A stretch of DNA of 46,858 nt from Candidatus Uhrbacteria bacterium (GCA_016209325.1 JACQWJ010000025.1:1-46858), one strand, 5' to 3'. Positions 1-46,858 are shown, counted from the first letter of the stretch. The notes: generated by a model from the sequence alone, not told the origin. Numbers and translations: made by a program.

Positions 1-358
1 CCGGCGTACCCTCCCGTTCACGGACTGCGAGGTCCCGTTCAAACACCTGAATGGAAAATGCACCTTGGAGATGACGATCCGCGACGGATCGCCGTGGCCG
101 TCGATTCTTGGAATTCAGGAGCCAGAAAATGAACGGTGACCGATTTCTATGCAGGCCACCACTACGGCAACCAGCACCCAAAAGACAATTTTAGCGAACG
201 GCATTGTGCCCTCCTTTCCAGTCGTGGGAAAAAATCAACAAAAGACACAAAACGGTATAATAGGATTAGCATATTTTCATAAGTTTGTCAAATAGTAAAA
301 ACAAAAAAACATCAGCATTTCTGCCAAGGCTTTTTTGAAACGGATCCTTCGACCTTGT

Positions 359-742
359 TTACGCGCTTGGGAATGGCTGCATGGAGAGAATACGGTTGGC
401 GTCGGATCCGGAAATGACTTGCTGTTGTTTCAGGCAATCTACGACGGCTACGACTTTGTCATCTTCTTTGCGTATGAGCATGACGATATCTCCCCGCATG
501 TCTTCCAAATCCTTTTTCGTGGCGAGGGGTTCAATGGCTTTGGCAAGCTCATGTTTGAGTTCATCTTTTGTCACCATGACGGACTTTATAGACGTGATCT
601 CGGATTTCATGGACGTGATTTCGGATTCGATTTTTTCAAATCGTTTATCCACATGCGTGGAAAACGTATTCAGTACATCAAGAACTTCATGTACGGATTC
701 GAGAACTTCGATGGTGGTCGGTTCCCCGTTGATTTTGCCCAT
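359..742 (-). CDS. Hypothetical coiled-coil protein
   Basis: 127-aa ORF with heptad-like repeats (IESEITSMKSEITSIKS; ATKKDL). The overlapping + strand ORFs look spurious. Confidence 0.75.
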   Translation of the reverse strand: MGKINGEPTTIEVLESVHEVLDVLNTFSTHVDKRFEKIESEITSMKSEITSIKSVMVTKDELKHELAKAIEPLATKKDLEDMRGDIVMLIRKEDDKVVAVVDCLKQQQVISGSDANRILSMQPFPSA

Positions 743-822
743 AGGAACGCAAAGAGAAAAATTAAAACGGGGGAGACTGTAATTACGATAGCAGGATCAC
801 AGAAAAAATCAAGATGTGGGAA

Positions 823-2661
823 TTACAGCTCCACCTTCCCAAGCCCCTTTGCCATGATGTCTTGAGGCAGATTCGTCGTTACAGCAGCTCCAGAGGCAGT
901 TACAACTGCTCCCGTAAACTCGTCCGTCGCCGTGAGGCGAACGTCCGTTAGGATCGTGGGGGTCGTTCCGACTTGGGTTTCCGAGGGCGTGATGCCTACT
1001 TCGAAGGCGACGCCGATAATCTTTGAGCCGGGAGGGAATGTCGGTGTCAGGCGAGACGCCGTCCAGGTGATCGTGTTCGTCGCGGCGTCGTAGGTGATGG
1101 GGTCACCTTGCGAGACCGTCTGGCGTCCCGTGAAGCGCGCGCCGGCCGGGAGGTGGCCCGTCAGCTTCACGTTCGTGAGCGCGTTCGTGGTGCCGCTCAG
1201 GTTCCAGAACACCCAGTACTTTGTTTCCTCCCCGACGAGCGGGGGCAGGGGGCCGCGGCCGAGTTGGTCACCCTGTTCCGACGTATAGCGCCCGAACGAG
1301 CGCAGGACGGCCGGTGACGTCACCTTTGTTGAGACGGAAGACCCGTAGCTCGTGACCTGCTGCTGTTCCTCGCCCGCGTCCCCCAGCTTGTAGGTTCCAC
1401 GGCTCCGGGTGCTGATTTCGAAATTTTCGTAAGTGCTGGTCGAGCTTTGGGAAATGGAGGCTTTGATCGGCACACGAATTTCCACCTCGCCGCTCGCGCC
1501 CGCGTCGACGGTCCCGACGGAAACCGGCGCGACCGATCCGGCAAACGGGCTTGTCGCTTCAAGCGCGATCGCTAATTCCTCCACGGGAGTTTCGCCCGTG
1601 TTTTCGTAGCGGACGACGGTTTCCATGTATCCCCCAGGCCGCGCGGCGCCGCTCGTCACGCTATGGCTGAGACGGATCTGGGGCTGGACGATCGAGACCG
1701 TCGTTTCGAGCGTCTCCTGACGGTAAAAGACGTCTCCAAAGGCGAAGGATGGGTGAAAGACGAAGGTTGCGGACTCGGTGCCTTCCCGTAGGACGCCGGA
1801 AAATTCAACCACGCCTTCGGTTCCAGCCTTCACATCCGGCATGTGCCATTTTCCCTCCCGGAGGGGCAGGGAAGCGGAAGTGAAGCGGAATCCTTCGGGC
1901 CAAACGGGTTCGATCGCGATTTCGGGGAAGTCGATCGTCCCCGTGTTTTTATAGGCGATGGAGCCGGGCATCGGCTGGGACGCCACAAGGCGTTCGGGCA
2001 GGTTCAGCTCGAGCGCTAACGTCGAGCGCGCGGGGGAAAACGCGTGCGCGCTCACCTTCTGGCCCGGCTTGCCCTTTGTTCCCCGCGTGAACGTCAAGAT
2101 GCTTGTGAAGGCCTGTTCGCCGCCGACGTCGCCGAACATGACGCCCTCGATGCGTACGGTTCCCACGGCGCCGGGTTCGAGCGTTCCGAGGGCGATGACT
2201 TCGCCCTCCTCGGCCGGTTGCTCGTTTCCTTCGATGTGCTGGAGGAGGAAGTGATCGGGGAACCCGACCCGCACCCGCGCATGTTCCAGAGTTTTGCCTG
2301 TCCCGTTGGTGTAGCGCATCACAAGGGTCGAGGGCGCGCCGCTCACGATTTCACGGGGCGCCACGTCCGCCTCGAACAGGATCTTGTCCTCGAAGGCGGG
2401 CGCCTTGTAGAGGAAGAAGAACAGGGCTGCTCCTGCGAGTCCGAGGGCGATACCCACGAGAAGGAGATCAAACGCGAACAAGAGCTTCGCGAAGCGATAT
2501 TTGCCCCGATATTTTTTTTCAAAGTGTCGGAAGAAGGGCAGGAGGAGCATCGAGCCCGGATGGCTCGCCAGGCACACGGCCTGTTCCACGACTCCGTGGG
2601 CCGGATCGCTCTTCTGGCAGGTCAGTCCGTGCTTGATTTCGTCTTTGAGGTTTTCTGACAT
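823..2661 (-). CDS. Membrane-anchored protein with DUF11/CARDB-like Ig folds
   Basis: N-terminal TM helix (LLFAFDLLLVGIALGLAGAALFFF), repeated YxNxG beta-sandwich motifs, C-terminal GPLPPxVGEETxYWVFW motif. Confidence 0.75.
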   Translation of the reverse strand: MSENLKDEIKHGLTCQKSDPAHGVVEQAVCLASHPGSMLLLPFFRHFEKKYRGKYRFAKLLFAFDLLLVGIALGLAGAALFFFLYKAPAFEDKILFEADVAPREIVSGAPSTLVMRYTNGTGKTLEHARVRVGFPDHFLLQHIEGNEQPAEEGEVIALGTLEPGAVGTVRIEGVMFGDVGGEQAFTSILTFTRGTKGKPGQKVSAHAFSPARSTLALELNLPERLVASQPMPGSIAYKNTGTIDFPEIAIEPVWPEGFRFTSASLPLREGKWHMPDVKAGTEGVVEFSGVLREGTESATFVFHPSFAFGDVFYRQETLETTVSIVQPQIRLSHSVTSGAARPGGYMETVVRYENTGETPVEELAIALEATSPFAGSVAPVSVGTVDAGASGEVEIRVPIKASISQSSTSTYENFEISTRSRGTYKLGDAGEEQQQVTSYGSSVSTKVTSPAVLRSFGRYTSEQGDQLGRGPLPPLVGEETKYWVFWNLSGTTNALTNVKLTGHLPAGARFTGRQTVSQGDPITYDAATNTITWTASRLTPTFPPGSKIIGVAFEVGITPSETQVGTTPTILTDVRLTATDEFTGAVVTASGAAVTTNLPQDIMAKGLGKVEL

Positions 2662-2676
2662 ACGAAGTTATGAAAT

Positions 2677-2812
2677 CGGCGGCAACCCCCTGTAAGTCCC
2701 CCTTGGGAAGGGGGACACGCGTTTCTATTCCTGGTTCCCCTCCTTACCAAGGAGGGGCTAGGGGAGGTTGCCGGTGTTCTTGCTGAGGGGAGGTTAGGAG
2801 GGGTTGCCGCCG
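2677..2812. repeat. Intergenic REP-like palindromic element (composite of CCCC(T)CCTTnnnAAGG(A)GGG units)
   Basis: 13-bp terminal inverted repeat cggcggcaacccc (2677-2689) / ggggttgccgccg (2800-2812), with internal hairpins tcccccttgggaaggggga and cccctccttaccaaggagggg. Confidence 0.85.
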
Positions 2813-2835
2813 TTCGAGTTCCCGTGCATCGTACG

Positions 2836-4917
2836 TCAGAACAACGAAAACGTGAACACTTCCGCCGACTGGCCGAGGATCTCATCCTTGCCGTCGCTGT
2901 CCACGTCCGCGGCGCTCACGTCCACGCCCCGGTTGTCCGTCGTCTCGAAGGCGAAGAAGTCCCGCACGAGCTTGCCGTCCTTTTGGAAGATTTTGACATG
3001 CGGCCCGCCGCCATTGCCGGGTCCTGTGATGATCTCGTCCTTGCCGTCGCCGTCGACGTCGCCGGCCGCCACGCGCACGCCGCCGCGAAACTTTTCGTCA
3101 TAAGCGAAGAAGCCTGGGTTGATCACCTTCCCGTCCTTGTTGAAGACGCGCACATGCGGCCCGCCGCCGGATCCCGCGCCCGCGATGATCTCGTTGACGT
3201 TGTCCCCGTTCAGGTCGCCGATCGCCACGGAGACGCCGCCCCGGAATCCCGTGTCATAGGCGAAGAACCCGGGGTGGATAAGCACGCCGTTTTTATTAAA
3301 AATACGAATCTGAGGTCCGCCGCCGTTTTTTGTCCCCGTCACGATCTCGATGGTGCCGTCGTTTTCGAGGTCACCAACGGCGATGTTGATGCCGGACTTG
3401 TAGGCGGGCCCGTAAGGTTCGAAGGTCGCCGAGAGCGCGCCCGTGTCCGCGTATATGAAGACAGCCGTATCGTTCGCGACTACGGTCTCCAAGGTTCCGT
3501 CCCCGTTCAGGTCCTCGTGCACGACCCGTTGGCCCCCGTGGTAGGCCGACTCATAGGCGAAGAAGCCGGTCCGTTTGGCCTTGCCGGAGGAACCGTCAAA
3601 AATGCGGGTGAAGGCCCCGTTCAGGAAGACTGCGTTTTGGATGCTCTCGATCGGGCGCAGGAGCACGAGCCCGTCTTTGGGATCTAAGGTGACGCGGGAG
3701 ACGATCGCGCCGTTATTGACCGTCGGGTCCTGGCTGCCGTGGAGTTTTTCGTACTCGCCGTCCAGGCGTACGGTCTGGGTGGAGGCGGTCGCGTTCACGA
3801 GCACCTTGCCGTTCACGAAGTCACGTCCCCAGACGCTGTCTCGTATCTGGGGCTGAACGTGAACGGCCGAGATGGTCTGATTGCCCTTGAGCAGGTCCTC
3901 TGGCTGTCCCTTGGGTTCGCCAAGATAGGCGTTATACTCGTCATAGACCCAGGTTTGGTTGTGGCTCTCGGTGCCATGGTCAAACGAGAAGTATCCGCTT
4001 CCAAGAAGCGTCGAGCCGATCCCGAAGCGCACCTGGCGATAGTCGGTCCTGTTTCCCGTGTTGTTGGTGTTTCCGTTCAGGATGAAGACGGGATCGTACC
4101 CGACCTTGTTTTCGAGGCCGAGGTAGCGACTCATGACCGTGGCCCACGAGCCGTCCGCTTCCCACGGAGTGGGGAACGACTCGAACATGCGTCCGTTCAC
4201 GTACGGCTGGAAGGCATCGTTCGAGCTTCCGTTTGTGATGATGATCGTGTCTGGTCCTACCTTGGCGCGGGTCTGGGAAAAGAGGTTCGCGTATCCGTTC
4301 CGCCAGTTTGTGTCCGCGACCCCCGCCTCGTCGGCCGCGCCGTCGCGGTTGGTGTCGACGGGGCCCACCCAAGAGATGGAGTCGCTCACCTCGTCGTAAA
4401 ACACGCCGTCCCAGAGACCGGTCGACAGCACATTGCTCGCGACGAACCCCGCGAGGTAGTCGGTCCATCCGCTGTTCAGGTTGAGCGCGGACGTGCTTGG
4501 CCAGATGTTTTGGACGTTTCCGTCCGGGCCGCGCAGCCACCATCCCTCCTCAATGCCCTTGCGGAGCTGCAGGTGCAGGGCGTCGGACCAGTAGAGGTTG
4601 TTGTAGCTCACGCTCGGCACGTAGGCGAGAATGAGAATGTCGGGATTCCGCCGGCGGGCTTCCTCGAAGAAGGGACGATTGAAGATCTGGGCCTCGGCGG
4701 GAAGCACAAGGAGATCCGATTTCGTGAGGACGTCAATAACCGCCGGATCCTCAAGGGTCTTTCCGGACAGGAGGAAGTAGTTGGCGGTCCGGACGAACTT
4801 GTCGGACGGCGTGCCGGCCGCCGCCGCTCCGAGAGGGAGCAGCAGGCTGACCGTGGCGCCGATGGCAAGAAGACGTTTGATCACAAAGCAATGGTTATGA
4901 GTCCGTCTCTTCCTCAT
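2836..4917 (-). CDS. Secreted putative glycoside hydrolase (TIM-barrel, GHL15-like) with C-terminal FG-GAP repeats
   Basis: Signal peptide, WDGVFYDE and NGRMFESF motifs, three GGGPH/QVRIF + GDxDGDG repeats. Start placed at ATG 4917, which overlaps the upstream TGA (ATGA). Confidence 0.75.
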   Translation of the reverse strand: MRKRRTHNHCFVIKRLLAIGATVSLLLPLGAAAAGTPSDKFVRTANYFLLSGKTLEDPAVIDVLTKSDLLVLPAEAQIFNRPFFEEARRRNPDILILAYVPSVSYNNLYWSDALHLQLRKGIEEGWWLRGPDGNVQNIWPSTSALNLNSGWTDYLAGFVASNVLSTGLWDGVFYDEVSDSISWVGPVDTNRDGAADEAGVADTNWRNGYANLFSQTRAKVGPDTIIITNGSSNDAFQPYVNGRMFESFPTPWEADGSWATVMSRYLGLENKVGYDPVFILNGNTNNTGNRTDYRQVRFGIGSTLLGSGYFSFDHGTESHNQTWVYDEYNAYLGEPKGQPEDLLKGNQTISAVHVQPQIRDSVWGRDFVNGKVLVNATASTQTVRLDGEYEKLHGSQDPTVNNGAIVSRVTLDPKDGLVLLRPIESIQNAVFLNGAFTRIFDGSSGKAKRTGFFAYESAYHGGQRVVHEDLNGDGTLETVVANDTAVFIYADTGALSATFEPYGPAYKSGINIAVGDLENDGTIEIVTGTKNGGGPQIRIFNKNGVLIHPGFFAYDTGFRGGVSVAIGDLNGDNVNEIIAGAGSGGGPHVRVFNKDGKVINPGFFAYDEKFRGGVRVAAGDVDGDGKDEIITGPGNGGGPHVKIFQKDGKLVRDFFAFETTDNRGVDVSAADVDSDGKDEILGQSAEVFTFSLF

Positions 4918-5195
4918 TCTTTGGTGAACAGCTTGGGGTTGGGGGAGAATAGCTTGTTCTTGATCTTCCATTGGGCTACATATTGACCGATGCCGTCCTT
5001 GTCCCGCTTGTGCCTAGCGGTCGTACTTGTCTGAGACCATTTGAGCAGGGATTCAAAGTTGATTTTATACCTTCCTTGTACCACGACGTAGGTCAGCTGT
5101 TGATTTGTGATGAGACGACGGATCGTTCGTTGGCTTACACCAAACAAGCGTGCTCCCTCCGATACGGATAAACGGATGATGTTGGTTATGTTCAT
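4914..5195 (-). CDS. Excisionase-like helix-turn-helix (HTH_17) DNA-binding protein
   Basis: LSVSEGARLFGVSQRTIRRLI HTH followed by GRYKI wing. Confidence 0.8.
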   Translation of the reverse strand: MNITNIIRLSVSEGARLFGVSQRTIRRLITNQQLTYVVVQGRYKINFESLLKWSQTSTTARHKRDKDGIGQYVAQWKIKNKLFSPNPKLFTKE

Positions 5196-5212
5196 AAGAT
5201 TTTGTCTACACC

Positions 5213-5241
5213 AGAGTAGCCAATTCTGTTTATTTTGTCAA
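5213..5241 (-). promoter_or_regulatory. Sigma70-type promoter for the HTH/glycosidase operon
   Basis: TTGACA (5241-5236), 17-nt spacer, TACTCT (5218-5213), in an AT-rich divergent spacer. Confidence 0.7.
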
Positions 5242-5354
5242 TAGATATTGATTCTTTTTCTGTAATCTGATACCTTTCCGTGTCGTTTTTAAGGCAGTTT
5301 AGCAAAATCAGAGAGTATGGTGTAATACCTTCCGTATTTATAACGACCTTGTGT

Positions 5355-5885
5355 GTGAGGAAACTCCAGGAACAACTACTGCTCCACCGCATACGGACTG
5401 CCAGAGATGAACAGGCATTCGCTGTCTTACACGAGTGCCATGTTTCTTCCTTGCGCCGTTTTCTTAACCTGAAGCTGCCAACGCCGCATGATGCGGATGA
5501 CGCTGTTTCGACCGTCTTCCTGCGACTGTGGAATTACCTCACGGACACGAAGGTTGAAAGCGTTTCTGGTCTTCTATTCACGATCGCTCGCGGCGTTGTG
5601 GCAGAATTCTATCGTCAGCGTAAGCCCGAACTCGTTGAACTTCCGTCCATGGACGAGTTTCCTGAACTGCATTCAGCATCCGTTCGTCAGACAGGGGAAG
5701 TCGCTCTTGTCCGTCGCGCCCTTGCCCACCTGAATGAAGACGAACAACAGGTAATCACCCTCCGATTTTTTGAGGGGTATTCCGTTCGCGAACTCGCTTT
5801 CCATTTTCAAAAGACGGAAAACGCCACTCGTGTGATGCTGCATCGGGCGCTGAAGTCGTTGCGCCGCATCTTTGACCCCCTATGA
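5355..5885 (+). CDS. ECF RNA polymerase sigma factor
   Basis: Region 2 (DADDAVSTVFLRLW...LFTIARG) and region 4 (VITLRFFEGYSVRELA...RVMLHRALKSLR). Start probably GTG 5355; the ORF is open from 5280. Confidence 0.9.
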   Translation: MRKLQEQLLLHRIRTARDEQAFAVLHECHVSSLRRFLNLKLPTPHDADDAVSTVFLRLWNYLTDTKVESVSGLLFTIARGVVAEFYRQRKPELVELPSMDEFPELHSASVRQTGEVALVRRALAHLNEDEQQVITLRFFEGYSVRELAFHFQKTENATRVMLHRALKSLRRIFDPL

Positions 5886-7045
5886 ATCAAAAAGACATTA
5901 TTGCGCTCTTGGAACGTGTGAAAGACGCTCCCGAATTGGGAGGCGGATTCGGCCGTCCCGAGATTGAAGCGCATTGGATCCAGCTTGCCAAACGTCTTGG
6001 CTTTTCCCACAGGACCCTGCGGCCGGCCGCTTTGTCTTGGAGAGATTATGTTTCGTATTTCAGTTCGACGTTCGCCTACGGCCTCCTGCGTCCGATGAGC
6101 GTCGGCATCTCCGCGTTCCTCCTCGCCTTTACCGGATGGGTCGCGACCGTCAACGCCTCGTTCGCGAGCGTTCCAGGCGACTTCCTCTATCCGGTCAAGC
6201 TCGCGACCGAACGCGTCCAACTCCTCCCCTGGCTCTCGAGCGACGAGCAGCGCATGCGTCTACATGCCGAATTCGCCAGCCGGCGTCTGGAGGAAGTCAT
6301 GGAGATCGCCGGCTCCGAACGTTCCGGCAAGGAGGTGCGGGTCCGTGAAGCGGTCGAAAGCTTCAAACACGAGATCGCCTCGATCAGCGCGGAATTGGAG
6401 ACAGTGACGACGAATCGTCCCGAGACGGTCGTCCAGATGGCCCGGGACGTCGACCGCAAGGTTGGAGAATACACTGCCGTCCTCGACCAGTCCCAAACCG
6501 ATCCATCCCTTGATGCTCACCGCCAGCAGGTCGAAGAGGTACGGACCATCGTCGAAGATGCTAAACAGCAGATTACCGAAACGTTTGTCTCAAACCACGA
6601 GACTGCCGAGGAGGAACAGACGACGCGCTACCTCCAATCCGCCTTCCAGCAGGATTTGGCCGACATCCGCCAGCGCATCAGCCAAAGCGAGGATCGCCTC
6701 CAGGCCGTCGAACGTGTGCTCTCGGCCCGGCCGGCGCTGGACGCGGAGGGCGCCCCGTACCATTCGGACATCGAAAACGTCCGCCACATCTTGGTCGGGT
6801 TCGATGGACCGTTGCGCGAGACGATGGACGCCTTTGCGGCCGGCGGATTCCGCCTCGTCCTCGACACCGTCAACGCGTTAAAGGCGGATTTGAACGAAGT
6901 GGAGCACACGATCGCTTCCATGGAAATCGACTTGACGACCAAGATCCAAGAAGAAGACCGGGTGGAATCGGCCGTCTCCCCGGAGGTGGGCGAGTCGACG
7001 GCGGAATCCCAGAACGGTTCCGTTTCTGCCGATTCCGTTCCGTAA
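5882..7045 (+). CDS. Putative anti-sigma factor with DUF5667-like domain
   Basis: Coupled to the ECF gene (ATGA overlap). Single TM, then SVPGDFLYPVKLATERV...FASRRLEE, then a long helical tail. Confidence 0.75.
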   Translation: MNQKDIIALLERVKDAPELGGGFGRPEIEAHWIQLAKRLGFSHRTLRPAALSWRDYVSYFSSTFAYGLLRPMSVGISAFLLAFTGWVATVNASFASVPGDFLYPVKLATERVQLLPWLSSDEQRMRLHAEFASRRLEEVMEIAGSERSGKEVRVREAVESFKHEIASISAELETVTTNRPETVVQMARDVDRKVGEYTAVLDQSQTDPSLDAHRQQVEEVRTIVEDAKQQITETFVSNHETAEEEQTTRYLQSAFQQDLADIRQRISQSEDRLQAVERVLSARPALDAEGAPYHSDIENVRHILVGFDGPLRETMDAFAAGGFRLVLDTVNALKADLNEVEHTIASMEIDLTTKIQEEDRVESAVSPEVGESTAESQNGSVSADSVP

Positions 7046-7050
7046 TCCGC

Positions 7051-7193
7051 ACAGGGATCTGGCGTTTCTCTGCGAGGACTTCCCGCCCGAAGGCGGAAGC
7101 GAGTCCCGGCAGAGAGACGTCAGCGTCTCTCACGTCCGTTTCGCGCGCAGCTGAAAGGTTGATCCGCCTCAGGCGGAGTTGCGCACACCCTGT
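7051..7193 (+). ncRNA. Candidate structured leader RNA of the S-layer-like gene
   Basis: Closing stem acaggg/ccctgt, 15-bp stem 7059-7073/7109-7123, second hairpin 7145-7184. Confidence 0.5.
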
Positions 7194-7250
7194 TTCTTAA
7201 AGGTTCATGCCGGCCTTGGGCATACAAAACAAGCAAGGCACTACACTCCT

Positions 7251-10200
7251 ATGACAGACGCGTTTAAACTCGGGAAGCGGGCACTCACGTCGTTCGTGGC
7301 CCTGGCGACGATCATTTCGTCGATCGGGATCTCGGCCCTCGTGGCTCCGCTCCAGGTCCGCGCGGCTTCGGCCGGCGACCTGATCAAGGGCACTACGCTC
7401 GCCACCCTGTACTACTACGCTGCGGACGGCAAGCGCTACACCTTCCCGAACGAAAAGACCTTCTCCACCTGGTACACTAACTTCAACGGCGTGAAGACGA
7501 TTTCCGACAGCGAACTGGCCGCCATTCCCTTGGCCGGCAACATCGTCTACCGCCCCGGCGTCCGCTGGATCAAGATCCAGAGCGATCCCAAGACCTACGC
7601 CGTGACCCCCCAGGGCAAGATCCGCTGGATCGAGTCCGAGGCGGTCGCCGTCGGCTTGGCGGGTTCCGACTGGAACACCATGATCGACGACGTCGCGGAC
7701 ACTTTCTTCGTCGACTACGCCCTCGGTTCCTCCCTCATGTCGGCCGCCGACGCCTTCAACGGCGCCCTCGTCACCATGAGCGGAACGAACTACCTGGTTT
7801 GGAACGGTCAAAAGCGCATGGTGACCTCGGAAGGCTCCAGCGCCAACTGGTTCCAGACTCGGGCTTGGCTTGACGGAACAGGCATCACGCTCGCCGGCCT
7901 CTCGGCCGGTTCGGACGTGACCGCCAAGGAATCCACCCTGACCGACGTCGCCCAGCTCGGGCAGACGGTCACTGGCGGCCTCTCGGTCAGCCTTGCTTCC
8001 GACACCCCGGCTTCAGCCACCATCCCGCAGGGCGCCGCTTCGGTTCCCTTCCTGAAGGTAAAGCTCATGGCCACTTCGGGTGACGTGACCATCGACCAGC
8101 TTGAGTTCAAGCTCGGCGGCGTGGGCGCGGTTTCGAACTTCGGCGACACCTACCTCTACAACGGGGACGTGCGCTGGACGGACGGCCGCTCCATCAACTC
8201 CTCGAGCCGTGTGGTGACGTTCGGCGCCTTGAACCTCAAGCTCAAGAGTGGCGAGACCAGCTACCTCACGCTCCGTGGTGACATCTCGACCACCGCCGTC
8301 GGCAGCGACACGGCGAACTTCTCGCTCGTGTCCACCAGCTCGGTGTCCGGCACGGCGACGGTTTCCGGCAACTTCCCGGTCACGGGCAACACCATGACCT
8401 TCTCGGAGACGGACGCTGGCACGCTCGTGGTTGACGCCTCGGGCAGCATCACCGATCCCACGATCGGCGAGGGCGACGCCACGATCGCCAAGTTCACCCT
8501 GGAAGCCGATGACGAGGATGCCTCAGTCGAGCGCATCACCCTCAACGTGGATGACGCTGGCGACCACAGCGACTTCAAGCTCTGGAAGAGCACCACGTTG
8601 TTGGCTTCTGGAACCGTCTCTAGCGACCTCGTGACCTTCGTCCTGAGCAGCCCGCTCAAGATCGACGAGGGCAACACGGAAACGCTGAAGGTGTCCGCGG
8701 ACATCGGCGGCGAATCCAACGACGTGGTCGCGATTGCGGTCGAGGAAGAGGCTGACGTTCTCGCCATAGGCGGTGACTTCGGCTTCAACATGTCGATTGA
8801 CATCACGGGCTACGATGAGACGGGAACCACCGCCTGCGCCACGAGCGCCGACGACTGCTCCCGGAGCGAAATCATCGGCGGCGAACTCACGTTCGCCTTC
8901 AACGGCCCGTCGTCCGACGACGTGTGTATCGACTGTAACGAGGAAGTCTTCTTCAAGTTCAAGTTGACCGCGGAGAACTGGACCGAAGTCAAGGAAATCC
9001 AGGTCCAGGTCGAGTGCGTTGCGGGTTCCGCTTCCGGCTGCGACGACGCAGCTGACAACGGGGACCTCTACAACGACGCGGCCGACGAGCCCAACCTCCA
9101 GGACATCAAGATCCGCAAAGTCGACAGCGGAACCACTTGGATGGGACCGGAAGAGCTTGACGACTCCGACGACACGCTCCAAACGCTGACGTTCAGTGAT
9201 GACCAAGTCATGACGGCTGGCACGACGCTCGACCTCGAGATCACCGCCGACGTCAACACCGATGCCATCGATGCCGACATCTACCAGTTCACCATCCTGA
9301 CCGATCAGGTGGTGGCCGAGGATGCCAACGGCGACGAACTGACGGCCGGCGAGGACATCATCCCGAGCGCGGACCTCGCGGGCAACGACTTCACGCTGAC
9401 CGACGCCGAAGTGACGGTGGACCTTTCGAGTCCGCCCTCCAGTGGCACCTACGTGAAGGGCGCCTCCAACGTTTCGGTGGTCGGCTTCACGTTTGACGCC
9501 GGCGATTCGTCCGACATCCTGATCGAAGAAGTCACCTTCGGCGCCATGGGCGACGACGACGGCTCCTTCACGGACGTCGACGAGGACCTCGACGTGGGCG
9601 ACTTCGTCCAGTCCTGCAGCATCTACGACAACGAGTCGGGCGCGCTCATTGACGGACCCGAGTCCGTGACGAGCGATGACGAAGTGCAGTTCGACAGCTT
9701 CAGCTGGACCATTGAGGCCGGCGAGAGCGACAAGCTGCTCCTCAAGTGCAACTTCGCCAACGTTGACAACGCCAGCGACACCAACGATGCGTTCGCCTTC
9801 TTCATCGCCTCTGCCGACGACATCGTCGCGCAGGATGAGGACGGCGACGAGATCGATGCCACCTTGGGCGACGACAACACCGACGGTGAAGTGGCGATCG
9901 CCATCACCGACGGCGGCACGCTCGCGATCAGCCAGGACGGTTCGACGGCCAAGTCGACCATCATCCTTGGCTCCTCGACTGGCGTGGCCATCTCCAAGTT
10001 CAAGTTCTCGGCGACCGACGAGCCGCAGATCGTGAAAACCATCAGCCTGCGCAACTGTGTGACGAGCGCGGTTGATGCCAACGACGACTGCGACGGCGAA
10101 GGTGACGAGACCGAAGGCGATGACGACATCGCCGCCAACGTGAAGGTCAGCTACCTCGACAAGGCCGGTGCCACCAAGACCAAGACAGGCTTCCTGTCGG

Positions 10201-11063
10201 GCGGCATGGTCACGTTCGAGAACCTCGACTTCTACGTTCCGACGAGCGGCACCCGCGTGCTCACCGTGACGGCGGACACGAACTCCGTGTCTTCCACTGG
10301 TGCGACCTCGGGCAGCGAATTCCAGCTCAACTTCGACGCTGAGACCACCGGAACCGCCGAATTCGAGGCGGTCGGTGAGGCTTCCGGCGAGAAGCTGACG
10401 GAGGCCGACGTGGACACCTACGTCTTGGGCAACAAGATGGAGATCCGCAAGACCAAGCTCACTATCGACAAGGCTTCCGGCAGCCCGTCGGGCGCCAGCG
10501 TCCCGGGCCTCTCCGAAGTCTTCCGCTTCAACGTCACGGCCGATTCCCGCGGATTCGTGCAGCTGAATGAGGTGATGTTCAAGGTCACCTCGACCGACGG
10601 CGTCGATTCCGACTGGAACACTTGCGCCAACATCGGCGTGGCTGGTGATTGGGAGCTCTACGACATCAACGACTCCTCCGAGAAGCTTGATGACGCAACC
10701 GACTACACGTTCCGTGAGTCCGACGGCTCCGCTTGCGAAGCCGGCGACGACCTCGCCTACGTGCACATCAACTTTGAGGGCAGCGCGACCAACCCGGCCG
10801 AGGAAATCGGCGCGGGCGAGACCAAGACCTACATCCTCCGCGCCGACACCACGGGTGCCGACACGAGCGAGGACGACTCGTTCCGCATCGACATTCCGGA
10901 CGAGTCCGAAGTTGACGCGCTCGCGACCTCGCTTGACGCGATCAGCTGGGAGGACGACGTCGAAGGCGCCGGTGCCGGTGCCGACGACGACGACGACTTC
11001 GGCGACATTGACGGCGAGTACGTGAAGAACTTGCCGGTCACCGGAGGCACCCTCGTGTACTAA
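7251..11063 (+). CDS. Large acidic S-layer-like surface protein
   Basis: Signal peptide from ATG 7251. Very D/T/S/G-rich repeated beta-sandwich units, strong C-ending codon bias, C-terminal VKNLPVTGGTLVY. Confidence 0.75.
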   Translation: MTDAFKLGKRALTSFVALATIISSIGISALVAPLQVRAASAGDLIKGTTLATLYYYAADGKRYTFPNEKTFSTWYTNFNGVKTISDSELAAIPLAGNIVYRPGVRWIKIQSDPKTYAVTPQGKIRWIESEAVAVGLAGSDWNTMIDDVADTFFVDYALGSSLMSAADAFNGALVTMSGTNYLVWNGQKRMVTSEGSSANWFQTRAWLDGTGITLAGLSAGSDVTAKESTLTDVAQLGQTVTGGLSVSLASDTPASATIPQGAASVPFLKVKLMATSGDVTIDQLEFKLGGVGAVSNFGDTYLYNGDVRWTDGRSINSSSRVVTFGALNLKLKSGETSYLTLRGDISTTAVGSDTANFSLVSTSSVSGTATVSGNFPVTGNTMTFSETDAGTLVVDASGSITDPTIGEGDATIAKFTLEADDEDASVERITLNVDDAGDHSDFKLWKSTTLLASGTVSSDLVTFVLSSPLKIDEGNTETLKVSADIGGESNDVVAIAVEEEADVLAIGGDFGFNMSIDITGYDETGTTACATSADDCSRSEIIGGELTFAFNGPSSDDVCIDCNEEVFFKFKLTAENWTEVKEIQVQVECVAGSASGCDDAADNGDLYNDAADEPNLQDIKIRKVDSGTTWMGPEELDDSDDTLQTLTFSDDQVMTAGTTLDLEITADVNTDAIDADIYQFTILTDQVVAEDANGDELTAGEDIIPSADLAGNDFTLTDAEVTVDLSSPPSSGTYVKGASNVSVVGFTFDAGDSSDILIEEVTFGAMGDDDGSFTDVDEDLDVGDFVQSCSIYDNESGALIDGPESVTSDDEVQFDSFSWTIEAGESDKLLLKCNFANVDNASDTNDAFAFFIASADDIVAQDEDGDEIDATLGDDNTDGEVAIAITDGGTLAISQDGSTAKSTIILGSSTGVAISKFKFSATDEPQIVKTISLRNCVTSAVDANDDCDGEGDETEGDDDIAANVKVSYLDKAGATKTKTGFLSGGMVTFENLDFYVPTSGTRVLTVTADTNSVSSTGATSGSEFQLNFDAETTGTAEFEAVGEASGEKLTEADVDTYVLGNKMEIRKTKLTIDKASGSPSGASVPGLSEVFRFNVTADSRGFVQLNEVMFKVTSTDGVDSDWNTCANIGVAGDWELYDINDSSEKLDDATDYTFRESDGSACEAGDDLAYVHINFEGSATNPAEEIGAGETKTYILRADTTGADTSEDDSFRIDIPDESEVDALATSLDAISWEDDVEGAGAGADDDDDFGDIDGEYVKNLPVTGGTLVY

Positions 11064-11087
11064 GCTTCGGCTTAGACGCGACCCGAA

Positions 11088-11118
11088 GGTATGGGCGGGT
11101 CTCAGACCCGCCCATACC
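11088..11118. repeat. REP-like perfect palindrome
   Basis: ggtatgggcgggtct-c-agacccgcccatacc, 15-bp arms. Confidence 0.75.
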
Positions 11119-11184
11119 CCACAAGCCCGTCCGTTCCTGTGGCTCCATGGCTTTGGCCCATGGGAATCGGATGGGGAAGACGAC

Positions 11185-11224
11185 AAAAAACCGCCCTCGT
11201 TTGCGAGGGCGGTTTTGGTTTTTT
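11185..11224. terminator. Bidirectional intrinsic terminator
   Basis: aaaaccgccctcg-tttg-cgagggcggtttt between convergent genes, with A and T tracts on both sides. Confidence 0.85.
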
Positions 11225-11924
11225 ACGCAAGCGCCTTCATCAACCTCTCTTCTTCCTCCGGCGTCAGGTGCCGCCACGCGCCCGGGGGCAGGTTGTCGAG
11301 TGTGATGTGCATGACGCGGATGCGCTTCAGGGCTTTGACCTCGTACCCAAGCGTTTCGCACATGCGGCGGATCTGGCGGTTGCGCCCTTCCACGAGCACG
11401 ATCGAGAACAGGTCGGTTCCCATGCGGGCCACCCGTGCCGGGAGAGTCTTCCGTCCGTCGAACACCACCCCTTCCGCCATGTGTCGAAGAAACGTCTGGT
11501 TGAGCGGCCGGGCGAGGCGTACCACGTACTCCTTTTCGTGCCGCCCTTCCGACCGGAGGATGCGGTTGACGATGTCGCCGTCATTCGTGAGCAGGATGAG
11601 CCCAGAGGAGGCCACGTCCAAGCGCCCGATATGGAACAGGCGTTCGGGATAGCCGACCGCCTCGATGATATTGTCCCGGGCGTTCGGGTCCCCCGTGCAG
11701 ATAATCCCGACCGGCTTGTGGTATGCCAGATAGACGCGTCTGGACGGTTGTTTTGAAACGCGTTGACCGTTCACCATGATCGTCTCGTTGCCTTGCACTT
11801 TTTCCCCTAGTCCCACCGCGCGTCCATCCACCCGCACCTTTCCAGCTTCAATCAGTCGGTCCGCTTCACGTCGTGAACAGACGCCGGATGACACCAGGAA
11901 TTTGTTGAGGCGAACGGGTTCCAT
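11223..11924 (-). CDS. 23S rRNA pseudouridine synthase (RsuA/RluF family)
   Basis: S4 domain (RLNKFL...CSRREAD), catalytic GRLD, EGRNRQIRRMC. Confidence 0.92.
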   Translation of the reverse strand: MEPVRLNKFLVSSGVCSRREADRLIEAGKVRVDGRAVGLGEKVQGNETIMVNGQRVSKQPSRRVYLAYHKPVGIICTGDPNARDNIIEAVGYPERLFHIGRLDVASSGLILLTNDGDIVNRILRSEGRHEKEYVVRLARPLNQTFLRHMAEGVVFDGRKTLPARVARMGTDLFSIVLVEGRNRQIRRMCETLGYEVKALKRIRVMHITLDNLPPGAWRHLTPEEEERLMKALA

Positions 11925-11962
11925 GTGAGTGAGTATGTTACACTGGATGGTAAACGCGTTTT

Positions 11963-12355
11963 ATGGGAAAGGCAATCCGCAACCGCTCGATGATGTTTCT
12001 GCCGCTGGCCGTGTGCGCGGCGACGGTGCTTGTCGTCTTTCTACGCGGACCGGAAGAGATTCGCGTGGAAAGAGAGGTTCAGAAACTGATGCAGGAGCTT
12101 CTCGCCCATCCTCCCATTGGCGCGGTAGGGTATCACGTCACCGCAGCCATGTCCACGCAGCTCAACGATTTCGTGCTTGTCGACGAAGAAGCGGGGAGGG
12201 GAGGATGCGCCGGCCGCTTTCAGCACGGCACGCGCCAACAAGCCACCTGGGCTGATGCCCACATCGGCACCGAAGTGTCTTCTGCTCTATTGCGCGTCCA
12301 GGTGTTGTGGGAAATCGACGCGGATGGCTGTCCGTCCGGCCAAACGGTGCGTTAA
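11963..12355 (+). CDS. Hypothetical exported/membrane protein
   Basis: Hydrophobic N-terminal segment; start uncertain. Confidence 0.5.
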   Translation: MGKAIRNRSMMFLPLAVCAATVLVVFLRGPEEIRVEREVQKLMQELLAHPPIGAVGYHVTAAMSTQLNDFVLVDEEAGRGGCAGRFQHGTRQQATWADAHIGTEVSSALLRVQVLWEIDADGCPSGQTVR

Positions 12356-12436
12356 GCGGCGTTGCCACGTGTTTGCCGCTTTGATACACTGACTCCGATA
12401 ACATGTTCATTTTTGTTCCTTAGCTGGAAGGAGGAT

Positions 12437-12787
12437 ATGCCAAAGAAAGCCAAGGCCGCGCGTGCGGCAACGACGGAACCGATCATTAAGCCTGTCGTTC
12501 GACGTCGTGCCGTGTCCGTCGCGCGCGGCAAGAAGAAGGCCCGCCCCGTTTCGCCGGTTTCCAAAACCGTGGTGCGCAAAAAGCGCCTGGCTCCCGTTCT
12601 GAAAGCGGAAGCCGCTCCGGCCGTGCATGCAGAGCCGAAGAAACCGACGCCGGTTTCGACCGCCGCCGCTCCCCATTGCGCGGAATGCCAGTTCATTCCG
12701 CTCGGGTCCGCCGTCATGGTAGCCGTGCTCTCCGGCCTAGTCGTTGCTCTGTCCATGTGTCTTATGCAAGCCATGTTGTTCCTATGA
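12437..12787 (+). CDS. Lys/Ala-rich protein with C-terminal membrane anchor
   Basis: SD gaaggagg before ATG 12437. Histone-H1-like basic tract, CxxC, C-terminal TM. Confidence 0.65.
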   Translation: MPKKAKAARAATTEPIIKPVVRRRAVSVARGKKKARPVSPVSKTVVRKKRLAPVLKAEAAPAVHAEPKKPTPVSTAAAPHCAECQFIPLGSAVMVAVLSGLVVALSMCLMQAMLFL

Positions 12788-12900
12788 TGGGACCTCTGCA
12801 AAAGTGCGTCTTTTCGTCTCACGGGCACCCGTTGACCCCGCTCAACGTAGTGTCTACTACGTCTCGCGGGGCTCAACAGCCCGTTCAACGAAAATCCATC
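12786..12900. ncRNA. Candidate structured intergenic RNA (long irregular hairpin)
   Basis: Six nested helices (see findings). Confidence 0.45.
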
Positions 12901-12918
12901 CCTTTTTCAGAGGTCCCG

Positions 12919-13554
12919 ATGAAATTCCGTTTTCTCGTCGGAGGACTTTTCCTGTTCCTCATCCTGGCCGGGGCCGGCTGCTCGGGCGCGTCCGAGCCGG
13001 CGTCCGATCCCACGACAAACAGTAACTCATCCGGCGCTGCCGCCTCCAACGCACCGACCAGTATGCAAAATCCCTCCGCGCCCGCTGCCTCGTTCGTCGG
13101 CGTCCTGCCGGCAGAGAAGATCCAGAACAAGGTGATTCGCATCAAGACCGCCAAAGGAGACGTGACGTTCGAGTTGTTTCCGGACACCGCGCCGCTCGCC
13201 GTCTCGAACCTCGTGGCGCTCGCGGAAGCCGGGTTTTACGACGGCCTGGTTTTCCACCGCCGCGAGGAAGGGTTCGTGATCCAAGGTGGCGACCCGCTCG
13301 GCAACGGCCGCGGCGGTCCCGGCTACACCTTCGCGGACGAGCTGAAGGACGAGTACGCCTACCAGCGCGGCATCGTGGCCATGGCCAACCGCGGCCCGGA
13401 CACGAACGGCTCCCAGTTTTTCATCATGCTCGCCGATACACCTCTCCCCAAGAGCTACACGATCTTCGGTAGGGTCGTGGAAGGCATGGAGGCCGTCGAC
13501 CAGATCAAGGTCGGAGACGAGATGATCGAAGTGAGGGTCGAGGAGAAGCCATAG
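12919..13554 (+). CDS. Cyclophilin-type peptidyl-prolyl isomerase, lipoprotein
   Basis: Lipobox-like AGAGC, FYDGLVFHR, FVIQGGDP, AMANRGPDTNGSQFFI. Confidence 0.93.
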   Translation: MKFRFLVGGLFLFLILAGAGCSGASEPASDPTTNSNSSGAAASNAPTSMQNPSAPAASFVGVLPAEKIQNKVIRIKTAKGDVTFELFPDTAPLAVSNLVALAEAGFYDGLVFHRREEGFVIQGGDPLGNGRGGPGYTFADELKDEYAYQRGIVAMANRGPDTNGSQFFIMLADTPLPKSYTIFGRVVEGMEAVDQIKVGDEMIEVRVEEKP

Positions 13555-13642
13555 AAATTTGCAAAGACGCGGGAAAGCAAGATGAACAATCTTGCTTTTC
13601 GGTTGAATAGAAAAGAGCCCCGAGGACAGGGCTTCAGAGGAT

Positions 13643-13837
13643 ATGCAATTCGTATCGAACGTTCATGCGGTATCCAAGGTAGTTCAAGATATCTTGGACG
13701 GCATGCTTGTACGCAAACTTTCTCCCGACGGCTCGTCCCCCATCTTCCCGATCCGTGCTTACCGTGAACAGTATGACCCGCGGTTCGTTTCCAGACTATT
13801 CGTTTACGACGAACAGAAGACTCAAAAAGAGTTGTGA
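13643..13837 (+). CDS. Small hypothetical protein
   Basis: 64-aa ORF with agagga SD before the ATG. Confidence 0.4.
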   Translation: MQFVSNVHAVSKVVQDILDGMLVRKLSPDGSSPIFPIRAYREQYDPRFVSRLFVYDEQKTQKEL

Positions 13838-13904
13838 GTTCATCAAATGCCTCTGTATAGACATTACACTCCACAATCGGACTGAATTGTCGTATAATGA
13901 AAGA

Positions 13905-14066
13905 ATGAAAAAGACTAAACTTAGCAATAAACAAGAATCAGAATTACGTGGTGTTGTCTCTCTCAAGAACACTCAAGCCATGAAAGATTTCGTCAAATAT
14001 TTAAACACGAACCGATTTAATTATTCTTTACTCGGATTTCATTGTCAGTCCAGTTGTGAAGTGTGA
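13905..14066 (+). CDS. Small hypothetical protein, probably leaderless
   Basis: TATAAT at 13893-13898, 6 nt before ATG 13905. 53-aa basic ORF. Confidence 0.5.
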   Translation: MKKTKLSNKQESELRGVVSLKNTQAMKDFVKYLNTNRFNYSLLGFHCQSSCEV

Positions 14067-14102
14067 GTTCTATAGTGGGTTAAATTGTTCTCGCCATTTT
14101 CT

Positions 14103-14465
14103 ATGCCTTCACTCAGTCATGTCAGGCGACCCTCTCCGGAACATGTTCAGCCTCCTCAGGAATTCCGCTTGAGTCCTGAGGAAGGAATCTTTTTTGGGAG
14201 CAAAGTACAAGCGGATTATTTAAAACATCGGGGGTTTTACGATGCAACTGATCCTTTGAGGCAACTCAAAATGAACGTGTGGCTGGAGCATTACGGACTT
14301 AGGTTTCGGGAGTTGTGGAATGCAAACACGAACGAACTGAAACAGAACGCTATTTTGGCTTCCCAAGGAGGAAAGTCATGGGATGATGTCTATAGGCAAA
14401 TCGAAGACTTGTTGAAGGACTCGAAGGATGCATTTGAGGCATGGGTTAGGGAACAAGCTCACTGA
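14103..14465 (+). CDS. Hypothetical protein
   Basis: Protein-like ORF of lower GC; no family recognised. Confidence 0.6.
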   Translation: MPSLSHVRRPSPEHVQPPQEFRLSPEEGIFFGSKVQADYLKHRGFYDATDPLRQLKMNVWLEHYGLRFRELWNANTNELKQNAILASQGGKSWDDVYRQIEDLLKDSKDAFEAWVREQAH

Positions 14466-14477
14466 TTGCGTACCAAG

Positions 14478-14816
14478 ATGGGTATGTTGAAAAGAGGTGT
14501 GCTGCGTCCCCCGCTCAAAGACCCGCTCGCGGGAGCGGAACTCGATCCGAACCTGCCTGCTGTCGACCTGCATGGTCTCTCGAGTGACCAGGCTCTGTGC
14601 GAGCTCGACGCGTTCCTCCACCGCGCCTACGTTGGGGGTATTCCCGCAGCGCGCATCATCTACGGACGAGGAACGGGTCGCCTCCTGGCGGCCGTTTCGC
14701 ATTTCCTGCGGACGCATCCTTTGGTAGAGTACGCCCGAGGATCGGATCAGCCCGCGGAAATCGGCGGCGTGACCTACGTCCTCCTGGTCCGCGCCTTTCC
14801 TGAGAGCCTTCATTGA
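14478..14816 (+). CDS. Smr/MutS2 C-terminal domain protein
   Basis: VDLHG and IIYGRGTG motifs. Confidence 0.88.
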   Translation: MGMLKRGVLRPPLKDPLAGAELDPNLPAVDLHGLSSDQALCELDAFLHRAYVGGIPAARIIYGRGTGRLLAAVSHFLRTHPLVEYARGSDQPAEIGGVTYVLLVRAFPESLH

Positions 14817-14824
14817 TTTTCTCT

Positions 14825-15256
14825 ATGTATCTCCAAAGCGTCGACTTCAAGTCGAACGGTTCCATCCCTGTCCTCCATACGTGCGACGGCGCCAGCGTGT
14901 CGCCGCATTTAGAATGGGGAGGCCTGCCCAAGGGAACCCAAAGCCTGGCCGTCAGCTGCTTCGATCCCGATTCTCCGAGTGGCACATTCGCCCATTGGCT
15001 GATTGTGAACATTCCTCCGACGCTTCCCGAAGTCGCCCAGGGCGGAAGAACAGGCGGGCAGGAGCTGGTTAACGACTTCGGTGCCCGGGGGTACGGCGGC
15101 CCATGCCCGCCCAAGGGGACGCATCGGTACGTGTTCACTCTGTACGCTCTCGACGTCGAGCGTCTGGAAGGCGTCACACGCGAGAGGTTCGCCGAACACG
15201 TCGAGAAGCATGTCATTGAGCGAACAGAACTTATCGGCAAGTACCGCCGTAAATAA
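14825..15256 (+). CDS. YbhB/YbcL (PEBP) family protein
   Basis: DPDSPSGTFAHW and YGGPCPPKGTHRYVFTLYALD. Confidence 0.92.
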   Translation: MYLQSVDFKSNGSIPVLHTCDGASVSPHLEWGGLPKGTQSLAVSCFDPDSPSGTFAHWLIVNIPPTLPEVAQGGRTGGQELVNDFGARGYGGPCPPKGTHRYVFTLYALDVERLEGVTRERFAEHVEKHVIERTELIGKYRRK

Positions 15257-15334
15257 GCCCCTATGCCTTTCGTCCATAACGCCGCGTCATCGTTGGTTTT
15301 TTCCTTGAACCGTTTACTCCATCCGGTTGTTTAC

Positions 15335-15940
15335 ATGCATTTTCGCGTCCATTGGGTCGCAGGCGTGGACGTGCTGTCGGACCACCCTTTGGTTCAAAAG
15401 GCCTACCGCCGCGCGCGCAAGCTGCACGCGGGTCAGCAACGCAAGGACGAAGTGACGCCGTTCATCGTCCACCCAGTTCGCGTCGCGCTCATCCTGCAGG
15501 AGGCCGGATCGGTTCCGGAGGTCGTCGCTGCGGCGCTGCTCCACGATACCGTCGAGGACACGTCATACACCCCCGACCGCCTGCGTCGGGATTTTGGGGA
15601 AATGATCCATGGCATTGTCCTGGCATGTACCGAAGATCAGGGTATTCCGGATTGGCGCTCCCGCAAGGAACGCCTTCTGGCTCAGGTGCGGGGAGCCTCG
15701 GATGAAGCACGTCTCTTGAAGGCCGCCGATGTGCTGGCCAACATGCGTAATCTCCTCGATGGTTTGCGTGTGACAAACGGGGCGTTTTGGGCCAAGTTTC
15801 TGGGGCAGCCCGAAGATTATCTTTGGTATTACCGTCAGGTCTACGATATCGCCTCCGACATCCTGCCCAACCCCATGCGGTCGGATTTTCTCCAAGGCAT
15901 TCAGGAGCTGGAAAGTGCAATGCGCGTTTCGGACCTTTGA
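15335..15940 (+). CDS. HD-domain small alarmone hydrolase-like (Mesh1/SAH) protein
   Basis: HAGQQRK, PFIVHP, ALLHDTVED, LKAADVLAN. Confidence 0.85.
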   Translation: MHFRVHWVAGVDVLSDHPLVQKAYRRARKLHAGQQRKDEVTPFIVHPVRVALILQEAGSVPEVVAAALLHDTVEDTSYTPDRLRRDFGEMIHGIVLACTEDQGIPDWRSRKERLLAQVRGASDEARLLKAADVLANMRNLLDGLRVTNGAFWAKFLGQPEDYLWYYRQVYDIASDILPNPMRSDFLQGIQELESAMRVSDL

Positions 15941-16054
15941 TGGCAAGGCGTTTGTGTTAGGACGGCGTTTTGTAACATCTCTTCCCCTGCGTAACGGAAC
16001 GAGTCGTTTTTTCGTTTGAACAAAGGACGTCTTTTCGTGGATTTATCTTTTCTT

Positions 16055-18340
16055 ATGTCTGTCTTGCATCCCGCACGTCCTTCCATGTTCGTTGTTTCCG
16101 CCGTCCTGTTCATCCTGGCGTCCGTCTGTGCGGCTGTTCCGGTCCATGCCGCCGGTTGGGCAGCCCAGGAATCCCCGACCGGTCGTAACTTGTATGCGAT
16201 TGACATTTCCGAATCCGTCGGCTATGCCGTCGGGCAAAGCGGCGTCATCGCCTATACGAAGGATGGGGGGAAGAATTGGGAAACGGGAAAAAGCTCCGTC
16301 CGCGATGACCTGTACGGCGTCGCGTTCATGGGTTCCAAGACGGGCGTGGCGGTCGGGGACGCGGGGACCATCCTACGGACCGAGAACAGTGGCTCTTCCT
16401 GGACGGAAATCGCCGTTGCTGGCCTTTCGGAAGATCTCCGGGCCGTGCGCATGGCCACGTCGTCGGCTGGCTACGCGGTCGGGGAAGGCGGTCTCATCCT
16501 GAAGACCGAGGACGGCGGGAAGACATGGAAGGAGCAGGACGTGTCCACGGACGAGGACCTGTTCGATGTCACGGCGCCTCGTTCGGACGCTTCGCGCGTC
16601 TGGGCCGTCGGGCGCAACGGCACGATCGTCGCCACAGCGGACGGCGGCAAGACTTGGAAGCTGCAGAAATCGGGGACCTCTCAGGACCTGTATGCCGCAT
16701 CCGCGCCTACGTCCTCCGCCGTCTGGGCGGCGGGCGAAGGCGACCAAATCCTCAAGTCGTCCGACGGCGGATCGACCTGGTCCGAATTTGATGCGGACGG
16801 CCTGTCTTCCGGGGAAGACGTCAACGACGTGACCTTTCTTTCTTCCTCCAAGGGGATGCTCGAAGGAAGCGAGGGTACGCATCTCCAGACGGACGACGGC
16901 GGGAAGACATGGGAAGAGGTGGAGATTGACGACGGTCCCGTGTTCCAGCGCGCGACCTATGCCGCGGAAGACCTTCGCTGGGCCGTGGGCGAGGAAGGCG
17001 CCATCTACCGCTATGACGCCGAATCTCCGTCCAAGCCCGGAAATTTCGCCCTTACGGACGCGTCCTTGACGACCGATGACGAGCCTGTCTTTACCTGGTC
17101 CGCCTCGACCGACGGTGAGTCAGCTATTGAGACCTACGAATTCAAGCTGGACTCTGCGTCCTATAAGGACATTGGAAACAAGACGAGCTACGCGGTTTCC
17201 GAGCTGGAAGCGGGTTTCCACACGGCCCGCGTTCGGGCTGTCGACCGGGCTGGCAACGCGGGCGAAGAAGCGAAGCTTACGTTTACTGTCTCGTCTTCCG
17301 CTTCCGGAAACGTCTCGGTATCCGACGTTTCCCCGACCTCGGCCAAGCTCAAGGTCGCGACGACGTTTTCGGTTAGGCCCAAGGGGTTCGGATCCGGGCT
17401 TTCCTGCCGCCTTACCATTGACGACAAGGACGTTGGGGCAATGGAGGATGAGAAGAATTCGGACCTGTTCAGCCTGTCGCACACCTTTTTCGCCGTCGGA
17501 ACCTACAAGCTGCAGGTTTTCTGCAAGGATAACGGCGGCCACAAGGCTTCCAGCTCGGTTGAGCGGGTGACTGTCAGCTCTTCGGACGCTGCGGCGCCGA
17601 GCGTGAGCGCTGTCACGCCATCGACGGCGGTGAAGGGGGTTGCCGTGACGTTGTCCGCCGACGTTTCCGACAACGTGAAAGTCGCGTCCTGCAGCCTGTA
17701 CCTGGACGGAAAGAACACCGCGGCCATGGCCGTCGCTTCCGGCCGTGCGACCGTCAAGCAGACATTTCAAACCGCGGGTTCCTATGTCGTTTACGCGCGC
17801 TGCGCGGACGCGAACGGGAACGCCGCGAACGGGCCGTCTTCCTCCCTCGCCGTCCTCGCGTCCTCGACTAACGCCGCCCCCGGGGACTTGCTCAAGATGG
17901 GCTGCGGCGCGAATGTGGAGGTCAACGATCCCTGCACGGCCGTCTACTTCTACGGTCCCGACGGCAAGCGCCACGCGTTTCCGAACGAGCGCGTCTTCAG
18001 CGCCTGGTACAAGAATTTCGACGGCTTGGTCATCGTCACGTCCGACGTCATGGCCTCCATCCCCCTCGGACGGAACGTCACCCAGCCTCCGGGAAAGCGT
18101 CTGGTCAAGTTCTGGTCCCAGAATACGGTGTACGCCCTGACGCGCGGCGGCGTCCTGCGCCCGATCGCGAACGGCGACATCGCGGCCGCCCTGTACGGCT
18201 CCTCCTGGCCGGAGCTCATCGACGACGTGAACGACGTCTTCTTCGGCAATTACAAGGTCGGGGAAGTGATTGACAGTTCCAAGGACTACGACCGCAAGGT
18301 GGAGGAGAAGTCAGTTAGCGGCCTTGGGGACAATTTTTAA
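16055..18340 (+). CDS. Secreted YCF48/BNR beta-propeller + FN3/Ig protein with C-terminal putative cell-surface anchor domain
   Basis: Signal peptide, repeated TxDGGxTW Asp-boxes, VRAVDRAGN FN3 motif, C-terminal domain homologous to the S-layer N-terminus. Start uncertain (16055 or 16085). Confidence 0.85.
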   Translation: MSVLHPARPSMFVVSAVLFILASVCAAVPVHAAGWAAQESPTGRNLYAIDISESVGYAVGQSGVIAYTKDGGKNWETGKSSVRDDLYGVAFMGSKTGVAVGDAGTILRTENSGSSWTEIAVAGLSEDLRAVRMATSSAGYAVGEGGLILKTEDGGKTWKEQDVSTDEDLFDVTAPRSDASRVWAVGRNGTIVATADGGKTWKLQKSGTSQDLYAASAPTSSAVWAAGEGDQILKSSDGGSTWSEFDADGLSSGEDVNDVTFLSSSKGMLEGSEGTHLQTDDGGKTWEEVEIDDGPVFQRATYAAEDLRWAVGEEGAIYRYDAESPSKPGNFALTDASLTTDDEPVFTWSASTDGESAIETYEFKLDSASYKDIGNKTSYAVSELEAGFHTARVRAVDRAGNAGEEAKLTFTVSSSASGNVSVSDVSPTSAKLKVATTFSVRPKGFGSGLSCRLTIDDKDVGAMEDEKNSDLFSLSHTFFAVGTYKLQVFCKDNGGHKASSSVERVTVSSSDAAAPSVSAVTPSTAVKGVAVTLSADVSDNVKVASCSLYLDGKNTAAMAVASGRATVKQTFQTAGSYVVYARCADANGNAANGPSSSLAVLASSTNAAPGDLLKMGCGANVEVNDPCTAVYFYGPDGKRHAFPNERVFSAWYKNFDGLVIVTSDVMASIPLGRNVTQPPGKRLVKFWSQNTVYALTRGGVLRPIANGDIAAALYGSSWPELIDDVNDVFFGNYKVGEVIDSSKDYDRKVEEKSVSGLGDNF

Positions 18341-18497
18341 TCTGTTGATCGGAAGCGGTGTCAGCGCGAGTACCGTTTTTCCGTTTCCAACGCCATGCCC
18401 CCATGTGTTTCTCACGCTTGTTCCCCCATTCTTTTTTTGGTATGCTACCTCCGTTACTTGTACGTTCAGACAAAAATTGTCCGTTTAACGTCTGCCT

Positions 18498-18734
18498 ATG
18501 ATCGAAGGAGGAACCTCGTTGGATTTCATTTCCGCTCATCCCGAAGCGTCTCCCGACGCCGAGCGCGTCCGCACGGAGATGGAAGAGGCGCTGGCGGAAG
18601 TCTTGGATACAGGCGTTTTCGGATCCCCCGAACACCGCGTCGCGGCCTGTCTTGGCTCGCTGTGCCTTGATTTGCCCCGTTGCGACAGCGTCCTGGATAC
18701 CCTGTTTCCCGTTCCCGGTGCCGCGCATGCGTGA
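18498..18734 (+). CDS. Small hypothetical protein
   Basis: 78-aa ORF overlapping the next start. Confidence 0.45.
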   Translation: MIEGGTSLDFISAHPEASPDAERVRTEMEEALAEVLDTGVFGSPEHRVAACLGSLCLDLPRCDSVLDTLFPVPGAAHA

Positions 18735-27161: not shown

Positions 27162-27884
27162 GTGACAGGTAATGAACAACCCCTCTTTACGTTGAACCTC
27201 GTGAGGCCACTTTTTGGATTTCTTCAGGTTGCGACGGATCTGCTCGGGGCCTTTCATCGACAGGAGAGCACCCAGGCGGCGGGAGACGAGGAGTTGGCCC
27301 GGCGGATGGGGGAAGGTGAACAGTCCGCCTTTGACCAGCTGTACGAGCGTTACTTTCAGAAAATCTACGCCTTCGTGTTCCGGCGCGTCAGTCACCGCGA
27401 GATTGCCGAAGACCTTGTCTCCGAGATTTTCCTCAAGGCGTTTACCCATCGCCGCGCGTTCGTCTGGAAGACGTCTTTTTCCGCCTGGATCTATCGCATC
27501 GCCGCCAACGCGGTCACGGACCATTACCGCACGAAGAAGACTGCTGACGAGCTCGACGATTCCCATCCCGACCATGCTGCAGGGCGTGCAGCGCTCAACG
27601 AGGCAGTCGACCGCTCGCTTCTCGGCATCCAGCTCGAGCGTGTGCTTGAGCTTCTGCAGGAGCGCGAACGTCTGGCCGTGACGCTCAAGTTCTACGCCGA
27701 ATGCACCAATCAAGAGATCGCCGAAGCCTTGAAGTGCACTCCCAACAACATCGGGGTCATCCTTCATCGCGCCCTCAAGCGCTGCGCATCTCTTGCGCCT
27801 CCCGAGCTCAGACGCATGATGGAGACCGTCATTGGTCAGGAAGGCGCCATCTTGTCGGCAGCCGATGCGCGCAGAAGCCCCTAG
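27162..27884 (+). CDS. ECF RNA polymerase sigma factor
   Basis: AFDQLYERY, AEDLVSEIFLKAF, FSAWIYRIAAN, region 4 QEIAEAL...LHRALKR. Start uncertain. Confidence 0.92.
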   Translation: MTGNEQPLFTLNLVRPLFGFLQVATDLLGAFHRQESTQAAGDEELARRMGEGEQSAFDQLYERYFQKIYAFVFRRVSHREIAEDLVSEIFLKAFTHRRAFVWKTSFSAWIYRIAANAVTDHYRTKKTADELDDSHPDHAAGRAALNEAVDRSLLGIQLERVLELLQERERLAVTLKFYAECTNQEIAEALKCTPNNIGVILHRALKRCASLAPPELRRMMETVIGQEGAILSAADARRSP

Positions 27885-27896
27885 TGTTTACCCCTT

Positions 27897-30800
27897 ATGC
27901 ATTTCCCCAATTTGAGACGAGACCGTAATGAAGATCCTTCGCCGTCGTTGGAACAAGGCGTAGGCGGGCTTTTGGACCGCCAAGCTAAGTCCATTGACGT
28001 TTCGCCGCGACCGGGGTTCAAGGAGGCGCTGCATATGCGCCTTTCGGAAGCCTGGCAGGCATCCCATATGTCTTCTCGTTTTTCTCTTTCGGCCCTGCTT
28101 GCGGGGCCGCAGCGCCGCCTGGCCACCGCGGGCGTCACCGCCCTCGTGCTCGTCGTCGTCGCGAGTCTCGTGCTCCAGCCATTCTTTGGTGTACAGACCG
28201 TTTACGCCTTTGACAGTTTCACCCTCACACCGGAACAGTCGGACGCGCTCGGTATCGCATCCGATACGTCTTTTATTCTTGAGAGCCGTCAGAAGGTGAG
28301 CGTGGCGGACGTGAAGGACAAGCTCGCGCTCAACGTCGCGACTCCCTATACCCTTGATCAGGTTTCGGCCAAGCAGATCCGTCTCGCGTTCGACGAGCCT
28401 CTCCCGGCCGCGAAAGTCGTCAGCGTCAAGCTCCAGACAACTGCCACCGACCCGACGGGTCAGGAAGTTTCTCGTCCCTACTCCTGGGCCTTCCAGGTGA
28501 AGAGTCCATTCCGAATTTTAAATACGATTCCCGGCAAGGAATCTTCCGAAGTTCCCTTGGACGCGGGGATCGAAATCAATTTCAGCCATGAGAACGTCGA
28601 TCCGGAAGCCTTTGCCAACGCGTTTCACGTCGTTCCCGAGGTGAAGGGCCACGTCGAGCATTCCCGGCGCGCGTTCGTGTTCGTGCCCGAGCAGCCGCTT
28701 GCCCCAGAGACCGTTTATTCCGTGACGATCGACGGGTCGCTCGCCCCGAAGGGCAGCGCCGAGGTCCTGGGAGAGGACTACGCGTTCCAGTTTGAGACGT
28801 CCCCGAACAACGCCGAGCGCGGCTTTGATTTTTCCCTCCAGCAGCGCTATCTGACGGTCACGTCTTCCCAGGACGTGTTCGTTCCCTACTCCTCCTACTG
28901 GGGAAACGATTCCATTGGCACGGCACACGCCAAGGTCTATCGCTTCCTCGACGCCGACCAGGTGTCCGCCTTTGACCGTTACGTAGCCGCCGTGCAGAAG
29001 GGACAGGAAGTGGATTGGACCCAGTTCTCAACCCCCGAAGGTATTGCCGACTTTTCACAGCTTTCCCTGGTTGCCGAATTTGACGCGACGGACGTCGCCC
29101 GGAACTGGCAGCATTACCTTCTCTTTCCCCAGCCCTTGGAATCCGGCTATTACCTCGCGGACATCGAAGCCAAGGGCAAGCGCCAGTGGCTTCTCATCCA
29201 GTCAAGCGACCTGACCGCCTACGTCGCCAAGGCGACCGACCGTACCCTCTTCTGGGTGAACCGCGCATCCTCCCACGCGTCCGTTGAGGGTGCACAGGTA
29301 AAATTTACGGGAGACGTCCAGACTGCCGCAACCGGCCCGGATGGAATCGCCTACGTTTCCGCCGAAGGCCGCCTTACGAAGGATTACGTCGCTCCCAAGC
29401 TGGCCGAAATCCGTCATGGGGAAGACGCAATTGTCCTGTCCCTCGACGAGGGATGGATGCCCTATGCCACGAAGGCCGGATGGGACAAGCGGATCGGTCC
29501 GGTTTCGGATCCGCGCTCGGACTATTGGAGCTACGTCTATACGGACCGGCCCATGTACCAGCCTTCTGACACGATTCAGGTCTGGGGCTATGCCGAACGC
29601 CGGACGACCGGCGAACACCCGAAGACGGTGCGCGCCTGGATCGGTCAGCCATCCTGGTGCGATTTCAACGACCCCTCCTGCGGAACGTCCGACATTGTGT
29701 TCGACGAAATCGACCTCCCCGTGACCGAGCGTGGCACGTTCGAAGGGACACTGAAGATCTCGGGAATCAATCCTGGCTATTACGACCTGAAGATCGAATC
29801 CGGAGAAGACGAAATAACCATGCGTGGCGTCCAAGTGACCGAGTATGTGAAGCCCGCGTATACACTTTCCATTGTTCCTGATGTCAAAGCAGCCTTTGCC
29901 GGGGACGCGGTCGGATTTACTGTCCATGGGGAATTCTTCGAGGGAACCCCGGTCAAGAACATGCCCGTCCGCGTTGAGAGCGAGCTCGGCACCCAGGTGG
30001 TGACCTTGGACGAGACAGGCAATGCCCGCGCGACGCTCGCGTTTCCCTACGACTCATCCAACCTCGAATGGCGCTATCCGCGCACCATGTGGATCAATGT
30101 GTCTCCAGATCGTCCAGAAGAGGGAAACATTCAAGCCGGAACCAGCCTGGCTTTGTTCGGACCAAAGGTCTATCTCGACATTCCCTGGGAGCAGGCCAAG
30201 ATCAAGGATGGAACCGGCAGGGTCGAGGTGACCGCCCGGACCGTGGAGCCCTCCGACTCCTGGGATCCGAAGGAATTCGCCCCGTCGGTTCGTCCCGGTC
30301 AGGCGATCCGCGGTGAGGTGGTCGAGATTACCTACGTCCGTCGCGAAATCGGGACGACCTACGACTTCATCCGCAAGCAGACCGTCACCCGGTATGCCTA
30401 CGACCGCAAGGAGGCCAAGATTGCGGACGTCTCTTTGGTAACGGGCGCGGATGGCAAGGCAGGTTATGCATTCCCCATCCGGAACCCCGAAGCCAACTAC
30501 AAGGTGATCCTCTTTGCGTCGGACGAAAATGGCCGTACCGACCGGACTGAGACCTACGTCTGGCAGGACCACCAATTTGAGTACGAGGATCATGCCTTGC
30601 GGTTTACTAACGAAGAGCAGGAAGCCGATCCTCAGCAATTCAAGGGCTATGGGGAAAATCAGACAGTCCATCTGCGCGTCGACTTGGGAGGCAAGCCGTT
30701 TGCCGTACCCGCAGAAGGAACGTTCCTCTATTTCCAGGCCCAACGCGGCATTCAGGAAACGTCCGTCACCCATGGAGGGCGCTACGAATTCCTCTACGAA

Positions 30801-33185
30801 ACGAGGGATATTCCGAACGTGTCCGCCTTCGGCATTTTCTTCGACGGCCGCGGCTATGCCGAGGTTGGGGGAAACGACATTGGCATCTGGGGGTTCATGG
30901 GGACCCAGGGATATGACGTTTCCTACGACCAATCCTTAAACGAGCTGACAGTGGACGTGTCCTCCGACCGCGACGCCTACCGTCCCGGAGAGGAAGCTGT
31001 TGTCTCCGTTTCGCTCAAGGACGTTCAGGGTAATCCCGTGTCCGCCGAAGTGAACCTGAACGTCGTGGACGAGGCGTTTTATGCGCTGACTCCCGAGGAC
31101 GTCGATCCCCTTGGCGAACTCTTTCGCCACGTCGAGAGCGGGATTTTGGCAACGCAGGTGACCCAGAAAGCCGAGGCGTTTGCCATGAACGGTGCCGAAG
31201 GCGGAGGCGGGGGAGACCGGGGACGCTTCGTCTTCAAGGACACCGCCGCTTTTGCGACAGTCGTCACGGACCAGGAGGGAAAGGCGCAATACCGCTTCAC
31301 GCTGCCCGACAACATCACGTCGTGGCGCGTCACGGCCCAGGCCATCGAACCGAACCGTAAGCTGGCGGGAGACGCTGTGGCCAACGTGGACGCCACCCTG
31401 CCGTTCTTCCTAAGCCCAGTCATGCGGAATTCGTACTTGGACGGCGACCAGCCGACGATCCTCGTACGCGCCGCCGGCACCGACGTGCGTCCTGCCGACT
31501 TCGTCGCCTACACGATTCGCGTCCCGGACGCGAAGATCGAAGAGACGCGCCAGGCCGCTGCTGGTGACACCCTGCGCTTTGACCTTCCGGATCTCGCGAT
31601 CGGTCCCCATGAGATTACCGTCTCCGGAACCACGGGCACGTTGAAGGATACGGTCACGCGGACCGTTCTGATTGTCTCTTCGCGTCTCGTAAAGCCCGTC
31701 ATTGCGAAGACCGTGCTCGACGGAACGAGATCGATCGAAGGCGCTTCCGACCGTCTGACGTACGTCACGTTTCTCGATGGCAACCGCGGACGGTATTATC
31801 CCGATCTCTCGGGAATGGCCAGCACGTACGGCGATCGCGCCGATGAAGCGGCGGTTCGCGTCATGGCAACCGAACTCTTGAACAAGGAATTTGGGGAAAC
31901 CAACCCGATTCCCGAAATCGTCGCGCAGAATTACCAGGGGCTGGGTATCCGTCTCTTGCCCTATGCCGACGAGGATTTCGACCTGACCGCCAAAGTCGCC
32001 CTGTTCGGGGAAACGCCGTTTGACGAGAAGAACCTGGAGTTCTACTTCCGCAACCGTTTCGATGCCCGTGCAACGGGTTCCGAACCTCTGGACGCGGGAC
32101 AGGCCGCCAAGGCTTACGCCGCCCTGGCGGGCCTCGGAGTTCCCGTCCTGGCCGAGCTTCAGCGGTTCGCGGAAACGCCGGATCTGGATACGGAGTCCCG
32201 CATCTACGTCGCCTTGGCTCTGCACCTCCTCGGCGACAGCGAAGGTGCGCGGACGCTGTATCGCTCGCTCACAAAGGAATTGACCAAGGAATTGGGATAC
32301 GCCTATGTTCCCGCCGAGCACGTCGAGACGTCGGTTGAGCAGACATCCTTGATGGCCATTCTCGCCGGCGGATTGGCAGAACCCGAACGCGACGCGCTCG
32401 CGGATTACGTCTGGAGGCAACCGCACGGCAACACGCTTATCGCTCTCGAACAGCTTCTGTTCATCCGTGAATCCATGAAGGCGTTTCCGGCCGGATCCGT
32501 CACGGTCGCCTACACGCTGGGCGGGGAACGTCAGCGCGCCACGCTGGAGCGCGGGCAGTCGAAAACGGTCATTGTGCCGGCTGGTCAGCTCTCTGGACTG
32601 TCCGCCATGGCCGAGAAGGGAACGGTGCTCGCAGTCAGTCGCTACGAGACCCCACTCGTCGATCCGAACGAGCCGGTCGAGGACCGCCTGGTCCTCCGCC
32701 GCAGCTATGCGGCTGTGGGCGGCGCATCCGGCACGTCCTTCCGCGAGGGCGACCTCATCCGGGTCAGCGTCCAGTACGACGTCCCGCCGTCAGGTAACAC
32801 GGTCGACCTCTCGCCTCAGCCCATCGAGTTCATGGAAGAAGGGCTGTATCCGTCCCCGTCTCCCGCGAATACCGCTCCGTTTGAGACGTACCAGATTACC
32901 GACGTCCTGCCGTCCGGGCTGGCCGCCGTTACCGAACCTTCCTTCATGTACGTCGACGTCAAAGGCTGCGTCGATTATCCCTACCAGGTCTTCAACCAGC
33001 GCGTGTCATTCTTCGTGACCAACGACCGCATCGTCGATTCCGCCTGCGGGAACAATACGCTCACCTACTACGCCCGCGTCGTTACGCCCGGCGTCTACGT
33101 CGCCGAGCCCGCGTACATCCGCCTGGAGCGGGATCCGTCGATCCATAACCATTCGGAGCAGGCTACGATAACCATCGTTGAATAA
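27897..33185 (+). CDS. Alpha-2-macroglobulin family protein with N-terminal putative anti-sigma domain, TM and Ig-like domains
   Basis: YTDRPMYQPSD (MG2), EYVKPAY, LPDNITSWRVTAQA (A2M), YYARVVTPGVY (C-terminal). N-terminal PRPGFKEALHMRL followed by a TM. Confidence 0.88.
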   Translation: MHFPNLRRDRNEDPSPSLEQGVGGLLDRQAKSIDVSPRPGFKEALHMRLSEAWQASHMSSRFSLSALLAGPQRRLATAGVTALVLVVVASLVLQPFFGVQTVYAFDSFTLTPEQSDALGIASDTSFILESRQKVSVADVKDKLALNVATPYTLDQVSAKQIRLAFDEPLPAAKVVSVKLQTTATDPTGQEVSRPYSWAFQVKSPFRILNTIPGKESSEVPLDAGIEINFSHENVDPEAFANAFHVVPEVKGHVEHSRRAFVFVPEQPLAPETVYSVTIDGSLAPKGSAEVLGEDYAFQFETSPNNAERGFDFSLQQRYLTVTSSQDVFVPYSSYWGNDSIGTAHAKVYRFLDADQVSAFDRYVAAVQKGQEVDWTQFSTPEGIADFSQLSLVAEFDATDVARNWQHYLLFPQPLESGYYLADIEAKGKRQWLLIQSSDLTAYVAKATDRTLFWVNRASSHASVEGAQVKFTGDVQTAATGPDGIAYVSAEGRLTKDYVAPKLAEIRHGEDAIVLSLDEGWMPYATKAGWDKRIGPVSDPRSDYWSYVYTDRPMYQPSDTIQVWGYAERRTTGEHPKTVRAWIGQPSWCDFNDPSCGTSDIVFDEIDLPVTERGTFEGTLKISGINPGYYDLKIESGEDEITMRGVQVTEYVKPAYTLSIVPDVKAAFAGDAVGFTVHGEFFEGTPVKNMPVRVESELGTQVVTLDETGNARATLAFPYDSSNLEWRYPRTMWINVSPDRPEEGNIQAGTSLALFGPKVYLDIPWEQAKIKDGTGRVEVTARTVEPSDSWDPKEFAPSVRPGQAIRGEVVEITYVRREIGTTYDFIRKQTVTRYAYDRKEAKIADVSLVTGADGKAGYAFPIRNPEANYKVILFASDENGRTDRTETYVWQDHQFEYEDHALRFTNEEQEADPQQFKGYGENQTVHLRVDLGGKPFAVPAEGTFLYFQAQRGIQETSVTHGGRYEFLYETRDIPNVSAFGIFFDGRGYAEVGGNDIGIWGFMGTQGYDVSYDQSLNELTVDVSSDRDAYRPGEEAVVSVSLKDVQGNPVSAEVNLNVVDEAFYALTPEDVDPLGELFRHVESGILATQVTQKAEAFAMNGAEGGGGGDRGRFVFKDTAAFATVVTDQEGKAQYRFTLPDNITSWRVTAQAIEPNRKLAGDAVANVDATLPFFLSPVMRNSYLDGDQPTILVRAAGTDVRPADFVAYTIRVPDAKIEETRQAAAGDTLRFDLPDLAIGPHEITVSGTTGTLKDTVTRTVLIVSSRLVKPVIAKTVLDGTRSIEGASDRLTYVTFLDGNRGRYYPDLSGMASTYGDRADEAAVRVMATELLNKEFGETNPIPEIVAQNYQGLGIRLLPYADEDFDLTAKVALFGETPFDEKNLEFYFRNRFDARATGSEPLDAGQAAKAYAALAGLGVPVLAELQRFAETPDLDTESRIYVALALHLLGDSEGARTLYRSLTKELTKELGYAYVPAEHVETSVEQTSLMAILAGGLAEPERDALADYVWRQPHGNTLIALEQLLFIRESMKAFPAGSVTVAYTLGGERQRATLERGQSKTVIVPAGQLSGLSAMAEKGTVLAVSRYETPLVDPNEPVEDRLVLRRSYAAVGGASGTSFREGDLIRVSVQYDVPPSGNTVDLSPQPIEFMEEGLYPSPSPANTAPFETYQITDVLPSGLAAVTEPSFMYVDVKGCVDYPYQVFNQRVSFFVTNDRIVDSACGNNTLTYYARVVTPGVYVAEPAYIRLERDPSIHNHSEQATITIVE

Positions 33186-33187
33186 GC

Positions 33188-35062
33188 ATGGATCGCCAAC
33201 GCCTCACAACCGCGGCGTGGATCATCGGAGGGACGCTCGTCGTCCCTCTGTTGCTTTTGCTGCCTTGGCTTCCGCGTCTGTGGGGATCCTCCGTCCATCC
33301 GACGCTCGTATCCGTTTCTGAGGAAGGACTCCCGTCCAAACCCTTCGCATTTTCGCCGCGCACGTTTCAGGTAGACAACATCGAAGGCATTGGCATGGTC
33401 CTGCGAGCTGCCAAGGAAGTGAGCGTGCCGGCTTCGTCCGAATCAGCGTCCGTCTCCGCCGCCGTCCTGCCCCACCACACGCTGCTCGGGAAACAGCTGG
33501 CGGAACAGTGGTCGTCCATCGCCGCCTCGACACGCCCTTCCGTCATCGTTCTGATTGGTCCAGCCCATCAGAATCAGGGAAGAGCATTGGTTCAGACGAC
33601 GCGCGGCGTCTGGAAAACTTCGGTCGGCAGCGTGTCGACCGCGGACGCCGCCGTCCTGGCCCTCGTGTCTTCCGGCGTTGTTTCGGAAGAGCCGGACTCG
33701 TTTGAAAACGAGCACAGCGTCGGTGCCCATGTTCCGTATTTGGCCAAACTGTTCCCAGGCGTCCCGATCATCCCCATCATCGCCAAGTCGCCGGCAGAAG
33801 AGTTTTCCGCTCGGAAGCTCGTGACGGCCTTGGAAGACATCCTGCCTTCCGACGCCCTGGTCGTCTCAAGCATCGACTTCTCGCACGGCCTCCGCGCCGC
33901 ACAGGCGGACGCCAAAGACGCGGAGACCCTGTCGCTTGTATCTCAGCGGGATTACGCTCAGATCGACGGCCTCAGCTCGGAATATCTGGACTCCCCGTTT
34001 GCGCTCGACGCGTATCTGTTGTGGATGGACATGCAAGGCGCACAGGATCGGCTCGTGTGGCAGGAACATAGCGGGCGCATCCTTCAGGATCCGACGCTTC
34101 CCGGCACGAGCTACCTGGTCTTTTTCGCCAGACTCCTTTCCGAGGAACCGCTGACCCTAACCGCCGTCGGCGACCTCATGTTGGCGCGGAGCGTCGCGAC
34201 ATGGCTGGCTCAGACGACCGTCGAAGACGCATTCGGACCTGCACGCGATACCCTCGCGGGTTCTGATTTTGTTTTCGGCAATTTGGAAAGCGTCCTATCC
34301 ACGTCTTCGATCGACATCCCAAAGGAGATTCGTTTTAAGGCGGATCCGGCCAGAGTGGACGCGTTGACCTATGCGGGGTTCACCCATCTGTCCGTTGCGA
34401 ACAATCACATCGGCGATTACGGGGAAGCCGCCTGGCAGGAATCCTCGGAACATTTGCGCGCAGCGGGGATCGAGCCGGTGGGCGGCTACCGCAACGACGG
34501 ACCTATCGTCATTGCGGAGGCAAACGGCCGTAGCGTCGCCTTCCTGGCGTTTGAAAGCCTGATCCGGCCGGTCGTTCCCGAGGAAGTGTCCCGTCAGGTC
34601 CAAGCAGCCGCAACGCAGGCCGACCTCGTGATCGCTTCCTTCCATTGGGGAGTCGAATACCAGCATCTGCCGCACGCGAGTCAAATCACGCTGGCCCACG
34701 CTGCGATCGACGCCGGCGCGGACCTCGTCATTGGTCACCATCCCCACGTCCTTCAGGGCATCGAGACCTACAAGGACGGTCTCATCCTCTACTCTCTCGG
34801 CAACTTCGTCTTCGACCAGTTCGGCGAGGACGAGAACGAGACCGTCGTGGCCAAGATTCGGTGGGAGGGCCTCGCCCGTAGGCAAAATGAGGCTACGGCC
34901 GATGGAAAGAAGCGAACGGTAGAATTGATCCCCATGCGCATCGAACGGGGATTCCCCCGGCCCACCATCGGCACCGAACGCGCGTACACCCTCAACAGCC
35001 TCGCCTCCTGGTCCGCCTCCGACCTCGCGGACGCGTTGAAGAGTGGGATGGTGGCGTGGTGA
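33188..35062 (+). CDS. AmmeMemoRadiSam protein B (Memo-like) / CapA-family metallophosphatase fusion
   Basis: LPHH, GPAH, EHSV, SSIDFSH (Memo); GDLML, GNLES, ANNHIGD, HWGVEY, GHHPH, YSLGNFVFD (CapA). N-terminal TM. Confidence 0.9.
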   Translation: MDRQRLTTAAWIIGGTLVVPLLLLLPWLPRLWGSSVHPTLVSVSEEGLPSKPFAFSPRTFQVDNIEGIGMVLRAAKEVSVPASSESASVSAAVLPHHTLLGKQLAEQWSSIAASTRPSVIVLIGPAHQNQGRALVQTTRGVWKTSVGSVSTADAAVLALVSSGVVSEEPDSFENEHSVGAHVPYLAKLFPGVPIIPIIAKSPAEEFSARKLVTALEDILPSDALVVSSIDFSHGLRAAQADAKDAETLSLVSQRDYAQIDGLSSEYLDSPFALDAYLLWMDMQGAQDRLVWQEHSGRILQDPTLPGTSYLVFFARLLSEEPLTLTAVGDLMLARSVATWLAQTTVEDAFGPARDTLAGSDFVFGNLESVLSTSSIDIPKEIRFKADPARVDALTYAGFTHLSVANNHIGDYGEAAWQESSEHLRAAGIEPVGGYRNDGPIVIAEANGRSVAFLAFESLIRPVVPEEVSRQVQAAATQADLVIASFHWGVEYQHLPHASQITLAHAAIDAGADLVIGHHPHVLQGIETYKDGLILYSLGNFVFDQFGEDENETVVAKIRWEGLARRQNEATADGKKRTVELIPMRIERGFPRPTIGTERAYTLNSLASWSASDLADALKSGMVAW

Positions 35063-35076
35063 CTATTTCAAGCGGG

Positions 35077-35105
35077 TTGACTTTTTTTATCTCAAGAGGT
35101 AAGTT
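35077..35105 (+). promoter_or_regulatory. Sigma70 promoter of the S9 peptidase gene
   Basis: TTGACT, 17 nt, TAAGTT; SD aaggagg before ATG 35160. Confidence 0.6.
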
Positions 35106-35159
35106 CTGCGCGGCCGCAAGGTGCGGTCGCAAGTTAACACCAAAGAAAGGAGGTACCCA

Positions 35160-37139
35160 ATGGGACCTCGAAAGAAGAGAGCGACATGGCTGTCGCTTTG
35201 GTTTTTCTTCCTGTATCTGGCAATAATGGTGGTCGGATGCGGCGGTGCACGTCAGCAGGTCCGATACGACGGACTGGCCCCCACGGCCGCACCCTCGACG
35301 GTGCCGTCGGTGAAGGAGGTCTACGACGCCGTCGGTTGGAGTCAGCCGCAGGACTGGTGTCGGGATGGAAGCATGTTGTTTTTATCCGGCGTGGCTCTCG
35401 ATCTCCAGTACGAACCGTTGGAGGCAGACCAGGTATTTCGTCGTGATCCGATCACTGGACTCTACGAGCGCCTGACCAACTTCCCGAGTCCGGCGAGAAG
35501 CGCGACTTGTTCTCCAGTCGATCCAGATCAGATCATTATCACGACGTCAAACAACGGCACGGAAAACGACGAGGTCTGGCTCTGGGATGACGGGAACCTC
35601 CGAGCTCTGACCAACAACCCGGAGAAGATCTACGCCTTCAGTGGATGGTCGCCGGATGGTACGCGTATCCTCGTTTCGACCAATGAGGATGACGTGAAGG
35701 CCTATCACGTCAAGGTAATGGACCTCGCAACCGGATCGATGACTTCGATCTTTGCTCGGGACAAGTGGAATTTCGGGGTGGGTTGGTCACCCGATGGGAA
35801 GTACGCCATTGTCAGCCGGTTGGAGAGCCAGGAGGATTCAAACATCTATCTGGTTGACCCCATGACGGGTGCGGCCACACTCGTAACTCCGCATGATAAT
35901 CCGACTCTCTTCACGAGCCCAACTGTCTCGCGGGATGGTCAGATGATGTACGTGTGCACGAACGCCGGGTTTAATACCACCTACCTGGCGCGTATCGACC
36001 TGACGGATTCCACGTATCCTCTCACCACCCTCTTTCAAGAGCTGAACGTCGAATTTGAGGGATATCATCTTCCCCAAAATGGCGTTTGGGAGGATGAGGA
36101 GTGGATGACGCTGTCGTGGAACCGGGGGGGGAGTCGGGTCGTGGAGATTCGCAACCTGCGGAACGGGGGAGATATCCATAGTCCGGATCTCCCTCCGGGA
36201 CTGGCGGGCGGGTTCATTGAGAGTTGGGACAGTCGACGTTTCCTGTTCTCCTACAGCGGTACGCACCCCAGGGATGCGTACCTGTACGATCTTGAGACGA
36301 AGGGTACGGATCGATTCCTCAACACCTCTCCTCGTCTGGACGAGCTCGTGCCCAGGATGAATGTTGAGCTCGTACACTATACCGGGTATGGAGGACAGCT
36401 GATCCCTGCATTCCTCTATACTCCTGCCGGTTTCCAACGCGATGGGACCAGCAAAGTAATTCTGATGGTCCATGGAGGACCCAACGGTCAACACCGACCG
36501 ACGCATTCCGTATTCATCCGCTATGCCCTCGCAAAGGGTTTCGCGGTTCTGGCCCCAAATGTCCGGGGCAGTACTGGGTACGGCAAAGACTGGCTGGACG
36601 CGGACAACATTGAAAAGCGTCCGGTGGCGTTGACAGACACACTCTTGGCCTGGAATTTCCTGGTCGAGCAGAGGATCGCCCATCCCAAACGCATCGTCAT
36701 AGAGGGAGGGTCGTACGGTGGCTTCGTTGCGGCCTATATGGCGACCTTTTATCCAGGTCATTGGGCGGCCGCCGTCAATGCGGTCGGGATCGTCAATTTT
36801 TTCACCTTCTTCCAGAATACGAGACCGGATAGAGTGGTATACCGGACACAGGAGTACGGTCATCCGGAGGAGGATCGGGAGCTGCTCAGACAGCTTTCTC
36901 CCTACTTCAAGATCTTTGAGACTGGACTCTGTACGTCACCCATGCTCATTCTCCACGGCCGGAACGATCCGCGGGTTCCGGTGGGCGAAGCCGAGCAGAT
37001 CGCGCAGGTTCTCCAAGATCGCGGCTGTCCGGTTGAGCTCCGGATCAACGAGGACGAGGGTCACGGCTCGGCAAAGCGGACCAACTGGGTCGCAGACGAT
37101 ACGCTCATTTTTGACTTCCTGGACAAGTACGTCCAATGA
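35160..37139 (+). CDS. S9 family (prolyl oligopeptidase/acylaminoacyl peptidase) lipoprotein
   Basis: Lipobox-like VVGC, WSPDG propeller repeats, HGGP, GGSYGG, DPRVP, EGH. Confidence 0.92.
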   Translation: MGPRKKRATWLSLWFFFLYLAIMVVGCGGARQQVRYDGLAPTAAPSTVPSVKEVYDAVGWSQPQDWCRDGSMLFLSGVALDLQYEPLEADQVFRRDPITGLYERLTNFPSPARSATCSPVDPDQIIITTSNNGTENDEVWLWDDGNLRALTNNPEKIYAFSGWSPDGTRILVSTNEDDVKAYHVKVMDLATGSMTSIFARDKWNFGVGWSPDGKYAIVSRLESQEDSNIYLVDPMTGAATLVTPHDNPTLFTSPTVSRDGQMMYVCTNAGFNTTYLARIDLTDSTYPLTTLFQELNVEFEGYHLPQNGVWEDEEWMTLSWNRGGSRVVEIRNLRNGGDIHSPDLPPGLAGGFIESWDSRRFLFSYSGTHPRDAYLYDLETKGTDRFLNTSPRLDELVPRMNVELVHYTGYGGQLIPAFLYTPAGFQRDGTSKVILMVHGGPNGQHRPTHSVFIRYALAKGFAVLAPNVRGSTGYGKDWLDADNIEKRPVALTDTLLAWNFLVEQRIAHPKRIVIEGGSYGGFVAAYMATFYPGHWAAAVNAVGIVNFFTFFQNTRPDRVVYRTQEYGHPEEDRELLRQLSPYFKIFETGLCTSPMLILHGRNDPRVPVGEAEQIAQVLQDRGCPVELRINEDEGHGSAKRTNWVADDTLIFDFLDKYVQ

Positions 37140-37150
37140 AGCCATCTCAT

Positions 37151-37184
37151 CAGTCGTGACGCGCACGGCTGTTTTTTCTTTTTT
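37151..37184 (+). terminator. Intrinsic terminator
   Basis: cagtcgtg-acgcg-cacggctg followed by a long T tract. Confidence 0.8.
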
Positions 37185-37229
37185 AAATTGTTTTGAAGGT
37201 TCGTTTTACGGCAAAGTGGGGAATGGGAA

Positions 37230-37238
37230 TTATCCACA
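37230..37238 (+). promoter_or_regulatory. DnaA box
   Basis: Perfect TTATCCACA in the AT-rich spacer upstream of mraZ. Confidence 0.5.
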
Positions 37239-37300
37239 GGGTTTGGAATTTTATGCGTTTCTTCTTTTATTTTAGAGCATTTTTTTGTTTTTTATTCGTG

Positions 37301-37351
37301 TTGACGTGCGGGAATAGGTGGCATAAAATGGGTCCAGGTGGAAAAAAGTGG
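37301..37351 (+). promoter_or_regulatory. mraZ promoter with MraZ-binding repeats
   Basis: TTGACG, 17 nt, TAAAAT. GTGG/ATGG/GTGG/GTGG at 37318, 37328, 37338 and 37348 (10-nt period). Confidence 0.8.
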
Positions 37352-37427
37352 GGATTGGATCGCGAGATCCGATGCTCACTTTTGTTTCATCAAAGGAGCT
37401 TTCACCCTTCACGTCGGAGACACAGCC

Positions 37428-46858: not shown

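Follow-up and report, generated by a model that had tools for sequence, protein, structure and literature searches.

A thioester-less alpha-2-macroglobulin-like surface protein with a candidate anti-sigma tail, encoded beside an ECF sigma factor in Candidatus Uhrbacteria

Bacterial alpha-2-macroglobulin (A2M)-like proteins are regarded as passive protease traps in the periplasms of Gram-negative bacteria. Type I members, such as E. coli YfhM/ECAM and Salmonella A2M, are lipoproteins with a CxEQ thioester and are encoded next to pbpC. The type II protein MagD of Pseudomonas aeruginosa has no CxEQ thioester, is located at the cytoplasmic membrane on the periplasmic side, and is encoded in a six-gene mag operon (PMC5764988). 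In the literature that we searched, no link of type I A2Ms to a sigma factor was found. Among anti-sigma factors, CnrY is a small protein that works with a separate sensor. This class II anti-sigma factor of CnrH is described as having a short two-helix cytoplasmic part followed by a membrane helix (PMC7406223). In the SigV-RsiV system of Bacillus subtilis, RsiV binds lysozyme; ligand binding opens a site to a first cut by signal peptidase, and intramembrane proteolysis comes next (PMC4183432).

Here, we analyzed a window of 46,858 nucleotides from a tiny groundwater bacterium, Candidatus Uhrbacteria (GCA_016209325.1 JACQWJ010000025.1:1-46858), and we favor, as reasonably probable, the reading that it encodes an ECF sigma / class-II-like anti-sigma pair in an autoregulated operon, in which the anti-sigma element would be a cytoplasmic two-helix tail (residues ~16-61) on an A2M-like surface protein that crosses the membrane once and lacks the thioester (Table 1). 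As in SigV-RsiV, a single-pass protein, for which an anti-sigma role is proposed here, is encoded beside its ECF sigma factor, and the likeness may extend to an ectodomain that is itself the receptor for an attacking enzyme. However, the RsiV ectodomain is small and of another fold, whereas the 1660-aa A2M-like body has no sequence similarity to it that we could find, and its binding and cleavage are predicted. The tail helices are compatible in length with those of CnrY and also precede a membrane helix, with no detectable sequence similarity; unlike CnrY, the tail forms one protein with a giant ectodomain. The protein shares with MagD a multi-domain A2M-like body with a bait-region domain, the lack of CxEQ and association with the cytoplasmic membrane, but it is anchored by its own N-terminal helix and adjoins ECF sigma and CapA-like genes, in contrast to the periplasmic protein of a Gram-negative host. 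Its best profile and fold matches (4u48, 4ziq and 4ziu) are type I A2Ms, and like A2M with PBP1c it forms a two-gene module of a guard plus an envelope enzyme, the partner here being a PGA_cap protein; unlike type I A2Ms, it has no thioester and is not a lipoprotein. No description of the ECF-sigma/A2M-like pairing, which is kept in many related bacteria, was found in the literature.

Table 1 Features of the ECF sigma/A2M-like locus, in positions of the window
Feature	Coordinates	Strand	Evidence
P1, ECF-type promoter GTAAT-N16-CGTT upstream of sigma gene	27169..27193	+	Exact pattern match
ECF sigma factor gene	27201..27884	+	Sigma70_r2, Sigma70_r4_2, TIGR02937; ORF listed from 27162, probable start GTG 27201
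Gene for 1762-aa anti-sigma-like / A2M-like membrane protein	27897..33185	+	ORF, Pfam, profile, fold
Cytoplasmic tail, residues 1-74; modelled helices 16-32 and 41-61	27897..28118	+	AF2, conservation
P2, second ECF-type promoter GTAAT-N16-CGTT, inside first codons of A2M-like ORF	27925..27949	+	Pattern match
Conserved motif PRPGFKEAL..RL and helix 2 (residues 37-61), proposed sigma-binding helix	28005..28079	+	Invariant residues, synonymous codon variation
Single transmembrane helix (residues ~75-97), N-in	28119..28187	+	Hydropathy scan
Signal-peptidase-I-like site V-Y-A/F (cut before F), 7 residues past membrane helix, candidate site-1	28200..28211	+	Conservation
Probable first Ig-like (Big_5) domain, under threshold	28242..28496	+	E 2.6e-4, 22.1 bits against 23.6 cut-off
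Big_5 Ig-like domain	28503..28799	+	Pfam, residues 203-301, 1.4e-12
MG2 macroglobulin domain	29532..29804	+	Pfam, residues 546-636
A2M bait-region domain (A2M_BRD)	30651..31088	+	Pfam, residues 919-1064
Bait-like stretch: short variable part, then invariant AE-GGGGG-DR loop (residues 1085-1110)	31149..31226	+	Alignment of relatives
A2M (MG7) domain	31245..31460	+	Pfam, residues 1117-1188
Helical thioester-domain-like region (residues ~1297-1527)	31785..32477	+	AF2 helices 181-411 of segment; Foldseek matches to A2M and complement chains
Thioester-site equivalent, SVEQ, no Cys	32331..32342	+	Alignment of relatives
Membrane-anchored Memo-like + PGA_cap (CapA-like) protein, conserved partner of A2M-like gene	33188..35062	+	Pfam

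The gene order given in a preliminary description of this DNA was confirmed by the ORF coordinates, with an ORF of 240 aa (27162..27884, +) followed after 12 nt by the one of 1762 aa (27897..33185, +). The shorter ORF contains sigma domains 2 and 4 only (Sigma70_r2 at 3.1e-15 and Sigma70_r4_2 at 1.8e-13 in Pfam) and scores above the cut-off of the family HMM (TIGR02937 sigma70-ECF, 101.7 bits against 42.9), which places it among the ECF (group 4) sigma-70 factors; no named equivalog reached its cut-off, the BldN family being closest (117.5 against a required 206). Its start had been placed at GTG 27162, upstream of the conserved promoter P1. Because P1 falls inside the ORF as listed, the real start is downstream, probably at GTG 27201, the first in-frame start past P1. 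The N-terminal 'DLLG' stretch of the sigma factor differs among loci at third codon positions and is therefore coding. The A2M-like gene occupies the place usual for an anti-sigma gene, directly after the cognate ECF gene, as seen from the 12-nt gap, from ATGA overlaps of its start with the sigma stop in five orthologous loci and from conserved adjacency, and we infer that the two genes are co-transcribed. No further candidate anti-sigma gene was detected between them or elsewhere in the locus. Each of the other three ECF genes in the genome likewise precedes a gene for a membrane protein whose cytoplasmic N-terminus is short.

The MG domains, bait-region domain and A2M domain of the large protein assign it to the A2M/complement superfamily. 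The full A2M body described initially was recovered in its MG2, A2M_BRD and A2M domains and its thioester-domain fold, but the thioester site reads SVEQ, and the thioester Cys is absent at the aligned column in 19/19 close and 56/56 wider relatives. Only one of the two proposed Ig-like domains passes as Big_5, while the second (residues ~116-200) is plausible at a score just under the threshold. Using a profile from 19 relatives, matches were obtained to Salmonella A2M 4u48 (5.6e-14) and E. coli YfhM (1.5e-12), and also to 4ziq, human A2M and TEP1. An AF2 model of residues 1117-1762 (pLDDT 89.3) matches the MG7-to-C-terminus part of E. coli A2M 4ziu (6e-26), the best Foldseek matches being 4ziu, 5a42 and 4u48 (6e-26 to 4e-25); in this model, as in the superfamily, a helical thioester domain lies between CUB halves and is followed by a C-terminal MG domain. 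The Gly-rich segment was found at residues 1091-1110, with five Gly rather than the four first read. The variable part of the bait-like stretch comprises only about a dozen residues before the invariant loop, and in relatives this stretch is the site of Hint-domain insertion.

With SVEQ instead of CxEQ the protein departs from type I bacterial A2Ms, and a bait region without thioester agrees with type II (MagD/YfaS). The gene context differs from both, since the neighbors are the ECF sigma gene and a Memo + PGA_cap gene, and neither the pbpC of type I nor the six-gene mag operon of Gram-negatives is present. Of 63 loci in which the downstream sequence extends for 900 bp or more, 46 have a CapA-like homolog as the next gene, and the A2M + CapA-like pair can be seen as a new counterpart to the A2M + PBP1c 'defence and repair' pair.

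In a hydropathy scan (mean of at least 1.6), residues ~75-97 were the sole hydrophobic segment in 1762 aa, with QRR on the N side. This single membrane helix leaves a 74-aa cytoplasmic N-terminus, in good agreement with the ~75 aa proposed before. Residues 28-56 are conserved at the protein level, with codons that differ synonymously between loci, and R38, K42, E43, A44, L45 and R48 are invariant in 19/19 relatives; on these grounds the objection that translation truly starts at the MSSRF Met fails, and, as judged from the comparison of loci, the tail is genuine coding sequence. AF2 modelling of the tail on 19 sequences gave two helices (mean pLDDT 68, ~95 over residues 41-50). Two helices in a short cytoplasmic segment, followed by a single membrane helix, correspond to class II (CnrY-like) anti-sigma factors in architecture only, and the two main helices do not fit the four-helix class I anti-sigma domain (ASDI; zf-HC2 / RskA types). 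When seven N-termini were searched against Pfam at E up to 10, no relevant anti-sigma family appeared, and a profile search against the PDB gave 10 matches with no anti-sigma factor among them. In the protein atlas, the best score was 0.75, to a cluster with 39% zf-HC2, which is below the meaningful level. Against 1.84 billion representatives, the tail profile had 21 matches, all to A2M-like proteins; it is not a module common to other anti-sigma factors. Just outside the membrane, A104 is invariant, and 14/14 orthologs carry V-[YF]-A or a comparable small-x-small motif. The genome encodes an RseP-type Peptidase_M50 (G000:C32:15300-16316, 6e-63) and a signal peptidase S26 (C17:1695-2162, 1e-40), so that both the site-2 protease and a site-1 activity for regulated intramembrane proteolysis are encoded, the cleavage itself being predicted.

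The association of the long tail with the sigma gene was surveyed in two sets of loci. The first comprised 58 family members for which the N-terminus was intact and 700 bp or more of upstream sequence was available. Of these, 19 have an ECF gene directly upstream, and in all 19 the first membrane helix is placed at residue 64 or beyond; a further 36 lack both the ECF gene and the long N-terminus, three (L049, L069 and L079) have a long N-terminus without ECF, and none combines ECF with a short N-terminus. The second came from Patescibacteria genomes sampled evenly and gave 18 loci that could be evaluated; here the helix is at residue 64 or later in 10/10 ECF loci (one of which, L044, is shared with the first set) and at residue 47 or earlier in 8/8 non-ECF loci. 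Thus, the conserved ECF-A2M adjacency holds and tracks the long tail. On the ectodomain tree, ECF-linked rows appear in at least four places, and independent pairs gave five in the same direction, none opposite and one tie, for which the sign test reaches only p ~0.06. In the ortholog L015, the sigma gene is reduced to its final ~30 residues. The family occurs in Patescibacteria, Chloroflexota and Bacillota, with 606 confirmed relatives in one scan and one such protein in 28 of 300 sampled Patescibacteria genomes. The sigma/anti-sigma interpretation is strengthened by the conserved coding tail and the adjacency that tracks it, but no sequence link to known anti-sigma domains was found in Pfam, the PDB or the protein atlas, and we regard an anti-sigma role of the tail as likely.

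ECF promoters are of the AAC/CGT type. P1 places a promoter of this type before the sigma gene, as expected for autoregulation, and its recognition by this sigma factor is predicted. The P1 motif is found at the identical place in 11/13 orthologous loci, with one-base variants in the other two (GTAAG in L007 and GTTAT in L013), and also in 6/6 more distant ECF-A2M loci. P2 is kept in 12/14 orthologous loci and additionally in L030, L053, L093 and L100. In the window, GTAAT-N16-CGTT occurs three times against 0.37 expected, a count reached by 2 of 100 shuffles; the genome-wide count of five in 766 kb is near the ~6-7 of a rough base-composition estimate, and therefore the case for the promoters rests on position and conservation rather than enrichment. 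Since a neighboring ECF gene (5280-5885) carries the same promoter type, the sigma factor encoded at this locus is a candidate reader of P1 and P2.

From these features, a mechanism can be proposed, in which tail-sigma binding and proteolytic release are inferred. The tail would sequester the sigma factor at the membrane, and the freed sigma factor would read P1, driving the sigma gene and the translationally coupled A2M-like gene, and P2, driving the A2M-like and CapA-like genes alone; the switch would therefore chiefly produce its own sensor and the partner of that sensor. Release would most likely occur by regulated intramembrane proteolysis, with a first cut at the conserved V-Y-A site followed by the RseP-type protease, and this first cut would be possible or not depending on whether the ectodomain is intact or has been cut and rearranged. 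A trigger linked to proteases can be suggested tentatively.

A different release had been proposed initially, in which the bait-like stretch is cleaved around residue 1100 by foreign proteases and rearrangement of the A2M alone frees the sigma factor, making the protein a protease receptor. The A2M_BRD and A2M domains and the thioester-domain fold are all present, and MagD still traps protease upon bait cleavage without a thioester (PMC5764988). In addition, the model of residues 1117-1762 fits protease-activated E. coli A2M (TM 0.57, 0.53) better than the native form (0.33-0.34), the conformation of a model being weak evidence. We nevertheless find this reading doubtful, since all 56 family members lack the thioester, the variable part is very short and ends in the invariant AE-GGGGG-DR loop, and a cut as far as 1000 residues from the membrane would leave much of the ectodomain in place, too long a stub for intramembrane proteolysis, so that another cut close to the membrane would be required. 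The signal-peptidase-like site near the membrane offers a more concrete route to release than a bait cut. Constitutive cleavage at this V-Y-A site, with the tail as the extended n-region of a cleavable signal peptide, would let the sigma factor, held while export is awaited, report export flux and not an outside signal. The signal peptides of short-tailed Firmicutes members are indeed ordinary ones, and their small-x-small sites fall at the corresponding position ahead of the first ectodomain strand. Both proteases are also encoded, but a 23-residue hydrophobic stretch is long for an h-region, and a constitutively destroyed inhibitor together with a self-activating P1 would run away, which makes this reading improbable.

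The sigma factor may also simply control the A2M/CapA-like operon and itself be controlled otherwise, with the tail serving export, retention or another partner. This is in line with the failure of the Pfam and PDB profile searches to detect an anti-sigma domain in the tail, with P2, which marks the A2M-like gene as a direct target, and with the three long-tailed members without a nearby ECF gene. However, a long tail that marks all ECF-linked members and hardly any others is unexpected for a mere target gene, and the locus holds no alternative anti-sigma gene; we therefore consider this explanation unlikely. Least probable by far is that the tail is not made and that translation from M47 or M58 gives a plain signal-anchored A2M. 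AAGGAGG precedes the M47 ATG by 8 nt, M58 is almost invariant, and P2 lies upstream of both, but AAGGAGG is simply the coding sequence of the invariant F-K-E-A, no conserved Shine-Dalgarno-like sequence precedes M58, the upstream ATG shares bases with the sigma stop in five loci, and the synonymous changes in residues 28-56 speak for translation of the tail.

In conclusion, with the tail as the anti-sigma element, we speculate that the protein could be a single-use guard whose membrane anchor doubles as an anti-sigma factor, a stoichiometric 'consumption meter' of extracellular proteolytic attack. An outside protease would cut or rearrange the guard and expose the signal-peptidase site by the membrane, the RseP-type protease would remove the stub and free exactly one sigma molecule, and that molecule, acting at P1 and P2, would renew both guard and CapA-like partner. 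Such a device would have been gained and lost repeatedly in lineages without an outer membrane (Patescibacteria and Clostridia). The locus belongs to a large, unnamed branch of A2M-like proteins in bacteria without an outer membrane, in which roughly a third to half of the examined members appear to be wired to a sigma factor through the N-terminal tail of the protein. Should this tail prove to be an anti-sigma domain, it would represent a new sensor type for ECF signalling and supply a compact sigma / anti-sigma / promoter set (P1 and P2) open to testing in a laboratory host. In addition, it would provide a testable way for very small, host-dependent bacteria to detect proteolytic attack on their surface.

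The locus that follows uvrC in the window is most likely a sigma/anti-sigma pair, in which the tail of the A2M-like protein (residues 1-74) would be the putative inhibitor of the ECF sigma factor encoded directly upstream. We read it in this way because the tail is the only candidate inhibitor and is present where an adjacent sigma gene is. The gene order is as the preliminary description gave it, with an ECF gene and a 1762-aa protein separated by 12 nt, and the sigma factor consists of domains 2 and 4 and passed the ECF superfamily model (Pfam, NCBIfam). The genome of the window comprises 766 kb in 37 contigs, of which the window is contig C18, and database searches gave Candidatus Uhrbacteria and Patescibacteria as the names on the closest relatives. 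The stretch is present in four DNA runs, all from one groundwater study, and no RNA run was listed among the matches. No Rfam match was found in 26800-28100, and the scan for terminators and sigma-70 promoters gave no excess over shuffles. Just upstream of P1, the ECF-type promoter before the sigma gene, lies an element of ~105 nt with inverted ends (GTCATCC ... GGATGAC) and no Rfam match, which looks like a small dispersed repeat; nine partial copies occur elsewhere in the genome, and a similar inverted-end element precedes P1 in the related locus L044.

Positions of the features discussed in the window
Feature	Position	Strand	Remark
Second ECF gene	5280-5885
DUF5667 membrane protein gene	5882-7045		after second ECF gene
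Third copy of promoter pattern	7042		GTAAT-N16-CGTT
1294-aa ORF	7179-11063		secreted-looking; no Pfam family
uvrA, NUDIX gene, uvrC		+	upstream of ECF sigma ORF
~105-nt element	27036-27140
ECF sigma ORF, as listed	27162..27884	+	after uvrC
P1	27169-27193		inside listed sigma ORF
N-terminal extension of sigma factor	27201-27305		~35 residues, before domain 2
A2M-like ORF	27897..33185	+	1762 aa; 12 nt past sigma ORF
P2	27925-27949		inside first codons of A2M-like ORF
M58 codon of A2M-like ORF	28068-28070
Memo-like + PGA_cap protein	33188..35062	+	624 aa; N-terminal membrane helix
S9 peptidase	35121..37139	+

Across genomes, the pairing of tail and sigma gene is an unusually clear comparative signal. 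In the first sample, one genome per species was scanned, and from 606 relatives 77 loci were kept, whose hosts are Patescibacteria, Chloroflexota (Dehalococcoidia, Chloroflexia, Limnocylindria), Bacillota and one Actinomycetota bin. ECF genes were sought among the locus ORFs using the four ECF proteins of this genome and then an HMM built from the matches, and in 18 loci the ECF gene has its end at -67 to +248 nt relative to the A2M frame's first in-frame start codon. Exclusion of loci whose N-terminus was truncated, whose protein was shorter than 1400 aa or whose upstream sequence was under 700 bp (L050, L059, L060, L067) gave 58 rows, including the window. With a tail counted as long when the first membrane helix lies no earlier than residue 64, ECF-linked rows comprised 19 long and 0 short tails, and rows with no ECF gene upstream comprised 3 long (L049, L069, L079) and 36 short. 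The second sample was an even draw of 300 Patescibacteria genomes, 28 of which had a relative at E <= 1e-20, and upstream regions were taken from 19 of the 21 with a match at E <= 1e-70 (weakest G293, 2.2e-89), leaving out G165 (contig end) and G110. Of the 18 evaluable loci, ten (one of which is L044 again) have an ECF gene as their immediate upstream neighbor. In each of these ten, the membrane helix lies at residue 64 or beyond; in each of the eight loci without an ECF gene, it lies at 47 or earlier. The adjacency of ECF and A2M genes, on which the preliminary description depended, is thus conserved in both samples. On the FastTree of ectodomains, ECF-linked rows are scattered over at least four positions (the Uhrbacteria-type clade, L044, L030 with L053, and three Clostridia), and the linkage needs 6-7 changes. 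In L015 (1611-1858), within the Uhrbacteria-type clade, only the last ~30 sigma codons are left with uvrC adjoining, and the absence of the sigma gene is a secondary loss; in this locus the tail motif persists, and P2 is weakened to ATAAT-N16-CGTT. Sigma and tail distances were correlated in a Mantel test (r 0.85, 0 of 2000 permutations as high), which was rejected as evidence because linked genes share their history.

The tail itself is real, judging from its conservation. The A2M-like protein has a single hydrophobic segment in all 1762 aa, spanning residues ~75-97 and flanked by basic residues on its N side, which places the 74 residues before it in the cytoplasm and the rest outside, in agreement with the ~75-aa cytoplasmic N-terminus and single helix described earlier. 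The same tail is found in all 18 closest database relatives (36-55% identity), with R38, K42, E43, A44, L45 and R48 invariant and R28, P39, G40, F41 and M58 nearly so. The codons of P-R-P-G-F-K-E-A-L, in the tail motif PRPGFKEAL..RL that starts at residue 37, differ synonymously between loci, so that selection acts on the protein, and this settles in favor of a cytoplasmic domain the earlier question of whether the protein starts further downstream. An AAGGAGG before M47 was considered as a start signal and rejected, as it merely represents the codons of F-K-E-A. AF2 applied to 19 tails predicted two helices (16-32 and 41-61), with pLDDT ~95 over 41-50. Sequence searches connected the tail with no known anti-sigma domain, whether in Pfam (seven ECF-linked N-termini, E up to 10, nothing relevant), in a profile search of the PDB (10 weak matches, all unrelated) or in the protein atlas (residues 1-105, best score 0.75, a lead only).

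As for the promoters, 11 of the 13 orthologous loci have GTAA[CT]-N16/17-CGTT in the same place before the sigma gene, L007 and L013 have one-base variants, and the P1 motif occurs in 6/6 distant ECF-A2M loci, as CGTT or CGTA. Since P1 lies within the sigma ORF as listed, the gene starts later, probably at GTG 27201, 8 nt past the P1 -10 element. P2, the second copy of the pattern, is kept in 12 of 14 orthologous loci, and also in L030, L053, L093 and L100, and its embedding accounts for the conserved 'RNE...SL' residues of the alignment. An in-frame ATG follows the P2 -10 element by 7 nt in three loci, and the window has a TTG at +22. The promoter pattern has three copies in the window against 0.37 expected and five in the genome, and the third window copy precedes the 1294-aa ORF behind the other ECF/DUF5667 pair. 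The second ECF gene, which belongs to the region 5262-11063, also has GTAAT-N17-CGTT upstream, which means that some promoters may be common to both sigma factors. The N-terminal extension of the sigma factor carries a conserved D-[LF]-L-G-x-F and is translated, since between loci its codons differ in the third position; in several orthologs, a canonical start upstream of it is absent or very close to the predicted transcript start.

The ectodomain has the A2M body expected earlier, with Pfam domains Big_5, MG2, A2M_BRD and A2M. Of the two Ig-like domains proposed, one Big_5 passes and the second falls just under the threshold. NCBIfam gave no family for the whole protein, and phmmer gave no match among PDB sequences; only a profile of 19 relatives succeeded, matching Salmonella, E. 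coli and human A2M and insect TEP1. The AF2 model of residues 1117-1762 (pLDDT 89.3, pTM 0.82) has a beta/helical-toroid/beta layout and best matches the MG7-to-C-terminus part of E. coli A2M (4ziu, 6e-26), followed by 5a42 and 4u48. Its overlay is closer with the protease-activated state of E. coli A2M (4ziq, TM 0.57; 4rtd, 0.53) than with native forms (0.33-0.34), which may be the predictor's preference alone. The thioester position reads SVEQ, and Cys is absent from this column in 19/19 close and 56/56 wider family members. In databases, relatives are named 'Ig-like domain-containing protein', 'alpha-2-macroglobulin family protein' or 'hypothetical'. In a family subgroup (P0023, P0024, P0032, P0036, P0063, and the split matches G245, G293, G132, G048, G259, G020, G064, G082 and G234), the invariant AE-GGGGG loop is interrupted, past window residue ~1104, by a Hint/PT-HINT domain of ~135 aa inserted exactly within it. 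The first residue of this domain is a Cys directly behind GG, and its last residues, HN, are followed by D or A and not by C/S/T. It therefore does not resemble a canonical splicing intein; in appearance it is nearer to a self-cleaving (BIL-like) module that occupies the bait position in a thioester-less A2M.

Downstream, a PGA_cap (CapA-like) gene directly follows the A2M gene in 46 of the 63 loci whose downstream sequence was long enough, in all the phyla, often overlapping it by 4 nt. The A2M-like protein and a membrane-anchored PGA_cap protein form a conserved two-gene module in Patescibacteria, Chloroflexota and Bacillota. The Memo-like fusion is the partner in Uhrbacteria-type loci, L077 and L080, and the S9 peptidase is not conserved across related loci. 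Seven residues past the membrane helix, a signal-peptidase-like V-[YF]-A motif (A104 invariant) is present in 14/14 orthologs; at the same place, clostridial ECF-linked members have small-x-small sites and short-tailed Firmicutes members ordinary signal peptides. The genome has genes for a signal peptidase and for an M50 protease of the RseP type.

Another role for P2 was weighed and set aside, namely that its transcript is translated from M58 to give an A2M form without the tail. M58 lies 115-121 nt past the P2 -10 element in the window and orthologs, and L011 is without both P2 and M58. The sequence ahead of M58, however, shows no conserved ribosome-binding site, and an in-frame start stands between P2 and the tail motif in 12 of 14 loci. 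The reading of the tail as an anti-sigma domain has its own counterweights. Besides the missing sequence link to known anti-sigma domains and the three long-tailed members without an ECF gene, the N-terminal profile found the tail on no other protein type among its 21 matches from 1.84 billion representatives, which were 13 full-length A2M-like proteins (five among the earlier relatives, eight checked separately), six fragments extending into the same ectodomain and two short uninformative fragments. Independent pairs went the same way in five cases and the opposite way in none, with one tie, in an underpowered phylogenetically corrected test (p ~0.06). The two-helix build fits the class II anti-sigma plan of CnrY as set out in parts of PMC7406223, which is a likeness of architecture without a sequence link.

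We found no literature linking anti-sigma factors with A2M. Papers that mention both an anti-sigma factor and a macroglobulin proved unrelated, judging by their titles and the openings of their abstracts, and the main text and part of the supplement of PMC7826278 contain no 'macroglobulin', 'A2M' or 'MG2 domain', although the rest of that supplement might list such a context. For the sigma/anti-sigma pair proposed here, the conserved site, signal peptidase and M50 protease suggest that the sigma factor would be released by proteolysis. RsiV, in which signal peptidase makes the first cut once the anti-sigma ectodomain has bound its ligand (parts of PMC4183432), is the precedent. Protease attack on the A2M body is a plausible trigger, since MagD, which is also thioester-less, traps a protease after bait cleavage (parts of PMC5764988). 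In this reading, P1 would give the sigma/anti-sigma pair both positive and negative feedback, and extra output from P2 would raise the supply of A2M-like protein and of its CapA-like partner. Various sensor domains are already known on anti-sigma factors, and the A2M-linked tail would therefore be a further variant of these rather than a new kind.
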